Origin: a virus
Direction: 5' to 3' (one strand)
DNA length: 64,000 nucleotides
IMG/VR virus record: IMGVR_UViG_3300028827_000100
Location: 1 to 64,000 of that record
The notes below the pieces were generated by a model. That model made no database searches, was not told where the DNA came from, and was given only the letters and a program-made list of their open reading frames with translations. The position numbers were made by a program, and so were the translations under genes. Position 1 is the stretch's first letter; each line of letters begins with the position of its first letter. Of the stretch, positions 1 through 64,000 are shown piece after piece.

Positions 1-429
1 CCCCAGATTAATCTGGGGACGTTTTTTTTAAAAAAACGGTACAGAAGCCGTCTAAAGCCGTAAAAATGGCTTAAAAACGATTTCATTAAGCCGCTTTTCT
101 GTAAGTCCTTGAAAAATAAGGATTTTATATAGTATCGGAAAAACGGTATTTTTTCTGAAAAAGAAGAGGGAATATTTCTTGCAAAGAAGTTGCAAAAATC
201 ATACCGTTTCAAGACGATTTTTTTGAAGAGTTTTTTTAGAAATTTCGCTATAAATTTATTTATTAGTAATATTTAGTTTTTATATATATATAGCGAAAGT
301 GAATGTAAAAAAGTAAGATAAGTTATTGTTTTTAAATAAAAAAACAGTCTTTTTTCAGAAAAAACACACTTCTTGAAAAAAGTGTAAAAAAATACACGAA
401 AAACTGCTTGAAAAACTGCTTTTTGGAGG
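1..429. other. AT-rich non-coding region with perfect palindromes and short direct repeats (possible origin/regulatory region)
   Basis: CCCCAGATTAATCTGGGG (1-18) and CGT8A8CG (20-39) are perfect palindromes; tandem AAAAACTGCTT near 399-422; no credible ORF. Confidence 0.5.
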
Positions 430-753
430 GTGAAAAAAATGGTCGAAAAAGACAGAAAAAACGGTAAAAACAGCACAAAAATACATACAAAAGATGTTGT
501 TGAAACATCTGATAGCAGATTTTCTTCAGATTATGACAGAATTACACTCTTTTTTGATGCGGACAGAAAAATTCTCGAAGTTTTTTTCGTTAGAAAAAAG
601 GGTGGAGTGTATCATATTGAAAAGCACGTTTTCAGGAATGTCAAACAGACTGCTTACAGAAATGTTGCTCACTTTCTTGAAAGAGAAAGGTGGAAAGATT
701 TTTGGGAATATTTGTCCACTCTTGAACTTGCTTGCGTGACGAGGGTTCTATAA
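430..753 (+). CDS. hypothetical protein
   Basis: ORF preceded by GGAGG; same strand as all neighbours. Confidence 0.65.
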   Translation: MKKMVEKDRKNGKNSTKIHTKDVVETSDSRFSSDYDRITLFFDADRKILEVFFVRKKGGVYHIEKHVFRNVKQTAYRNVAHFLERERWKDFWEYLSTLELACVTRVL

Positions 754-775
754 GAAAGAAAGGAGGACAGTAGAG

Positions 776-1942
776 GTGAAGAAGGTGAGAAAGATATTAA
801 AGAGAAACAGAAGCAATGTTAATGTGATAGAGTTCGGTGACTGTCGTGAAATCCTGAAGCGATGGATTGACGAAGGGGTACAAGTTCATACTTGTGTAAC
901 ATCTCCACCTTACTACGGGTTAAGAGATTACGGCGTGGATGGACAGATAGGTATGGAAGAAACACCCGAAGAATATGTTGCTAACTTGGTTGAAATATTT
1001 CGTCTTGTTCGAAAGGTGTTGCGTGACGATGGGACGTTGTGGTTGAATTTGGGGGATAGTTATGCCTCCAATTTGTATATGAGAAATGCACATAAATACA
1101 AAGACAGAAAAGATGTTAGGGGTGGGGAGTATAAAATTAAAGCAAAAGATTTGATGGGTATCCCGTGGCGAGTAGCCTTCGCACTGCAAGCCGATGGCTG
1201 GTACTTGAGACAAGATATAATCTGGCACAAGCCAAATCCGATGCCAGAGGCTGTAGCTGATAGATGTACAAAGGCGCATGAATATATATTTCTGTTGAGT
1301 AAATCCAAGAAATATTATTATGACCAACTGGCTACACTGGAACCAGCTATTAGCGGAATTAAATCCCCTGGAAAGTCAAGAACAGATAGTTACCACAAAT
1401 TAATTTTACCGGATGGCACACCCCCGTTTCAGCAAGAAGTCAAATCTTGGGGAAGTATTGATGGTAATCGAAACAAACATTCTGTTTGGACTGTTACTCT
1501 AACCCCATACAAAGAGGCTCATTTTGCGACGTATCCACCGTCTTTGATAGAGCCGTGCATTCTTGCCGGAACATCCGAAAAAGGGTGTTGTCCGGTTTGT
1601 GGTTCTCCGTGGGAGCGCAAAATTAAAAGGAGAAAAACAGGTTCTGTCAAGCCAAGAACTTTTGGTAAATCTGGGAACAAAGACAGGACAGATATTGGAT
1701 GGGTATATGAAGGTTTGATTACAACAACCGTTGGTTGGAGACCTACTTGCAGTTGTAATGCGGGAGACCCCGTACCATGCATTGTTCTTGACCCATTTAT
1801 GGGGAGTGGTACAACAGCGGCGGTGGCTGTAAAGCATAATCGAAATTATATAGGTTGCGAACTGAACAAAGAATATAAAAAGTTACAAGATGAAAGAATT
1901 AAGTTGGCGAAAATCGACAAATATGGTTTTTTTTGGTTTTAA
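776..1942 (+). CDS. DNA methyltransferase (N4-C/N6-A, beta class) with Cys-rich insert
   Basis: TSPPY catalytic motif precedes DPFMGSGTT SAM-binding motif; IIWHKPNPMPE; CPVCG/PTCSC insert. Confidence 0.93.
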   Translation: MKKVRKILKRNRSNVNVIEFGDCREILKRWIDEGVQVHTCVTSPPYYGLRDYGVDGQIGMEETPEEYVANLVEIFRLVRKVLRDDGTLWLNLGDSYASNLYMRNAHKYKDRKDVRGGEYKIKAKDLMGIPWRVAFALQADGWYLRQDIIWHKPNPMPEAVADRCTKAHEYIFLLSKSKKYYYDQLATLEPAISGIKSPGKSRTDSYHKLILPDGTPPFQQEVKSWGSIDGNRNKHSVWTVTLTPYKEAHFATYPPSLIEPCILAGTSEKGCCPVCGSPWERKIKRRKTGSVKPRTFGKSGNKDRTDIGWVYEGLITTTVGWRPTCSCNAGDPVPCIVLDPFMGSGTTAAVAVKHNRNYIGCELNKEYKKLQDERIKLAKIDKYGFFWF

Positions 1943-1962
1943 TGATTGAAGGGTTTTAAAGT

Positions 1963-2217
1963 ATGATTTTTGGAAAAGAGTTTGATTCAAAAAGATATGG
2001 GCGTGAAAAGATAACGGTTTTCTACAATGAGAACATGGCACAGCTTGAAGTTTATGTTGAAAGGGAAAAAGATGCGACTGTAAAAAGATATAAATATAGA
2101 GATGTGGCTCTGATAAATGCAGTGAGAATGAAAAAACATCTTGTAAACGGAAACGTTGGCAAGTTCTGGCAGTTTGCAAGAAAACATGAACTTATGGATG
2201 AAATGGACATATACTGA
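1963..2217 (+). CDS. hypothetical protein
   Basis: ORF in operon-like spacing. Confidence 0.6.
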   Translation: MIFGKEFDSKRYGREKITVFYNENMAQLEVYVEREKDATVKRYKYRDVALINAVRMKKHLVNGNVGKFWQFARKHELMDEMDIY

Positions 2218-2225
2218 ATGAGGGG

Positions 2226-2774
2226 GTGTTGATTGTGATAGCTTTTGATATTGATGGTGTTGTTGTGGATGTATATGATTCCGTGCACAGGGAAATCAGA
2301 AGGAGGACCGGTTTGTCTGAAACGTATTGTGAACCGTCTTATGATTTTTATCTTGATTACGGCCTTACACACGAAGACTTCATGGAAGCTTTTTCACATC
2401 TCGTTATGACGCACAAATTCAAGCCGATGAAAAATTCATTTCGTGTTCTCAAAAAATATGCGGACAAAACCGGAATGATATATTTTATAACGAACAGACC
2501 TGAACATCTGATTCCATATACGAGAGAGTGGTTTCTGGAGTACAGAGCCTGTTTCCCGTTTGAGATAGTGAATGTGGATGGTTCAAAAACAGAGGCGGCA
2601 AGGAAAATTGGATGTGATGGTATAGTGGATGACCACATGGACAACGTCAGAGATTTTGTAAATTCCGGCATGAAAGGTTTTTTGTTCTTCCAGCCGTGGC
2701 ACACTTTTTACGACCTGTCTGGATTGAATGTTGTAAATAGCTGGAGTGAACTTGCTGAAATTCTTGGCGTGTAA
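2226..2774 (+). CDS. HAD-superfamily 5'(3')-deoxyribonucleotidase-like protein
   Basis: DIDGVV motif I, ITNR motif II, K and VDDH motifs III/IV, F.QPW. Confidence 0.85.
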   Translation: MLIVIAFDIDGVVVDVYDSVHREIRRRTGLSETYCEPSYDFYLDYGLTHEDFMEAFSHLVMTHKFKPMKNSFRVLKKYADKTGMIYFITNRPEHLIPYTREWFLEYRACFPFEIVNVDGSKTEAARKIGCDGIVDDHMDNVRDFVNSGMKGFLFFQPWHTFYDLSGLNVVNSWSELAEILGV

Positions 2775-2803
2775 ATTCATTTAAGTAGGGGGTGATTCTT
2801 TGA

Positions 2804-2968
2804 ATGAGAGATGCTTTTGAAAAAACACTGTGCATGGATAACTTGCTTGTTGCTCAAAAAGTCTTGAGATATTTGGCGAAAGATGAGACAAATGCTGAAT
2901 TTGACAACACAGCCATTAATCATGTAATGAAACTGTTGGATGAAAAAATACGTGAAGTAAACAAATAA
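2804..2968 (+). CDS. small hypothetical protein (54 aa)
   Basis: Hand-translated ORF MRDAFEKTLC...REVNK after GGGGGTG RBS; below ORF-track cut-off. Confidence 0.55.
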   Translation: MRDAFEKTLCMDNLLVAQKVLRYLAKDETNAEFDNTAINHVMKLLDEKIREVNK

Positions 2969-2998
2969 GTTTTATCCGGTATGAGAGGAGGAAAAAAA

Positions 2999-3862
2999 AT
3001 GTTTGAAGTGATTGAAAAACTGAATAAGGATTTGAAGGAAGCGGCAAAGAGACTTGAAGGGAGGGAATGCAGGTATCTCGTTGATGCATATTACATGATT
3101 CAAGAGTATAGAAAGTCTCTTGCAAATCAAATCAGGATGTCCGGCGATGAACCTAACGCCCTGATTGGCTGGATGTTTGAGCAGGCAAAGGTTGTTGAGA
3201 ACAACATCAAAAGAGCGTTAGATGTTTACACTGACGAAAATCCTGTTGGCGTCTGGATGAAATCAATCAAAGGCATTGGCCCTGTTCTTGCGGCAGGATT
3301 ACTTGCTCATATAGACATAGAGAAAGCACCTACTGTTGGGCACATCTGGTCATTTGCCGGACTTGACCCCACGAAGAAGTGGGGGAAGGGGCAGAAGAGA
3401 CCGTGGAATGCACGGTTGAAAACTTTATGCTGGAAGATAGGAGATTGTTTTGTTAAGGTCTCAAATCGCCCTGATGATTTGTATGGTAAGCTGTACAAGG
3501 AGAGAAAAGAATATGAAATCAGCAAAAACTTGAGAGGGGAATATGCAGAGCAGGCGGCAGAAATTTTGAGAACAAAAAATATAGGTCGTGACACGGAAGC
3601 GTACAAATATTATGTTCAGGGGCTTCTGCCGCCGGGCCATATAGACATGAGGGCAAGAAGATATGCTGTTAAACAGTTCCTTGCTGATTTACACTATGTA
3701 TGGTATAGATACCATTTTAAGAAGGAGCCGCCAAAACCGTATCCTATAGCTATACTTGGCCATGCTCATGAGAGGGAAAAGCCATTGTTTAGAACGATTG
3801 TTCCGGCAAAGCGAGCCATAGAAAAGGATAGTACCCGGAATAGGGAGCGAAAAAGTATATAG
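2999..3862 (+). CDS. IS110/Nop-domain RNA-binding protein without RuvC, TIGR-associated TasA-like
   Basis: N-terminal coiled coil, then IKGIGPVLAAGLL..IWSFAGLDP..WNARLK..H.DMRARRYAVKQFL (IS110 Transposase_20/Nop-like); no DEDD RuvC or HNH; start at 2999 after GAGGAGG; directly followed by periodic array. Confidence 0.8.
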   Translation: MFEVIEKLNKDLKEAAKRLEGRECRYLVDAYYMIQEYRKSLANQIRMSGDEPNALIGWMFEQAKVVENNIKRALDVYTDENPVGVWMKSIKGIGPVLAAGLLAHIDIEKAPTVGHIWSFAGLDPTKKWGKGQKRPWNARLKTLCWKIGDCFVKVSNRPDDLYGKLYKERKEYEISKNLRGEYAEQAAEILRTKNIGRDTEAYKYYVQGLLPPGHIDMRARRYAVKQFLADLHYVWYRYHFKKEPPKPYPIAILGHAHEREKPLFRTIVPAKRAIEKDSTRNRERKSI

Positions 3863-4054
3863 CCATAAGGATGGATAGCACCAACTTGGTTGAGTGAGCC
3901 TTATGAATTGCGGATGGGTTTATGCCATGTGAGTAGAGTGAGCCATCGAAAAAGAGCGAGTCATGATTAGTGAGAGTACCAAAAAAGTTAGAACGGGTCA
4001 TATCCATTGAGAGTACCACAACACCCGTGCGAATTATGTGACGAGAGTGCACCA
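3809..4054 (+). repeat. TIGR-like dual-repeat array (10-nt repeats, 8-9-nt variable spacers, 18/36-nt period)
   Basis: Type A repeats ~GAG(C/T)GAG(C/T)CA at 3809, 3845 (broken), 3892, 3936, 3954, 3991, 4027 (degenerate); type B ~GA(G/T)AG(T/C)ACCA at 3827, 3874, 3972, 4009, 4045; spacers all different. Confidence 0.8.
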
Positions 4055-4089
4055 AAATTCAAATTAAAACGAAAGGGGGTGATGATTGC

Positions 4090-4416
4090 ATGAAAGTAGG
4101 TGATACTGGCAATGTTAACGTGGAGAATCTTAAGGTTGAGGATGGTGCTACAAAAATGAATATAGTCGGCGGGTTTGGGATTGTGCATGATTATCTTTCT
4201 GAATTGAGTGCTGTAATTGATACTCTTGAGACAAGACTCAAACCTGTAACAGGGAAGATGTCCCTAAAGCCATGCGATGAAGAAAAGAAGATTAGCGGTG
4301 TCAGTTTTGTGGGGCATTTAGAATCCGAGGTTGGCGTAAATTTACGGGAGACGATTGCGCACGTACAGGAGGCAACTGAAAGATTGCATAATATAATTAT
4401 GAATCTTGAAATTTAA
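4090..4416 (+). CDS. hypothetical protein
   Basis: ORF with GGGGGT RBS. Confidence 0.65.
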   Translation: MKVGDTGNVNVENLKVEDGATKMNIVGGFGIVHDYLSELSAVIDTLETRLKPVTGKMSLKPCDEEKKISGVSFVGHLESEVGVNLRETIAHVQEATERLHNIIMNLEI

Positions 4417-4463
4417 GTTCCCGCCATTAGCGGCGTGGCGGGCGAATACCTCCTTCTGATTTC

Positions 4464-4493
4464 GGGGTCGCATTTTGCGACCCCACTTTTTTT
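4464..4493 (+). terminator. intrinsic terminator
   Basis: GGGGTCGC-ATTTT-GCGACCCC followed by T-run. Confidence 0.85.
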
Positions 4494-4509
4494 ATAATTG
4501 GAGTGAAAT

Positions 4510-4902
4510 ATGGAATGCAGGTATTTTGAGATAGAATGCAAGTATGCAGACGTGGACAGCAACGGGTTTGTCTGCCTTGGTTCTCCCGACGTTTGTCCAT
4601 ACGGAGAACCTGTAATGGAGAAAATCAAAGAAGGGCATACAAGGCACTGTGCATGTAGGATTGTTCACGGTGACGGCAAGTGCGAATGCGGCATGAGCGA
4701 CGGTTCACCCGAAAAGAAGCAACGGGAGTGCCCATCCTGTGGAGCGAAAGGGGCTTGGAAGGATTCAGTTGATTTGACTGATACGAAAGTTGATGTTGAA
4801 TTTGGTTGCCTGTTTTGTCATTGCAGGTGGCGGGAAAGATATATCTTAACGTATGTTGGAACTCAAATCCTGAAACAGGGAAATCAGAAAAATGAAGTGT
4901 AA
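4510..4902 (+). CDS. Cys-rich putative zinc-binding protein
   Basis: Multiple Cys clusters (HCAC, CECG, CPSCG, CLFC). Confidence 0.65.
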   Translation: MECRYFEIECKYADVDSNGFVCLGSPDVCPYGEPVMEKIKEGHTRHCACRIVHGDGKCECGMSDGSPEKKQRECPSCGAKGAWKDSVDLTDTKVDVEFGCLFCHCRWRERYILTYVGTQILKQGNQKNEV

Positions 4903-4919
4903 AGCGGTTATATTCAAAA

Positions 4920-5159
4920 TTGAAATTGTTGATACAAGGGGATAATTTTGCGGAGTTATCAATGAAAAGATTAAAAATGACAATTGAGCTTGAATGTGAT
5001 GATAGGCTATTTAATGAAAGCGATCCTGAAGAGGTATCTTGGTTTTTCAATTATGTCATGAAAAAGAAGTTGTTATTGCATAGTAATGAAATTGGAGATG
5101 TTGTTGGGACTGTCAAAGTGATTAAATGCGATAATTTAACCATGGAAGGGAAGGGATAA
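4920..5159 (+). CDS. hypothetical protein (true start possibly 4962 or 4977)
   Basis: ORF abuts next gene. Confidence 0.55.
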   Translation: MKLLIQGDNFAELSMKRLKMTIELECDDRLFNESDPEEVSWFFNYVMKKKLLLHSNEIGDVVGTVKVIKCDNLTMEGKG

Positions 5160-5160
5160 G

Positions 5161-5433
5161 ATGACGTTGTATAGCATTGTCAAGGAGTGGTTGAAAGAGC
5201 ATGGCTATGACGGTCTTGTGTTAGATGGAAAGACCTGCCGTGGTTGTGGCCTTGATGCTCTTATGTCCTGTCTGGAGCCGGATGTGAACTGTGCACCGGC
5301 GAAAAGAGTTTTATGCAAGGATTGTAGAAGCAGGAAGGGTTGTTCTGTATACAGGGATTACAAAGAGGGAAAAATTCAGGGAGTTCCACATTGTTATAAA
5401 ATCCCGGAAGGAACTTTAGGGAGGAGTGAATGA
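5161..5433 (+). CDS. Cys-rich hypothetical protein
   Basis: WLKEHGYDGL..CRGC..CKDC. Confidence 0.65.
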   Translation: MTLYSIVKEWLKEHGYDGLVLDGKTCRGCGLDALMSCLEPDVNCAPAKRVLCKDCRSRKGCSVYRDYKEGKIQGVPHCYKIPEGTLGRSE

Positions 5434-5693
5434 TTAAAGTCAGTATAACAGCCATTAAAGAAGAAGGTTTGGAATGGTTGAGGTCATATACCATCTATTT
5501 GCCTTACCAAGACTGGACAATCATTGAAACCTTATTAAACAGGTTTGGCAGGAAGATCGACGATGCCTAACGTAAAGAAAGCAACATCTGTTGTCATTGT
5601 AACGGAGCCGGAGTATACGAACGAACCTTGGGAGCCGGACTCCAGCGAAAGAATCTGCCCGTTCTGCGATGGGACGGGGGTGATGGAGGATGA

Positions 5694-6026
5694 GTGATGA
5701 CCTTTGACGAATACCAGAAGAAAGCAAGACAAGTCGCAATCTATCCCAACAAGGGAAACAACATCATCTATCCAGCACTGGGTCTTTGCGGCGAGGCTGG
5801 AGAAGTTGCGGAGAAAATCAAAAAAATCCTTAGAGATAAGGGTGGCAATGTAAGTATAGAGGATAGAGAATCTATTGCCTACGAGTTGGGAGATGCCCTG
5901 TGGTACATATATGCACTGGCAGACGAGCTGGAACTATCCTTAGATGACATTGCAAGGATGAACCTTGAAAAACTGTTCTCTCGAAAAAGGAGAGGCAAAC
6001 TACAGGGAGATGGTGATGACAGGTAA
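5694..6026 (+). CDS. MazG-like nucleoside triphosphate pyrophosphohydrolase
   Basis: LGLCGEAGEVAEKIKK and ELGDALWY motifs; NLEKL.SR..RG...GDGD.R C-terminus. Confidence 0.9.
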   Translation: MMTFDEYQKKARQVAIYPNKGNNIIYPALGLCGEAGEVAEKIKKILRDKGGNVSIEDRESIAYELGDALWYIYALADELELSLDDIARMNLEKLFSRKRRGKLQGDGDDR

Positions 6027-6034
6027 GATTTCAC

Positions 6035-6253
6035 ATGAGAAAGGGGGTGGGTAATGTGGATGGGTGTCAGGTGGTAAGTGGCAAGTGTCCGTATGGCATT
6101 GTAAATGCGTCTGATACTTTCATGAAAAATTGTATAAGGTGTGATCCCGTGCTTGGCAAGAAGTTTTTACTTGAATCTATTGCAAAAAGAAGTTTCATAG
6201 AGGTTTCAAGGCGAAGCATGAAAATGAAAAAGAGGGGCGGGGGTAATAAGTGA
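6035..6253 (+). CDS. hypothetical protein
   Basis: short ORF with CPYG/CIRC. Confidence 0.45.
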   Translation: MRKGVGNVDGCQVVSGKCPYGIVNASDTFMKNCIRCDPVLGKKFLLESIAKRSFIEVSRRSMKMKKRGGGNK

Positions 6254-6315
6254 TATTTATACGGCTATAAGTTATAGTCTTATATCTACAATAAATAGTC
6301 GAAAAGTCTTAAATG

Positions 6316-6324
6316 TGATATAAT
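6316..6324 (+). promoter_or_regulatory. extended -10 (TGnTATAAT) host-type promoter of the acrIII-1 cassette
   Basis: TGATATAAT in AT-rich intergenic DNA about 55 nt upstream of the ATG; hairpin GCCGGG...CCCGGT just downstream. Confidence 0.65.
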
Positions 6325-6378
6325 ATATATGCCGGGGGTGGAGTGTCCCGGTAATAAAAAAAAGAAGGAGGTATTTTT

Positions 6379-6720
6379 ATGCTGGGTCCAGTTGCCATTC
6401 TTAATTCCCCAATTCTGACAGGGTGGGGTGTTTATTCATGGACACCCCTCACAGTGGAGGAGGCCAAAGAGCTCATAGCCAAGCATGGTTATGAGTCAGC
6501 GGTGGGGCATGAGGCTACCGCCGCTTTTCTCTCACGCCTCTTGGGGGTTGAAATCCCAATGAGGCGAATCCGTGTCGCCATGGGTGGCGATACGGAGGGG
6601 GAATTTCTTCACGCAATCGTCTTGCGGTTGCGTGAGAGACTCCCGGAGGGGAAGGTCCTCTCCGAAGAGGAGATGGCCAAGGTCGAGTATGACCTTGGTT
6701 ATCTCGAATGGGGGATGTAA
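6379..6720 (+). CDS. acrIII-1: AcrIII-1 family (DUF1874/STIV B116/YddF) anti-CRISPR ring nuclease
   Basis: ILNS.I, ESAVGHEATAAFLSRLLGVEIP.RR, RLPEGKVL match the DUF1874 signature, including the GH histidine. Confidence 0.88.
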   Translation: MLGPVAILNSPILTGWGVYSWTPLTVEEAKELIAKHGYESAVGHEATAAFLSRLLGVEIPMRRIRVAMGGDTEGEFLHAIVLRLRERLPEGKVLSEEEMAKVEYDLGYLEWGM

Positions 6721-6742
6721 TCCCCCTCCTCAATCCACCCGC

Positions 6743-6768
6743 AAGCCCCGCTTCGGCGGGGCTTTTTT
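6743..6768 (+). terminator. intrinsic terminator
   Basis: AAGCCCCGC-TTCG-GCGGGGCTT followed by T-run. Confidence 0.9.
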
Positions 6769-6807
6769 ATTGCGCAAAACTAAACTAACTTTTAGGAGGT
6801 AAAAAAA

Positions 6808-7053
6808 ATGAACTTTCATGATTTTTTGGAAAAGTTTGATTATGGTGAAATATATGAGGATGAGACCGGGGCGTATGTGAAATTGCTTTCCCCGGATGAG
6901 GAGGGTATTGACAGGATTGAAGTGTGGAAATTGAGTCCAAATGGATTAACGGGTGATGGCTATTCCCCCTACCACGGGGAGTATTATGACGGGTTGATAA
7001 ATCCCGGCTTTGACGATGACAGCGAAAAGGCAAAATTAATTGAGGTAGTGTAA
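6808..7053 (+). CDS. small acidic hypothetical protein
   Basis: AGGAGGT RBS; D/E-rich. Confidence 0.7.
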   Translation: MNFHDFLEKFDYGEIYEDETGAYVKLLSPDEEGIDRIEVWKLSPNGLTGDGYSPYHGEYYDGLINPGFDDDSEKAKLIEVV

Positions 7054-7529
7054 TGAAATATTACATAGGGATTGATAACGGGGTAACGGGGCATGTTGCT
7101 GTCGTAAGTGAAGATGGCAGGGTGTTGCATTATGCCCCAGTCCCGACAAAAAAAGAGCTTTCGTATACGAAGAAAGTACAACATATAACTCGAATTGACA
7201 ATCCGGCCTTGCGAAAGCTCTTGAGAAAATACAAGATGAAAGGGTTGACAAAAGTGGTCATAGAAAGGCCGCTTGTTACCCCGAAAAGATTTAAGGCGAG
7301 CCTTTCTGCAATGAGGGCACTTGAGTCTGTTCTTGTTGCTATAGAACATCTCAAACTTCCTTATCAGTACATAGACAGTAAGGAGTGGCAAAAAGCACTC
7401 CTGCCCGACAAGGTGAAAGAGACCAAAAAGGCGGCAGTGCAGGTTGCAGGGAGACTTTTCCCTGACGTCGATACCAAAGACGCCGATGCCTTGCTGATTG
7501 CAGAATACGCACGCAGAAACAATCTTTAG
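7053..7529 (+). CDS. RuvC-like Holliday junction resolvase (phage type)
   Basis: YIGIDNG, VVIERP, S.EWQK, DADALLIAEY catalytic acidic residues. Confidence 0.85.
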   Translation: MKYYIGIDNGVTGHVAVVSEDGRVLHYAPVPTKKELSYTKKVQHITRIDNPALRKLLRKYKMKGLTKVVIERPLVTPKRFKASLSAMRALESVLVAIEHLKLPYQYIDSKEWQKALLPDKVKETKKAAVQVAGRLFPDVDTKDADALLIAEYARRNNL

Positions 7530-7532
7530 GGT

Positions 7533-7616
7533 GTCGGGGTGGTGGAATTGGCAGACACGGAGGTCTCAAAAATCTCTGGCTTGTCCGTGCGGGTTCGAGT
7601 CCCGCTCCCGACACCA
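7533..7616 (+). tRNA. tRNA-Leu (anticodon CAA)
   Basis: Acceptor GTCGGGG/TCCCGAC + A-CCA; D arm GGTGGAATTGGCAGACAC; anticodon stem GAGGT/ATCTC with loop CTCAAAA; long variable arm; GGTTCGAGTCC T arm. Confidence 0.95.
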
Positions 7617-7633
7617 CAGAAAAGGAGGCAAGA

Positions 7634-7996
7634 ATGGAAAAGTGTCATATATGCGGTGGGGTAGACACCTGCCCTGCTGGAAAATACAGTGATGTAAAAG
7701 CACCTGTTGACAATGTTGATATTCGATATTGGACAGGAGAGAAAATACCGGAAGGGTGGGTCTTGACTCACAGCCGCAAGCGATACTCTGTTATAGTGAG
7801 AGAGAAAAACGGTGACGGATACGGGCTGATATTCGTTGGTAGTATGCAAAGGCACAGGATTGAAGCTCATTATGGAGTTAGACCTGTTTGGGTCGGGCAG
7901 TGTGAGTATGCGATATATGTTCGGCCATGGGTGGAAGGGTATTTGACCCATAAACCTTTCAGTGAATTGGGGGAGGTGTGTCATGAATGGTTTTGA
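7634..7996 (+). CDS. hypothetical protein
   Basis: AGGAGG RBS; N-terminal CHIC. Confidence 0.65.
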   Translation: MEKCHICGGVDTCPAGKYSDVKAPVDNVDIRYWTGEKIPEGWVLTHSRKRYSVIVREKNGDGYGLIFVGSMQRHRIEAHYGVRPVWVGQCEYAIYVRPWVEGYLTHKPFSELGEVCHEWF

Positions 7997-8198
7997 CGTA
8001 ATGGGAATTTTACTTGGCAGTGTGATGTTTGTGTTTTTTATAGAGAACATTTCGGACTTTCTGTCTTACAGGGTTGAGTCGAGAAGGTGCGGCCCTTATT
8101 TGAAAAGAGAATATGTTGCAATATCAAAGAAGCATATGTGGAATGCGGTACTTTATCTGCTACTCGCAATTGCCGTGTTTGTTGCGGTTTTTGTTTAG
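7983..8198 (+). CDS. small two-TM membrane protein
   Basis: two hydrophobic stretches; GGAGG RBS. Confidence 0.6.
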   Translation: MNGFDVMGILLGSVMFVFFIENISDFLSYRVESRRCGPYLKREYVAISKKHMWNAVLYLLLAIAVFVAVFV

Positions 8199-8208
8199 GA
8201 GGAAAAGG

Positions 8209-9600
8209 GTGAGTGTTGAATTGTTTACTACTCAAGATTCGATAGCATGGCTTTTGCTTGGCAAATGTGAAAGGGCTATGGGGGAAATGCCAGACAACTA
8301 TGTGGATACTATTATTACTGACCCGCCTTATGGCCTTCAGTTTATGGGGAAGAAGTGGGATTATGATGTGCCAAGTGTAGAGACGTTTCAGGAAATGTTG
8401 AGGGTGGCAAAGCCCGGCGCAACATTGCTTTGCTTTGCGGGCGCAAGAACTCAACATCGGATGGCAGTGAATATTGAAGATGCGGGATGGGAACTGAAGG
8501 ATTGCATTATGTGGATTTACGGATCAGGATTCCCGAAGGCGACAGATATAAGTAAACAGATTGACAGGAAATTTGGGGTTAAGGGGGAAGTTATGGACAA
8601 GAGAAAGGGTTGTAGTCGAAAGCGTATTTATAATGTGGCGGTATATTCTGGATCATCAGGCAGGGAATATGAGATAGTTGCTCCTACCACCCCCGAAGCA
8701 AAACTCTGGAACGGCTGGAAATCACATGGGCTCAAACCTGCCTATGAACCTATTCTCGTAGCAATGAAACCAAACGAAGGTAGCTATGCACAGAACGCAT
8801 TGAAATGGGGTGTGAGCGGGTTGAATATAGATGGTGCGAGGATAGAATTAAAGGGTATTGAAGAACATACTACGGAAGCAAAAAGCGGTCTTGGTAAAAG
8901 GATATATGGAAAATATAAAAATAAACCAACCATAACATCTGATTTGCCGAGATATAACATTAAAGGTCGCTACCCCGCCAATATCATCCTTGACGAAGAA
9001 GCCGCAAGAATGCTGGATGAACAAATAGGCGACCAAGGCGGTGCATCACGATTCTTCTATGTTGCCAAGGCATCAAGGGCAGAAAGAAACATGGGGCTTG
9101 AAGACTTACCCGCCAAAGAGAGGGCCAATATCAATAAAATGATGGGAAGTGATGACAACAGTATGCTTACAGGTAGTGGAAATAAGCGGAATAATAAATT
9201 GCAAAACTTCCACCCCACTGTCAAACCTCTGGAGTTAATAGTATATTTGTGCAACCTTACCAAAACTCCATTTGGCGGGGTTGTACTTGATCCATATATG
9301 GGAAGTGGCACAACCGGAATTGCGTGCCTCATTACAGGTAGGGATTTTATTGGTATTGAAATGAAGCCTGATTATTATAAAGTGGCTTGTGAGAGAAGTA
9401 AGTATGTGAGTAGAAAGTTGCTCAAAATCAAACATAATCCTTTTGAACTCATATCTAATCTGGATGATTCAAATGAACTTGAAAGGTTGATTAAGAATTA
9501 TTCAAGGTTTGTGTGTGGGCACAAACTTAACAATCCAAAATTGAATAAAAGTAAGGGGGGTGAAAAAAACAGGCAAGGTGATACACTTTTTAAATATTGA
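8209..9600 (+). CDS. DNA adenine/N4-cytosine methyltransferase (beta class)
   Basis: TDPPY, WIYGSGFPK, HPTVKP, DPYMGSGTT; GTG start after GGAGG. Confidence 0.93.
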   Translation: MSVELFTTQDSIAWLLLGKCERAMGEMPDNYVDTIITDPPYGLQFMGKKWDYDVPSVETFQEMLRVAKPGATLLCFAGARTQHRMAVNIEDAGWELKDCIMWIYGSGFPKATDISKQIDRKFGVKGEVMDKRKGCSRKRIYNVAVYSGSSGREYEIVAPTTPEAKLWNGWKSHGLKPAYEPILVAMKPNEGSYAQNALKWGVSGLNIDGARIELKGIEEHTTEAKSGLGKRIYGKYKNKPTITSDLPRYNIKGRYPANIILDEEAARMLDEQIGDQGGASRFFYVAKASRAERNMGLEDLPAKERANINKMMGSDDNSMLTGSGNKRNNKLQNFHPTVKPLELIVYLCNLTKTPFGGVVLDPYMGSGTTGIACLITGRDFIGIEMKPDYYKVACERSKYVSRKLLKIKHNPFELISNLDDSNELERLIKNYSRFVCGHKLNNPKLNKSKGGEKNRQGDTLFKY

Positions 9601-9641
9601 TTGAGAAATTTTAAATATCAATTGAGAAAGGAGAGACAGGT

Positions 9642-10067
9642 ATGAAGCCAGAAGATTTCAACAGGATAGTGGATTGTTTCCATTTGATTGAGAAGAAGGT
9701 GTCGTCAATCAAATCAAGGCAGTATTCGGATGACAATGACCGCCTTTACAATTTCAAGGAAGGTGCGAAAGACCTCAATATCGACCCGATAACTCACTGC
9801 CGCCACCTTATGCAGAAACACTTGACGGCACTGAAGCAGTTTTGCGAGGACATTACGGAGCAGGCAAAGTATGGAAAGCCCTTTGAGTTTCCGGTATCAA
9901 AGATTGTGGAGTATGTCAAGGACATCAGGTTGTATTGCCTACTGCTGTTTTCACTCATAGCCGAACTTTCGCAGGATACAACCGTTGAAAACCTGATTGA
10001 CGAACTCATGGTCGAGGCTGGATATGTCGGGCGTATCACAGAAACAGAAGAAGTGGAAATGGATTGA
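9642..10067 (+). CDS. all-alpha nucleotide pyrophosphohydrolase-like / nucleotide-modification-associated protein
   Basis: K..QY...DRLYNFK...KH...D..LY pattern typical of phage MazG-related proteins. Confidence 0.5.
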   Translation: MKPEDFNRIVDCFHLIEKKVSSIKSRQYSDDNDRLYNFKEGAKDLNIDPITHCRHLMQKHLTALKQFCEDITEQAKYGKPFEFPVSKIVEYVKDIRLYCLLLFSLIAELSQDTTVENLIDELMVEAGYVGRITETEEVEMD

Positions 10068-10233
10068 GCCGGATGATGTATACGGCGGCATATTAATCCA
10101 TATAGCCACGGAAGAGCAGATAATAAAGCATATGAGAGAAAGGCTCAAAATGCAAGGCACGGACGACGAACTCCTTGACGAGTTCGTCGTTGTGCATTGG
10201 GCCGTCCCTGTCAAGGGGGATGAAACTTTATAG
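9997..10233 (+). CDS. hypothetical protein (start uncertain)
   Basis: DEFVVVHWA C-terminus; fills gap between genes. Confidence 0.5.
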   Translation: MTNSWSRLDMSGVSQKQKKWKWIEPDDVYGGILIHIATEEQIIKHMRERLKMQGTDDELLDEFVVVHWAVPVKGDETL

Positions 10234-10242
10234 GAGTGAGAA

Positions 10243-10647
10243 ATGAACGGGTGTAAAGATTGTATGTTGAAAGACACTTATCAGTGTCAGTTATATTCAA
10301 TGAAGGCATGCAGGGAATTGTGGAAATGGATTTTTGCAAACAGCGGAAAAAAACATGAATGGCCGGGATGGGAAAAATTCGGAAAGGCAAAGGCAGACTG
10401 TCCGGCCTGTGAACATGCGGCTCTCATGTGGTCGAATGGTGGTGATGGCGGAATTTGTGATTATTGCTTTCTTCGTGGAATTGCGTGGGACGAATACTGC
10501 TTGGAAGACCCATCCCTTTTTCTTCTTTGGGAAAACTCGTCAAGTGAGATTGAGGCGAAATACTATGCGTCATGGATGGTCTTTTGTATAGAAGAGGCGA
10601 TTGAAAATTTTAAAAGGAAGGAGTGTTTGTGCAATGTACAGGGTTGA
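10243..10647 (+). CDS. Cys/Trp-rich hypothetical protein
   Basis: CKDC, CPAC, CDYC. Confidence 0.65.
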   Translation: MNGCKDCMLKDTYQCQLYSMKACRELWKWIFANSGKKHEWPGWEKFGKAKADCPACEHAALMWSNGGDGGICDYCFLRGIAWDEYCLEDPSLFLLWENSSSEIEAKYYASWMVFCIEEAIENFKRKECLCNVQG

Positions 10648-11038
10648 AAGTGTTTTTGCTATTTTGTGCATGTTTGTTGTTTTATCTTTTTTTCTTGGCA
10701 TTGACGTGAATGCAGAGGGTTATTCTGAATCCTGGTATCAGGAAAAGTTCTGTTCTCAAGTACAGGGTGAACGTGAAGTAAGACTTGACGATGGAACAAG
10801 AGTGGACTGTCTTACGGGTGAATACGCATATGAGTTGGGATTTGCAAAGTCGTGGGATTCGATACCACAGGCATTACATTATGCAATCAAGACAGGAAGA
10901 AAGCCTGCTATTGTGTTGATAGTCGAAGACTGGAGCAGGGATATAAAATACATTGTCAGGATTGTGAACTATATGCAGGCTTTGACAGGGCAGAGAATCA
11001 GAATTGCTGTGATGTACGGCGACAAAGTATATTGGTAA
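10634..11038 (+). CDS. signal-peptide/TM protein with PD-(D/E)XK-like fold
   Basis: hydrophobic N-terminus ending VNA; E.RL.DGTRVDCLT..YAYE; QALHYA..TG.KP.IVLI. Confidence 0.6.
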   Translation: MYRVESVFAILCMFVVLSFFLGIDVNAEGYSESWYQEKFCSQVQGEREVRLDDGTRVDCLTGEYAYELGFAKSWDSIPQALHYAIKTGRKPAIVLIVEDWSRDIKYIVRIVNYMQALTGQRIRIAVMYGDKVYW

Positions 11039-11047
11039 GGGGTAGCC

Positions 11048-11335
11048 ATGAGAACTACACAATTTATAGGGCTGAACAGAAGGGCTGAAGAATACAAGAA
11101 AAAGCACTTTGTGAATTTTAGCGAGTTTTGCGGTGAAGTGATCGGAATGTTCGGTGAGCCAGTTTGCGATTTAAAGAGATATAAATGTAAGGATGGCAGG
11201 GTCATAGAAGAATATGAACAGTGTGTTCCGTGGTCAAGCGGCCCTGTAATATTTACAGCGTTTAGGGACGCAAAAACAAAAGAACCGATAAAAGAGACGC
11301 TTTGGACAGAAGACGAGATAGAAAAATATTTGTAA
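11048..11335 (+). CDS. hypothetical protein
   Basis: MRTTQFIGL...PWSSGP.IF. Confidence 0.65.
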   Translation: MRTTQFIGLNRRAEEYKKKHFVNFSEFCGEVIGMFGEPVCDLKRYKCKDGRVIEEYEQCVPWSSGPVIFTAFRDAKTKEPIKETLWTEDEIEKYL

Positions 11336-11339
11336 GGAG

Positions 11340-11471
11340 GGTAAGTGGACTGTTTCCCTGTATTCAACAAGAGACGATGTGGATTGCGGGGCAATAGCAA
11401 AAAGGTATGGTGGTGGCGGCCACAGGGGTGCGGCAGGGTTTCAGTGTGAAGAACTGCCGTTTGAGATATAG
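11340..11471 (+). pseudogene. C-terminal remnant of DHH/DHHA1 phosphoesterase
   Basis: Hand translation GKWTVSLYSTRDDVDCGAIAKRYGGGGHRGAAGFQCEELPFEI*; in-frame stop at 11319 and no start codon. Confidence 0.75.
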
Positions 11472-11498
11472 GGCAATGCCATAGAAAAAGGAGGAGAT

Positions 11499-11954
11499 AT
11501 GACAGTTAAGTTTGAAAGCGAACAGGAAATGAGAAATGCCGATGTTCCCTGGTTTGACACGAAAGAGGAGTTAGTCGAGTACATCACGGCTCTTGAGTCG
11601 ATGTCTCATGATTATGGTACGGCTGTGTATGCCGTAAGCATGGCTACCGTTGCCATGTTTAATTACATGGCAAGGAAACTTGGAATTACGGGATTTCAAG
11701 CAGGTTGTGCCGATTTAGATGTAATCAGGAGAACGAGACATCTGGAGGATGGGTTCAGGCTGATTGATTACAACAGGCTGTTGTACCCTCAATACCTCAA
11801 TGAGGAGCATTTCCCAACGCATGAACAATTGTTAATGGAGAACAGAGGACATCTTGCCCGCAAAGCAAGAAAGTTGCTCAAAGAAAGCCCGGATGCTCAT
11901 CCCAATGTCATAGCGAGATGGGAATATGTTGCAAGTTTGGGGGATGAATCATGA
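11499..11954 (+). CDS. hypothetical phage protein
   Basis: GGAG RBS; HDYGT, GITGFQAG, LLYPQY, AHPNV..RW. Confidence 0.7.
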   Translation: MTVKFESEQEMRNADVPWFDTKEELVEYITALESMSHDYGTAVYAVSMATVAMFNYMARKLGITGFQAGCADLDVIRRTRHLEDGFRLIDYNRLLYPQYLNEEHFPTHEQLLMENRGHLARKARKLLKESPDAHPNVIARWEYVASLGDES

Positions 11955-12193
11955 ATATTTTTGCAATGGCTTTTGTTGAGACGAGTTTCATAAAGACGAA
12001 TATGGAGAGTTTCAAGAAACATTTTTCACTTGAAAACGTGGAGACGGTATTGAATATTGCCTATAATGAGCTTGGGGTGTCCATATCCGCAGTAGATGCG
12101 GATGGCGATTTCATACTGAACAATATAAGTAAGGATGATTACCTGTCGTGGAAGGAAGGTGTAGAATCGGCATCACCTGTTTTCGTTAAGTGA
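11951..12193 (+). CDS. hypothetical protein
   Basis: overlapping start/stop with upstream gene. Confidence 0.6.
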   Translation: MNIFAMAFVETSFIKTNMESFKKHFSLENVETVLNIAYNELGVSISAVDADGDFILNNISKDDYLSWKEGVESASPVFVK

Positions 12194-12200
12194 GGGTGTT

Positions 12201-12425
12201 ATGAGAATGTATGAATGGGACTATGAGTCCAATACTTACAGGATAATCCCTGATTCTTTTCATGTTCAGGTGTTGTGCAACTGTGATGAGGCAGAATTGA
12301 TGTATGGCATTTCAAGGTTGTCTTTCAGGGGAGAGCCTCTTACGAGAGAAGAGGTGAAAGAGAAAGTTGTCTTGAGCGAAAAGCTTTACGGTTCTCTTGT
12401 AAGCGGAAAATGGTTTCTGAAATAA
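12201..12425 (+). CDS. hypothetical protein
   Basis: ORF with GAGGG RBS. Confidence 0.6.
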   Translation: MRMYEWDYESNTYRIIPDSFHVQVLCNCDEAELMYGISRLSFRGEPLTREEVKEKVVLSEKLYGSLVSGKWFLK

Positions 12426-12467
12426 AATCAGAAAAAAATAACCGTATTACGCACCGCCCCTTTTTTC

Positions 12468-12497
12468 CTTACGAGGGGTGAAGTGTGCCTGTTTTCA
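12468..12497 (+). promoter_or_regulatory. putative phage late-promoter motif, copy 1
   Basis: CTTACGAGGGGTGAAGTGTGCCTGTTTTCA nearly repeated at 46505-46534. Confidence 0.55.
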
Positions 12498-12526
12498 GGT
12501 GTCATCCCTCAATTTCATTTTAAGGG

Positions 12527-13054
12527 GTGATCATTGTGGAAATTAAAATTGCTTCTTCAGACAGAAATGTTTTGACAGAGGGGAAGGTTTATATCGGTTC
12601 TGGCGCTTATAGGGATGAGAGGGGTGTTGTCTGGAGTCTTGTGAGGGAGGGGGATGGATGGACTATCAGAAGACTCGCAGACAAAAACAGATATACTCAC
12701 ATTCTGAAGTGCAACGGGAGGGATGCAACGGATATTACCGTTGTGCCTTCAGAAGTTACAGCCTACCTTGATACGAATCCAGCCGTGTATACAGCATCGG
12801 TTACAATAGTAGACAACAACGAAAACGAATGGGAAAGTTTCGGGAAGCTCAACTTCAGAATTTCCATGTACAGGCGGGGAAGAAAGTATATCGTTGTTGC
12901 TGAAGACGAAGCCGATGACGAAAACAAAAAGGTTGTTCAGCTTCCAGAAAAAATATCCAGCGTGCTTGAAGGTCTTGAAGATATACAAATAGCAGAAGTA
13001 TTTGCCGACATGCTTCGGAACAAGAGTTTGTACGGCATTATATTTGGGGGGTGA
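12527..13054 (+). CDS. hypothetical protein (first gene of acidic block)
   Basis: ORF; N-terminal KIAS. Confidence 0.7.
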   Translation: MIIVEIKIASSDRNVLTEGKVYIGSGAYRDERGVVWSLVREGDGWTIRRLADKNRYTHILKCNGRDATDITVVPSEVTAYLDTNPAVYTASVTIVDNNENEWESFGKLNFRISMYRRGRKYIVVAEDEADDENKKVVQLPEKISSVLEGLEDIQIAEVFADMLRNKSLYGIIFGG

Positions 13055-13057
13055 TGT

Positions 13058-13777
13058 ATGGCGAATTTCAAATATTTGAAAGGGCCTTACGAAGATGTGG
13101 ATGGTGACTATTACATAGTAATTCAAAAAGGGGGTTATGATGTATATGGAACGAGTGGAGGGGTGGGTTTCGGAAGCTCGATAGATGCCGCAAATATAAT
13201 AACTATTTTGGAGGGGCATGTCTGTCAGGGTGCTGGAGAGTATTTGGCTACTGTTGGTGGTGATGTAAGAAAAATGGAGGATGCTGTTGACCTTATTGTG
13301 AGAGCAGATGCGCCCGATGAAATATTGGAATGTCTTGACAATACAGTTGCTGAAATAATGGAAGAATATCCAGCTTTAGACGAGTCTCTATGGAGTGAAA
13401 TTGAGTACAGTTGGATAGAAGATATATTTTATAACAGTTTTATTTATGATGTTTTGGACTGGCTGAATATTAATGAGGCAAAATTTTATGGTGATGGTGG
13501 CTATGATAGTGTTGTTGATGCCACATCCACAATGTTTAAATTTTATTTTGAGATTGTTCATGACATGGGGCCTTATGCTGTTTCAGTAGAGGATTTTGTT
13601 GATGCCCTGTTTTCTGTTAATATTCATGCTCATCCAGAAATTCAAGAGCTTGTTGAAACTTTACCTGTTGTGATGAATGAGCCGGAACAATTTTATTCAG
13701 AGGATGAGATAGAAAGGGCATACAGGATATATGAGCATATCAAAGCTGAATATTACGGGCAGGAAAAATTAATATAA
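13058..13777 (+). CDS. acidic hypothetical protein, paralog of 18563-19291
   Basis: shared APDEILE/YP.LDE and YEHI.AE..GQE.L. Confidence 0.75.
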   Translation: MANFKYLKGPYEDVDGDYYIVIQKGGYDVYGTSGGVGFGSSIDAANIITILEGHVCQGAGEYLATVGGDVRKMEDAVDLIVRADAPDEILECLDNTVAEIMEEYPALDESLWSEIEYSWIEDIFYNSFIYDVLDWLNINEAKFYGDGGYDSVVDATSTMFKFYFEIVHDMGPYAVSVEDFVDALFSVNIHAHPEIQELVETLPVVMNEPEQFYSEDEIERAYRIYEHIKAEYYGQEKLI

Positions 13778-13788
13778 GGAGGCATACC

Positions 13789-14358
13789 ATGACAAGAAAG
13801 GAAGTTTCAGAAAGAATAAGCAAGGTAAAATCCTATATAACACCTGAAAGCAACAGGAATTTTGTAGACGACCTTGCAAAAAGAATTGCAGACAGGAAAA
13901 CCGTAAGAAAAGTAAAGAGTAAGAGGTATGCTCCAGTGGAAGAAAAGCCGGACTTCAGGCAGGCCGCAGACGCACTTCAGCAGACCAGAATGTTTGAGAG
14001 GGCGTTTGCAAAGCGTGTGCGTGATGAAATAATGAATGTGGAAGTTCCGGTTGTTTCCATTGTAAATGCCGCAAGAAAGTACAGGGGTGACAGGACAGTT
14101 GAGGTTCTTTCACATATGCTTGTCAGGAATGCTGTGGATGAGACCACAAAGAACTACTTTGAAAAGTATCTTGGTGAGTATGGTCGCCAGTTGACGAGAG
14201 ACCTGAAAGAGATGCTGAAAGAGCGCACCCTGAAAGTTTCGTCTCTTATGGAAATAAGGGAAAAGATGGCAAGTTCATTTGGAGAGTGCCGGGCCACAAA
14301 CATCATAGACGACATCCTTTACAGGGTTGTTTATGGTGAAGGTTCGGCTGTAAGGTAA
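13789..14358 (+). CDS. hypothetical protein
   Basis: AVDETTKNYFEKYLGEY motif shared with 14914-15717. Confidence 0.75.
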   Translation: MTRKEVSERISKVKSYITPESNRNFVDDLAKRIADRKTVRKVKSKRYAPVEEKPDFRQAADALQQTRMFERAFAKRVRDEIMNVEVPVVSIVNAARKYRGDRTVEVLSHMLVRNAVDETTKNYFEKYLGEYGRQLTRDLKEMLKERTLKVSSLMEIREKMASSFGECRATNIIDDILYRVVYGEGSAVR

Positions 14359-14370
14359 AAAGGGAAGGGT

Positions 14371-14865
14371 ATGACGACAGAAGAATTTGTTGACAGTATA
14401 AACGATTTGATAAATACCAATGCGCTGGATATAGCGAAAAACTACTTTACGCTTGACCTCTACAATTACATTGGGACTATAGAAGTTGTGAATCCTGAAG
14501 GGGAGTTAAAAAGTATTTTTGATGCAAATTCAGTTCCGCAGGGTGAAGAGGGATATGACGACATCGTCAGATGTGATTTGTTTCGGGAGCTGTCCAATGT
14601 TCCAGATGGAGTTTACATTTTGATTGTATCGTTCGATGACGACGTTGACTATTACACCGTGGAAGTTTACGTCGATCCATCAGAACTTGTTGATGTGGAT
14701 TGGTGGCAGGAGAGAGAGCATGCATCTGTTTCCGTATACGTTGGAGATGTTGAAATATTTTACGAAAGTGACGAAGACGCCATGTCTTCAGTGGAAGAGG
14801 GTTTCTATACGTGGGAAAGTGATGTACGTTTGATGGAATATTTGATAGAGCATAGAATAATATAA
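14371..14865 (+). CDS. highly acidic hypothetical protein
   Basis: D/E-rich ORF with RBS. Confidence 0.75.
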   Translation: MTTEEFVDSINDLINTNALDIAKNYFTLDLYNYIGTIEVVNPEGELKSIFDANSVPQGEEGYDDIVRCDLFRELSNVPDGVYILIVSFDDDVDYYTVEVYVDPSELVDVDWWQEREHASVSVYVGDVEIFYESDEDAMSSVEEGFYTWESDVRLMEYLIEHRII

Positions 14866-14913
14866 CGTTTGCGTTACAAACATGCGAAGAAAACAGAAAG
14901 GGGATGATTTAAG

Positions 14914-15717
14914 ATGATACCTGTTATTGATTTGATAAAAGCCGCTGTTTTTACCGGCGACGAAGAACTCGTTTCGTTTGTCAGGGTTAGTGCCATTGAT
15001 TCCATGCTTACTCTTACCGACAGGTTTGAGAAGAAGGCAATAGATGAGGCGGCGAAAAAATATTACAGGGAATATTTTGGTGAGGTAAATTCAGACTATG
15101 CTTCTGCACTTTCGATGGACGCAGTTGATTTTATGAAGGCAAAAGTGAGTTCTGCTTCTTCCATGTCGCTTGCGAGATTTGCCTCGTCCAATTTTGACGG
15201 TGGCTGGCTGTATGAAAAGTATATAACAGCCCTTGTCAAACTTGCAGACGTTCAGCTCGATATAGAGCGTGCGTTTGAAAGTTCTGGATGGAAAAAGGCA
15301 GATGACTACACGATTGAGAATATGCACTTTCAGCATGAAAAGAGACCTAAAAGCAACGATATTCTGATTACGATAGACCTTGACCCGATGGATGGAACGT
15401 GGTCGTATGTCATTACCGGAAAGATTGACAGGAAAAGTATCAGCGAGTCTGGAAGCGGTTTTACATATATGGGCGAGGCGGTATATGACATTCTTGAGGT
15501 GCTTGGGGCTTATGGTATAACGTCTGGCCGTGGTCGGAAGACGAAGAAGCGTAAATCAAACTTTATAGAGTTGAAAGCTAAAGAGCACATTGTAGACCTT
15601 GCAAACGACGTCCTTGTAAGAGAGGGTGAAGTGTTTTATGTTGACGTTGATACCGCAATGCTCGAAGAGGACTTGGGCAGGGTGTATGCAATACTCGAAT
15701 TTGAAGACAACTCTTAA
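14914..15717 (+). CDS. hypothetical protein
   Basis: AIDEAAKKYYREYFGE motif. Confidence 0.75.
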   Translation: MIPVIDLIKAAVFTGDEELVSFVRVSAIDSMLTLTDRFEKKAIDEAAKKYYREYFGEVNSDYASALSMDAVDFMKAKVSSASSMSLARFASSNFDGGWLYEKYITALVKLADVQLDIERAFESSGWKKADDYTIENMHFQHEKRPKSNDILITIDLDPMDGTWSYVITGKIDRKSISESGSGFTYMGEAVYDILEVLGAYGITSGRGRKTKKRKSNFIELKAKEHIVDLANDVLVREGEVFYVDVDTAMLEEDLGRVYAILEFEDNS

Positions 15718-15740
15718 ATCTTAAAAAGGAGGTTGGGTAA

Positions 15741-16232
15741 ATGCCGGAAAAACTAACTATTGAGGTTTATTCTATTGATGAGCTTTCAGGTGATGCAAGG
15801 AAAAACGCAATTGAGCAGGTAGAAAAAGAGTATGATTTTCCATTTGAATGGTGGTATGAAAATTTACTTGATAATTATGCTGAGCTGGGCATAGAGGTAA
15901 AATCCTTTGATGTTTATTATGGTCTTGCCAAAGGTGAGTTCATACTTGATGCTGAAGAGGTTGCAGAAAATCTGATACGGGAAACGGGTGGGGATTTACA
16001 GGAAATAGGTCGAAGGTATAAGGAAGAGTTTGAAGCTCTGGATGAAAATTCAGAAGAATATGATTTTGATCGTGAACAGCTTGAGGAACAATTTAAAAAA
16101 GAAATTTTGCAGGTTGTTGTTGATGACCTCAGGTCAGAATACGAGTATTATACTTCTGAAGAAGGCGTTGTTGATTTCGCAGTAGCCAACGACATAATGT
16201 TTCTGGAGAACGGTAATATTTTTAATGGATAA
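15741..16232 (+). CDS. highly acidic hypothetical protein
   Basis: VYSIDELS..A...A and EYEYYTSEE....ANDIMF.ENG termini; AGGAGG RBS. Confidence 0.75.
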   Translation: MPEKLTIEVYSIDELSGDARKNAIEQVEKEYDFPFEWWYENLLDNYAELGIEVKSFDVYYGLAKGEFILDAEEVAENLIRETGGDLQEIGRRYKEEFEALDENSEEYDFDREQLEEQFKKEILQVVVDDLRSEYEYYTSEEGVVDFAVANDIMFLENGNIFNG

Positions 16233-16327
16233 ACGGTAGGAGGTTTGAGAGTATAGGCGTATGAAGACAGGGGGTTATATTTGCAAAACCGTTACGGGTA
16301 TAAATCTTAACACTTAAGGAAGTAGTT

Positions 16328-16765
16328 ATGCCGAGAAAACCGATTTTTTCAGATATCACTTTTGAATCCAGGGGTTCTTTTTATGGATGTGAAGTTTTGT
16401 TATACAAAAGGGGAGACGCTGCCGTGGTTGATGAGATATGTCCACTTGATGATGTTCACAGCCCCAAAGAAATTGTCGATATTTATAACACCTTCTATGG
16501 CATTAAGGACTACCGTGACATTGAAAAGTTTATTGAAGAAAATGAAGGAAAGGAAATTTTGGCAAGATTTTCCACGTATGTATATGCTGACGAGGTTGCC
16601 GATGTAATTTCTGAAGGTGATCGTGGGGGTATAATAGGTTATGTAGGTGTGCGTGATGATGATTTGGCAGAATATGCTGTGATTGCTATAATTAGCGGTT
16701 GGTTGAATTATTATGGCTCAATTGATGATGAATATATAACAGTGGATGAGCTTGATGAACTTTAA
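16328..16765 (+). CDS. acidic hypothetical protein
   Basis: ORF with RBS. Confidence 0.7.
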   Translation: MPRKPIFSDITFESRGSFYGCEVLLYKRGDAAVVDEICPLDDVHSPKEIVDIYNTFYGIKDYRDIEKFIEENEGKEILARFSTYVYADEVADVISEGDRGGIIGYVGVRDDDLAEYAVIAIISGWLNYYGSIDDEYITVDELDEL

Positions 16766-16780
16766 AACAAAAAAAAGGGG

Positions 16781-17446
16781 TTGGGTATGAGAACTGTTGA
16801 AGAAATTTTCAATGTTGATGGTCTTGCCAACGACATCAACAGTACAATTGAGGAGCTTGCTTCAAATCCGGTGGAATATTCAACGCCGGAAGGGTATGCC
16901 GTTTACAGCATCGGCACTGTAGTGAGTGGTGCGTCTGGACGGTATCAAGTTGTTGAATTGATGGACATTCTTGGAGTTGACTATGCAGAGTGGTTGCTTG
17001 AGGGGGCAGATTCACCCGAAGAAAAGCAGGCTGTCCGTGATGCTGTTGCAGATGGTGATTATGAAAGGTTGCGTGAGATGGTAATGTATAATGAGTGGAC
17101 AGTTGAATGGATGATGGATGCGCTGGATAATTTGTCCACAATGCTAACGGATGAATTTTCCGACCTCCCAAATGGGGTAGGTGTGTATGTTGATTTCAAC
17201 GAGGTAGATGGAGCTATAGACATATTTGTTTCTTTGACTCCTGAAGAGTTTGTAGACGAATTGAGTATCGATCCTCAACTGGATGCATTTGAAAGCAACG
17301 TGGTTGTTTTCAGATATAACTCTGGAAGATTCTCTGGAAGTTTTGAGTTTGAAGTTCAGATACCTGATGACTGTGAAAGTTTGGAGTGTGTTGAATCTTA
17401 TGCGAAGTCCGAATTTGCGGATGTAATAAGTAACGCTTGGAGGTAG
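16781..17446 (+). CDS. highly acidic hypothetical protein
   Basis: D/E-rich ORF. Confidence 0.75.
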   Translation: MGMRTVEEIFNVDGLANDINSTIEELASNPVEYSTPEGYAVYSIGTVVSGASGRYQVVELMDILGVDYAEWLLEGADSPEEKQAVRDAVADGDYERLREMVMYNEWTVEWMMDALDNLSTMLTDEFSDLPNGVGVYVDFNEVDGAIDIFVSLTPEEFVDELSIDPQLDAFESNVVVFRYNSGRFSGSFEFEVQIPDDCESLECVESYAKSEFADVISNAWR

Positions 17447-17449
17447 AGC

Positions 17450-18532
17450 TTGTTCGTCAAGAGGGCCGTCGAAGAATATGTTTTAAAAGATATAAAGCTC
17501 CCGGACAGGGAGATAGACGTACATGTTTATATCAGCGACATCTCATTCGACTTTGGCCCTCGTGGCGGTATACGCCTGAAGGACTATACGGTTGTAGATG
17601 TTGTTCCGTCAGAAGAATTGACGGAAGAAGATTATGACACCCTTGTAGACTCAATAGAAGATTGGCAAATAGAAGAACTTGAACAGAAAATACTGAACAG
17701 ATTGCGCTATATATCCGGTGGCTCCTACAAGATAAAGGGAGTGGATACCGGCGAGCGCAAGGTGGATGTTCTCGTCAAGGTTAGGGGTGTTGACTATCAC
17801 ATTTCGCCATCTGGCAATGTAACTCTGAATGACTATTTCGTTATAGACATCGTTCCGGTTGAAGAAGTAAGTGAAGAGGAGTACGACAATCTTGTTGACG
17901 AGATAGAGAGAAACAGAACGGATGAGCTTGAAGACAAGATAATAAAAAGACTGCAACGTGCGTCAGACAGGTCGTATGTATTGCGGGATGTTGTTATTCC
18001 CGGAAAGTCTGTTGATGTAACTGTTCAGATAGACGATGTAGAATACAGAATTGAAGACGGCGAAGTAGAGATTGAAGACTACAGCGTTATTGACGTTGAT
18101 ACATCTGTTGAGTTGTCGGATGCGGAGTATGAAGTCCTTGTTGACGCAATAGAAGACAGGCATATAGACGAACTTGAAGACCAGATAGCGGAGCGTGTAC
18201 AGGAGACGGTTGAGCAGACAAGGGAAGATGAAAAAGACATTACACTGTGTGATGCTATTTTCGGCACACTCGTTTTGAAAATAAGATATGGCGGTGGAGA
18301 CAGAATAATAGAGCCACATGCGTACGGCAGACATATAACGACGGGCAGGGAAGTATTGAGGGCGTGGCAACAATCGGGACACAGCAATTCCGGTATAAGG
18401 CGTGGCTGGAAGCTGTTTCTCGTTGACGAGATAAGAAATATAAAAGTGCTGAAAGGAGCAAAGTCTGGAGCACCAAGACCATTGTACAATCCAGACGACA
18501 GGCACATGGACGTTATATATTGTGCATTGTAA
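17450..18532 (+). CDS. protein with three ~80-aa acidic repeats and C-terminal WYL-like domain
   Basis: three DY.V.D....E.....Y..LVD.IE.....ELE..I..R units; then IRY..G.RIIEPHAYG..LRAWQ..GWKLFLVDEI. Confidence 0.8.
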   Translation: MFVKRAVEEYVLKDIKLPDREIDVHVYISDISFDFGPRGGIRLKDYTVVDVVPSEELTEEDYDTLVDSIEDWQIEELEQKILNRLRYISGGSYKIKGVDTGERKVDVLVKVRGVDYHISPSGNVTLNDYFVIDIVPVEEVSEEEYDNLVDEIERNRTDELEDKIIKRLQRASDRSYVLRDVVIPGKSVDVTVQIDDVEYRIEDGEVEIEDYSVIDVDTSVELSDAEYEVLVDAIEDRHIDELEDQIAERVQETVEQTREDEKDITLCDAIFGTLVLKIRYGGGDRIIEPHAYGRHITTGREVLRAWQQSGHSNSGIRRGWKLFLVDEIRNIKVLKGAKSGAPRPLYNPDDRHMDVIYCAL

Positions 18533-18562
18533 AGATAGTCCTGTATAAGGGAGGTAAAAAAA

Positions 18563-19291
18563 ATGACTAAACATCCAGAGTATCCATTGCTTGAAGCTAA
18601 CAGGTGGAGACGTGCCGACAATTATGCCGGAGAGACTTTTGAAGATTATTACGTGATTGTTGGCAGGTCAAGAGATTCCAATATTCTCGAAGAAGCAAAT
18701 TTTGAAGCGGCTTTGGAGAGGCTTGGCGGGGAGGATGATGTTAACGTTGTTATTGCAAGAGCAAGTCACTGGGCTGTTGGGTGGGTTGAAAGTTTGCTGG
18801 TATCCGACACTGCACCTGATGAAATTTTGGAAGAGGCAGAGCAGATTCTTGAGGACTTGCAGGCATACCCAATTCTCGACGAAGAGATTTACGTGGAGAA
18901 GGAAGAAGAAAAAATGCGAGAGGATGCGGTCACATATTCCAATGATATATATGAAGCGTTGAACATAGACACTGACAAAGTTGTGGAGCTTGGTCTTGAT
19001 AAGGTGGGGGATTTTGGCAAGTTTATAGAAATGCTACCAGCAATAATTATAGGTGATTTGTACTATTATTACAGAGAAGATTATCCACTTGATGAAGATA
19101 TTATCAGGGGAAGGCTTGATGGAGCGGTTGAGAATATGGGATGGGAAGAAGAGCTTAAACGGCTCTACAGACTTGCTCCCCTCATAGCACTTGACGAATC
19201 TGAATACACCAATGAAGAAGTGGAGAGCGCAAAAGAATATTACGAGCACATTCTTGCAGAAGAACGTGGACAGGAACGGTTGTTTGAATAG
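18563..19291 (+). CDS. acidic hypothetical protein, paralog of 13058-13777
   Basis: RSRDS.ILEEANF, HWAVGWVE, YPILDE. Confidence 0.75.
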   Translation: MTKHPEYPLLEANRWRRADNYAGETFEDYYVIVGRSRDSNILEEANFEAALERLGGEDDVNVVIARASHWAVGWVESLLVSDTAPDEILEEAEQILEDLQAYPILDEEIYVEKEEEKMREDAVTYSNDIYEALNIDTDKVVELGLDKVGDFGKFIEMLPAIIIGDLYYYYREDYPLDEDIIRGRLDGAVENMGWEEELKRLYRLAPLIALDESEYTNEEVESAKEYYEHILAEERGQERLFE

Positions 19292-19300
19292 AGGGATGTT

Positions 19301-19951
19301 ATGGAATATGCCACCACAATAAATGTAAACGGGGAAGATATAAAAGTTGAAAGGTTGAGAGATGGAGCGCACACGCTTGCTGGCAGTTTCGACAAGGCGT
19401 CGAGGTGGTATCCAGATGAAGAATATGTAGTGCCCGGCAGTTTTGAAGTTCGCTCACCGTCGAGAAGGTGGCCGTTTTCATATCTGAAACATTTTTATAC
19501 CTTGAAGTATGCGCAGATGCTTGCTTATCACAGGCCGGATTTGTATATGTATTTGCAGGGGATTGACAACAAGAGCGTTGACAGAATGGACAATACTGAT
19601 ACGAGTATTACGGCAAAGGTGGCAGCCGAGCTGTTGAAAATAGCAGAAGAATTGCTCGAAGACGAAATACCTACAGACGACGACGTTGTAACAAAGAGTG
19701 ATATACCAGAAGAACACGTGGACGCCATTGAAGGCGGCTACGGTGCAAATCTTGACATAGAAGATGTTGACGAAACACAGCTTGTCATGGGGATACAGCA
19801 TGAACTTGAACATACCGTGGATTCAAATTTGTCAGAGGATGAGAGAATAGAGATAGCAACTGATATTGCTCTTGACCATCTTGCGGAAGACCCGGAGTAT
19901 TATACAAATCTTCAGGTATATGAAGAAAGCAGAATAGAGAAAGTGGAATGA
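19301..19951 (+). CDS. two-domain protein with C-terminal DUF5661-like domain
   Basis: QL.MGI..ELEHT....IA.DHL.EDP.YYT.L. Confidence 0.7.
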   Translation: MEYATTINVNGEDIKVERLRDGAHTLAGSFDKASRWYPDEEYVVPGSFEVRSPSRRWPFSYLKHFYTLKYAQMLAYHRPDLYMYLQGIDNKSVDRMDNTDTSITAKVAAELLKIAEELLEDEIPTDDDVVTKSDIPEEHVDAIEGGYGANLDIEDVDETQLVMGIQHELEHTVDSNLSEDERIEIATDIALDHLAEDPEYYTNLQVYEESRIEKVE

Positions 19952-20010
19952 ATGTGACTAATATTGCGGGTTGACGCAGGCGGATTGATAAAACAGGAGG
20001 TTGCGTTACG

Positions 20011-20712
20011 ATGCCGAGAAAAAGACAGCTTGAAACCGTATACAGGTATGAGCCTCGAAGTGTAAAACCGAGAGGGGTTGAGAAGCCAAAGAAAATAGAA
20101 CGAATAACAGAAAGAGAAGTAAAGAAAGCCTTTGACAAGATATGGAAGAAAACGGAAAAGTTGAGGGAGCTGAAAGATACACAGCTTGAAATCCAGAGAA
20201 ATCTCGATGCTGTTAAGAAGGAATTGGAACAGGAAATTGCAGATGTCGGCAGGGAACTGGAAAAGTACATGAGAGAGTTCAACACTGCCTTTGATGCGGT
20301 TGGGTATGTTCTTGACAGAGTGTATGCTCTTGAAGACAAAGAGGGTGTTATACTTGCGGCTGTCAGGCAAATGTCTGTTTATGAATCGGATGAAGCAGGT
20401 GTAGAGCCGAAGAAGAAAAGCCCGTCTGTGATATTGCAGACATTGAAAGATATGGGAAAAGTTACTGACGAAATGATAGCAGAGGCAGAACAGCAAATAG
20501 ACGACTTCAACAAAGCACTCGAAAAGATAGGAAGGTATTTATATACGTTCCCACCCGCAAAGAAGGATGTGATAGCATCCAGAGTCAGATTGGCTGGAAT
20601 AGTTGATTTTTTGAAAGGGCTGTGGAACAGGGTTAAGAAGTTTGCATCAAATATGTTTGAATACGCCGCAGAGTTTGACGCTCTTGCGGACGAACTTGAA
20701 TCTTTTGTTTAG
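20011..20712 (+). CDS. coiled-coil hypothetical protein
   Basis: heptad-rich; GGAGG RBS. Confidence 0.75.
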   Translation: MPRKRQLETVYRYEPRSVKPRGVEKPKKIERITEREVKKAFDKIWKKTEKLRELKDTQLEIQRNLDAVKKELEQEIADVGRELEKYMREFNTAFDAVGYVLDRVYALEDKEGVILAAVRQMSVYESDEAGVEPKKKSPSVILQTLKDMGKVTDEMIAEAEQQIDDFNKALEKIGRYLYTFPPAKKDVIASRVRLAGIVDFLKGLWNRVKKFASNMFEYAAEFDALADELESFV

Positions 20713-20722
20713 TGGTGTGACA

Positions 20723-21046
20723 ATGAGAAAAAGGGCTTACGTTGTAAAAGATTTTATTAATTTAATGCGACAGTATTTCCACGGCGTAAATAGGATTGTA
20801 AGTAGTAGTGGCGAGATTATCGCAATAGAGGGATGGTGTTCATCAAGGCACGATGATTATGGTAGCTACAGAATCATGCTTAATTTGTATGAAGAGGGTG
20901 GTCAGGTTTTCGGTGATAAACTTAATGTATTATATTACGCACCGGATGGTGAGGAGTTTGTGCACAGTAGCACCTTTGTCGAAGGTGATTTGGGCGAAGT
21001 TGAGCGGGAATTGCAGGTTGTTTCCAATGTTATTGATTGTTTTTAA
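20723..21046 (+). CDS. hypothetical protein, paralog family 1 of 3
   Basis: DFINLMRQYF..V, IEGWC, GDLGEVE. Confidence 0.7.
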   Translation: MRKRAYVVKDFINLMRQYFHGVNRIVSSSGEIIAIEGWCSSRHDDYGSYRIMLNLYEEGGQVFGDKLNVLYYAPDGEEFVHSSTFVEGDLGEVERELQVVSNVIDCF

Positions 21047-21061
21047 GTTTTGGAGATTGCA

Positions 21062-21652
21062 ATGGAACTTAAAAAGTTTGAAAATTTAATGCGGCGGTAT
21101 TTTGAACACGTCAGTGTTGTTCCCGGTATAAGCCATTCTGATATAGAGGGATGGTGCTTTATTGGGGGCGGGCAGGACGCATACAGAATTGTGTTGCCAC
21201 TTTGCAGTGAAGACAATGGTGGCAACAGGCTTTCTGGTTGCGCTATTGAAGTTACATACTATGTCGGGAACAGGGAAAAAGAAAAAATGGACATTCCCCT
21301 CGTTACAGGGGATTTGGATGAGGTTGAGTGGACGTTGGGCAATCTGGTAAAGATGCTTGGGATGGAGTGTGGTAACAAGGATGTAAGGATATCTTCGAGA
21401 GAAATGCTACCAGCATTTGACTGGAGTGGTGGAGTATCTCCGCATTCTATAATATATCAGGTAAAGAGGGACAGGGTTGAAGAAATTGAAATTGGTGAAG
21501 GATTGTTTTTTGATGGCAAGTGGGAAAACTCACCATATGTTACCGTAAAAACGGAAAACGGAGGGTATCAAACGGTTAAATTCAGAACGTTTCAGCAAGC
21601 AGAGGAGTTTTACAGCTATATTACGTCAATTGATGAAAACAGGGAAGGGTAA
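21062..21652 (+). CDS. hypothetical protein, paralog family 2 of 3
   Basis: KFENLMRRYFEHV, IEGWC, GDLDEVE. Confidence 0.7.
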   Translation: MELKKFENLMRRYFEHVSVVPGISHSDIEGWCFIGGGQDAYRIVLPLCSEDNGGNRLSGCAIEVTYYVGNREKEKMDIPLVTGDLDEVEWTLGNLVKMLGMECGNKDVRISSREMLPAFDWSGGVSPHSIIYQVKRDRVEEIEIGEGLFFDGKWENSPYVTVKTENGGYQTVKFRTFQQAEEFYSYITSIDENREG

Positions 21653-21654
21653 AA

Positions 21655-21984
21655 ATGAAACTTAAAGAAATTGAAAATGCCATGAAAAAACATTTTGAGG
21701 ATGTTTGGAGTGACGACAGGTGGTTCGGTGGCGCAATAGTTACTGGTTCTTATTATACGGATGATGTGAATGTGAATTACGAGGTTATTGCTTATGCAAA
21801 TCCTATTGCAGGCATTGATGACGAATGGCAGGTAACAAGCGTTGAACTTGGAATGGTAGATTATTCCGACAATGAAGACGAATACGAGTATACACTTGTT
21901 GAAAGGCATGGGGTATATTCAAATGATATACACAAATTTGAAAAAGTGATAAGTTTGATAAGTTCTTTTTTGCTTAACATATAG
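21655..21984 (+). CDS. hypothetical protein, paralog family 3 of 3
   Basis: EIENAMKKHFEDV. Confidence 0.7.
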   Translation: MKLKEIENAMKKHFEDVWSDDRWFGGAIVTGSYYTDDVNVNYEVIAYANPIAGIDDEWQVTSVELGMVDYSDNEDEYEYTLVERHGVYSNDIHKFEKVISLISSFLLNI

Positions 21985-22026
21985 GGGTGCTATCTTGTTG
22001 ATGAAAATACTGTACTTGAGGAGGAA

Positions 22027-22416
22027 ATGGGGATGGGATATGCCGGAAAGCATCAAAAACTTGATTTGAGGGATGTGGTAAAGAATGTTGCCATAGCCAG
22101 AGTTGAAACGTTCTTTTTGGGCGATGAAATAGATGAGCCGATCAGGGTTGGTGTTGTATGGGACGATTCCGGGTTCACCCCGCTTGGTGCTATGTTTGTT
22201 GCTGATGAGGCAACTTCTCCGTATGAAGTTATAGAAGCCTCGTTTGAGGTATTGACAAGTTATTATCTTGAAAACTGCATGGAATACATACAGGAAGCTA
22301 TTGATGAGGGTTATGATTTTGATGAAGGTTGGAGTGGCGAATATTGGGAACTTACTCTCAACGAGGCCATGTCAATTAAGGAATTGAGGGATGCTATCAA
22401 TTCATACTTGGAATAA
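22027..22416 (+). CDS. acidic hypothetical protein
   Basis: GAGGAGG RBS. Confidence 0.7.
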   Translation: MGMGYAGKHQKLDLRDVVKNVAIARVETFFLGDEIDEPIRVGVVWDDSGFTPLGAMFVADEATSPYEVIEASFEVLTSYYLENCMEYIQEAIDEGYDFDEGWSGEYWELTLNEAMSIKELRDAINSYLE

Positions 22417-22419
22417 AGG

Positions 22420-23388
22420 GTGGTAAAAGTGATAAAGAAAGCTTCAGATTTTTTTCAGGTCTGGATGCATTCGGATGGTACTTACAGGATAGTGGATTCG
22501 CACAGAGACTATATAGGTGAAATCGCAGAAACGATGAACCTTGAAGAGTTGAAAAAGTTTGGTCTCACTGTAGAAGATGCAAGGAAAATAGCAGAAAACT
22601 GGGATGTGGAATCGAGTGAGCGTGAATTGCCAGATTATATATGGCGCAAAATAATGCACAATGACAACTACAGGCTGGGTCTGTATGACAGAAACAGGAT
22701 ATACATAGAAACAGTTGAATACAGTGACAGGCTGTTGAGACTTTTTCAGAGAAACATGCCGGAAGAAATGTACAGGGCGAAGACGGTTATTTGGGACAAC
22801 ATAGACAGCAACGAGCCGCCTATCGAGGTTTCGTTTGACAGATTCATGGATGCAAGAAACCTTGATGAGTTGACTGGAAGGAGTAATGAGGACATGCCGG
22901 AATATCATCAAATTATAACGCAGTATCACGAAGGCAGAAAGAAGAAGTCGTGTCAGTCCGTGGAATCAATAGCACTTGCAATCATATCGCTTGCAGAGCA
23001 ATTGCTTGCCGGGGCAAGCCCGGACAGCGTTGCGGATGAAATAGTCAACGTTGTTGATTCGATTGGCGTGTGGCAGGGGGAAACAAGTGATATAGACAGA
23101 TATTTCGTCGATATAGATTCCGAAAGCGGGAGCATTTCAAAATACGACTATCTTAAATCGAGATTGTACTGGCACGATGGAAAGGGGCCTGTTCAGGTGA
23201 AAGACTTTTACAGGTATCTTGAGCCTGAAGATTTGTCTGGCGATATGTTGAGACATGACGTTGTTGCATTGACAACATATGAGACTCTAATGGAAGAGGG
23301 TGAAGTTCTTACACCTGAAATAGTTGAACTGTTGCTTTCTTTTATGAAAGAAAATCCTTACGTGCTTGGAGTTCCAAGTGTCGCATAG
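22420..23388 (+). CDS. hypothetical protein
   Basis: long ORF; N-terminal KKAS; internal IA..II.LAEQLL. Confidence 0.75.
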   Translation: MVKVIKKASDFFQVWMHSDGTYRIVDSHRDYIGEIAETMNLEELKKFGLTVEDARKIAENWDVESSERELPDYIWRKIMHNDNYRLGLYDRNRIYIETVEYSDRLLRLFQRNMPEEMYRAKTVIWDNIDSNEPPIEVSFDRFMDARNLDELTGRSNEDMPEYHQIITQYHEGRKKKSCQSVESIALAIISLAEQLLAGASPDSVADEIVNVVDSIGVWQGETSDIDRYFVDIDSESGSISKYDYLKSRLYWHDGKGPVQVKDFYRYLEPEDLSGDMLRHDVVALTTYETLMEEGEVLTPEIVELLLSFMKENPYVLGVPSVA

Positions 23389-23399
23389 GGGGTGAGTGG

Positions 23400-23606
23400 A
23401 TGTCTAAAACATATGTATTTGAAATTGACCACCCTGGGGAATGGGGTGCCGGAATTTGGCCTTACGATGATGTTGTGAGTATTACGGTAAAGAGTGGGAA
23501 TCCAGGTGGTGAAGAAGGTGAATTTGAAGAGTTCATGCTTGCGTGTTTGCAGGAATGGTATTGGGGAGCAAATGTTACATTGAAATATACAAGGGGTGGA
23601 AAATGA
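23400..23606 (+). CDS. small hypothetical protein
   Basis: ORF overlapping next start. Confidence 0.6.
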   Translation: MSKTYVFEIDHPGEWGAGIWPYDDVVSITVKSGNPGGEEGEFEEFMLACLQEWYWGANVTLKYTRGGK

Positions 23607-24284
23607 ATCCGGTAGAACTTAAAAATGATATGTCGTTTTGGCAGGAGATGGCAGAAGAAATATCTTATGATATAAGTTATGAAAATTTGAGCAAGGCTCT
23701 TTTAGAAGATATTGTGTCACAGTATGGCGATTATGAGGTTAGAATTTATGATGGTGTATCATATATTGTTTTGAATATGAAAATGAGAGGGTTGCCTGAT
23801 TGGGGTGAACTGCTGAATGCTGTCAGGGAGAAGTATCCAGACATTTCCGATGACGAATTTGAAGAACTGGAAGATGAATTGGGAGATTATTTAGATGATA
23901 AATTTTATCATGAAGTTTCCTCTTTTCATGGTGATTTGGTGGCGGAGGTTGGCAGTGAGGTTTCTGTTGTAGGAAGAAGTGGTGGTTGGTGGGGTTTTGA
24001 TGCTACTGATATTGATTTTATTATAAGGCCGGCATGTTTGAGAGATGTCGTGTTGAATGACGACGATATTGTAAGTGATATTGAGAATGCCGTCGACAGC
24101 GAGGGGGGCTTTTGATATTGTGTATAATGACATTGCCTATGTTAATTTGGGCGAATGTATTGATGTTTCCAAAGAGTGGGAAACTAAATTGACATCGTTT
24201 TCAAATATCATGAGAGAAACGGCAGAGCGTTGGGAATCGTCACCAGATTGGTGGGTTGAAGATTTTTCGTGGAGGAAGGAATAA
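23603..24284 (+). pseudogene. acidic protein split by a +1 frameshift (23603-24115 and continuation to 24284)
   Basis: GRSGGW-motif protein stops just after G6/T4 runs at 24103-24113; removing one base gives continuous acidic sequence DSEGAFDIVYNDI... Confidence 0.55.
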
Positions 24285-24299
24285 TAGGGGTGTTCTGAA

Positions 24300-25031
24300 A
24301 TGGCTAAATACTCACTTGAAAATTTACCGGACAAAAACATTACAATGCAGTTTGATACTGATTGGCTTTTGGTTGATGTATTTAAATTGCTTGAAAGTCC
24401 TATTGAAGATACCATTGAGACCATGCAGGTGCAGGTATGGTCAGCGCATTACGAGCCTGTTAACATAGCAGAGACCATGCTTCATGTTGATGTTAGGGAT
24501 GGAGAGTATATTGATGCCAATGGTAATGTTATCAGTGAAGAAGCTGAAAGAGAAATAGAACAGGCTGTGTGGAGCGCAGAAGAATCCGGTATTATGAAAG
24601 CATTTGTGAATATGGCACTTGCAAAACTTGAAGAAGTGCTGGAACAATTTTCAGGTATACATGTGGAATATGATTACTATGACGAAGATGGGTTGATTGT
24701 TGACATTGTTGCAGAACCAAAAGGTATTTTGGACGCAAAGGTTGATTTTGACAAGACATATGTCAAGATGAACCTTGACATTGTTCATATAATAAATGGG
24801 ATGATAACAGGTTATGGGCTTGTTGGTATAGATGAGACTGAATGGAACAGTTTGAACGAAATAAAAGAATATATACGAACGAGATTTCACTGGCTCAATG
24901 AATATTGGGATATATATGGTGGCAGAAAGCCGTGGCTGTCTTACGACATTGCAGATGAAGGTTTCGACGAAGAATATTTTATTGAGCTTATTAGGGATAT
25001 TGAGCAAAGGTATGGGTTGGCATTGCTGTAA
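24300..25031 (+). CDS. acidic hypothetical protein
   Basis: D/E-rich ORF. Confidence 0.75.
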   Translation: MAKYSLENLPDKNITMQFDTDWLLVDVFKLLESPIEDTIETMQVQVWSAHYEPVNIAETMLHVDVRDGEYIDANGNVISEEAEREIEQAVWSAEESGIMKAFVNMALAKLEEVLEQFSGIHVEYDYYDEDGLIVDIVAEPKGILDAKVDFDKTYVKMNLDIVHIINGMITGYGLVGIDETEWNSLNEIKEYIRTRFHWLNEYWDIYGGRKPWLSYDIADEGFDEEYFIELIRDIEQRYGLALL

Positions 25032-25052
25032 AAAAAGTAAGTGTAAAGGAGG

Positions 25053-26090
25053 ATGGGTATGACCGTGCATGAATTTTTAAAGGGCGCAACGCAGGAAGAA
25101 AAGGATACACTTGTTGAGTACGCAAAGATGCTTGGGAAAAGTACGTCGAAACTTACAGCGACGGATATGTACAACTATCTTACGTGGATAGAACAGGGTA
25201 TGCCGTCAGACTTTGATGTAAAAAAGAAAAGAAGAAAGAAATCGTTTTTTGACAGGAAGGCGGCAACGGAAGATGAATTGATTGCCGGATTTGCAGAGTT
25301 CAAGGGTGTTAATCCTAAAGATATTGAAATGTCAAAAGTCCCCACCTACAGCGACGTCGAGGTTGAAGTGGATGGTGAGGAGTGGTCTCTGTTTGAAAGT
25401 TACGATTCAGCGGAAGAGGTTGCAAGAGAGGTGTTGAGAGATAATATTGAGTCTGATTTGGAAGCATACAGCGATACGTTAATAAACAACTACCTCGATG
25501 AGGACAGGATAAGGGCAGACCTATCGTACGACGCTGGAAATGCTATTGCGGAAGAGATAATGGAGGGCGTATACGATGATGTGCTTGAAGAGTATTTTTC
25601 AGATGGCGATGGTGTGGACGAATATATGGAGTGGGTTGAAGAAAAAATAGCAGAAGATACAATATGGGGTGAGCTTGATGACGATATAGATTTTGAGAAT
25701 CCAGAATCAATAAGGGACAAGTATACAGAAGAGGATTTTGAAGACTTTGGTTTTGATGAGGACGATATTGAAAAAGCCATAGAGACAGTAAAGGATTATG
25801 AATCCATCTACCCGGTTGAAACATTTATAGAAGAACGTGGCAGAGAGATTGTGGCTGATGGCGAAGGGCCGTATGATAAGTTTGTTGAAAGTTATATAGA
25901 GAGTATGTTGAGTGAGATAAATTCATTCTTTACGAATGAACAACTATTAAACTATGTTGATATAGATTCTTTTGTTGATGATGTTGTCAGATATGACGGC
26001 ATAGGTTTTGTTCTCAATTCTTATGATGGTGAATACGAGGAGTTTGATTACGGGGATGGGCAAATTGGAATAGCAATAAGACTGGATTAG
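25053..26090 (+). CDS. extremely acidic hypothetical protein with basic linker
   Basis: KKKRRKKSFFDRKAA followed by D/E-rich body ending DG.G..L.SYDG. Confidence 0.8.
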   Translation: MGMTVHEFLKGATQEEKDTLVEYAKMLGKSTSKLTATDMYNYLTWIEQGMPSDFDVKKKRRKKSFFDRKAATEDELIAGFAEFKGVNPKDIEMSKVPTYSDVEVEVDGEEWSLFESYDSAEEVAREVLRDNIESDLEAYSDTLINNYLDEDRIRADLSYDAGNAIAEEIMEGVYDDVLEEYFSDGDGVDEYMEWVEEKIAEDTIWGELDDDIDFENPESIRDKYTEEDFEDFGFDEDDIEKAIETVKDYESIYPVETFIEERGREIVADGEGPYDKFVESYIESMLSEINSFFTNEQLLNYVDIDSFVDDVVRYDGIGFVLNSYDGEYEEFDYGDGQIGIAIRLD

Positions 26091-26095
26091 GGACG

Positions 26096-26656
26096 GTGTG
26101 TATGAACAGCATTGATGTTGCAAGAAGGTTAATCCATATTGCAGAAGAACTTGTAGGTGGCACAACTGGCGGTGAAGACGAAGTTGTGCTTTCGGCAAAA
26201 GAAGTTCTTTACGATTTGGTTGATTTTGTATCTCCTTTTGTTGGTGATTATGCTTACACTATCAGAACTTCTGTGGAAATTTATGTTCCAGACAATACAA
26301 AGTCCGGTCATGTATATGTTTCTGGAGAAGGAGATGCAGAAGACCTTGGTGTACATGTATCGAGTACGCTTGATGGTATGGATGGTTGGGATATGTTTTT
26401 TGGTGAAGGTCATGTTGAATATATCAACGATCAGGGGTTGTGGTATATAGATATTCCCGCAAAGTACAGGAGCATGAATATTGGCGTTTCCGGCATTCCT
26501 GTTCCTTCTGAAGAAGACCTGTTGAAAATACAGAGTCAAATGGATGATATGTGGTTTGAAATTGAAAGAGCATATGCGTCCATATACCATTTTGTTGTCA
26601 ATATATACGATGAGAGTAACAGGTTTGTCGGCGATATAAAAATTGGGATAGCATAA
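26096..26656 (+). CDS. hypothetical protein
   Basis: N-terminal VARRLIHIAEEL. Confidence 0.75.
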   Translation: MCMNSIDVARRLIHIAEELVGGTTGGEDEVVLSAKEVLYDLVDFVSPFVGDYAYTIRTSVEIYVPDNTKSGHVYVSGEGDAEDLGVHVSSTLDGMDGWDMFFGEGHVEYINDQGLWYIDIPAKYRSMNIGVSGIPVPSEEDLLKIQSQMDDMWFEIERAYASIYHFVVNIYDESNRFVGDIKIGIA

Positions 26657-26667
26657 GGGGGTATAAT

Positions 26668-27804
26668 ATGCCTAACGAGAAGGTTGCGTCTGTTGTGGCT
26701 AAAATAAAAAAGCAAGGTTCGAGTGTCGAAAGGGATGAGCTGAAAAAAGAACTTGCAAGAATGATTGTAAATGGTGAAATAACAAAGCCTGAGGCTGTAC
26801 AGGTTTTGAACTTCTTTGACATTGAGGCCGGAGTAAAAAGGGCGCAGGATGGACAGCCGGACGTTGAAGCGATAGGCAAAGAGCTTGATAGGGCACAGGA
26901 ACAGTACGAGAAAGAACTTGAAAAATCCATAGGGGAAACAGAAGACTTTGAAAGCAAGGATGAAAATTTCGATGGAAAGAGGCTCTCAAATACGCAATGC
27001 ACGGCAGACCCATCCATACAGGTTACACTTGAAAGAAATATATGTCAGGACTTTGAGAAAATAGAGAAATGCGTCAGGGACTTTTGTTCTTTTTATCCTT
27101 CCACGAGAAAAGTTGTGCTTACGGAAACAGAAGCAAGTATATCCAAAGTATCTTTTGAAGTTGGGGACAGGGTTGTTTGCCCCAAGGGCTGGCATGGCAC
27201 TGTACAGGCCGTTAAGCCGAACAGGGTTATGGTTGAGTGGGATCACGACGGAACAAGAAGTGAAATAGACCCTGCAAAACTGAAAAGGGAATCGTCAAAA
27301 AATGACGACGACTACATAGAGGTGGATGGAAGAGTTTTCAGAATGGAAGGAAACACTTTTGGTGAGAAGATAAGAAATATCAGAGACAAACTTATGTCCG
27401 TGTTTGGTGCTAACAGAACAAGTGAAATAATAAATGGAATGGTGCACGACAAAAGGGCAAGTTCATTCCAGGGTGTAAGGTTGCACGGTTTGAAACTTGA
27501 AGCCGGAAAGAGATATGGCGTACTGGTAAAAGACTTTGATGGCGTGAAGACTGCCGGAGTGCTTGCATCTGTAGAATCGTACAAAGATGGGAGTGTTGCT
27601 GTGGTAGTTGACTTGGGCAATACCAGACTGTCAGTACCCGGTTCTTTCGTTTTGAAAGCGAGTGTTATATGCGGTTATTACATAGGTACGGACGGAACGT
27701 GTGTAAGGAATTGTCCTGAAGAAGGGGTGCTTGCCGGTGGGCCGTGTGCATATACGGAAATAGAACAGCCTCTGTGCGCATGCTATACAGAGGTAAGAGA
27801 ATAG
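26668..27804 (+). CDS. multi-domain hypothetical protein with SH3/KOW-like segment and Cys-rich C-terminus
   Basis: FEVGDRVV..KGWHGTV....VMVEWD; C-terminal Cys cluster. Confidence 0.75.
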   Translation: MPNEKVASVVAKIKKQGSSVERDELKKELARMIVNGEITKPEAVQVLNFFDIEAGVKRAQDGQPDVEAIGKELDRAQEQYEKELEKSIGETEDFESKDENFDGKRLSNTQCTADPSIQVTLERNICQDFEKIEKCVRDFCSFYPSTRKVVLTETEASISKVSFEVGDRVVCPKGWHGTVQAVKPNRVMVEWDHDGTRSEIDPAKLKRESSKNDDDYIEVDGRVFRMEGNTFGEKIRNIRDKLMSVFGANRTSEIINGMVHDKRASSFQGVRLHGLKLEAGKRYGVLVKDFDGVKTAGVLASVESYKDGSVAVVVDLGNTRLSVPGSFVLKASVICGYYIGTDGTCVRNCPEEGVLAGGPCAYTEIEQPLCACYTEVRE

Positions 27805-27807
27805 GAG

Positions 27808-28164
27808 GTGTTTATGCCATACGGAAGAGAAGAAGGAAGAAGATGTATAGAAATGAGGATTGACGAGATACGTGATCCTGTTGACAGGACGGTTGTATAC
27901 GACGTTGAGGTTGCGATAGAGTTTTATCAGTATTATGATGAGTCAACAAGAGCATATGAGACTACAGGTGAAGAAATCATAGACCTTGTTGTGTATCGTT
28001 CTGTTTTCGACAGCGATTTTTACGAGACTATCCAGTATGACATGATTGCAATGAACGACTTTTTCTATGGGGATTCTCTGAACAAACGGGCAAAGGATAC
28101 AATACTCGACGCTATATGGCGTGAGTTTTCGGAAAAATGGTATATAGGGGGGGTGGAGTGTTAA
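27808..28164 (+). CDS. hypothetical protein
   Basis: AGGAGG RBS. Confidence 0.65.
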   Translation: MFMPYGREEGRRCIEMRIDEIRDPVDRTVVYDVEVAIEFYQYYDESTRAYETTGEEIIDLVVYRSVFDSDFYETIQYDMIAMNDFFYGDSLNKRAKDTILDAIWREFSEKWYIGGVEC

Positions 28165-28541
28165 TGGATGCAAGAAGCAGAGTTCTTATTGCAGGCAGGC
28201 TTGTAAGAATTGCACAGGAAATTCTGAATATGGAATCGGGAAGAAAAACGGGTGCAACAATTTCACAGATTGTGGAGGCGTTTGCTTCCGGCAAGCCTGC
28301 CCGGGGAAATTCATCCATGTATTCAACCGGAGACAAATTGTTTTCGTACTCAACTGTGTTGATGCAAAGGTTGAGTGATGGAACCGTGGTTGCAAATGTT
28401 ACAAGATATTCGGTTACAACATCACAACAGCGAAATAAGGCGTTGAGAATTATCCAGCCGGATATATGCGTTGACAACATTCCGAGAGGTGAGAGTGATT
28501 TGCAGGAGTATGTGAACACAAATTCAGTGAATTGTGGATAA
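28164..28541 (+). CDS. hypothetical protein
   Basis: N-terminal IAGRLVRIAQEIL; LFSYST, YSVTTSQ. Confidence 0.7.
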   Translation: MDARSRVLIAGRLVRIAQEILNMESGRKTGATISQIVEAFASGKPARGNSSMYSTGDKLFSYSTVLMQRLSDGTVVANVTRYSVTTSQQRNKALRIIQPDICVDNIPRGESDLQEYVNTNSVNCG

Positions 28542-28758
28542 TATCATGCCAAGGTCGAGAGTCAAGGATTATATATTTGACGCAAACAGGCTTATTGACG
28601 AGATAAGGGAAACAAAAAAACTTGGTACAGACGAGATGTACCTTGACGAACTTGAGGATTTGCTGAACAGGATATATTCAACGTACAACTCAATAGAGAA
28701 AAGCATTGATGACATTAGGAGTATACTGAACTCGATAGACAGGAAGTTGATGAAATGA
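28534..28758 (+). CDS. small coiled-coil protein
   Basis: overlaps neighbours. Confidence 0.6.
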   Translation: MDNIMPRSRVKDYIFDANRLIDEIRETKKLGTDEMYLDELEDLLNRIYSTYNSIEKSIDDIRSILNSIDRKLMK

Positions 28759-29222
28759 AGAAGTCGGAAGTTGTGAAACAGTGTAGAACGATGATGGTGT
28801 TTTCTGCACGACCCGGAGAGAAGCAGGTATTTTGTCCACTTTGCAGAAAGTGGAAGTTTGAGAGTCAATTGTGTGAATATTCTCCGGTTGGAAAGAATCT
28901 TGAGGAGATGGTGAAGGATGCGGAAAAGGAAAAGGAAAGGGAAAGGAAGAGAGTTAACGGGCAGAGATTTCATGGCGACGGTTTAAATCAGGTAAGGGTG
29001 AAGGAAAATATTGAAAGGGTCGGCAATGCCATTGAGAAAGGTGAAGGTCTGTTTTTTGTATATGTGGATTCAAAAGGTGAAGTGAGCGAGAGGGTTGTTG
29101 TCCCGGTTGAGGTACAGGGGTATACGGTTCTGGCGAAGTATAACGGGGAATGGAGAAGGTTTTATCTTGACAGAATGTATGCTGTTCGAGAAAGGAAGAT
29201 TGTGGAGGAGGAAAAGGAATGA
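28755..29222 (+). CDS. Zn-finger + WYL-like domain protein
   Basis: CPLC N-terminal; AI......F.Y.DSKGEVSER.V.P......WRRFYLDRM. Confidence 0.75.
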   Translation: MKKSEVVKQCRTMMVFSARPGEKQVFCPLCRKWKFESQLCEYSPVGKNLEEMVKDAEKEKERERKRVNGQRFHGDGLNQVRVKENIERVGNAIEKGEGLFFVYVDSKGEVSERVVVPVEVQGYTVLAKYNGEWRRFYLDRMYAVRERKIVEEEKE

Positions 29223-29695
29223 GCAGGTCACTCAATTTATTGCATCCGCTTTTGCTTGACAAGTTTTTCGAGTTTAAGAAGGCAATGTCTGAAGCAGGTC
29301 TCGATTTCATCGTTACGTGTACCGGACGTTCGATACTTGAACAGATTGCTCTGTATGCACAGGGAAGAATGGATATATTTGACGTGAACAAGTTGAGAGA
29401 CGTTGCCGGACTTCCAGCAATTGGTTCGGAGTACAACAAAAAAGTTACATGGACTCTAAACTCACGCCACGTGATAAATATGTTTGATTCTGATTTAAAC
29501 AACGACTATTCAAGAGCATTTGACATTGCTCTTGAAAAATATTCGAGACCGCATTGGAATTTGAAAGTAGACGTAAACGAAAATGAGATACCGGATTACG
29601 AAGAGGCCGGAAGGATAGGAGAGAGTGTTGGTCTTGAGTGGGGTGGCAGGTGGAAACACAAGGATTATGTTCACTTTCAGTTGCCGGGGGTGTGA
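29219..29695 (+). CDS. endolysin, M15-family L-Ala-D-Glu peptidase
   Basis: GRS..Q..LYAQGR, SRH, AFD, LEWGGRW..KDYVHFQ. Confidence 0.9.
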   Translation: MSRSLNLLHPLLLDKFFEFKKAMSEAGLDFIVTCTGRSILEQIALYAQGRMDIFDVNKLRDVAGLPAIGSEYNKKVTWTLNSRHVINMFDSDLNNDYSRAFDIALEKYSRPHWNLKVDVNENEIPDYEEAGRIGESVGLEWGGRWKHKDYVHFQLPGV

Positions 29696-29698
29696 GAA

Positions 29699-30064
29699 AT
29701 GTATGCACAGTATATAGCAATAGGGTTTGTATTTATAGTTGGACTTGTGTGCTTTGTAACAGGTATGCTTGCCGGTTCAAAGCAGAAAGTCAATCCGTGG
29801 ACTCTGTTTTGTGAAAAGGGAAAGAATGATGGAAGGCTCTCGATAACAAGGGTCGTTATAATCACAATACTTGTGTGGTTTCTGTATGAAGCGGATAAAA
29901 TCATCAACGCTACAATGGATACGATTAAGGCAGGTGGCAACATAGTTGTGCCGGATTTTCCAGAGGGTCTTGTGTGGCTGATTTGTGTAATATACGGGGT
30001 TAACAAGGGAGCACCTGTTTTTGAAAATATTGCTGAAAAGATGGGAAGGAAACATGGGGGTTAG
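29699..30064 (+). CDS. putative holin (3 TM segments)
   Basis: hydrophobic segments; directly downstream of endolysin. Confidence 0.6.
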   Translation: MYAQYIAIGFVFIVGLVCFVTGMLAGSKQKVNPWTLFCEKGKNDGRLSITRVVIITILVWFLYEADKIINATMDTIKAGGNIVVPDFPEGLVWLICVIYGVNKGAPVFENIAEKMGRKHGG

Positions 30065-30593
30065 AATGGAAGAGCTTTCTATACAGGTATCGTCCCTAAA
30101 GACGAGTGTTGACCACATAGCAAAGGCGATAGACGAGCTGAAAAAGAGCCACGAGACAATTGTTGCCACACTTTCAAAGCTCGATGCCATGAACGAGAAG
30201 TTCAGAGCCAACGACGATTCGCACAGAATGATATGGGAATCCATACACTCTCTCGAAAAACTTGTTCGGGATGAAATCAAAAGCCTGTCTGCTTTTAGAC
30301 GTGACCAGTGCATGGATTGTATAGACAGGCTTTCGAGCATAGAAAGATTTGTAGAGGGGAGGGCCGAACCTTTTTTCGACATGGTTGATTCTCTCGAAGA
30401 CAATCACGGTATAGATTTGAAATCTATCATGATGTGGGTTGCGTCTGTAAGGAAAAACATAACTGGGGTAGTTAAGCCGCTGGTTGTATGGTTTATCATT
30501 GCTGTGACTGGTTTCATGCTTTTCATGTATGCAACTCACTACCCCTTTTCAAAATCGGATAAGAGCAAGCCACAGATTACAACGACCGAGTAG
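30054..30593 (+). CDS. coiled-coil protein with C-terminal TM (lysis-associated)
   Basis: heptads then PLVVWFIIAVTGFMLFMYA. Confidence 0.6.
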   Translation: MGVRMEELSIQVSSLKTSVDHIAKAIDELKKSHETIVATLSKLDAMNEKFRANDDSHRMIWESIHSLEKLVRDEIKSLSAFRRDQCMDCIDRLSSIERFVEGRAEPFFDMVDSLEDNHGIDLKSIMMWVASVRKNITGVVKPLVVWFIIAVTGFMLFMYATHYPFSKSDKSKPQITTTE

Positions 30594-30725
30594 GGGGTTG
30601 TATGTCCTGTTACAACGTGTATATGTACATTGCCTTTGTAATTATAGCCGTGTCTATCTGGAAGATATGTTCGCATATAAGATTTTTTGTAAGGCACGGG
30701 ACAAAAAAGAAAGGGTGGTGGAAAC

Positions 30726-31142
30726 GTGATGTCGATGTTGATGAAATTGGCAGGTAGTGTTGCAGGATACAAAATGTACATAGCAGTTGCAGTTGCCGCA
30801 TTTCTGGTCGGGGCTGGCGGCGGCAGTTGCACGATGTCAAAAATAAAAAATATAGAGATAGAGAAGGGGAAAGTGGAGATAGAAAAACTTGGCGCAAAGG
30901 TTGAGAGGCTTGAAAACGAGAACAAAAGTATAAAAGATGCACTTGCAGGGTGTGACCTTGAAAAGAAGACAATTATTGATTCCTGTGACACAAGGGCAGA
31001 AAAATACAGGGTGATGGTTGAAAGGTTGAGAAAAATATGTTTCGCCGAAAACGGCAATGGAGGAGAACATGAAACGATTGGTGATACCGGCAATAGCACT
31101 ATTAACAATCTTCTTAACAGCATGTTCCCTGTGCAAAAGTGA
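30726..31142 (+). CDS. i-spanin (Rz-like)
   Basis: N-terminal TM plus coiled coil; overlapped by lipoprotein gene. Confidence 0.7.
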   Translation: MMSMLMKLAGSVAGYKMYIAVAVAAFLVGAGGGSCTMSKIKNIEIEKGKVEIEKLGAKVERLENENKSIKDALAGCDLEKKTIIDSCDTRAEKYRVMVERLRKICFAENGNGGEHETIGDTGNSTINNLLNSMFPVQK

Positions 31143-31395
31143 AGTAAGGACTGAAATAAAATACATAACACCTGAAATTCCGTCTATACCTGAAAGTCCT
31201 ACATATGAGCCGGTTACTTTCAGGGAGTATTCGATTGACGGGGTTACGTATCAGATGCTTGATACTGAAAACGCAAGAGCACTCTTGTTTAATGTTGAAT
31301 TGATGAAAGGACAAATTGAACAGCTCAAGCAGATTATATTCCAGATAGAGCAAACTGTTAGCACAGGGGAGGGTGGAGAAGATGGTACACGCTGA
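31069..31395 (+). CDS. o-spanin (Rz1-like lipoprotein)
   Basis: MKRL..hydrophobic..LTAC lipobox; Pro-rich; GGAGGAG RBS. Confidence 0.75.
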   Translation: MKRLVIPAIALLTIFLTACSLCKSEVRTEIKYITPEIPSIPESPTYEPVTFREYSIDGVTYQMLDTENARALLFNVELMKGQIEQLKQIIFQIEQTVSTGEGGEDGTR

Positions 31396-31759
31396 ATACC
31401 CGTCTTATTCCGACAATGGTATACATGCGACCATAGACCTCTTTGGATGTGATATGGAACAGATAGAAAATCCGAAGTACGTGATGAAAATTCTCAAAGG
31501 AGCGTCGGAGAAGGCGGGGGCGAAAATACTTGGGGAGATGGAACACAAGTTCAAACCGATGGGTTACACGGCCATTTTGATGTTGAGTGAGTCACATATA
31601 TCCATCCACACCTTTCCCGAAAGGGGGAGTTGTTCGATAGATGTATATGTGTGCTCTATCATGAAAAAAATGGATTTGCAGAAAGCAATAGAATATATCT
31701 GCAAAGCATTTATTCACAGCTACAAGCAGGTAAATACTTATGTAAGAGGGATAAGATAA
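31382..31759 (+). CDS. speD: S-adenosylmethionine decarboxylase proenzyme
   Basis: H...DL.GC, F.P.G.T...L.ESH.SIHT.PE, D.YVC. Confidence 0.92.
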   Translation: MVHAEYPSYSDNGIHATIDLFGCDMEQIENPKYVMKILKGASEKAGAKILGEMEHKFKPMGYTAILMLSESHISIHTFPERGSCSIDVYVCSIMKKMDLQKAIEYICKAFIHSYKQVNTYVRGIR

Positions 31760-31772
31760 AGAGGAGGTCGGT

Positions 31773-32081
31773 ATGGGCAGAAAGAAAAAGAGAGAGCACG
31801 AAGAAGACAGGTCAAAAAGAGAAGAAAAAAGTTTGAAGAAGAGAATAGAGTCTTTCTTCAGGGCGTGTGAGAAACTTGAAGACGTAAACAGTATCCGCAT
31901 CTATGACAAGAGTGGAACTGGAGAAAAGATGCTGTTTGTTGTTGACAGCAAACTTTCAAGGCAATCCGGGGTCAGCGAGTTGATTAAGAATGAATTTGCT
32001 GATTCTTCATGCAAAATTGTGTATGTCAGGTTGCCGGAAAAATTAAAGCCTGAAACAAAATTTGAATATGTAGTGGGGTGA
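31773..32081 (+). CDS. hypothetical protein
   Basis: GAGGAGG RBS. Confidence 0.65.
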   Translation: MGRKKKREHEEDRSKREEKSLKKRIESFFRACEKLEDVNSIRIYDKSGTGEKMLFVVDSKLSRQSGVSELIKNEFADSSCKIVYVRLPEKLKPETKFEYVVG

Positions 32082-32082
32082 C

Positions 32083-32445
32083 ATGATGGAAAAAATAGCA
32101 GTTGTAAAGAAGTGCAAGGAAAAAGACAGAAGAAATGCTGATGACGTGTGGTGTGTATACTCACACGACGAAAGCAGATTGCTTGGAAGGTACAAAACTA
32201 AAAGCGAAGCAAATAAAAGACTTCAGCAGGTTGAATATTTCAAACAGAAAGGAAGGATTGAACCTGTACACAACGAGCTTGGCGACCTGTTTTATGCTCT
32301 CGATTCACTTGCCACCATACTTGAAACAATAGACCTTGATGAAACAACAGTGCAAAGATACCCAAGTCAGATAGATGCGGCGACATGGCACTTGCTTGAA
32401 GCGGGACGTATTCTGTACGGCATTATGCCGGAGAACGTATCTTGA
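32083..32445 (+). CDS. hypothetical phage protein
   Basis: WCVYS....LLG.YKTK.EA.KRL.QVEYFK motif common in phage head-region proteins. Confidence 0.7.
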   Translation: MMEKIAVVKKCKEKDRRNADDVWCVYSHDESRLLGRYKTKSEANKRLQQVEYFKQKGRIEPVHNELGDLFYALDSLATILETIDLDETTVQRYPSQIDAATWHLLEAGRILYGIMPENVS

Positions 32446-32457
32446 CGGGGGTGTGAA

Positions 32458-33015
32458 ATGTATGGAGTTGGACACTACAGCAATTATGAATATGAGGCAA
32501 TAAGGCTTATACCCGGCGATGTTGTTCTTGCAAAGAAGCATGGGAATGTGGTGTCAGAAATTATAAGTGGATATAAAACTTCAAAATTTTCACACGTTAT
32601 GCCGGTTCTCGACTCGAACAGACTTGTAAGTGCGGAGTGGCCGAGGGTTGTATTCAGAAGTATATACGACTTTTGCAACGAAGACTACAGAATAAAGATA
32701 ATTAGACCGACTGTTGAATTGACACGTGAAGATGTCAGAAAGTGGTGTGCGGCTGGCGAAGAAGCTGTAAATAAAAAATATGATTTGTATTCATTCATAG
32801 GTCACATACTGAATAAGGTTGGTTTTCAGAAGAACAGCATGTTCAACTGTGCGGAAGTGACGTTGAGGTGCTTCAACTCGATTAACAGATATGTAAGCAT
32901 ACCTTTTGATTTTGTCAGCCCGCACACTTTTGAGGTGATGTCTTATACCAACGATTTTATTACGGTTTTCAGTGCCGATGTTATGTCGGCAAGTTTCAGA
33001 AAGATATTTGTTTAA
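32458..33015 (+). CDS. permuted papain-like NlpC/P60 (YiiX/YebB-like) enzyme
   Basis: PGDVVL, S.FSHV (His before Cys), KKYD, FNCAEV. Confidence 0.75.
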   Translation: MYGVGHYSNYEYEAIRLIPGDVVLAKKHGNVVSEIISGYKTSKFSHVMPVLDSNRLVSAEWPRVVFRSIYDFCNEDYRIKIIRPTVELTREDVRKWCAAGEEAVNKKYDLYSFIGHILNKVGFQKNSMFNCAEVTLRCFNSINRYVSIPFDFVSPHTFEVMSYTNDFITVFSADVMSASFRKIFV

Positions 33016-33026
33016 GGGGGTGTGGT

Positions 33027-33320
33027 ATGGACAGGTTGCTGAAATATATCCCTGCAACAATAATGATATTGAGTTCTGTTATAGGTGTTGTTATATACAT
33101 GGAAAACAACTATGCAAAAGCAGAGGATGTTCAGAGGGTGGAGCAAAGGCTCGACCAGAAAATACTTGAAGACAGATATTGGCAGATACAGAGCAGGATA
33201 TGGAGAATAGAGGACAGGCTCGAAAAGAGCAAAGACCCTGTTCTCAAAAAGGAATTGCGGGAACTTGAAGAAGAAAAAGAGATGATAAAGGGGAAACTTG
33301 ACAGGATAGGGAATGAGTGA
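33027..33320 (+). CDS. membrane-anchored coiled-coil protein
   Basis: N-terminal TM plus heptads. Confidence 0.65.
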   Translation: MDRLLKYIPATIMILSSVIGVVIYMENNYAKAEDVQRVEQRLDQKILEDRYWQIQSRIWRIEDRLEKSKDPVLKKELRELEEEKEMIKGKLDRIGNE

Positions 33321-33433
33321 ATGTTATTACAATCCACTCATAGCGGTAAAAATTGTAGATGGTATATGTTTCAGTTATATATCCACAATTGAGCTTTGTG
33401 ACAGATGTCCATACAAACCTATTGGAGGTGTGA

Positions 33434-33682
33434 ATGTTCAGGGCAAAAGTCTTTAGGGGGCCGACAGAAGGTTTTTTATATACCGGGGATGAGCACACAA
33501 ACATTCCGCTACAGCATGGAAAAATTTTTGTTGGAAGTGTTGACAATCTTGCTGTTGGAGTTGTTGTAAGCGGCGATATAACAATAGACGATGCGGGCGT
33601 TTCAGCTTTTACACAGCAGGCCGAAGATAAAATAGGCCAGTATGCAGAAAACAACATTTTACCTTTGGTGGTGGCGTTATGA
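33434..33682 (+). CDS. putative virion protein
   Basis: GKIFVG...N....VVSGDITI...GV fibre-like repeat. Confidence 0.55.
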   Translation: MFRAKVFRGPTEGFLYTGDEHTNIPLQHGKIFVGSVDNLAVGVVVSGDITIDDAGVSAFTQQAEDKIGQYAENNILPLVVAL

Positions 33683-34632
33683 AATTTTTGGTTGGAGTTG
33701 ATATAGGGAATTATTCGTTTAATGTTGCAACAAAGACGATAACGTTCAGTAATCTCCCCGATCTTGTTTCGCAGGAACAGATACTTCTCGTTACCAACGT
33801 GAAGACCGGTACTGTGATTTATCAGTTCAATTCATATGATTTAGGTGGTACTTTTTCCGGTGGAGTTTTGACGTTGCGTACAGACCTTTCCGGGATGACT
33901 GATACAGACCCATTGCAGATATTTATTGAATATCCACACCCTATGAACGTGGAGAGTTTGCTTCGCAAAGGTGTGGCAGGTGGTGAACGTTCAAGATTTG
34001 ATACATCGCACGTATACAATCCAGAAACTTTCTTTCCACGCAATCATATGTTCAATATAAATACAAGAGAAATATTGAACAATACGCAACAGTATCCAAC
34101 TTTGCCGCTTGAATGGGTTGACCTGAATTGGATTACAGATTATCCAACTTCTGTAGTTGGAAACGGGAACAACAACGATTATCCGGACGGATTCAACGTT
34201 TTGTTTTATCACAATCCTACAATGACGAATGAAAGCGGATTTTATGTATATCCAAAACAGAACAGAACTCTGTATATTAAGGAAATTCACGTCATGTGCG
34301 AAGTTGCAAACAGAACAGATGTTAGCAAACCTATTGATAAAAATGGACAGGTAATGATATGGTCGCATTCTGGTTCTGAATATTGCAGAGCACGGACGAT
34401 AAGCGACCTCACCACAATAGCAGACTTTTCTTTTGTCAGGCCGTCATTGTTCAATCCGAATATGTGGACATACAAATACATAGTCAGGTCTGAACCGCCC
34501 GGCAGAATTGTAGGTGACAGCGGGGATTATTTTCAGATAAAGATGTCGGGTGATTCATTCCCGGACAACGACTACATGACAAGTTTGTATTTCTTTTTCA
34601 AGATGTGGGAACTTCACACGGACAAGGAGTAA
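33679..34632 (+). CDS. putative virion structural protein
   Basis: Y.FN...KTITF..ILLVTNV....IYQF N-terminal domain seen in phage fibre-associated proteins. Confidence 0.6.
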   Translation: MKFLVGVDIGNYSFNVATKTITFSNLPDLVSQEQILLVTNVKTGTVIYQFNSYDLGGTFSGGVLTLRTDLSGMTDTDPLQIFIEYPHPMNVESLLRKGVAGGERSRFDTSHVYNPETFFPRNHMFNINTREILNNTQQYPTLPLEWVDLNWITDYPTSVVGNGNNNDYPDGFNVLFYHNPTMTNESGFYVYPKQNRTLYIKEIHVMCEVANRTDVSKPIDKNGQVMIWSHSGSEYCRARTISDLTTIADFSFVRPSLFNPNMWTYKYIVRSEPPGRIVGDSGDYFQIKMSGDSFPDNDYMTSLYFFFKMWELHTDKE

Positions 34633-34643
34633 GGAGAGTACAA

Positions 34644-35609
34644 ATGATAGAGACTTCAACGTATGCTGAAATCAAGGAGATAATAATATCGAGGCATATT
34701 TACCCTGTTATAGTTGAGTATGAGAATTATGTTGTTATTATAGCGTCGGATGGAGTTGTTGATGCGAGATATAACATTCTAAAGAAATCCGCAGAGTTTG
34801 CGGATTTGATAGCAGACAACTGGAAAACGGTCAGAAGGTCTGTATTAAGTTCCGGCAACAGAGTTATAACAAACATAACAAGAGATACGAGAGAGCCTGT
34901 CTGTGGTCTTTCAGCCCAACCGCACCTCGACAAAACGATAACAAATGTCACGTTTGATTCTATTGAATTTACAACATCGCCGTTGGTGAATGAATCTTTA
35001 ACAGCGGCGGTTGCAGAAAATACATTCAGTATACCTGTTGGTTCTTCCGTAAACTTTACTGTTGGAATGAGAGTTGTTGTAGAAGAGGCTGGAAAGCAAT
35101 TGTCTATAGGTATAGTTGAAAGTATACCGGACGGTACTACTGTTAACATAGTTCCCGGAACTAAAGATGCGTATACAACATCTGCCTTGTTGAGGCAATG
35201 CGTGAAAGGCAGGCAGGTGTATGTCAATTATGGAAATTCGTTAAGTAAATTCAGGGTGACGGTGTGCACGCCTACAAGTATAACAGTTGACAACAGGGGT
35301 ATAGATTTGACTTCGGTAACACAGACAGGAAATACAATCAGATTTAACGAAGAAGAACTGAAACTTGGTTCGATAACTATGGGAGGGTTTAACGACGCTT
35401 CATATGTTCTCGATGTGGTTTCGCAGGAGTTTTATGGAGACCTGAACAGATATATAATTTTTGAGAACTGGGGAAAGAGCCTTCCACAGGTTCATGGCGA
35501 AGCGTCAGTTATTGGGGCAAATTACGGATATTTTCTTGGCAGTGCTTACGATTTCAAACAGAAAGTGCCGGAAATATCGATGAGTCTTCTTGGGGAAATC
35601 TGGAGTTAG
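34644..35609 (+). CDS. putative virion structural protein
   Basis: beta-rich, T/V/S-rich. Confidence 0.55.
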   Translation: MIETSTYAEIKEIIISRHIYPVIVEYENYVVIIASDGVVDARYNILKKSAEFADLIADNWKTVRRSVLSSGNRVITNITRDTREPVCGLSAQPHLDKTITNVTFDSIEFTTSPLVNESLTAAVAENTFSIPVGSSVNFTVGMRVVVEEAGKQLSIGIVESIPDGTTVNIVPGTKDAYTTSALLRQCVKGRQVYVNYGNSLSKFRVTVCTPTSITVDNRGIDLTSVTQTGNTIRFNEEELKLGSITMGGFNDASYVLDVVSQEFYGDLNRYIIFENWGKSLPQVHGEASVIGANYGYFLGSAYDFKQKVPEISMSLLGEIWS

Positions 35610-35616
35610 GAGGTAA

Positions 35617-36363
35617 TTGATGGCAGATGGAGAAATAGTATATCCAGTTGACTATACAACTTTATTGAAAAACAGGAGGCTGGCAAACGCTCCCCTGAAT
35701 TGTGTTGAATATGAAAAGACGGTTGAACTGCATGTTCCTACTGAATATGGAATATATGAAACAATACTGAAAAAGGACAGTGGGAATCAGGACTATCAGG
35801 ATTTTATCAATAACAGGAAGCAGTATTGCAACAGTCTCGAAGCAATAGCGTTGAGAGACCACAGGGTCGTGACGCACAATTTTGCAGACAGTTCGACGTG
35901 GATAAACGGAGCTGGAGACAGCACGTTTACAATCGCACCCGAAGATGGAAAAGTTTTTATAGTCACTTTCATGATGATAAGGTTTCCAAAGAAGCTGAAA
36001 CTCGAAAGCACCAACAGGTTGACATTCAAGGTGTGGCTGTCGCCCGATGGTATAAGTGCTCCAGTTCCAGTAATAAATCTTCAGTATGGTTCTTTGAAAG
36101 AATTGAGAAAGAAAAGCAACACACCAACATTTATACCCCCGGATATAGTTGAAGATATGGGGAGTGATAAAATGATAGAGATGATTTTTCACTATGCGGA
36201 CAACGATACACTGAAAGGGTCTCCAATAAGATTGCACAGCTCCCTGAATGAAAAGATAGAAATATATCTTGAAGCGCATCAGCCAGTAAAAGACATATCG
36301 GGTGGTTCGATAACGGATGACTGCATAGCAGTTGCAAACGGAAAGCAGGTAATAGAATTTTAG
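35617..36363 (+). CDS. putative virion protein
   Basis: AGGAGGT RBS; in structural cluster. Confidence 0.55.
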   Translation: MMADGEIVYPVDYTTLLKNRRLANAPLNCVEYEKTVELHVPTEYGIYETILKKDSGNQDYQDFINNRKQYCNSLEAIALRDHRVVTHNFADSSTWINGAGDSTFTIAPEDGKVFIVTFMMIRFPKKLKLESTNRLTFKVWLSPDGISAPVPVINLQYGSLKELRKKSNTPTFIPPDIVEDMGSDKMIEMIFHYADNDTLKGSPIRLHSSLNEKIEIYLEAHQPVKDISGGSITDDCIAVANGKQVIEF

Positions 36364-36372
36364 GAGGGTTGT

Positions 36373-36693
36373 ATGAGAAAGATGATAATGACCGGAGTTA
36401 GCGGTGGTCTTGAAAGACTGTCTCCGGGCGAAGAAGTGGCAATAAGGCCGAGAGAGCCATATACACTTTACAAGCTCACAAACATCGGCCACTCCGGCGA
36501 CGTCGAGATAATAACTACAAATGGAGATGTTGAAGTAAAGATGGATAAGGATGATGGTGAGGGTTCGTGGATAGGTTATCCGTTTTATTCAACAGAAAAC
36601 AGGTATTACAAAATCAGAAATGTTGACAGTGGAGATATAAACATTTCATACGAAATAGAAATATATCAGATAATAGACTACAGGACGACATAA
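36373..36693 (+). CDS. hypothetical protein
   Basis: RBS and ORF. Confidence 0.6.
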   Translation: MRKMIMTGVSGGLERLSPGEEVAIRPREPYTLYKLTNIGHSGDVEIITTNGDVEVKMDKDDGEGSWIGYPFYSTENRYYKIRNVDSGDINISYEIEIYQIIDYRTT

Positions 36694-36703
36694 GGAGGTA
36701 AGG

Positions 36704-37003
36704 ATGCCACTTATTACACAGCATACGGAAACGATTACAACTGAAAAGAAAATAGTAATGACAATAGTTAATACGGAAGACAGAGCGGTTGAATATCATA
36801 TTAGAACGATAAAAAAAGATACAGCCGGCAATACCATAAGCACAAGCATGAGTGTTGTGCGGGTTGAAAGAGGTGATTTTGAAGACCTTGCGAAACAACT
36901 CCCGGTTGATGTCGATGGGAATCAATTGACAAACGCAAAGCCAATATACGACAACGTTGCAGACATATCGTACCGATGGTTGCAGGAGAGGGGATTGATA
37001 TGA
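36704..37003 (+). CDS. hypothetical protein
   Basis: AAGGAGGT RBS. Confidence 0.65.
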   Translation: MPLITQHTETITTEKKIVMTIVNTEDRAVEYHIRTIKKDTAGNTISTSMSVVRVERGDFEDLAKQLPVDVDGNQLTNAKPIYDNVADISYRWLQERGLI

Positions 37004-37467
37004 AGTTTGTTATAAAAGCTGAAAATCATACTGTTGTTGCCACTCACAACGACAATCAGGAAATTGAAGATTTGTATCCGTTGTGTTACTTCCTTACTTT
37101 GCCGGACAGCACACCTGTGCCTGAAAACGGGATCTCCCCTTTGTTCGGCATGACTGTTGATGAAGCGAAGATAGTCAAAAAGGACGAGGTAAAGAGGGTT
37201 GCAAGAAGAAAAATACTGAAGATTATACCGGAGTGGAAGCAGGCAAACTACAACGCAAGGGCTTCCGAACTTATTGACAAGAAGGCGTCGGGTCAACAGT
37301 TGACACAGGATGAGCAAATAGAGCTTGACAGCATCAGGTCTGTTTGGGAAACCGTTAAGAATATAAGACTTGCTTCAGACTCCATAGAAATTGAAATAGA
37401 CAATCTTGTGGATATAAATGCAGTTGCAACCTATGACGTTGAAACAAATACTTTGTGGCCTGTATAG
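37000..37467 (+). CDS. tail-fibre assembly-like protein
   Basis: EAK..K..EVK..ARR.IL...PEWKQ.N and terminal WP typical of fibre chaperones. Confidence 0.55.
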   Translation: MKFVIKAENHTVVATHNDNQEIEDLYPLCYFLTLPDSTPVPENGISPLFGMTVDEAKIVKKDEVKRVARRKILKIIPEWKQANYNARASELIDKKASGQQLTQDEQIELDSIRSVWETVKNIRLASDSIEIEIDNLVDINAVATYDVETNTLWPV

Positions 37468-37476
37468 GAGGGCGAT

Positions 37477-38595
37477 ATGCCATCTGTTGGGAGTTTGACA
37501 GAACCTTTTTACAACAAAACATACAACGTCCCCGGTAGCACGATTGTGGACGAATCGAGCACTACCCTGTATCAGTTTCTTGAAGAGCTGGAAAGAACGA
37601 GGTTTGACAACAAGAACACAAACGACTACTATGATACATTTGTTGCCTCAATAAATGCTCCACGTTCAGAGTATCAGTTCAGGGATTCACTTCGCAATCT
37701 TGATAGTGTAAAAGTTGTGATAGACGGGAGTGCATCAACAGTACCTATCACCGGAAGTGTTCAAAGTGCGTCTGTCTTGAATGATGTATGGACTCTTACC
37801 ATCGGAAATGTTGCAAACGTATCTCTGGTTGCAGTTGATGACATTGTTGTTAAAGATGATTTTGTATATTATGGTATTTTGTCTGGATGCTGGAAGATAA
37901 CTTCAGTTGACACACAAAATTCGACTATTACAGTTGAGAAGTACAGCAAAAGAGATTTGAGTGGGGTTACTGGGTATACATTTAATGCCACTGTGTACCC
38001 TGTCGTATACAGGTTCAGTTCCAATTGGGCGTATATAGAGAATTGTTATATGGAATTTAGCAATATTTTATTCAGGGCCGGAACGACGTTTACAAAACTT
38101 TTGACGTATGGGTCAAAACTGAAATTCACCAACTGTGTATTTGACAATATAACTTTGACATGCCATGATACTTTTATATACGACAGTGGGTTTATGGCGT
38201 TTACACAGTATGGGGTTGAGTTTTACGATTGTAGAGTTTACAAAAACAATTATACGGATATAATTTCTTCTCACTATAGTGAGAACAATACAAATTTTAT
38301 TACAGCGGTAAATTCACACTTTAATTATTTAAGGGTTTTGTCAGATTCATTTGGGAACGGTATTGATGCGGTATCGAGTTCGTTTAATCTGTCAAGATTT
38401 TATATATATAACAATACAAACGGACTGAAACTTTCTTCTTCGTCTGTTATTGACGGTTACATTTTTGCGGGTGGGAATCAAACCGATATATATGCAGAGA
38501 ACAATTCCATGGTGAAAATTCCAATGAGTGGAGTTACCACGACTTCGCCTGCCATAGGCGTGGTTGGAAACAGGGAAGCCTTGATAACAACATAA
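37477..38595 (+). CDS. putative tail fibre/spike with beta-helix-like C-terminus
   Basis: N/S/T/F-rich repeats (NGI.A..S, NGL.LSSSS). Confidence 0.55.
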   Translation: MPSVGSLTEPFYNKTYNVPGSTIVDESSTTLYQFLEELERTRFDNKNTNDYYDTFVASINAPRSEYQFRDSLRNLDSVKVVIDGSASTVPITGSVQSASVLNDVWTLTIGNVANVSLVAVDDIVVKDDFVYYGILSGCWKITSVDTQNSTITVEKYSKRDLSGVTGYTFNATVYPVVYRFSSNWAYIENCYMEFSNILFRAGTTFTKLLTYGSKLKFTNCVFDNITLTCHDTFIYDSGFMAFTQYGVEFYDCRVYKNNYTDIISSHYSENNTNFITAVNSHFNYLRVLSDSFGNGIDAVSSSFNLSRFYIYNNTNGLKLSSSSVIDGYIFAGGNQTDIYAENNSMVKIPMSGVTTTSPAIGVVGNREALITT

Positions 38596-38605
38596 GGGGT
38601 TTGGT

Positions 38606-40933
38606 ATGGCATATATTGGAAAATACAACATCAATGCAAACGTTGAATTGACTCTTGAAAATTTCAGTGGGCAGAGCCCGGATTCAACTCCACAGATCAG
38701 AATCAGCTCGATAGCAAAAAGCGGACAAAGGAGTGTTGTTTTAGACTGGTCTGATATGAGTGGGACTAATCCGTATACATATACATATATTCCGACTGTT
38801 GAAGCAAACTATCTTGCTGAATATAAAATCATTTTTTCCGGGAAGGTGTACGTATATGAAGACTCGTTTGTTGTGGAATCGTCTTTGGCCGGTTCTGAAA
38901 ACGACATAAGACATATTTATGTAGGATGGTTCAACAACGACAACAAAATATTTTACATGCCAAGAAAGCCCGATGGGTCACCGATAACAGATTCCGCTTT
39001 CGGGTCTCATGTCGTTGTCAAGGTATGGAGTGGTTCTTCTTGGATAACTTATGCCGATTACACAATAGTAAATGCAGGCTACCTTGCGGATGGTGGTGTG
39101 TGTTTTGGTATACTTTTTGGTGGTGAGTTTGTGAATAGATACGGTGGTAATCCCGGACAGACTTTGACTGTTATGGTTGAGTCAAGTGATTATGCTAACT
39201 ACCCAGTTATTCCAGTTATTTATGAAATAAAAAATGAATATAGTGAAAATGAAAAATACCTTCTCAATCTCTTGCTTGAGAAGGTAAACGGGATTTCAAA
39301 CGGAAGTTGTGAATATGCAGATGATTGGAGCAATCCATATGAAGTTGGAGTGTATTCATATGAGCACACAACTATAGACGATTCACGCAACGTTATAGCA
39401 ATGAACTACAGTCCAAAAGAGCTTGTGTGGGACAAAATAGAAAATGTCACATATTTCAGCGATCCAATAGGGCTTCCTTCGGCAAAAAAGGCAAGAAACA
39501 AATTGTGCAACATTTTGTATGATTCTATTTATGCTGTAAGGTGGTTCAGATATGGCATAATGATGCTTGTGGAATATGGTGGAATCTATAAATTGCTAAT
39601 GTCTTCTATAGGAAGTGCTGGAAAAACTTTGTCATTTATCAACGATGGGATTTTGGATTACGACATTTCAAACTTATATTCAGTTTTTTGGAATGACAGA
39701 CTTGGGAAAATGTATTTGCTGTTTAACAACAGCGGCAATGTAAGAATTATAGTGGTTGATGGAAATACTCTCATGTCGGCTGGGTATTGGGGTGAATCGC
39801 AGAATGTACCATATGAGGTAATAGATACCACCATACAGATTGCAGACTATACTTCTTATATATTTACACCACTTACAGGGGTGGCACGAAGTGCATTTGC
39901 AGTTGATTCAAGTGAGAATTTTGCCATAGTTGACTACAGCGGCGGCAAGGTTGATATATACAACTTGAGAACGAGCAATTCAACTCCACTGTATACCATA
40001 AATGAATTTTATGCGTCTGTGTCATTTGATGAGAATGACAGAATGTATCTTGGTTCATCTGTAGCTAATGGGTATCAGTCAAATTATCCTGTTGTTGACA
40101 TTTACGACAAAGCAATAAACGGAACGGTTGTAAGTCAGATAGTACAGTATACGGAGGGGCAGGATACATCATGGGATGTTATATGTCTTGAGGTGCGTGG
40201 TGGTGTATGCAAGTATTATGAAAGTGACTATGGCTATCTTTACACGTCTGTTGACAGAGGTTTCAGGAGAATACCTACTTTGAGTGATATAGATTCCAAA
40301 ACATCAAAGATGCAGTTTGACGCAAACAACTATATACTTTCTTCCAATCAAACGGGCGATGGAGTTGTGGGTTCTATAGTTGTTAGCATAAATGTTAAAC
40401 TCAATACTGGCGGTGTTCCGATTCCCGATGTTACGGTAACTGTAAAAAATTCAGATGGAAGCGTTGACCTTACAAGGGTTGTGACGGATACAAATGGTGT
40501 TGCAACTGTTGGTCTTGATGCCGGCGATTATCAGGTAGTATTGTCTAAAGCTGGATATGTATTTACTGTACCTGAAACAATAACTGTTGATGTAAATAAC
40601 AACTCTTTTGATTTATATGGTGATGAGCTTGTTATAAGTGTTCCAACTGCTGTTGATGCATGCACTGTATATGAATTTGGGTATACACAGGACGATCAGA
40701 CACCATTGCCGGAACTTGAAGGTATAGCAAAGATAGTATCGTTGCCGTATGATTACAACGGCAAACTCCACACGGGCAAACAGATGCGTGGTGAGTACGA
40801 CAGCAGTCAGGGTATTATATACTGGCAGATTGTGTATGGTGCTACTGTGGATTTCAGGATTCCAGACCTTGGTGTAAATGTTAGAAGGGTCATACCTTCT
40901 GTTGCTCAAGCAAGGTTGAGTGAGATAACGTAA
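38606..40933 (+). CDS. large virion/fibre protein with Ig-like (carboxypeptidase-regulatory-like) domain
   Basis: 775 aa, beta-rich; IPDVTVTV..TDTNG.A...LDAG.Y.V..SKAGY. Confidence 0.6.
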   Translation: MAYIGKYNINANVELTLENFSGQSPDSTPQIRISSIAKSGQRSVVLDWSDMSGTNPYTYTYIPTVEANYLAEYKIIFSGKVYVYEDSFVVESSLAGSENDIRHIYVGWFNNDNKIFYMPRKPDGSPITDSAFGSHVVVKVWSGSSWITYADYTIVNAGYLADGGVCFGILFGGEFVNRYGGNPGQTLTVMVESSDYANYPVIPVIYEIKNEYSENEKYLLNLLLEKVNGISNGSCEYADDWSNPYEVGVYSYEHTTIDDSRNVIAMNYSPKELVWDKIENVTYFSDPIGLPSAKKARNKLCNILYDSIYAVRWFRYGIMMLVEYGGIYKLLMSSIGSAGKTLSFINDGILDYDISNLYSVFWNDRLGKMYLLFNNSGNVRIIVVDGNTLMSAGYWGESQNVPYEVIDTTIQIADYTSYIFTPLTGVARSAFAVDSSENFAIVDYSGGKVDIYNLRTSNSTPLYTINEFYASVSFDENDRMYLGSSVANGYQSNYPVVDIYDKAINGTVVSQIVQYTEGQDTSWDVICLEVRGGVCKYYESDYGYLYTSVDRGFRRIPTLSDIDSKTSKMQFDANNYILSSNQTGDGVVGSIVVSINVKLNTGGVPIPDVTVTVKNSDGSVDLTRVVTDTNGVATVGLDAGDYQVVLSKAGYVFTVPETITVDVNNNSFDLYGDELVISVPTAVDACTVYEFGYTQDDQTPLPELEGIAKIVSLPYDYNGKLHTGKQMRGEYDSSQGIIYWQIVYGATVDFRIPDLGVNVRRVIPSVAQARLSEIT

Positions 40934-40948
40934 AGGGGGTGATGTTAG

Positions 40949-41347
40949 GTGGTGTTGTCAAAGTCTGAAATTATAGAGTTACTTGGTGGCAGGTACCTTT
41001 CGTTTATAGAGTGGCTGAACACGTCAACAGAGCCGGACGTTATTGCTGTCAGGGATTACTGGAATGCGAATGTAAGTTTTGACAGTGATAATCAAATAGT
41101 TTCTGAACTTGCGCAGGTAGTAAAGGATAAGTTTGGAGTTGATTTGTACGAAGAAGGAAAGTTGATATATGTGAAGAAAAACAAATACAGGGTGTCTGTA
41201 GGCAATGTTGAAAATATAACAGAGCTGATAAAGAAAGCGGCGATATATTCAACGGAGAGTGTTGGGTATGCAGGAAGGGATGATGAATATTATTACGTTG
41301 ATACGTATGGAGAGATAAACAGCAATTTGTTTGAACTTGTTGTTTAA
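40949..41347 (+). CDS. hypothetical protein
   Basis: ORF with RBS. Confidence 0.6.
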   Translation: MVLSKSEIIELLGGRYLSFIEWLNTSTEPDVIAVRDYWNANVSFDSDNQIVSELAQVVKDKFGVDLYEEGKLIYVKKNKYRVSVGNVENITELIKKAAIYSTESVGYAGRDDEYYYVDTYGEINSNLFELVV

Positions 41348-41371
41348 AAAAAGGAGTGGGAAAGGAGGCAG

Positions 41372-42196
41372 GTGATGGCAAAGGTTAGAAAAATTAAAAA
41401 GGTTTCGGGTCGGAAAAACAGGATTGGGAAAAAGGTTGACAGGAAGAAGGTCTACAGCCACAGAAACAGGGAGCAGAATCTTCCGGTTGTTTCGGATGTA
41501 TCAGAATTTTCCTTTCTTGATGACGGTCAGCACAGTTGTAGAATTTGCAGAACTCCAGCCGTGAGATTTTTCGTTGTTGAATGCATGGCAAGGGGTTTAT
41601 CTCTTTACAAAACGAGAGAACTTCTCAAAAAACATTTTAATTTTGGAATCACTCCAGCAACGATACGTGAGCATATTGAAAAGCATGATACACAGTACAC
41701 AAAGTGGTTCGGAATGGTTCAGTACAAATTTCCGACCGAAGAAGAAAGAAAGAGATACGAAGCGGCGTTTTTGAGTAGAGTGTCCATTGTAACAGAAATG
41801 TGGGACAAATACATGGTGATTTCAAAACTTTTTAGCATGGTGGTTGGTGATGCAAATAAGATAAATGAAAACGCCGTATTCAATGTTGATGATGTGGCAA
41901 AACTTTCCAACGTAATGAAGTCGTATCTGGAATCAATACTGAAACTCCAGAAGGAAAGGGATATATATGTAGAGGTTGCGAAGGTTGTGCTGTTTACAAT
42001 GGCTAACAACCTCGTTGACAGGTTGTCATCACTTGTAATGGATTTGCCGCAGGAAAGAAGGGATGCGATAGGCAAGGCAATTACGGAAGAGGTAAGGGCG
42101 GCGTTAGACCATGCAAAAAATCTTGGCAGGGAAAAAATAGAGAAGCTCATGGAGAAGGTGCAGGATGAATACAACAGGCTTGTCAAAAAGACATGA
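41372..42196 (+). CDS. putative terminase small subunit
   Basis: basic N-terminus, CRIC...H..KH HTH-like region; directly upstream of TerL. Confidence 0.55.
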   Translation: MMAKVRKIKKVSGRKNRIGKKVDRKKVYSHRNREQNLPVVSDVSEFSFLDDGQHSCRICRTPAVRFFVVECMARGLSLYKTRELLKKHFNFGITPATIREHIEKHDTQYTKWFGMVQYKFPTEEERKRYEAAFLSRVSIVTEMWDKYMVISKLFSMVVGDANKINENAVFNVDDVAKLSNVMKSYLESILKLQKERDIYVEVAKVVLFTMANNLVDRLSSLVMDLPQERRDAIGKAITEEVRAALDHAKNLGREKIEKLMEKVQDEYNRLVKKT

Positions 42197-42209
42197 TAAT
42201 ATCCTGAAG

Positions 42210-44087
42210 ATGAAACCTGTTGGCATTGACAGTTTTTGCCGTTCCATTTCACACAACAGTAAAATTGTTATTGAACTTCCGTCAGATACTCCGGTTGAAG
42301 CGGACGACGACCTGTTTCTGGAAGGGCTTGCTGTCAAGGTCGCCGGAGAAAAAGAAAAGAAAGTTGTAAGTGAAGAATATGGGAATATTATAGATTATGC
42401 GGTTAGAGCACTTGGTTTGAGAACGATATACAAGTATAAGCGGCAATATCAGGTGTTGAGAGACTTTTTCATGTTGCGATGTCCCGTCTGCAACGGAAAA
42501 GAAATGGATGTATGGAATATGACTGAAGAAGAAATTGAGAGAGAAGTGCTCATGCGACTTGACATGAAGTCTGAAAAACTTGTCTGTGACGGGTGCGGGC
42601 ACACCGTTGACAGGATGAAGTACAGAGACCTTGTTCTGTGTGTTGGCATGAGAAGCGGAAAAACTGTTACAGCGGCGATAATTGCCGCATATATATTTTA
42701 TCTGATTTTTGTTGTACCAAAACTTGACAGAAGGTTTCAGCTCATACCAGACCAGAGCTTGAGGGTGTCCATGGTAAGTACATCTTCGTCACAGACTGAA
42801 AAGACGGTTTGGTCTGCATTTACTTCATTGCTTGAGAACGCAATAGACGAAGATATAAAAAGAATTGTCAGGAACAATTCCAACTATGTTGAGATAGATA
42901 CGAATACAAAAGAGTGGAAAGTTGAAAACATAGAGTTTATGTCACTACACTCAAACTCCGGTTCACTTGCAGGTGGTACTGGCATACTTGCCGTGCTTGA
43001 GGAGTTTTCGAGATTTAACCTTGGCACTTCAAAGAGGAGTGCGGATGAAGTGAGAAACGTTTTGGACAGATCGCTTGCAACAACGAGGTCGGTTGCCAAA
43101 ACGTATCTCGAAGACCTCTTTACATTAATGGTAGTCATAAGTTCACCCTACTATGTTGTCGACGATCCTACAATGATGCTGTTTTATGATGTGGGCGAAT
43201 CGGGCGTTATCAATGTGAAATATGGCAGGCATATCAAAGGTGAACTGCTTGCATACCATTATCCAACTTGGGAATTTAATCCATTTATAGACAGAGGGGC
43301 ATCTTTCATAGAGAGGGCGTATTCTCTGGATGCGGCGGCGGCAGAAAGGGACTATGGGGCCAATCCTGTATCGTCGGCTGGTGGATTGTTTGAAAATGTT
43401 GAAAGCATTTACGAGAAAATTTTTCTGGATACAGACGACGGAATTATTTTTAATGTATATCCAAAACGAGAAGGAGACCTTGTAGCATTAACGGCTAAAG
43501 TTGAAAGCATAAAGAATTGTTTTGCCAAAGAGTATTATGTTCACATAGACCTTGGCTTGAATCACGACCTTCTGACTATGGTGTTTGCGAGGCCTGAAGA
43601 TGGGAATGTTTATGTTGACGGCATGCTTGTTATAAAGTCTGAACACAACATAGAGGCATACATTGATACACCGATTGAAATAATAGAAAGTATTAAAGAC
43701 AGGGTGAAAATAAATTATGTATCTTACGACAGATGGCAATCTGTTCCCGGCATACAGCGTTTGAAAAGGATGATGATTCCGGCTGGACTTTTCAGTGTCC
43801 GTGATGATGCGATAGTCACCTTGAAGTTTATGATGATGGCCGGAAAGGTTTACATACTTGACAACGACAAAAATGCAACGACAATTTTGAAACACGAAAT
43901 GAGAAGCGTGAGAAGGGTTAATGGAAAGTTAACTCATACAGATTTGCTTGTGTCTGTTTCCGGTGCTGTGAAGAACGCATTTACAGGTGTTACAAAGAAA
44001 ATGTATACCAAGGGCAGGAATGTCGTTTCCCATGTTACAGATTACAAAAACTTCATGCCGAGAACTGCAAAAATAGGCAGGCTTTAG
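42210..44087 (+). CDS. terL: terminase large subunit
   Basis: GMRSGKT Walker A, AVLEEF Walker B, PTWEFNP, ERDYGA.P, HIDLG and YDRWQS nuclease motifs. Confidence 0.9.
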   Translation: MKPVGIDSFCRSISHNSKIVIELPSDTPVEADDDLFLEGLAVKVAGEKEKKVVSEEYGNIIDYAVRALGLRTIYKYKRQYQVLRDFFMLRCPVCNGKEMDVWNMTEEEIEREVLMRLDMKSEKLVCDGCGHTVDRMKYRDLVLCVGMRSGKTVTAAIIAAYIFYLIFVVPKLDRRFQLIPDQSLRVSMVSTSSSQTEKTVWSAFTSLLENAIDEDIKRIVRNNSNYVEIDTNTKEWKVENIEFMSLHSNSGSLAGGTGILAVLEEFSRFNLGTSKRSADEVRNVLDRSLATTRSVAKTYLEDLFTLMVVISSPYYVVDDPTMMLFYDVGESGVINVKYGRHIKGELLAYHYPTWEFNPFIDRGASFIERAYSLDAAAAERDYGANPVSSAGGLFENVESIYEKIFLDTDDGIIFNVYPKREGDLVALTAKVESIKNCFAKEYYVHIDLGLNHDLLTMVFARPEDGNVYVDGMLVIKSEHNIEAYIDTPIEIIESIKDRVKINYVSYDRWQSVPGIQRLKRMMIPAGLFSVRDDAIVTLKFMMMAGKVYILDNDKNATTILKHEMRSVRRVNGKLTHTDLLVSVSGAVKNAFTGVTKKMYTKGRNVVSHVTDYKNFMPRTAKIGRL

Positions 44088-44096
44088 GGGGTGTAG

Positions 44097-45944
44097 ATGC
44101 CAACTAAAAAGACAACCGGAAAAACAAAAAAGAAGACAGCGTCGTATAACGATGTGATTCCAAGAATAATTGGTGGTGCTGGTAGTGATGGTGGAATGAA
44201 GAAGAAAGCCAATCCAACTGTTGGAGGGCCGGGAACGGTTGGTGGCATTTCCGGTGGAATAGAGTCCGGCATGTCTTTTACAAGACCTGTCAGGTATGAG
44301 CCGGAGTTTGCTTCACCTGAAAGATGGTCTTTTCCAAAAAACATCAAAAAGATAAATGACTACTTCAGAATATTTTACAAGTTCGATCCGCTCGTTGGTG
44401 CTGTGATAGATATATACACAGAAATGCCATTGTCGGATTATGAGATAAGCGGCGACGGGGTTGACGGTGAAATCAAGGAAAGACTTGAAGAAATGTTTGA
44501 AGTGATTAATTTTCTGTCCTTGATGAAAAATATAGGGACAGAGTTTCTTGTTGTAGGTGAGGCGATACCACATCTCTTTTACAATAAAGACCTTGGATAT
44601 TGGGATGGGTATAGTCTTCACAGGCAGGAAGATATTGAAGTGGTGGATACTCACTTAATGGGTATAGAGCCGGTTCTTATTCTTCGACCGGACAAGGAAG
44701 AGGTTGCAAAGCTGAAAAAAATAAAAACGGCATATGAAAAATTCGGAATTGAGCAGGGTGAAACAAATCTTTACATGGAAGAGCTTTTGACAAAAAAGGA
44801 AGTTGCACTTGAAAACCTGAATGTGACGTTTATACCAAGAAGATTGCACGAGTATGAATTGCGTGGAACGAGTATATTGACGAGATTGTGGAGGGCGTTC
44901 ATGTACGAAGACGCTCTTGCAAATGCGAGTATACAGACCGCATACAGGCACGCATCTCCTGTCAAGGTTGTTAAAATGGGAGACCTTGCGAGCGGATACA
45001 TACCCACGGAAGAACAGATTAATGAATTGACAAGAGTTCTTGCGATGAGTGAGACAGACCCGCAGGCATGGGTTTTTGCTCCCCCCGGAACAACATTTGA
45101 AGCATGGGGTACAAATGACAGGATAACAGGGTTGAAATCTGATTATGAGATTATAGAAAATATGAAGTTGACAGCCCTTGGTGTAAGCAGAGATTTTATT
45201 ACGGGGGCGGCGAATTATGCATCGGCACAGGCCGGATTGCAGGTTTTGCTTTCAAGATTGCTTGCATTTAGAACTTTGATAGAACAGGCGTTTGTTTATC
45301 CAAAATTCATTTTTCCGATTGTTAAGGTGAACAAGTGGATTAGAAGGTCTGCCGCCGATTATGAACACAACGTGAGAACTACAAAAAATACGAATTATGT
45401 TATGCCGAAAATAGTGTGGAGCAAGAAGTTGAAAGTTACAGTTGATGCTGAACTGCTTGAGGCGTATTCAAGTCTTGTAAGAGATTTTGACGTTAAGTTG
45501 AGTGAGAGAACTCTTACCGAAGTAGTTGGTATTAACTGGTCAGATGAACAGAGGCGAATTATGGAAGAGAAAATGATAAAGAGTATTATGGAAAAAGGAG
45601 AGATGGAAGAAGGCGAAACGCCTGTTGGCGGTCTACCGGGTGGAGGAGGCAGAGGATTTGGTGGCTTTACCGGAGAGCCGAAAGCCCTTGGTGAGGGCGG
45701 TGGCCCTGAAGGTGGTGTTGAAGAAATTGCGCCAGAACCGAATCTGGAAGAAAGTCCCGGCGAAGTCAGAATGCACGCTTCCGCAAAAAGACAGCTTGGA
45801 GATGTATTTCTTTCCGGTGTTTACAAACCTAACGGTAGAGCAATGCGTGTTCTTGAAGACATATCTGTTGACGAACTCAAGGACAAGATAGGAAAATTGT
45901 ACAGGAACGGGAAGAAGGGTAAGGTAAAAAAAAATAAAAGGTAA
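44097..45944 (+). CDS. portal protein
   Basis: follows TerL; DPLVG..ID.Y.E.P.S, RGTSIL; G/E/P-rich tail. Confidence 0.8.
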   Translation: MPTKKTTGKTKKKTASYNDVIPRIIGGAGSDGGMKKKANPTVGGPGTVGGISGGIESGMSFTRPVRYEPEFASPERWSFPKNIKKINDYFRIFYKFDPLVGAVIDIYTEMPLSDYEISGDGVDGEIKERLEEMFEVINFLSLMKNIGTEFLVVGEAIPHLFYNKDLGYWDGYSLHRQEDIEVVDTHLMGIEPVLILRPDKEEVAKLKKIKTAYEKFGIEQGETNLYMEELLTKKEVALENLNVTFIPRRLHEYELRGTSILTRLWRAFMYEDALANASIQTAYRHASPVKVVKMGDLASGYIPTEEQINELTRVLAMSETDPQAWVFAPPGTTFEAWGTNDRITGLKSDYEIIENMKLTALGVSRDFITGAANYASAQAGLQVLLSRLLAFRTLIEQAFVYPKFIFPIVKVNKWIRRSAADYEHNVRTTKNTNYVMPKIVWSKKLKVTVDAELLEAYSSLVRDFDVKLSERTLTEVVGINWSDEQRRIMEEKMIKSIMEKGEMEEGETPVGGLPGGGGRGFGGFTGEPKALGEGGGPEGGVEEIAPEPNLEESPGEVRMHASAKRQLGDVFLSGVYKPNGRAMRVLEDISVDELKDKIGKLYRNGKKGKVKKNKR

Positions 45945-45956
45945 AGGAGGCAGGAA

Positions 45957-46322
45957 ATGGAAAAGGTGAATCCTTTTAAGGAGAGGCAGACGGTAGATGA
46001 ATCAAGGGCGAATATTCTCTATGGCAAACTGTCAGTGGCCTTTATGAAAAAGCCCGGTGGTTTGTTGTTTAAACTGTTTGACCTTGGAACATTGTCTTTT
46101 CAGGAAGACAACAGGCTCAAGGTGTACAAGGACAGGGTCGGTGATTCTGTGAGAAAGTTTTTGGCAAATATAAAAATTGGCAATGACCCGGTAAAGTGTT
46201 ATGAGGCATTGAGGTATGAATTGTTCAAGACGGCAAGGCTTGGTATAGGGGATGACAGCAAACACAATCTCTTTTGTGAGGCGGTTGACGAAATATTAAT
46301 GTCGATAGAAGAAGAGTTTTAA
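45957..46322 (+). CDS. hypothetical protein
   Basis: AAGGAG RBS. Confidence 0.65.
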   Translation: MEKVNPFKERQTVDESRANILYGKLSVAFMKKPGGLLFKLFDLGTLSFQEDNRLKVYKDRVGDSVRKFLANIKIGNDPVKCYEALRYELFKTARLGIGDDSKHNLFCEAVDEILMSIEEEF

Positions 46323-46331
46323 GGAGGCCGT

Positions 46332-46478
46332 ATGTTTAAAAAAAATCAGAAGGTTACAGATATAAAAAGGGTTGGGGAAGCTGAAGTTGATAAGAGAATA
46401 TCAGAACTTGAAAAAAAGATAAGAAAGGTGATGAGAAACGGCAAAGCTCCACGAGACGTTAAAGTGGTGAAAAAATAA
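46332..46478 (+). CDS. small basic protein (48 aa)
   Basis: hand-translated ORF after AAGGAGG. Confidence 0.55.
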   Translation: MFKKNQKVTDIKRVGEAEVDKRISELEKKIRKVMRNGKAPRDVKVVKK

Positions 46479-46504
46479 CTTGTGGCGTTTTTTCTTCTTT
46501 ATTC

Positions 46505-46534
46505 TTTACGAGGGGGAAAGTGCGCCTTTTTTCA
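46505..46534 (+). promoter_or_regulatory. putative phage late-promoter motif, copy 2
   Basis: TTTACGAGGGGGAAAGTGCGCCTTTTTTCA upstream of head operon; matches 12468-12497. Confidence 0.55.
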
Positions 46535-46552
46535 TTTTTATGGAGGAGTGTC

Positions 46553-47272
46553 ATGCTGATTAAAACTGCAAAAGTCACAATAATTTCTGCAAGCAGGGAT
46601 ATGAGAAGCGGGGCGTTTTCATTCATGAAACGGATTGCAAACACGCCAGCCTCTTTTACAGAGGCAAAGTTTGCAGAACTTCTCGATGTGGTACACAAGC
46701 CGTATAATATATCCAACAATCCAGACGACTATATGTTTCTTGTTGCGAGAGCTTTGACGGCAGATGTACCAAACGAGAACAAAGACGCTTTCGGAGAGTA
46801 TGAGTTGTTGTCTGTCAAGGAAGCTGGAGTGTTCACATACGAGACGTTCAGGATGACACCCCTTCTTGAAGAACATGACGATTCGGACATACCCACAGTT
46901 GCAGGTGGTTTCAATATTGATGCTTATTATGACGATACTAACAGTGATGATAAATTTGTCGCTTTGCTTATAGCACTTGACACTTCAAAGAAACCTCATA
47001 TAGCGTCCAAAATTCTCAATGGTGACAAAGTGGATTTTTCAATGGGTTGTATCTGCATGAGAACAAGGTGCTCAAAGTGTGGCAATATTGCATATGATGA
47101 GAAAGATTTTTGTAATCATGTAAAAAACAAGTTTGCCTTTGGAAAGGACGTTTTTGAGTGGTGCGAAGATGTAACATACAGAGAACTTTCCCATGTTGCA
47201 GAGCCAGCCGATCCTAATGCAAGCAGTATACAGGCTTGTTATAACGATGGCGGCAAAATAATATGTAAATGA
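46553..47272 (+). CDS. prohead (capsid maturation) protease with Zn-finger
   Basis: N.N.DAF...EL, EEH, SMGC, CSKCG..FCNH, ELS.V..PADP. Confidence 0.75.
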   Translation: MLIKTAKVTIISASRDMRSGAFSFMKRIANTPASFTEAKFAELLDVVHKPYNISNNPDDYMFLVARALTADVPNENKDAFGEYELLSVKEAGVFTYETFRMTPLLEEHDDSDIPTVAGGFNIDAYYDDTNSDDKFVALLIALDTSKKPHIASKILNGDKVDFSMGCICMRTRCSKCGNIAYDEKDFCNHVKNKFAFGKDVFEWCEDVTYRELSHVAEPADPNASSIQACYNDGGKIICK

Positions 47273-47286
47273 CAAGGGGGATAAAA

Positions 47287-48885
47287 ATGGAAAAAGAGCT
47301 TCTGTGGAAGATAGCATCCGCAAACAACAGACTTGCAGTTTTGAAGTTTGCAAGGGCCATCGTGTATGCAGACAGGAATGAAAAGGAAATAGACGAAACG
47401 CTCGTAAAGAAGATTGCAGATTCAGTTGACGCCGATGACATGGAAAAGTATGTGGATGAGTTTGTTTGCAAGGTTGCTGGAATCGGTGATGGCGATTGCA
47501 ACATGGCATCGGTTGAAATTGCAGATGATATGATACGAGAGGCTGTTAAAGGTATAAAGGAAGTGGAATCATTTTATCTTGGTGAATGGAGAACTTATCC
47601 GGTATTTACAATTGAGAGCATGAGAAGGGCATACGTAAACAACAGAGTTGTTGTTGCCAGCAATGAAGAAGAAATGCTCGACAGGTCTTTCAGGATAATT
47701 TCAAACATACTTGATGACGAAGAGGAGGCTTACAATCTCGTTAAGGCTGGAATTGGAGAGTTTTTGGCTGGTAGCAAAAAGAAGAAGGCTTTGAATGTTT
47801 CAAAGGGTGATGTTGTATGTTTGAATGAAAATCCCGATGTGTGTGGAAAGGTTGTGGACGGCCCCCTCAAGTTCAGGGGGAATATGTATATAATCAGGGA
47901 CAACTCCGGTAAAGAGTTGTCTCTTTATCCGAATGAATTTCATCTGAAGTCTATAGGTGTGGCCGCAAGTGTCAATCCATATCTCAATCTCAAAAAGGTT
48001 GTTGCGGATGCTAAAACTATATACGTTTCAGACAACGAAATAGCAGAGGTTGATGAAGGTGGCAGTGTTGTTGTAAGGGACAAACAGTCGGGCGAACAGA
48101 AGAGAGAAGAAAAATATGAGTCTGCACAGGAAGCTGTTAATCAGGTTACACAGAGCGGGTTTAAGCCTGTTTCTTACTACACCGGGAGTAAGCCTGATAT
48201 AGAGGTGTCAATAATACGTGCAAATAAGGCAGTCATATACGATTTGCGAAACGGGGATAAAAAGAGAAAAATACCTGTTTTTGCAAACAACGAATTTGAC
48301 CTCATACAGGCCATATATGACGAGACGGAAAAGTTGTGCAATTGTGGACTCAAGGCTTACAGGGTTATTGAAGCCGCTGTTAAAAAGTGGTCTGCTGAAA
48401 ATGGAGAGTCGGATGGATATGATCCATTACAGGACACAATAGACCCGATAACCGCCAATCAGGACGTTGTTCTTGATACCGCATGGATGATTTATGATGC
48501 CGGAAAGGAAGTGACGCCTAAAAACATTTTTGCTAAGGTTAAAGATTTTATAGGTATGAGTGACAGCGATTACAATTCTGAAATAGCAGAATCGATAAAA
48601 ATAGTTCTTGCGGATAATGGCTGGCAATCCCTGAAGCAGAAAGAGAAACAGGAGCAGAATGTTGAAAAGGTTGCTGCCGGATGGGAAAAGTTGCCGAAGG
48701 GGTGGACGGAAGAGTCTCTTAAAAAATTCTGGAACTCGTTGACTGGAAACGTGAAACACAAAACGAAAAAGTGTATAAGGAAGTTTGAAGGTATAGTTGA
48801 TGATCCCGGAGCTTTTTGTGCTTCCTTGAGAGATAGGGTAGAGGGGACTACAAAATGGAGGGGAAGTTCAACAGAAAACTCATAG
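47287..48885 (+). CDS. multi-domain head-associated protein
   Basis: between protease and scaffold; terminal WEKLPKGWT..S.KKFW...DPGAFCA domain. Confidence 0.6.
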   Translation: MEKELLWKIASANNRLAVLKFARAIVYADRNEKEIDETLVKKIADSVDADDMEKYVDEFVCKVAGIGDGDCNMASVEIADDMIREAVKGIKEVESFYLGEWRTYPVFTIESMRRAYVNNRVVVASNEEEMLDRSFRIISNILDDEEEAYNLVKAGIGEFLAGSKKKKALNVSKGDVVCLNENPDVCGKVVDGPLKFRGNMYIIRDNSGKELSLYPNEFHLKSIGVAASVNPYLNLKKVVADAKTIYVSDNEIAEVDEGGSVVVRDKQSGEQKREEKYESAQEAVNQVTQSGFKPVSYYTGSKPDIEVSIIRANKAVIYDLRNGDKKRKIPVFANNEFDLIQAIYDETEKLCNCGLKAYRVIEAAVKKWSAENGESDGYDPLQDTIDPITANQDVVLDTAWMIYDAGKEVTPKNIFAKVKDFIGMSDSDYNSEIAESIKIVLADNGWQSLKQKEKQEQNVEKVAAGWEKLPKGWTEESLKKFWNSLTGNVKHKTKKCIRKFEGIVDDPGAFCASLRDRVEGTTKWRGSSTENS

Positions 48886-48896
48886 GAGGAGAAACT

Positions 48897-49103
48897 ATGC
48901 CTAACAATTCCAAAGAGGTGGCAGATTTTATAGCAAGACTTGGAATGATGATAGCGGCGGGTACTGATTTGTCAACTTTGCAGTACCATACGTTGCAGGC
49001 TGTTAATCAGATGAACATGACTGGTATAGAAAAAATGCTTTTTATAAGCATGGTAAACAAGACACTCAAAAGCATGGGTGTCAGCGGAGAAATAAAGGTA
49101 TAG
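48897..49103 (+). CDS. small hypothetical protein
   Basis: AGGAGG RBS. Confidence 0.6.
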   Translation: MPNNSKEVADFIARLGMMIAAGTDLSTLQYHTLQAVNQMNMTGIEKMLFISMVNKTLKSMGVSGEIKV

Positions 49104-49206
49104 CAGGTTGTAAAGGCTGTTTGGTGCAAGGTGTGGTGAGTGGTATTTGGAGTAAGGGAAGTGGCAAAAGGCGACGGGTAATATATCAAAATCAAGGAGG
49201 AGTTGC

Positions 49207-50175
49207 ATGGATAGGCGACAGAAGATTAAAAGACTTGCAAGAATGTTGAGAATGCGTGCCGAAGCCAAAAGGAAGGGTGTGGCAGCATCTCCTGCAAGAA
49301 GAAAGGCTGCTCTGAAAAATGCAATTGCGAGAAAGAGAAAGTCGGTTGCAGGAAAAGCTCCGGCCATTACCGGTAGCAAAAAACTTGCGGTTCTGAAGAA
49401 GATAAACGAGCTGAAGAAGGAACTCCGCAAACGCAAACTTGCAAGAGCTGGCTCCACTTCCGCATTGAGTAAACGCAGGTTGAGAAAGCCGTCAGCACGT
49501 TCTCGTATTCTTTCCACGAACTTGAGGTCGAGGCTTCGCAGGAGAAGGGCTATAGAGGAGTCCAACAGCATCCTTGAGAGGGCAGATGACAACATCAACG
49601 AGGACACGATGAATAAGAATTATGGTATGCCCGCTCCGAAGCCAACGTTTGTTACGGGGCCACAGTTGAAGAAGCTCAAGGATGAACAGCTGAAGGATGC
49701 GCCTCCCACCCTTTTGGCAGAAGATGTCAGAGAATCTTTTAAGAGGGCAATTAAGATTGCTTACAAGAAGTTTGCAAAAAATCTTGAAGCAATCGGTCAT
49801 CCCCTCAAGGCATCTCTTTGGGAACACTTTGCCAACACTGGCAGGTTGAATCCCTCTGTCATAACGGCGGCTATTGACTCGGCATTTGAGGAGGCTGGAG
49901 ACGAGTTTCTCGAAATTCTCTTCAAGAGAGCGGAAGAAATTGCAGACTATTCACCCGAAACGATTGCTGAAATGGAAAGAGAGATTGAGTTGACGTGTCA
50001 GGTTACACCTACTGTTGAGCCGCCTGAAGAAGAGGAGGAGTTTGAAGAAGAAGAGAAAGAGGCTGAAGAAGTTGAGGAGAGACTCGTTGAAGGAAGTCTC
50101 AAAATACCAAGGAGTGCTACCAGCAAGAAAGCATCACTGCTTTCTATGGCAGTTCCATCTTACAACATCGAATAG
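49207..50175 (+). CDS. putative scaffold protein
   Basis: very basic N-terminal third, acidic C-terminus; upstream of capsid genes. Confidence 0.6.
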   Translation: MDRRQKIKRLARMLRMRAEAKRKGVAASPARRKAALKNAIARKRKSVAGKAPAITGSKKLAVLKKINELKKELRKRKLARAGSTSALSKRRLRKPSARSRILSTNLRSRLRRRRAIEESNSILERADDNINEDTMNKNYGMPAPKPTFVTGPQLKKLKDEQLKDAPPTLLAEDVRESFKRAIKIAYKKFAKNLEAIGHPLKASLWEHFANTGRLNPSVITAAIDSAFEEAGDEFLEILFKRAEEIADYSPETIAEMEREIELTCQVTPTVEPPEEEEEFEEEEKEAEEVEERLVEGSLKIPRSATSKKASLLSMAVPSYNIE

Positions 50176-50187
50176 GAGGATGTCACG

Positions 50188-50874
50188 ATGATAGACCTTA
50201 CAAGAAGCGTTTTTACTGTCAACCTTGGCATCCGTGACGTTGATCCGAACGCTCAAATTCTTCAGGGGCAGATAGTGGCCCTTGATACGGAAGGAAGGAT
50301 TACGCTTGCGGATGGAGTTGATGCTTATGGAGTTGCGAAATGGAACAAGGCGGATACTTTCTATTCACCTGTTGTGGATGAGTCCATACAGTTGAATGGA
50401 ACGACCCCTTCCAACCTTGACCATGCAAATATCAAGTCTGGTTCTGTCCGTGTTACAAGCTCGGATGGCTCTACTGTCTATGCCGAAACTACGGACTACA
50501 CGGTTAACTACACCAATGGTCAGATAACAAGGGTTGGTGCGGGAAATATCCCGGATGGAGCAACGGTTCTCGTCACTTACTCGTATCAGATGACGGAGTA
50601 CGAGTTGAAGGTTATTCGTGGTACGAATTACCAGAACGCAACGGACGACACACTCGGTAGTGGTAAGATGACTGTAGCACAGGATTTCTTTGAAATCTAC
50701 ACCGACCAGTACGACACTTCGCAGGGTTATACACCGGGTGATGTTTTGTATGTGGGTTCAGGTGCTACTGCCGGGCTTTTTACCACCGACAATGCCAGTG
50801 GTAAGGCTTACGGCATAGTGGTAAAAGCTCCTTCGGCATCCGATCCGTTGCTTGGAGTGCAAGTAGGAAGGTAG
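50188..50874 (+). CDS. head decoration / minor capsid protein
   Basis: I..GQIVAL...G.I..ADG; Y.PGD.LYV; inserted Ig-like DYTVNY.NG.ITR domain; directly before MCP. Confidence 0.65.
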   Translation: MIDLTRSVFTVNLGIRDVDPNAQILQGQIVALDTEGRITLADGVDAYGVAKWNKADTFYSPVVDESIQLNGTTPSNLDHANIKSGSVRVTSSDGSTVYAETTDYTVNYTNGQITRVGAGNIPDGATVLVTYSYQMTEYELKVIRGTNYQNATDDTLGSGKMTVAQDFFEIYTDQYDTSQGYTPGDVLYVGSGATAGLFTTDNASGKAYGIVVKAPSASDPLLGVQVGR

Positions 50875-50887
50875 GAGGTAAGAGAAT

Positions 50888-52051
50888 ATGAGAAATCCAT
50901 ATAAGAAGGCTAATAATGGCAAGGGAGTCAAGAGGACTGTTGGAGCTATAAAGAAGAGAAGAAGCGTTCCAAAGATTGCTTCAAGACTGGCAAGAAAAGA
51001 TTTGCGTACAAGGATGCTGGACGACAACAGGAACATCAATCCCATGTTGAGTACCGGCGAGAGAATGTTCAACAAGGAGGGTTCTCTCAACGCATATGAC
51101 AAGAGAGATGCTATTGCGATGATACACAGGCTGTTGAACGATACCCACCTTGGCAAGGTTCGTTCTGCATCCTATAGAAAGGAATCGGATTTGAAGCCTG
51201 AAGAAAGAAGGGAGATTCTCATTCAGGCATTTAAGTCCGATGATGGAATCAGAAAGTTGGGCGAGGAGTTGCTTGCTCCGATTAAGAACGTGCTCGACTA
51301 TGAAGGTTGGGCCAGAAAGATTCTCCGAATCAAGGAGATTGGTCAGGGTGAAATCCACAGGATTTCAAAAGACATTTATGTGGTCGCCTTCATCGTTGGG
51401 CAGGATGGTCAGAGTGTAAGTTCGCAGGCCTTCGGTTCTTACATCTACCCTTCAGAGTTCAAGGTTACGGCCTTTCCTGAAGTTGACATTCAGGACATCT
51501 ACCAGATGAATTTTGATGTTCTTGAACGTCAGCAGGATTTGGCGAAGCAGATGATTATGCTGAAGGAAGACAAGGCCCTCGTTTCTGCTCTCGATCAGGC
51601 GTCTACCGCAGTCAATGATGTTGTGTATTTCTCCACGTTCAACATTGGTACTTTCGAGGACATAAGGTATCAGGTTGAGCGTCACAGGTTGATAGTTGAC
51701 AAGTTCATCGTCAACAGGCAGGAGATAAACAACCTCATCAAGAATATGCACAACTATGTTGACATTGTGACGGAGCGTGAGCTGATACTCATGGGCTATA
51801 TCGGAAACGTGCTCGGTACACAGATTATCACTACTGCCGGAACGGGTGTTCAGGAAGTTGTTCCTGCTGGTAGCGTGTACGTTGTCACACAGGGTTCGTT
51901 CCTTGGTGAGATGGGAATCAGGCTCGACCTCCAGAGCGAACAGTACAACAAGTTCAATCAGCAGGAGACGAAGAAGGGTTGGATGTTCCTTGAGATAATC
52001 GATCAGGCTATCGCAAATCCAAGGTCGGTTGCAAAAGGCGTCCGCATATAG
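50888..52051 (+). CDS. major capsid protein (HK97-fold)
   Basis: PI...LDYEG..RK, F.V...P.V...DI...FDVLER.QD.AKQ.I...ED; followed by strong terminator. Confidence 0.85.
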   Translation: MRNPYKKANNGKGVKRTVGAIKKRRSVPKIASRLARKDLRTRMLDDNRNINPMLSTGERMFNKEGSLNAYDKRDAIAMIHRLLNDTHLGKVRSASYRKESDLKPEERREILIQAFKSDDGIRKLGEELLAPIKNVLDYEGWARKILRIKEIGQGEIHRISKDIYVVAFIVGQDGQSVSSQAFGSYIYPSEFKVTAFPEVDIQDIYQMNFDVLERQQDLAKQMIMLKEDKALVSALDQASTAVNDVVYFSTFNIGTFEDIRYQVERHRLIVDKFIVNRQEINNLIKNMHNYVDIVTERELILMGYIGNVLGTQIITTAGTGVQEVVPAGSVYVVTQGSFLGEMGIRLDLQSEQYNKFNQQETKKGWMFLEIIDQAIANPRSVAKGVRI

Positions 52052-52060
52052 CCTGCATGT

Positions 52061-52093
52061 GGCGGGGTACTGTATTGTACCCCGCCTATTTTT
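52061..52093 (+). terminator. intrinsic terminator after MCP
   Basis: GGCGGGGTAC-TGTATT-GTACCCCGCC-TATTTTT. Confidence 0.88.
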
Positions 52094-52113
52094 AATGGCA
52101 CGGGGGTGAGCAA

Positions 52114-52521
52114 GTGGTAAACAGGGTTTCATACAAGGAAACTGTAGGTGCTGGAGCAACAAAAACAATTGTTATTCCACCTGAAAATATAGAATTGAGG
52201 GATTTTACGTTTTTATCCTACCCTAATATTGCAATGACCGGGAATATAGATTTTGGTATTTATGATGAAATAGACGGGGTGATGTGGCACACGCTGAAAA
52301 GCGTGACTTTCACGAATGAAAAAAAGATTGCATTTTTCTCTCCGGAAGTTGATGGGAATTTTCCAAGAATGTTTCCTGCTACAAGGAAGGGGAACTTTGC
52401 AGGTTCAGACCTTGTAGTTGACGATAGATTCAGGCTTGCATGTCAGGTTGTAAATGGCGGGGCGGGAGATATAGAGATTGTTCTTCACTTCATGAAAATT
52501 TACAGTGATGCAGATTATTAA
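52114..52521 (+). CDS. hypothetical virion protein
   Basis: ORF after MCP. Confidence 0.6.
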   Translation: MVNRVSYKETVGAGATKTIVIPPENIELRDFTFLSYPNIAMTGNIDFGIYDEIDGVMWHTLKSVTFTNEKKIAFFSPEVDGNFPRMFPATRKGNFAGSDLVVDDRFRLACQVVNGGAGDIEIVLHFMKIYSDADY

Positions 52522-52538
52522 GGTGAAAGGAGGATGTA

Positions 52539-52769
52539 ATGGCAGAAAAGAAGAAATCTTATGTTGCAGACATTGAGGTTGTTCTCGATGCTGCCGAAAC
52601 AATATGTAAGCATATTGACAAAGCCGCTTCGAGAATTGAAAAACTGAAGAAGGTAGACCCTGTAGTTAAGCGCAACATACTGGAGCTGAAAAAGAGGTTG
52701 TATACGAAGTATCAGGTGCATTCAGTTGTCTCTGTTATAAGAGAGACTTTAGAAGCGATAAGAGATTAA
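52539..52769 (+). CDS. hypothetical protein
   Basis: AGGAGG RBS. Confidence 0.65.
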   Translation: MAEKKKSYVADIEVVLDAAETICKHIDKAASRIEKLKKVDPVVKRNILELKKRLYTKYQVHSVVSVIRETLEAIRD

Positions 52770-52799
52770 TCGCTTCCTTACCCCTCTCTCGTACCGCTC

Positions 52800-52833
52800 G
52801 GTGGGGTCTAAAAGACCCCACCACCTTTTTTTT
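52800..52833 (+). terminator. intrinsic terminator
   Basis: GGTGGGGTCT-AAA-AGACCCCACC followed by T8. Confidence 0.85.
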
Positions 52834-52883
52834 AGGGGAATGCCTGTTTTTAACGGGTAAAAGGAAAAAGGACGGAGGTTAAG

Positions 52884-53561
52884 GTGATGGACACGACAAG
52901 TTTCAGGGAAAGGGCAAGGATTAACATCGATCAGTATTTTAATCAGCAGGATTCTGTAATAGTTGTTAACAGAACGGAGCCGCTTGGAATTGTTTCAATT
53001 GCTTTGGGGGAAAAGGGCGATATGTCTTACACCCTTTTGAAGACAAGTGATCCAGTTGTGATAACGGATTATGTTCCGAAAAAACACGTTGTTGAGTCTG
53101 CAAATTTCAGAAGTATGGTACAGAGGGGTATAATAGAATTAATGACGCTTGACGAGTATGAAAAGTGGCTGGACGCAAATCCGGGCAGGGTTGAACAGAT
53201 AAGGAAGGAAATGAATATTTTAACGTCCCGTGCCACAATTTCAGATGAGACACCGGCTTCTCTTGAAGAAACGAGTGAGGCGGTGGACGAAAGCAACGCC
53301 AATATAAGCCCACGCATAATTCAGTTGATGCATGGTCTTGCGGCGGGAGATGAAAGGTCTCCTTCAGAAGAATCGGTTATTCAGGAATTGCAAAGCATGA
53401 ATATGTCACAGGAAGAAAAAGCATATGTTCTTACTCATGCTGTCGGGAAAGTGAAAAATTGGATAGTGGGAATTATATATGGCGAGGCCGCTGAAAGCAA
53501 AGAAGATGGTGAAGTGAAGAAAAAGAAAATAAAGAAGATAAAGAAGGTGAGAAGAAGTTAA
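52884..53561 (+). CDS. hypothetical head-associated protein
   Basis: ORF with GGAGG RBS. Confidence 0.7.
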   Translation: MMDTTSFRERARINIDQYFNQQDSVIVVNRTEPLGIVSIALGEKGDMSYTLLKTSDPVVITDYVPKKHVVESANFRSMVQRGIIELMTLDEYEKWLDANPGRVEQIRKEMNILTSRATISDETPASLEETSEAVDESNANISPRIIQLMHGLAAGDERSPSEESVIQELQSMNMSQEEKAYVLTHAVGKVKNWIVGIIYGEAAESKEDGEVKKKKIKKIKKVRRS

Positions 53562-53582
53562 AAGAGATTTGGGGGTGATTTA

Positions 53583-54422
53583 ATGATAGATGTTGGCTGT
53601 CCGAAGTTTGATATATTGAGAAACAATACCAACCTTGCAGGTATGCAGATGGGTTTTGTCAATTCTGAAACGAGATTGACGGTACAGGTTCTTGATGACA
53701 ACGGACAGCCGCATCAGCCCCCGGCTGGTGTTGAGCTGAAACTGTTTAATCAGGACGGGGGTGAGATAGAGACGAGTGGGCCTCCACAATATGATTCCAA
53801 CGGTCAATACTACTATTATGATTATACGCCTGAATTTGTTGGAACAACTTTGTTCAGATGGAAAAACAACGACAACAGTGACTACGGACTTCAAATGTTG
53901 TTGTCGATAGATGCGAAGATACAGTATTTTATGTTTTTGCTGAAAGGCATAATAGATAAATCCATGAAGGACAGTACGAAAACATATGGGTATACGGACG
54001 CTGATTTGTTTATGTACATAGTCAATGGTATAGCATACTTCAATGTTATACCGCCGCCGACCGCTTTTTACATTTCAAATATTCCCAATTATTTACAGGG
54101 GATAATAATAGATATTGCAACTTTGTTTGCCGTTCAGGCGCAAAGTATGTATGCAATAGACACGGACGTTATTTACAACGATCAGGGTATAAGCCTTACC
54201 ATAGACCATTTTAACAAACTTGGCTCTGTGTATAACAATTTGTATACAAGGGTTACTGAAAACGCAAAGAAAATAAAATGGACTATGATGAGGTCAAGAG
54301 CACTTGTTGCTTATAATCCACAAAGGTCGAGAGGTTTCATGTTTTCACAGATAGTAACGTCAGGATTCCCATTTATGGGAATTTATGGTGGTGTTGACGG
54401 CTCGATAATATTCAGGGGTTGA
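53583..54422 (+). CDS. putative head-tail adaptor
   Basis: position; FN..PP.T.F, Y.DQG.SL.ID. Confidence 0.6.
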   Translation: MIDVGCPKFDILRNNTNLAGMQMGFVNSETRLTVQVLDDNGQPHQPPAGVELKLFNQDGGEIETSGPPQYDSNGQYYYYDYTPEFVGTTLFRWKNNDNSDYGLQMLLSIDAKIQYFMFLLKGIIDKSMKDSTKTYGYTDADLFMYIVNGIAYFNVIPPPTAFYISNIPNYLQGIIIDIATLFAVQAQSMYAIDTDVIYNDQGISLTIDHFNKLGSVYNNLYTRVTENAKKIKWTMMRSRALVAYNPQRSRGFMFSQIVTSGFPFMGIYGGVDGSIIFRG

Positions 54423-54423
54423 T

Positions 54424-55320
54424 ATGGGACACAGACCTTTCAGAAACATAGACCCGTGCCCGTCTGAATCTACAAGTTGGTGGAGTGGGAAAGATACCCC
54501 ATCGATAAGAGACAGATTTTTGTCTTTTAATTCGTTTGACAAAATAAGAGGGATGCAGGAAGAGCTTTTAAATGCCGGTGGCAAAAAGTGCCATGTATGG
54601 TTTAGAGTTTATACGCATGGAAGCTGTACCTGTGTTGAAGAGGATGGGCAGGCAAAATCAAATCACCCTGTTTGTTATGGAACAGGTTTTATAGGTGGAT
54701 ATGAAAAGTATGGGTATGATACCTTTGTCGTTTACAGGAAAGATTCAAATACATTGAGGGTTGTAGGTGATGGTGTTGATGAGACAGTGCCGATATTGAG
54801 CAATCAGGTTGAGTTTGACTGGATTCAGGCAAAGGACGAATACGGTGGAGACGTTGAATACAAGCTGGAAGGTAAAAGGAGCAGGGCAACTGTTGAGTTT
54901 TCATCTAACGGAGTTGACTGGAGCGGAACGTTGACATTTCCAGTTCAGACAGGACAGTTTAAGGTCAGGATTACTTCCATAGATGGTTTTCTTGAGTCGT
55001 TGCGCTTCAGGGTCAAAAAGGTCGATGATGTTTTCATAAGGTTGTCGGAAAATCCTCCAAGAAGACTTGAACAATTGTTGCGGGAAGGTTTAATTCAGGA
55101 GCCTTTTGACATTAGGGCATGGACAATATCGAGAGATTTTATAATTACGAGTGGAGATATAATAGAGTGGATTGAGGGTGTGTGGACGGGAGAGAGATAC
55201 ATAGCCACAACATTAACACAGTCTCAATTTGTTTTGGATGCTGAACAGTCCTCATTTCTTACACAAATTCTCGGAATGAGAAAGATAAGGAGTGTTGAAC
55301 AATTGTACAGGGTGTGGTGA
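54424..55320 (+). CDS. putative head closure/neck protein
   Basis: C.C.....PVCYGTGF.GGY motif; position. Confidence 0.6.
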   Translation: MGHRPFRNIDPCPSESTSWWSGKDTPSIRDRFLSFNSFDKIRGMQEELLNAGGKKCHVWFRVYTHGSCTCVEEDGQAKSNHPVCYGTGFIGGYEKYGYDTFVVYRKDSNTLRVVGDGVDETVPILSNQVEFDWIQAKDEYGGDVEYKLEGKRSRATVEFSSNGVDWSGTLTFPVQTGQFKVRITSIDGFLESLRFRVKKVDDVFIRLSENPPRRLEQLLREGLIQEPFDIRAWTISRDFIITSGDIIEWIEGVWTGERYIATTLTQSQFVLDAEQSSFLTQILGMRKIRSVEQLYRVW

Positions 55321-55321
55321 A

Positions 55322-56197
55322 ATGTTCAAGTATGAAAGATTTATAGATGTTGCAGATGCAATAATAAAAAAAGATTTTGAGTATTGGTTTAACAATCTTG
55401 CCGCAGAAGATGTAACATTTGCTTATGAGTACATAAATCAGTATGACGATGGAAATTTTAAAATATCAAATATATTTGCTTCACAACAGGCAACATTGCC
55501 GTATGTGACATTTGAATTGAGAGACCTTTCGGAAAGCGTTGTGGATTTTAGCGGGAATATGCTTGGCAGAGTGGGTATAGTCGAATTTGATTTTGAAGGC
55601 CCCGTTTACAATCTTGACGGAGCCGTGTGGGCATTTACAAGTAAAAGGTATGGCAGGAAGTACGTGGTTGACTTTCCATCTGTTCTGTTTGATGATCCGA
55701 CAAGTGTTCCGCTTTCACATTTTACATCTGTTATATTGCCGCAGTTACCTGCTAATGCAATGTTGTTTGAGAACGGTGATACTGTAAAAATAATATTCGT
55801 GAATGATGTAATAACGGTTGAGTCTGATTTCCTTGGAGTTGTGGCGGGTGAATATGAGGGAGTGTGGCGTTCGTACAGACACAGAATTTACAATGCCAAT
55901 TTGCTCGTAAATATAGGTGCGGAGTCATACAAGACGAGAGAACAGCTTGAAGATATTGTATTGATATACTTCAAAAGGGTCAGGGATGAGAAAAGATCGC
56001 TTGGCTCTATTGAAGACATGGTTGTTGTAAACCTGTCTTCAGAGTTTAATATAACTGGAAGGAATGAAATATCTTTTGGGGCATCGGATATGTTAAGCCT
56101 TCTGTATTCTTCTTCCGTAAGCGGGAAAGTTATTATAGAAGGAACGGATATAGAAGGAGTTGAGTTGAAAAAGGTAACTGGTATAACACCACTGTAA
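55322..56197 (+). CDS. putative tail terminator
   Basis: directly upstream of sheath; N.GAES...RE.L.D.V. Confidence 0.55.
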   Translation: MFKYERFIDVADAIIKKDFEYWFNNLAAEDVTFAYEYINQYDDGNFKISNIFASQQATLPYVTFELRDLSESVVDFSGNMLGRVGIVEFDFEGPVYNLDGAVWAFTSKRYGRKYVVDFPSVLFDDPTSVPLSHFTSVILPQLPANAMLFENGDTVKIIFVNDVITVESDFLGVVAGEYEGVWRSYRHRIYNANLLVNIGAESYKTREQLEDIVLIYFKRVRDEKRSLGSIEDMVVVNLSSEFNITGRNEISFGASDMLSLLYSSSVSGKVIIEGTDIEGVELKKVTGITPL

Positions 56198-56209
56198 GGA
56201 GGTAAGAAA

Positions 56210-58222
56210 ATGCCATATGTAAAACCTGGAGTTTATATTCGACAGAAATATGTACCTACAAGTTCCACACCCGGCGTTTTTCTGATTCCGTGCATAATAG
56301 GAAAAGGTCTTGAAGACAAGAGGGTGTGGGGTGAAGAAATAGTGCGTGGTCAGATAAGGGAAACGATAACAGTCGATCCCAACACTGGAGCATTTACAAT
56401 ATCCGGTGGGCAGAGTGACCAGTTGAATCAGCACACCACCCTGATAAGAGATGGTGTTGACCTTGGGCATGATGCTGTTACATGGACGAGTGCTACAGGC
56501 GGTAATGTGAAGATGGAATATGTAATTGCCGGTTCAGTATATGAAATTGTCTATCTTGCCATTGATACAACATCGGACAAGCTGAACAACAATGCTAACA
56601 GGGTACATTTTGTGGCTTCAACGCCGGACGGTTCTTCTCAATATGAGAGAGGAGTTGACTATTCATGGTCTGAAAGTACACCGGATGAAATAGACTGGAG
56701 TATATTGCAGGAAGCAAAAATAATCGGCAATGCTGAAACTTACGACTTGTCTGCAAATGACACTGTGAAAATTTCCGTGGATGGCAAAACACCTATTGAG
56801 GTTACAATAGTTGGTGCAACTCAATCCGCAGTAACGGCGGCTGAAGTTGCGACAGCGATAAATGGAGCGGCACAGACGGCATGGGGGAGTGCTTACTCAA
56901 ATATAGCTGTTGACAATGCCGGGACGATAGAATTGCACAGTGTGCAAAAGGGGTTGAATGGCAGAATTAATCTGTACGTTCCTTCTGCAAACGATGCAAC
57001 ACAGATAATTTTCAATGTTACCGCTCCATCTTACGCAACCGGAACTGGTCAGATGCCAGCACTTGGTGAATCTTACTATGTGAGGTATGATTATGACAGG
57101 GATGATGTTGAATATAACAACATGACACTCTATTACAGTTATTCTGATGCTCTTGATGCCCTTGGCCCAATGAAGCCCGGAAATGATTTGCTGATAGCTG
57201 TTGAAAGTGCGTTTCAGAATGGTGCACCGATAGTTGGCGTCATACAGGTGAAGGATGCAGACGGAGACGGTCTGTATATGGATTCGGACTGGTTCACTGC
57301 AATAGACGAGCTTGACAATGCAAGGGAGGTTACAGACGTTGTTCTTCTGTCTCACGATCAGGAAGTTAAGGCGTATCTTGTCAGGAAGATAGAGGACAGG
57401 GCTTCACAGCTTGTGGGGCATCATATGGCTGGATGGTTTGGGATGCCAGCAAACAGCAACATTGGAAACATAGATACTCCCGATACTGCCATATATGTTT
57501 CGCAAAAAACCTTGCAGGTATCAGCACAGAGTCAGGGTAGGGGCAGGTATATCAATGTATTTGTTCTTACAACCGGCGATTATGATTTTTCTGGTATAAA
57601 CAAGGAGATAGTAGATACTGATTCGAGAGTGACATTTACAGTTACACTTGGGACTGAATATGTTGCCGCCGCACTTGCAGGGTTGCAGGCAAGTTTCAAT
57701 CCGATAAGTGAATCGCTGTTAAGGCGTTCAATAGTCGGGTTTGACACAAGCAATATAATAGAGCATGATACAAAAGCGTCGTATGCTACTGCAAATGGGG
57801 TGTTTGTTTTGCAGAACATCGGTGGAAGGCTTGTTGTGTTTGACCCTGTTACAACTGATACGGGTGGTGACGAAGTTTTTTCAGAGCCGAGCGTAAGAGT
57901 CCAGAAGGACTATCTTGCTGGAAGAATAAAAAACAGGCTTGACCAGTACGTTGTCAGTGTTGTGCCGGACAATCTTGACGATTTTCTTTTTGAAATAAAG
58001 TATCACATAGCAATAGAGATAAATGCCGCTATTGTTGGGAGGGCCATAGCACCGTATACAGACGACAACAACGTTGCAAGGCCACTTGACCTCGTTAGCG
58101 ACATAAAGGTTTACAAATTTCCTACCTCAAATACCGAATACGGGTTTGTGTACTGGTTTCAGCCGAGATGGGTTTCCAAGAAGATTTTTGGTGAGTATGT
58201 CGTTGCACAACCTTTAATGTAA
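56210..58222 (+). CDS. contractile tail sheath protein
   Basis: MPYVKPGVY start; AF.NGA; AAA.AG; GV.VL; 670 aa. Confidence 0.88.
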   Translation: MPYVKPGVYIRQKYVPTSSTPGVFLIPCIIGKGLEDKRVWGEEIVRGQIRETITVDPNTGAFTISGGQSDQLNQHTTLIRDGVDLGHDAVTWTSATGGNVKMEYVIAGSVYEIVYLAIDTTSDKLNNNANRVHFVASTPDGSSQYERGVDYSWSESTPDEIDWSILQEAKIIGNAETYDLSANDTVKISVDGKTPIEVTIVGATQSAVTAAEVATAINGAAQTAWGSAYSNIAVDNAGTIELHSVQKGLNGRINLYVPSANDATQIIFNVTAPSYATGTGQMPALGESYYVRYDYDRDDVEYNNMTLYYSYSDALDALGPMKPGNDLLIAVESAFQNGAPIVGVIQVKDADGDGLYMDSDWFTAIDELDNAREVTDVVLLSHDQEVKAYLVRKIEDRASQLVGHHMAGWFGMPANSNIGNIDTPDTAIYVSQKTLQVSAQSQGRGRYINVFVLTTGDYDFSGINKEIVDTDSRVTFTVTLGTEYVAAALAGLQASFNPISESLLRRSIVGFDTSNIIEHDTKASYATANGVFVLQNIGGRLVVFDPVTTDTGGDEVFSEPSVRVQKDYLAGRIKNRLDQYVVSVVPDNLDDFLFEIKYHIAIEINAAIVGRAIAPYTDDNNVARPLDLVSDIKVYKFPTSNTEYGFVYWFQPRWVSKKIFGEYVVAQPLM

Positions 58223-58247
58223 AAAATGAAACTGGAGGTATTGTACT

Positions 58248-58700
58248 ATGGCTAAAATACCAAACACTAAAGTAAGAACAGGACATGCTGTTGCTATCAG
58301 GGTGCGTGGTGTTACGATAGGGTTTATAACTTCGTGGGCATACAATCTCAACAGGGACATATCGGCTGTTTACGAACTCAATCCGCAGACGAGTGGAGAG
58401 CCCGTGGAGAATGTTCCCGGCAACGTGACCAATTTGACAATATCAGTCCAACGTGCCGACCTGTATATATCAAAGATGGAAGAAGCATTTGGCGGTCAGG
58501 ACATATCAATGCTTTCAGACCAAAGCATTCCGTTTGAAGTGTATGAAGTATGGAACAATCCAGACGGGACGAGAGAAATGTATGTGTACACTGATTGCTG
58601 GTTTAGCAGGATAGGCAGGCGTATAGAATCAACAGGTGACAGGGTTGTTAGGGCTGATGCTGAAATCACTTATGTGAGAAGGGTAAAAGTAAGCAGTTAG
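58248..58700 (+). CDS. tail tube protein
   Basis: follows sheath; VYEL.....P.E.VPG, Y.DCWF. Confidence 0.82.
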   Translation: MAKIPNTKVRTGHAVAIRVRGVTIGFITSWAYNLNRDISAVYELNPQTSGEPVENVPGNVTNLTISVQRADLYISKMEEAFGGQDISMLSDQSIPFEVYEVWNNPDGTREMYVYTDCWFSRIGRRIESTGDRVVRADAEITYVRRVKVSS

Positions 58701-58713
58701 TGGAGGTATTTAG

Positions 58714-59355
58714 ATGAATAAAATTGCCTATATCAAATACAGGGTGGCTAAAATAAGAAATGCTGATGACGAAGAAAACAAGTCAGAACTTGTAATAGAT
58801 TTTCTTGTTGATGTTATGGGTTCAGACGACCTTGAAGAGGCAAAAAATCAGCTCGAAGCATTACAGGAAACAAACATCATATACGAAGAAGAGGCGCAGG
58901 AAGTCCTTGATAAAATTAAGGATATACATGAAGAGGTTGCTGAAGAAATAGCAGAAGAAGATACTGGATTTGAATTTGAGCCGCCGGAAGCAGGTGGTGA
59001 AGAAGGCCCAGAAAATCAGACACCGGAAGAAGAAATATTCATACCCAAAATAGAACTTTCTGCAAGTGTGAAAAGAAATGTTGAATACATAAATGCTGAA
59101 TTGTTTGATGGCGACGGCATTGTTGAGTATCTTATCAAGGGTGGGGGTAGACCCATGAGGTTGAGGCCGATGAATATAACGGATCAGACATGGAGTCATT
59201 TTCTGGACTGGATGAAACAGGAAGGTTTTGAAACAATAGAGGAGTTTAAGAGTGCTGTCGTCAGCAATCCAGAACTGCTTGACAGGGCAATGGCTAAAAT
59301 AAAGGAAATAAAAAGGAGGGTTATGGCTGATACGGAGTTGGCATATGGTGTTTAA
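58714..59355 (+). CDS. acidic hypothetical protein
   Basis: GGAGGT RBS. Confidence 0.7.
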   Translation: MNKIAYIKYRVAKIRNADDEENKSELVIDFLVDVMGSDDLEEAKNQLEALQETNIIYEEEAQEVLDKIKDIHEEVAEEIAEEDTGFEFEPPEAGGEEGPENQTPEEEIFIPKIELSASVKRNVEYINAELFDGDGIVEYLIKGGGRPMRLRPMNITDQTWSHFLDWMKQEGFETIEEFKSAVVSNPELLDRAMAKIKEIKRRVMADTELAYGV

Positions 59356-59376
59356 AAAGGTGAAAGGGGTGAAGGT

Positions 59377-59823
59377 ATGAGAAATGATATTATTGATTCG
59401 ATTAAAAAAACATTTTGGGAGGGTTCGGAATCAAAGGAGGTCGTGCTTGCCGGAAAAACTTGGACGCTAAAATCCCTGAACAATTCAGAACAGGTATTCA
59501 GGGACAGATTTATTCCCGCCTCTGCAACAGCGTCTTTCTTGTCAGCAAGGAAGGCTCCTACCGTTGCATTAGCAATTTCTCACATTGACGGAGTACCAGT
59601 TGAAGAAGTGTTTGGTGACAGCGATGAAACAAAAGACGAAGTGGTAACCGAATTATTGAAGACAACCGGACTTGCAAAAGAAAAAAGATTTATTATTGCA
59701 GAGAGAGTTCTTGAGTTTTTGAATGAGTTGCCGCCAGAAGTTGTGGATACCCTGTACGGAGAGTATGTTGAGATAGAAAACAACAGGCGCAAAGCACTTG
59801 ATGAGATATTGAAAAAAAAATAG
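59377..59823 (+). CDS. tail assembly chaperone (gpG-like)
   Basis: between tube and TMP; ends at A9 slippery run. Confidence 0.75.
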   Translation: MRNDIIDSIKKTFWEGSESKEVVLAGKTWTLKSLNNSEQVFRDRFIPASATASFLSARKAPTVALAISHIDGVPVEEVFGDSDETKDEVVTELLKTTGLAKEKRFIIAERVLEFLNELPPEVVDTLYGEYVEIENNRRKALDEILKKK

Positions 59824-60188
59824 ATGATACGGACGAAATTGAAGATGTAAAGACGAGAGTATTGCTTGAACTTGGATTGACACCAAACGATCCTCGTGTG
59901 GCTGAATTTACGGATGTTCACTGGTTCATATATTATCGTGCAATAATGAAGCGTGAGCATGAAAGATTTAATATGCTTAAAGAACTCATTGTTGGTTTGC
60001 TTGGGTTAAAAATACCGGCGACCGATTCCGTTTTACCTTTGTCGTATTTTATTGCACCTGAATTTTTCAGGTCTTTGATGGAAGAAGAAAGAGTAATATA
60101 TGAAAGTGACGTTGTAGATATGGATGACAGTGAAAGAATGCAGGTTCTTGACGAACTTGATAAACAACTTGAAGAGAAAGGGATTTAA
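59812..60188 (+). CDS. -1 frameshift extension of tail chaperone (gpGT-like)
   Basis: -1 frame open from A9 (59812-59820): KIDDTDEIEDVKTRVLLELGL... to 60188. Confidence 0.75.
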
Positions 60189-60190
60189 AG

Positions 60191-62257
60191 ATGCCGGAAG
60201 AAGGTGGTCAGATAATAGGTGGTTCAAAATATGGTTCGCCACAGGAACAGGCACAGGAGAGCAGGGAATATCAGGAAGCTGTAAAGTTTGCAAGGGAATT
60301 TGCTGAACAGAGGCGTTCGTTTGAAGAACTGTCGAGCAACCTTGGAAATCTTGCAAATACAATGAGGGAGTTTGTTGCTGAATACAGAGATGCAAGTAAA
60401 AATCTCGACGATACAATAAAGAGCACTGCAAGGAATCTTGATGAGGCTGTAAAGAATGTAAAAGACAGTATAGCCAAGAGTGCGGAAGAGTTTGCGCATG
60501 GACTTATTGCGCCAGCAGAAGAAGCCAGAAGACAGGCTGGGGTTCTTGGTGGCGTCATAGACAAAATAAGAGAAGGGATAGAAGGATTACCCTTTGGCAA
60601 GGCTGTTGTGATGGCGGGTCTTGTTGCAACGAGCGCAGGGCTGATAAGACTTGCTATAGAGTCAAATGCCCAAAAAGCCCTTGCATCGATAAGGCAGTTT
60701 ACAAGCGGCGTTGACATGGAGACGGAGGGCTTGAAGGAGGGGATTTCTTCTGTTGCGGATGAATGGAATGAAGATTGGTCTGTAATATCTGAATATTTCG
60801 GGAAAATAGGAACTGCATTAAGGGTTAATTTTAAGGAGTATGGCACGGCGTATCTTGAAGCATTTACTGATGAGATATTTTCTCTTTCTGTATCTACAGG
60901 TCTTGCAAGAGATGAGATAATATCTGATTTTGAGGATATAAGCAAATATGCTTGGGATGCGGCAGACTCTTTTGGTGGAATAGCAACATCGGCAGAAATT
61001 TTATACACAGTAGGAAAAACAAGTGCTATGGGAATAGAGATGTTCAAGGGGACTTTGATGTCGGCCCTTGAACCGATGAAAATGTATGCCCTCACACAGG
61101 AAAATATAGTTGAGGGTGCATTAAGAATGAGGGGTCTTGAAGAAATATTCGGAGGTATGGAGGGCGGTATTGCAGGATTTCAGGGGGTTATGAAGAACAT
61201 AACCTCTATTGAATCAATGATAACATCAAGTCCGGGATGGATGATGCTGTTAACCGGAAATATTCCTGAAACAGGTGGAACGAGAGAATTATGGGGTGCC
61301 ATGACTGAAGCCGCAAATGCTCTTAAAGGAGAAGGTGGCGGCGGCATATTTATAAAATACATAGACAAATTGAGTGAATATGCGGCATCACAGGCAGATT
61401 TAAATTTGATGCTGTTTGAACAGTTTGGTGGCAACATAGAGGCAATTGAAATGATAAATACAATGTTTAAGGATTTGGACAGATTGCGGAGTGTTCTTGC
61501 CGGTGTTGACAACTCAAACAAATTGTTGAGTGAGTCATTGACGACAGATAAATTCAGGGAAGCGCTGGTACAGGCTGGTCTTGAGAAAAGAAAAATAGAT
61601 GAAGCCGTAACTCTCTACAAAGAGATGATGGAGAATCAGAAAAAACTGTTTGAAAATCTCCAGAATCCACTTGAGAGATTGCGTAACATAGCAGAAAACA
61701 AACTGAAAGAAATACTCGATGCTATAGGCCAACTTTCAGGTGGAACTATAAATTTACTTACGAGCCTTGTTACCGGGTTGCAGACGCTTATTGCGACAGT
61801 TGCTATAGGACTTGACAAGTTTGGAATAACAGAGGATGTGTTTGAGAAGGTTACAGGAGTTGGTATTAAAAATGCTGAAAGATTCTTTTCAGCAGTTGCG
61901 GCAAGATTCGGATATTCGGTAGACCAATTCACATCGGGTCTTGAAGAAGTTGCGAACCTGCCGGAAAAAATAGGTGGTGCGGCAGGCAAGATAGCGGGAA
62001 ACATACTTGAATCTCTTGGGGTTGCTCCTGTAGTTATAAGAGGTGAAAAGGATATAGATTTGATAGAAAGGCTCGTGAAAAAGCAGGTTGCGAGGAGGGA
62101 GGCAAAAGACCTCGTTATACCCTCTGCATACTCTTACGATGTTGAAAGTACAACATTTACATACAAGCCACATGCTATAGATATAAATTTGAGACTAACA
62201 CCAAAGACAATTGAATATTTAAACTACATTAACGAGGTAAATCATGGCGGACGTTAA
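60191..62257 (+). CDS. tape measure protein
   Basis: 688 aa, helical A/G/E-rich, follows chaperones. Confidence 0.8.
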   Translation: MPEEGGQIIGGSKYGSPQEQAQESREYQEAVKFAREFAEQRRSFEELSSNLGNLANTMREFVAEYRDASKNLDDTIKSTARNLDEAVKNVKDSIAKSAEEFAHGLIAPAEEARRQAGVLGGVIDKIREGIEGLPFGKAVVMAGLVATSAGLIRLAIESNAQKALASIRQFTSGVDMETEGLKEGISSVADEWNEDWSVISEYFGKIGTALRVNFKEYGTAYLEAFTDEIFSLSVSTGLARDEIISDFEDISKYAWDAADSFGGIATSAEILYTVGKTSAMGIEMFKGTLMSALEPMKMYALTQENIVEGALRMRGLEEIFGGMEGGIAGFQGVMKNITSIESMITSSPGWMMLLTGNIPETGGTRELWGAMTEAANALKGEGGGGIFIKYIDKLSEYAASQADLNLMLFEQFGGNIEAIEMINTMFKDLDRLRSVLAGVDNSNKLLSESLTTDKFREALVQAGLEKRKIDEAVTLYKEMMENQKKLFENLQNPLERLRNIAENKLKEILDAIGQLSGGTINLLTSLVTGLQTLIATVAIGLDKFGITEDVFEKVTGVGIKNAERFFSAVAARFGYSVDQFTSGLEEVANLPEKIGGAAGKIAGNILESLGVAPVVIRGEKDIDLIERLVKKQVARREAKDLVIPSAYSYDVESTTFTYKPHAIDINLRLTPKTIEYLNYINEVNHGGR

Positions 62258-62945
62258 TTACACTGGCAATTGGCGAATAGGTAAGGTGTATAAAAACGAA
62301 AGCGGAGAGGTAGTGTCAAAAGAAAATATAGATGTTTATATAAATCCGGTGAGTGTTGTGCCTGAACTTGTACAGAGAGTAAATTATACGGATACGGTTG
62401 GTGGTACAGCAATATCTGCATGGTCATATGACCCACTTGCTAATTACAGTGGGTATAGCAGGTTTTCTTTCAGGATTGCAGGTGTTGCAATATCATATAC
62501 TGTCAGAGGGAATGTGGTAAATACAAGCCCAAGTCATCAAACGGTAATGGCTTCGGCGATAGCAAACAATTTCAACATCACGATAGGTAACAGGAATGAG
62601 CTTGAAGCATCACGTGCAAATGAAGATGCGAAGGCCGGAGTTTTTAAGGATATAAAGAGAAACGCCATAGACCTGTTTACATTTTTCAACGCAAAATTTG
62701 TTGATGTTATAGATGGTGAGACAGTTTATGCTGAATGGGAAATAGACATTTCGACACCGTTAATGAGCCCGGTTGATTTTGACAACAGAAAGGAATACTT
62801 GAGTGTCGTTGGCATTGTGACAACGCCATTCACTCTCAACGAAGATGCTGGACGTCCATATATGCCAACATGGAGTGTTGGGTTTACAGTCTTTGATGAG
62901 GATGTTGAGAGTGTCATGAATCATATAAAATCGTTTTCGAGGTAA
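62244..62945 (+). CDS. tail/baseplate protein (tube initiator-like)
   Basis: YINP..V.......V....T.GG; position after TMP. Confidence 0.55.
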   Translation: MADVNYTGNWRIGKVYKNESGEVVSKENIDVYINPVSVVPELVQRVNYTDTVGGTAISAWSYDPLANYSGYSRFSFRIAGVAISYTVRGNVVNTSPSHQTVMASAIANNFNITIGNRNELEASRANEDAKAGVFKDIKRNAIDLFTFFNAKFVDVIDGETVYAEWEIDISTPLMSPVDFDNRKEYLSVVGIVTTPFTLNEDAGRPYMPTWSVGFTVFDEDVESVMNHIKSFSR

Positions 62946-62949
62946 TTGT

Positions 62950-64000
62950 ATGTACAGACAATCTTATTCGTACAAATTGCTGATAAATGGTATTGAGATA
63001 CCGCACAACATGATTAGTGATTTTGATATTTCATACAACGTTGTTCCAGAGTTGTCAATATGTAATATAGGGTTGATAGATTCAAAAAAAGAACTGGTAT
63101 ATAATCCTAATAGGGTTTCAAAGAGCAATTTAACAAGGCTTATTGAAAATGCCGCCCTGAAAAGAGGTGTAAGGCTTGAATACATGAAGCCTTATTTCAA
63201 GGATAACGACGTTGTTACTCTTTTCATAAAAGTTGGTAACGAATGGCATTGGGGTTTCTTTGGATATGTCAGTTCTGTCTCGCTGGGGATAGGTGTTGCA
63301 GGTGAAGCTCCGATAACATTACATGCAGAAAGTTCACTGAAACCGTTTAGATACAATTACATATCTTTTAATTCATTGCTTGTACCGTCTGAATTGAAAG
63401 AAAAAGATTTGGAGGGCTTGTATACAGCATACTATTCCCCTTTTGACGGGATTGATACACACGGAAAAGATATTTACGAACAGGTTAAATTTATTTTTGA
63501 CAACAGCAGATACAGGGCGAGTGAAGTAGTTGTCGGTGATGGGTCGTTTTCTGATATGACAGAGATTGTTATAGGTAGCCCTGAAGACATGATAGGCATT
63601 TTTGATTCTTTTAAGAGTATTACAAGAATTGGGAGTGATGCAGACCTTGAACAGTATATAAGTTCCGTTATTAAATCAGAAGGATGGGGAACTGAAACAT
63701 TATATCCGCAAAGACAGATATACATGATAAAGATAGATACAGACAAAAGCAAAACATGGAAAACATTGACCGCAAACGTTGAGTTTAGTGCTCCATCGCT
63801 GTCGCAACCTGCAATAAATAACAAACTTGATTATTTGCATCAATGCGTATCCAATTGGACTTATATCGTTTATACACTTCAAAACGGGGACGTTGTTATA
63901 GAGCCGTTGTTGTTTGGAACAATTGCAGGTTATACTGTACTTGATTCAAAGAGGGTTGGCAGTAATTCTACATATACTTTTAATGGTACATCTATTGCCA
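62950..64000 (+). CDS. baseplate hub-like protein, truncated by window end
   Basis: ATG at 62950 (MYRQSYSYKLLINGIEIP...); DVV.LF.K....W.WGFFGYV; position. Confidence 0.55.
   Translation, partial: MYRQSYSYKLLINGIEIPHNMISDFDISYNVVPELSICNIGLIDSKKELVYNPNRVSKSNLTRLIENAALKRGVRLEYMKPYFKDNDVVTLFIKVGNEWHWGFFGYVSSVSLGIGVAGEAPITLHAESSLKPFRYNYISFNSLLVPSELKEKDLEGLYTAYYSPFDGIDTHGKDIYEQVKFIFDNSRYRASEVVVGDGSFSDMTEIVIGSPEDMIGIFDSFKSITRIGSDADLEQYISSVIKSEGWGTETLYPQRQIYMIKIDTDKSKTWKTLTANVEFSAPSLSQPAINNKLDYLHQCVSNWTYIVYTLQNGDVVIEPLLFGTIAGYTVLDSKRVGSNSTYTFNGTSIA

What the first reader, a model, noticed from the sequence alone, without database searches (positions are those of the whole stretch)
2999..4054. Phage-encoded TIGR-Tas-like RNA-guided system: nuclease-less IS110/Nop protein plus dual-repeat mini-spacer array
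Seen: the 287-aa protein has a coiled coil and an IS110 Transposase_20/Nop-like region (GIGPVLAAGLL, WSFAGLDP, HIDMRARR) but no RuvC (DEDD) or HNH domain. Immediately 3' is an array of 10-nt repeats separated by distinct 8-9-nt spacers: AAGCGAGCCA-tagaaaag-GATAGTACCC-ggaatagg-GAGCGA..; ..AGCCA-taaggatg-GATAGCACCA-acttggtt-GAGTGAGCCT; ..GCCA-tgtgagta-GAGTGAGCCA-tcgaaaaa-GAGCGAGTCA-tgattagt-GAGAGTACCA-aaaaagtta-GAACGGGTCA-tatccatt-GAGAGTACCA-caacaccc-GTGCGAATTA-tgtgacga-GAGTGCACCA. Two repeat types largely alternate, giving an 18-nt sub-period and 36-nt unit, mostly with (C/T)CA before and GA after each spacer. Established: TIGR arrays have alternating edge/loop repeats with box C/D-like ends and two ~9-nt spacers per 36-nt guide, bound by Nop-domain Tas proteins; TasA lacks a nuclease. 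Inference: this is a TasA-type locus producing roughly six or seven two-spacer guides that direct PAM-independent DNA binding, for example repression of host or competing-phage genes.
Basis: partly seen in the sequence, partly recalled or inferred. Interest (0 to 1): 0.95.

Follow-up and report, generated by a model that had tools for sequence, protein, structure and literature searches.

The report
Phage TIGR-TasA locus, eroded mini-array

Summary
The observation and the interpretation both hold. ORF 2999-3862 encodes a 287-aa coiled-coil plus Nop-domain protein. Its best sequence and fold matches are the solved TIGR proteins TasH (Z 19.4) and TasR (Z 18.2). It aligns only to their post-nuclease parts, so it is a nuclease-less TasA. 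It keeps the Tyr/His pair (Y248, H255) that SpTasH uses to cut its guide precursor.

From about 3780 to 4067 lies a co-oriented dual-repeat array. The edge repeat is AGCGAGCCA, the same core as in Salicola phage SpTIGR. The loop repeat is AGAGTACCA. Spacers are 9 nt, mostly ending in G. A profile built only from 352 units of 74 homologous loci finds this array and nothing else significant in the 105,878-bp genome. Among 105 homologous loci, 91 carry such arrays beside tas.

The array is short and eroded: five intact 36/37-nt units, three decayed ones and two irregular junctions. Its first units lie inside the last codons of tasA.

No natural target was found, and no expression data exist.

The kind is known (Faure 2025; Xu 2026), and this scan has already noted it in at least 59 other genomes. 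Verdict: new member of a known kind, modest interest.

The parts
2999..3862 (+). tasA coding sequence (287 aa, protein P0001), preceded by an AGGAGG ribosome-binding site. Stop codon TAG at 3860-3862.
   Evidence: PHROG 4285 at 1.8e-52; more than 6,000 homologues of about 265 aa
3002..3235 (+). N-terminal coiled-coil hairpin (helices aa 2-17, 21-47, 54-79), the predicted dimerisation domain. No nuclease domain precedes it.
   Evidence: AlphaFold2 model, mean pLDDT 83.7. The model aligns from residue 19-20 to TasH residue 66 and TasR residue 110.
3242..3769 (+). Nop / IS110-type RNA-binding domain (aa 82-257), including the Transposase_20 motif region aa 88-127.
3740..3763 (+). Codons of Y248 (3740-3742) and H255 (3761-3763). 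They are collinear with the SpTasH pre-tigRNA processing dyad Y289/H296 (..Y-x6-H..), in a low-confidence (flexible) loop of the model.
   Evidence: SpTasH ORF read; BLASTP collinear up to aa 234/276; dyad named in PMC13421893; pLDDT below 50 at aa 250-257
3780..3813 (+). Probable decayed first unit (U0): AGCCA at 3780-3784, then 25 nt, then AGCG at 3810-3813. It lies inside the tasA ORF, just where homologous proteins end.
   Evidence: sequence; homologues end at ..ILGHAHxIxxP; TTAGAACG repeated at 3789 and 3988
3814..3849 (+). Unit U1, predicted 36-nt tigRNA: AGCCA, spacer A TAGAAAAGG, loop ATAGTACCC, spacer B GGAATAGGG, AGCG. It lies entirely inside the tasA coding sequence.
   Evidence: nhmmer hit 3810-3850 at E 1.4e-3
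3850..3860 (+). 11-nt linker AAAAAGTATAT inserted exactly at the predicted processing site of an edge repeat (AGCG|AGCCA). It overlaps the tasA stop codon.
   Evidence: sequence; processing site taken from TaTasR tigRNA1 in Table S3 of PMC12045711
3861..3896 (+). Unit U2, predicted 36-nt tigRNA: AGCCA, TAAGGATGG, ATAGCACCA, ACTTGGTTG, AGTG.
   Evidence: nhmmer hit 3861-3900 at E 6.2e-5
3897..3922 (+). Decayed unit (U2b): AGCCT, TATGAATTG, then a loop remnant CGGATGGGT and a truncated end (26 nt).
   Evidence: sequence; its spacer matches the U5 spacer A at 7 of 9 positions
3923..3958 (+). Unit U3, predicted 36-nt tigRNA: TGCCA, TGTGAGTAG, AGTGAGCCA (an edge-like sequence in the loop position), TCGAAAAAG, AGCG.
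3959..3995 (+). Unit U4, predicted 37-nt tigRNA: AGTCA, TGATTAGTG, AGAGTACCA, AAAAAGTTAG, AACG. Its 5' and 3' handles keep the edge pairing through a U:A pair.
   Evidence: nhmmer hit 3955-3983 at E 1.1e-4
3996..4031 (+). Unit U5, predicted 36-nt tigRNA: GGTCA, TATCCATTG, AGAGTACCA, CAACACCCG, TGCG.
   Evidence: nhmmer hit at E 0.11
4032..4067 (+). Decayed last unit (U6): AATTA, TGTGACGAG, AGTGCACCA, AAATTCAAA, with no closing edge repeat. It runs into the ribosome-binding site of the next gene.
   Evidence: (repeat family D3: 4036-4054 is 79% identical to 3927-3945)
4090..4416 (+). Downstream 108-aa ORF of unknown function, probably co-transcribed. It is not conserved beside tas in other loci.
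4464..4494 (+). First terminator-like hairpin plus T-run after the array. None lies between tasA, the array and ORF 4090.

Best explanation
This is a dual-repeat TIGR-TasA locus of a tailed phage.

Shown here:
- tasA encodes a coiled-coil plus Nop-domain protein with no nuclease domain.
- A co-oriented array with the family's edge and loop repeats follows it and partly overlaps its 3' end.

Inferred from characterised relatives (FpTasA, SpTasH, TaTasR, MbTasA, PlTasA):
- tasA, the array and ORF 4090 are transcribed as one RNA.
- A TasA dimer binds each unit through box C (CCA or UCA) and box D (AG).
- The Y248/H255 loop cuts within the edge repeat (AGCG|AGCCA), releasing about five 36-nt tigRNAs.
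- Each ribonucleoprotein binds double-stranded DNA whose one strand reads spacer A followed by the reverse complement of spacer B. It has no PAM requirement and does not cleave.
- The effect is to block transcription or replication of a host, rival-element or phage target that is still unknown.

The array is small and eroded, so only U1-U5 are likely guides.
For: - Protein by sequence: PDB matches to TasR 9mty_A (8.9e-15) and TasH (5.7e-10), with IS621 and ISCro4 only weak.
- Protein by fold: Foldseek's top ten are all TasR or TasH. VIA-align gives TasH Z 19.4 (221 residues aligned, rmsd 3.5), TasR Z 18.2 and ISCro4 Z 13.0, against a helical background of about 10.
- No nuclease: no DEDD or HNH domain in Pfam.
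- Processing dyad: Y248/H255 is collinear with SpTasH Y289/H296.
- Array periodicity: 18/36-nt period.
- Independent detection: a profile from 74 other loci finds only this array in the genome.
- Repeats: the edge repeat is identical to SpTIGR's AGCGAGCCA. The same edge/loop pair is the consensus in L024, L029, L047, L076 and L093.
- Pairing: all five units keep both edge base pairs, including a U:A pair in U4.
- Family context: 91 of 105 homologous loci have arrays. Under the strict detector, no locus had six or more chained repeats on the opposite strand. The first repeat typically lies 13-14 nt after the tas stop.
- RNA structure: the array has no stable fold (z 0.29), as expected for dual-repeat rather than stem-loop arrays.
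- Mechanism: from PMC12045711, PMC13421893 and bioRxiv 10.64898/2026.09.09.750476 and 10.64898/2026.08.11.744272.
Against: - There are no expression or processing data. No RNA run holds the locus.
- No target was found in the phage's own genome.
- Guides U2 and U5 in viral contigs, and U4 and U5 in 185,579 genomes, gave only chance-level hits.
- The array is degenerate. Identity to its own consensus is 0.80-0.83, against a median of 0.92 in homologues.
- Two of the junctions are irregular, and the U1 and U2 loops have a U.C mismatch in place of the box C/D pair.
- There is no terminator after the array.
- DNA binding and repression have been shown for stem-loop TasAs, not for a dual-repeat TasA of this clade.
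Confidence: 0.85

Rival explanations
1. Relic array. tasA is intact, but the array is a decaying remnant that no longer yields working guides. The protein would then be idle, act without guides, or use guides encoded elsewhere.
For: - Only 5 intact units, against a median of about 16 (33 repeats) in homologues. Only 11 of 91 homologous arrays are this small.
- Three decayed units and two irregular junctions. Such junctions make up about 1-2% of junctions in homologous arrays.
- The strict motif detector misses the array.
- The U1 and U2 loops lack the box pair.
Against: - All five units keep 36/37-nt length, both edge pairs (one through a U:A pair) and CCA- or UCA-type box C.
- An ATAG-type loop is the consensus of another array, L075.
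- TasA has no frameshift or stop and keeps the invariant family residues and the Y/H dyad.
- No other array exists in the genome that could supply guides.
Confidence: 0.1
2. IS110-family transposase fragment. The ORF is the C-terminal remnant of an insertion-sequence transposase, and the downstream repeats are coincidental or part of a bridge-RNA-like element.
For: - The Pfam hit is Transposase_20.
- PHROG 4285 is labelled 'transposase'.
- ISCro4 and IS621 are structural relatives.
Against: - There is no DEDD domain.
- The ORF is full-length relative to more than 6,000 homologues of about 265 aa.
- TasR and TasH score far above IS110 proteins (8.9e-15 against 0.13; Z 19 against 13).
- Homologues carry long 36-nt arrays, not IS ends.
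Confidence: 0.01
3. The 18-nt periodic repeats are protein-binding sites (iterons or operators) or a repetitive peptide-coding tail, not guide RNA genes.
For: - The first repeats are translated as the TasA tail (KRA..DST..RER).
- P0062 also carries a repeat-encoded tail.
Against: - The tail is predicted disordered and is absent from most homologues.
- Most of the array is non-coding (3863-4067).
- The repeats equal those of arrays shown experimentally to give tigRNAs in SpTIGR (PMC12045711).
- Repeat orientation is always that of tas.
Confidence: 0.02

Closest known systems
SpTIGR-TasH of Salicola phage CGphi29 (PDB 9w03, 9w04, 21kl; PMC12045711, PMC13421893)
   Same: - Best structural match: Z 19.4 over 221 residues.
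- Identical edge-repeat core AGCGAGCCA, AG box D, CCA box C and a conserved purine ending each 9-nt spacer.
- 36-nt unit.
- Tyr-x6-His processing dyad in the C-terminal loop.
- Phage-encoded, with the array directly downstream of tas.
   Different: - SpTasH has an N-terminal HNH nuclease (residues 1 to about 65) and cuts DNA. This protein starts at the coiled coil.
- The loop repeat is AGACAACCA there and AGAGTACCA here.
- The SpTIGR array is regular and ends at a terminator. This one is eroded, overlaps the gene's end and has no terminator of its own.
- Protein identity is only about 28%.
FpTIGR-TasA of Flavonifractor plautii (dual-repeat TasA; PMC12045711)
   Same: - Solo coiled-coil plus Nop protein of about 290 aa, ending in a ..LGH.. 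motif.
- Dual-repeat array downstream.
- Shown to bind 36-nt RNAs.
   Different: - Its repeats use a CCN box C.
- I could not align the two proteins with the tools, because the FpTasA sequence is only in a supplement, so the degree of relatedness is untested.
TaTIGR-TasR of a Thermoproteota archaeon (PDB 9mty; PMC12045711)
   Same: - Best sequence match in the PDB (8.9e-15) and Z 18.2.
- Edge repeat UGCGAGCCA differs from this one by a single base.
- Its tigRNA1 (AGCCA, spacer A, loop, spacer B, UGCG) gives the processing site and target geometry used here.
   Different: - It has an active N-terminal RuvC domain.
- Box D is UG rather than AG.
- It is archaeal.
MbTasA and PlTasA (stem-loop TIGR-TasA; bioRxiv 10.64898/2026.09.09.750476 and 10.64898/2026.08.11.744272)
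   Same: Nuclease-less TasA, shown to bind DNA under RNA guidance and (MbTasA) to repress transcription reversibly. This is the function proposed here.
   Different: - Their guides are stem-loops, not dual repeats.
[quoted passage not shown]
- The RNA here shows no stable fold.
IS110-family bridge-RNA recombinases (IS621, ISCro4)
   Same: Shared Nop-like RNA-binding domain and coiled coil (Z 13; Pfam Transposase_20).
   Different: No DEDD catalytic domain, no bridge RNA and no element ends. This locus has an array of many short guides instead of one two-loop RNA.

Membership tests
TIGR-Tas | Tas protein with the Nop / IS110-type RNA-binding fold | tested here: met
   - Sequence: 9mty_A at 8.9e-15, TasH at 5.7e-10.
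- Foldseek: top ten hits are all TasR or TasH.
- VIA: Z 19.4 and 18.2.
TIGR-Tas | Central or N-terminal coiled coil that dimerises the protein | tested here: inconclusive
   The helical hairpin aa 2-79 is modelled with pLDDT 85-96 and superposes on the TasH and TasR coiled coils. Dimerisation itself was not modelled or measured.
TIGR-Tas | [quoted passage not shown] | tested here: met
   Five units of 36/37 nt with 9-nt repeats and 9-10-nt spacers. Profile hits at E 6e-5 to 1.4e-3.
TIGR-Tas | Box C before and box D after each spacer, the same in edge and loop repeats, with a base pair between them | tested here: met
   - CCA, UCA or CCC precedes and AG (AU, AA or UG in some) follows each spacer.
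- Edge pairs 7:2 and 6:3 form in all five units.
- The loop pair forms in U3-U5 but not in U1-U2.
- Across loci these positions covary.
TIGR-Tas | Array transcribed and processed into 36-nt tigRNAs bound by Tas | not testable with these tools
   No RNA run holds the locus. Needs small-RNA sequencing.
TIGR-Tas | Tandem-spacer recognition of both DNA strands | not testable with these tools
   Target geometry was taken from TaTasR oligos. No natural target was found.
TIGR-Tas, dual-repeat branch | Tyr/His processing dyad on the C-terminal loop of the Nop domain | tested here: met
   Y248 and H255 are spaced as SpTasH Y289/H296 and collinear with them. H255 is invariant in 31 homologues. Position 248 is Y or F.
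TasA subtype | No HNH or RuvC nuclease domain | tested here: met
   - The protein is 287 aa and starts at the coiled coil.
- Pfam shows no nuclease domain.
- The model aligns to TasH from residue 66 and TasR from residue 110.
- The upstream ORFs are a 54-aa protein and a HAD-type nucleotidase.
IS110 transposase | N-terminal DEDD (RuvC-like) catalytic domain, PF01548 | tested here: not met
   No PF01548 hit at E up to 10. There is no room for it before the coiled coil.
Box C/D snoRNP Nop5/56/58 | Pfam Nop domain PF01798 with an N-terminal fibrillarin-binding domain; guide RNAs with K-turns | tested here: inconclusive
   No PF01798 hit, and no Nop5 chain among the listed fold matches, where coiled-coil hits fill the list. 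The relationship is known from the literature only.

The most novel reading that the evidence does not exclude
Because unit U1 and the first two predicted cut sites (3813|3814 and 3849|3850) lie inside the last 17 codons of tasA, upstream of its stop codon, guide maturation by TasA would cut off the end of its own mRNA and leave a non-stop message. That would be a built-in negative feedback coupling TasA level to guide production. The unit-by-unit linkers would then mark an array evolving from a contiguous form toward separately processed units.
Probability: 0.15. Interest if true: 0.5.

Novelty: new member of a known kind. Interest (0 to 1): 0.3.

Why it matters
The locus adds one complete-genome phage example to a family whose natural role is still open. 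The record is 106 kb with terminal repeats, and tasA sits in an early block with two DNA methyltransferases, MazG and an AcrIII-1-type gene.

Three things make it useful:
- It is a natural minimal system: about five guides beside a 287-aa protein.
- It is a case where guides overlap the effector's coding end, which Xu et al. 2026 report to be less frequent for dual-repeat than for stem-loop arrays.
- It shows that motif-chain detectors can miss eroded arrays that a profile of homologous units still finds.

It does not change what is known about the mechanism.

Tried and rejected
- Tandem Repeats Finder found nothing. The copies are too short and too diverged.
- Rfam gave only sub-threshold chance hits.
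- No RNA holder is listed for the locus, and read laying was not used.
- Target search in the phage's own genome, in both spacer orders: nothing better than 3-4 mismatches. With the published geometry (spacer A followed by the reverse complement of spacer B), best scores equal or fall below those of shuffled spacers.
- Exact 18/19-nt targets of U5 and U2 in viral contigs gave 2 and 4 independent hits. Targets of U5 and U4 in 185,579 genomes gave 15 and about 8 independent hits. The hits are taxonomically scattered and at about the number I estimate by chance.
- Neighbouring genes are not conserved beside tas in 105 loci, so there is no partner gene.
- Spacers shared with homologous arrays (one 9/9 match and several 8/9) are at about the chance expectation.
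- The array RNA has no significant secondary structure, so the stem-loop TIGR type is rejected.
- The strict AG....CC chain detector finds no chain in this genome.
- The metagenome scan was not used, because viral and genome loci sufficed.
Full report
**What is there.** The window is the first 64 kb of a 105,878-bp virus record with inverted terminal repeats, rated complete. It is a tailed phage, with large terminase at 42165-44087, portal at 44097-45944 and major head protein at 50888-52051. Nearly all genes lie on the + strand.

ORF 2999-3862 follows an AGGAGG site and gives a 287-aa protein, P0001. Pfam sees only Transposase_20 over aa 88-127 and no DEDD or HNH domain. PHROG 4285, labelled 'transposase', matches at 1.8e-52.

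**The protein is a TasA.**
- Against all PDB sequences the best matches are TasR 9mty_A (8.9e-15) and TasH (5.7e-10). IS110-family recombinases are marginal, at 0.13-0.27.
- An AlphaFold2 model built on 31 homologues (mean pLDDT 83.7, pTM 0.80) is all-helical. It has a helical hairpin at aa 2-79, then a globular domain, and a disordered tail from about aa 250.
- Foldseek's ten best PDB chains are all TasR or TasH, followed by ISCro4 and IS621.
- A Foldseek-independent comparison against 48,161 chains gives TasH 21kl_A Z 19.4 (221 residues, rmsd 3.5), TasR 9mty_B Z 18.2 (195 residues, rmsd 2.7) and ISCro4 Z 13.0. A coiled-coil background lies near Z 10.
- The model aligns to TasH residues 66-309 and TasR residues 110-322, that is, after their HNH and RuvC domains. 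The protein therefore has the solo coiled-coil plus Nop architecture that Faure et al. (PMC12045711) call TasA.
- SpTasH cuts its own guide precursor with Y289 and H296 (PMC13421893). Reading the SpTasH ORF places these in ..PLYVQEKLGH... P0001 has ..KPYPIAILGH.. (Y248, H255) at the collinear place, in a low-confidence loop. H255 is invariant in 31 homologues, and position 248 is Y or F.

**The array.** The 18-nt period is significant: z 4.1 in 3800-4060, reached by 0.4% of shuffles over all lags. Copies 36-37 nt apart are found at 3953, 3990 and 4026.

I used two published anchors to set the register:
- the SpTIGR array, with repeats AGCGAGCCA and AGACAACCA;
- the synthetic TaTasR tigRNA1, which reads AGCCA, spacer A, UGAAACCCA, spacer B, UGCG (Table S3 of PMC12045711).

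On that register the region resolves into five intact units:

| Unit | Coordinates | Length |
|---|---|---|
| U1 | 3814-3849 | 36 nt |
| U2 | 3861-3896 | 36 nt |
| U3 | 3923-3958 | 36 nt |
| U4 | 3959-3995 | 37 nt |
| U5 | 3996-4031 | 36 nt |

- Each unit is a 5-nt edge handle, a 9-nt spacer A, a 9-nt loop repeat, a 9-10-nt spacer B and a 4-nt edge handle.
- The edge consensus is AGCGAG(C/T)CA and the loop consensus is AGAGTACCA.
- In every unit the two edge base pairs (positions 7:2 and 6:3, formed between the 5' and 3' handles) can form. U4 uses a U:A pair where the others have C:G or U.G.
- The loop box pair forms in U3-U5 but not in U1-U2, whose loops start with AU.
- Three further units are decayed: U0 at 3780-3813, U2b at 3897-3922 and U6 at 4032-4067.
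- An 11-nt linker (3850-3860) sits exactly at a predicted processing site.
- The RNA has no stable fold (z 0.29), as expected for dual-repeat rather than stem-loop arrays.

**Independent support from relatives.** The protein family is large: 6,155 hits at E up to 0.001, mostly about 265 aa. I fetched 105 homologous loci from viral and prokaryotic contigs.
- L001 (46% identity) shows a clean array, GAGCGAGCCG / GAGAGTGCCG.
- A box-motif chain detector finds arrays in 91 of 105 loci. A stricter version of it found none on the opposite strand.
- 59 loci have arrays downstream only, 18 upstream only, 14 on both sides and 14 none within the flanks.
- The first repeat usually starts 13-14 nt after the tas stop. 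In 7 of 73 loci it starts before the stop. Here it starts 52 nt before, or about 80 nt if U0 is counted.
- The exact pair AGCGAGCCA / AGAGTACCA is the consensus in five other loci, and the ATAG-type loop of U1-U2 is the consensus in L075.
- Edge-repeat types across loci (AGCGAGCCA, AACGAGTCA, ATCGAGACA, AGTGAACCA, ATTGAAACA) change in a compensatory way at 2:7 and 3:6.
- An nhmmer profile of 352 units from 74 loci, none from this genome, was run on both strands of the whole phage. It ranks U2 (6.2e-5), U4 (1.1e-4) and U1 (1.4e-3) first, with U5 at 0.11. Nothing else scores better than 0.11. This is the phage's only array.

**How this locus differs from the norm.**
- It is small: five intact units, against a median of 33 repeats (about 16 units) within the flanks fetched. 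Only 11 of 91 arrays are as small.
- Repeat identity to its own consensus is 0.80-0.83, against a median of 0.92.
- Irregular junctions of the kind seen twice here make up about 1-2% of junctions in homologous arrays.
- The strict detector misses the array altogether.
- The last 25 or so codons of tasA are array sequence: KRA from AGCGAGCC and DST from ATAGTACC. They are not conserved in homologues and are predicted disordered. This fits the statement of Xu et al. that intragenic guides fall in disordered regions.
- No terminator follows the array. The first one is at 4464-4494, after an unrelated 108-aa ORF.

**Mechanism.** The protein's family and the array's architecture are shown here. The rest is inferred from characterised relatives:
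- co-transcription of tasA, the array and ORF 4090;
- binding of a TasA dimer to box C/D;
- cutting at AGCG|AGCCA by the Y/H loop;
- 36-nt guides;
- recognition of DNA reading spacer A followed by the reverse complement of spacer B, the geometry read from the TaTasR target oligos;
- binding without cleavage, hence repression, as shown for MbTasA and PlTasA.

**Targets.** None was found.
- In the phage's own genome the best matches equal or fall below those of shuffled spacers.
- Exact targets of U2 and U5 in viral contigs, and of U4 and U5 in 185,579 genomes, gave scattered hits at about the number I estimate by chance.
- Xu et al. state the same difficulty for the whole family.

**Context.** tasA lies in an early-looking block:
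- DNA methyltransferases at 776-1942 and 8113-9600;
- a HAD-type nucleotidase at 2226-2774;
- MazG at 5694-6026;
- a STIV_B116-like (AcrIII-1-type) gene at 6379-6720;
- a Holliday-junction resolvase at 7053-7529.

None of the neighbours is conserved beside tas elsewhere, so TasA plus its array is a self-contained module.

**Novelty.** TIGR-Tas was published in 2025 (PMC12045711). In 2026, 20,096 tas loci and 6,685 arrays were catalogued and TasA was shown to repress transcription (bioRxiv 10.64898/2026.09.09.750476). This scan already holds 77 notes on such systems in at least 59 genomes. This locus is a new member of a known kind. The only mildly unusual points are the erosion of the array and its overlap with the gene's end. 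That overlap suggests, without evidence so far, that guide maturation could truncate the tasA message.

Noticed in passing
window 6379-6720 (+): The 113-aa ORF matches Pfam STIV_B116-like (PF08960, DUF1874) at 8e-25. This is the family of AcrIII-1 ring nucleases and agrees with another first-stage note on this window.
   Followed up: partly
window 776-1942 and 8113-9600 (+): Two DNA methyltransferase genes (PHROG 67, 4e-70 and 6e-60) flank the early block that holds tasA. MazG (5694-6026), a Holliday-junction resolvase (7053-7529) and tRNA-Leu(CAA) (7533-7616) lie between them.
   Followed up: partly
loci L016, L017, L018, L025, L030, L032, L036 (e.g. L016:3329-3337): The same spacer, TCGAACAAG, sits at the same place (first unit after the tas stop) in seven homologous viral loci. 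A conserved first guide could point to a conserved target or to a constraint from the gene's end.
   Followed up: no
homologous arrays, 91 loci: Edge-repeat consensus types differ between loci by compensatory changes at positions 2:7 (G:C, A:U, U:A) and 3:6 (C:G, U:A). This extends to the TasA clade the covariation that Faure et al. described for TasR arrays.
   Followed up: partly
protein P0062 (C-terminal 30 residues): Another homologue has a periodic tail (..ERATESESTN..ERATRAESTN..) that is plainly a translated array. Read-through of tas into its array therefore recurs in this clade.
   Followed up: no
loci L002, L004, L008, L062, L071, L088 and others (14 of 105): Some close homologues show no array within 2.5 kb on either side by the detector used. 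Their arrays may be variant, lie farther away or be lost.
   Followed up: no
window 4090-4416 (+): The 108-aa ORF directly after the array has no Pfam or PHROG match and no counterpart beside tas in other loci. It shares the terminator at 4464-4494 with tasA and the array.
   Followed up: partly
window 50888-52051 (+): The closest major head protein in the phage collection (48% identity) is from 'Virus Rctr197k', a 197-kb virus from a methane-oxidising enrichment culture. All other hits are below 30%, so the phage has no close cultured relative and its host is unknown.
   Followed up: no
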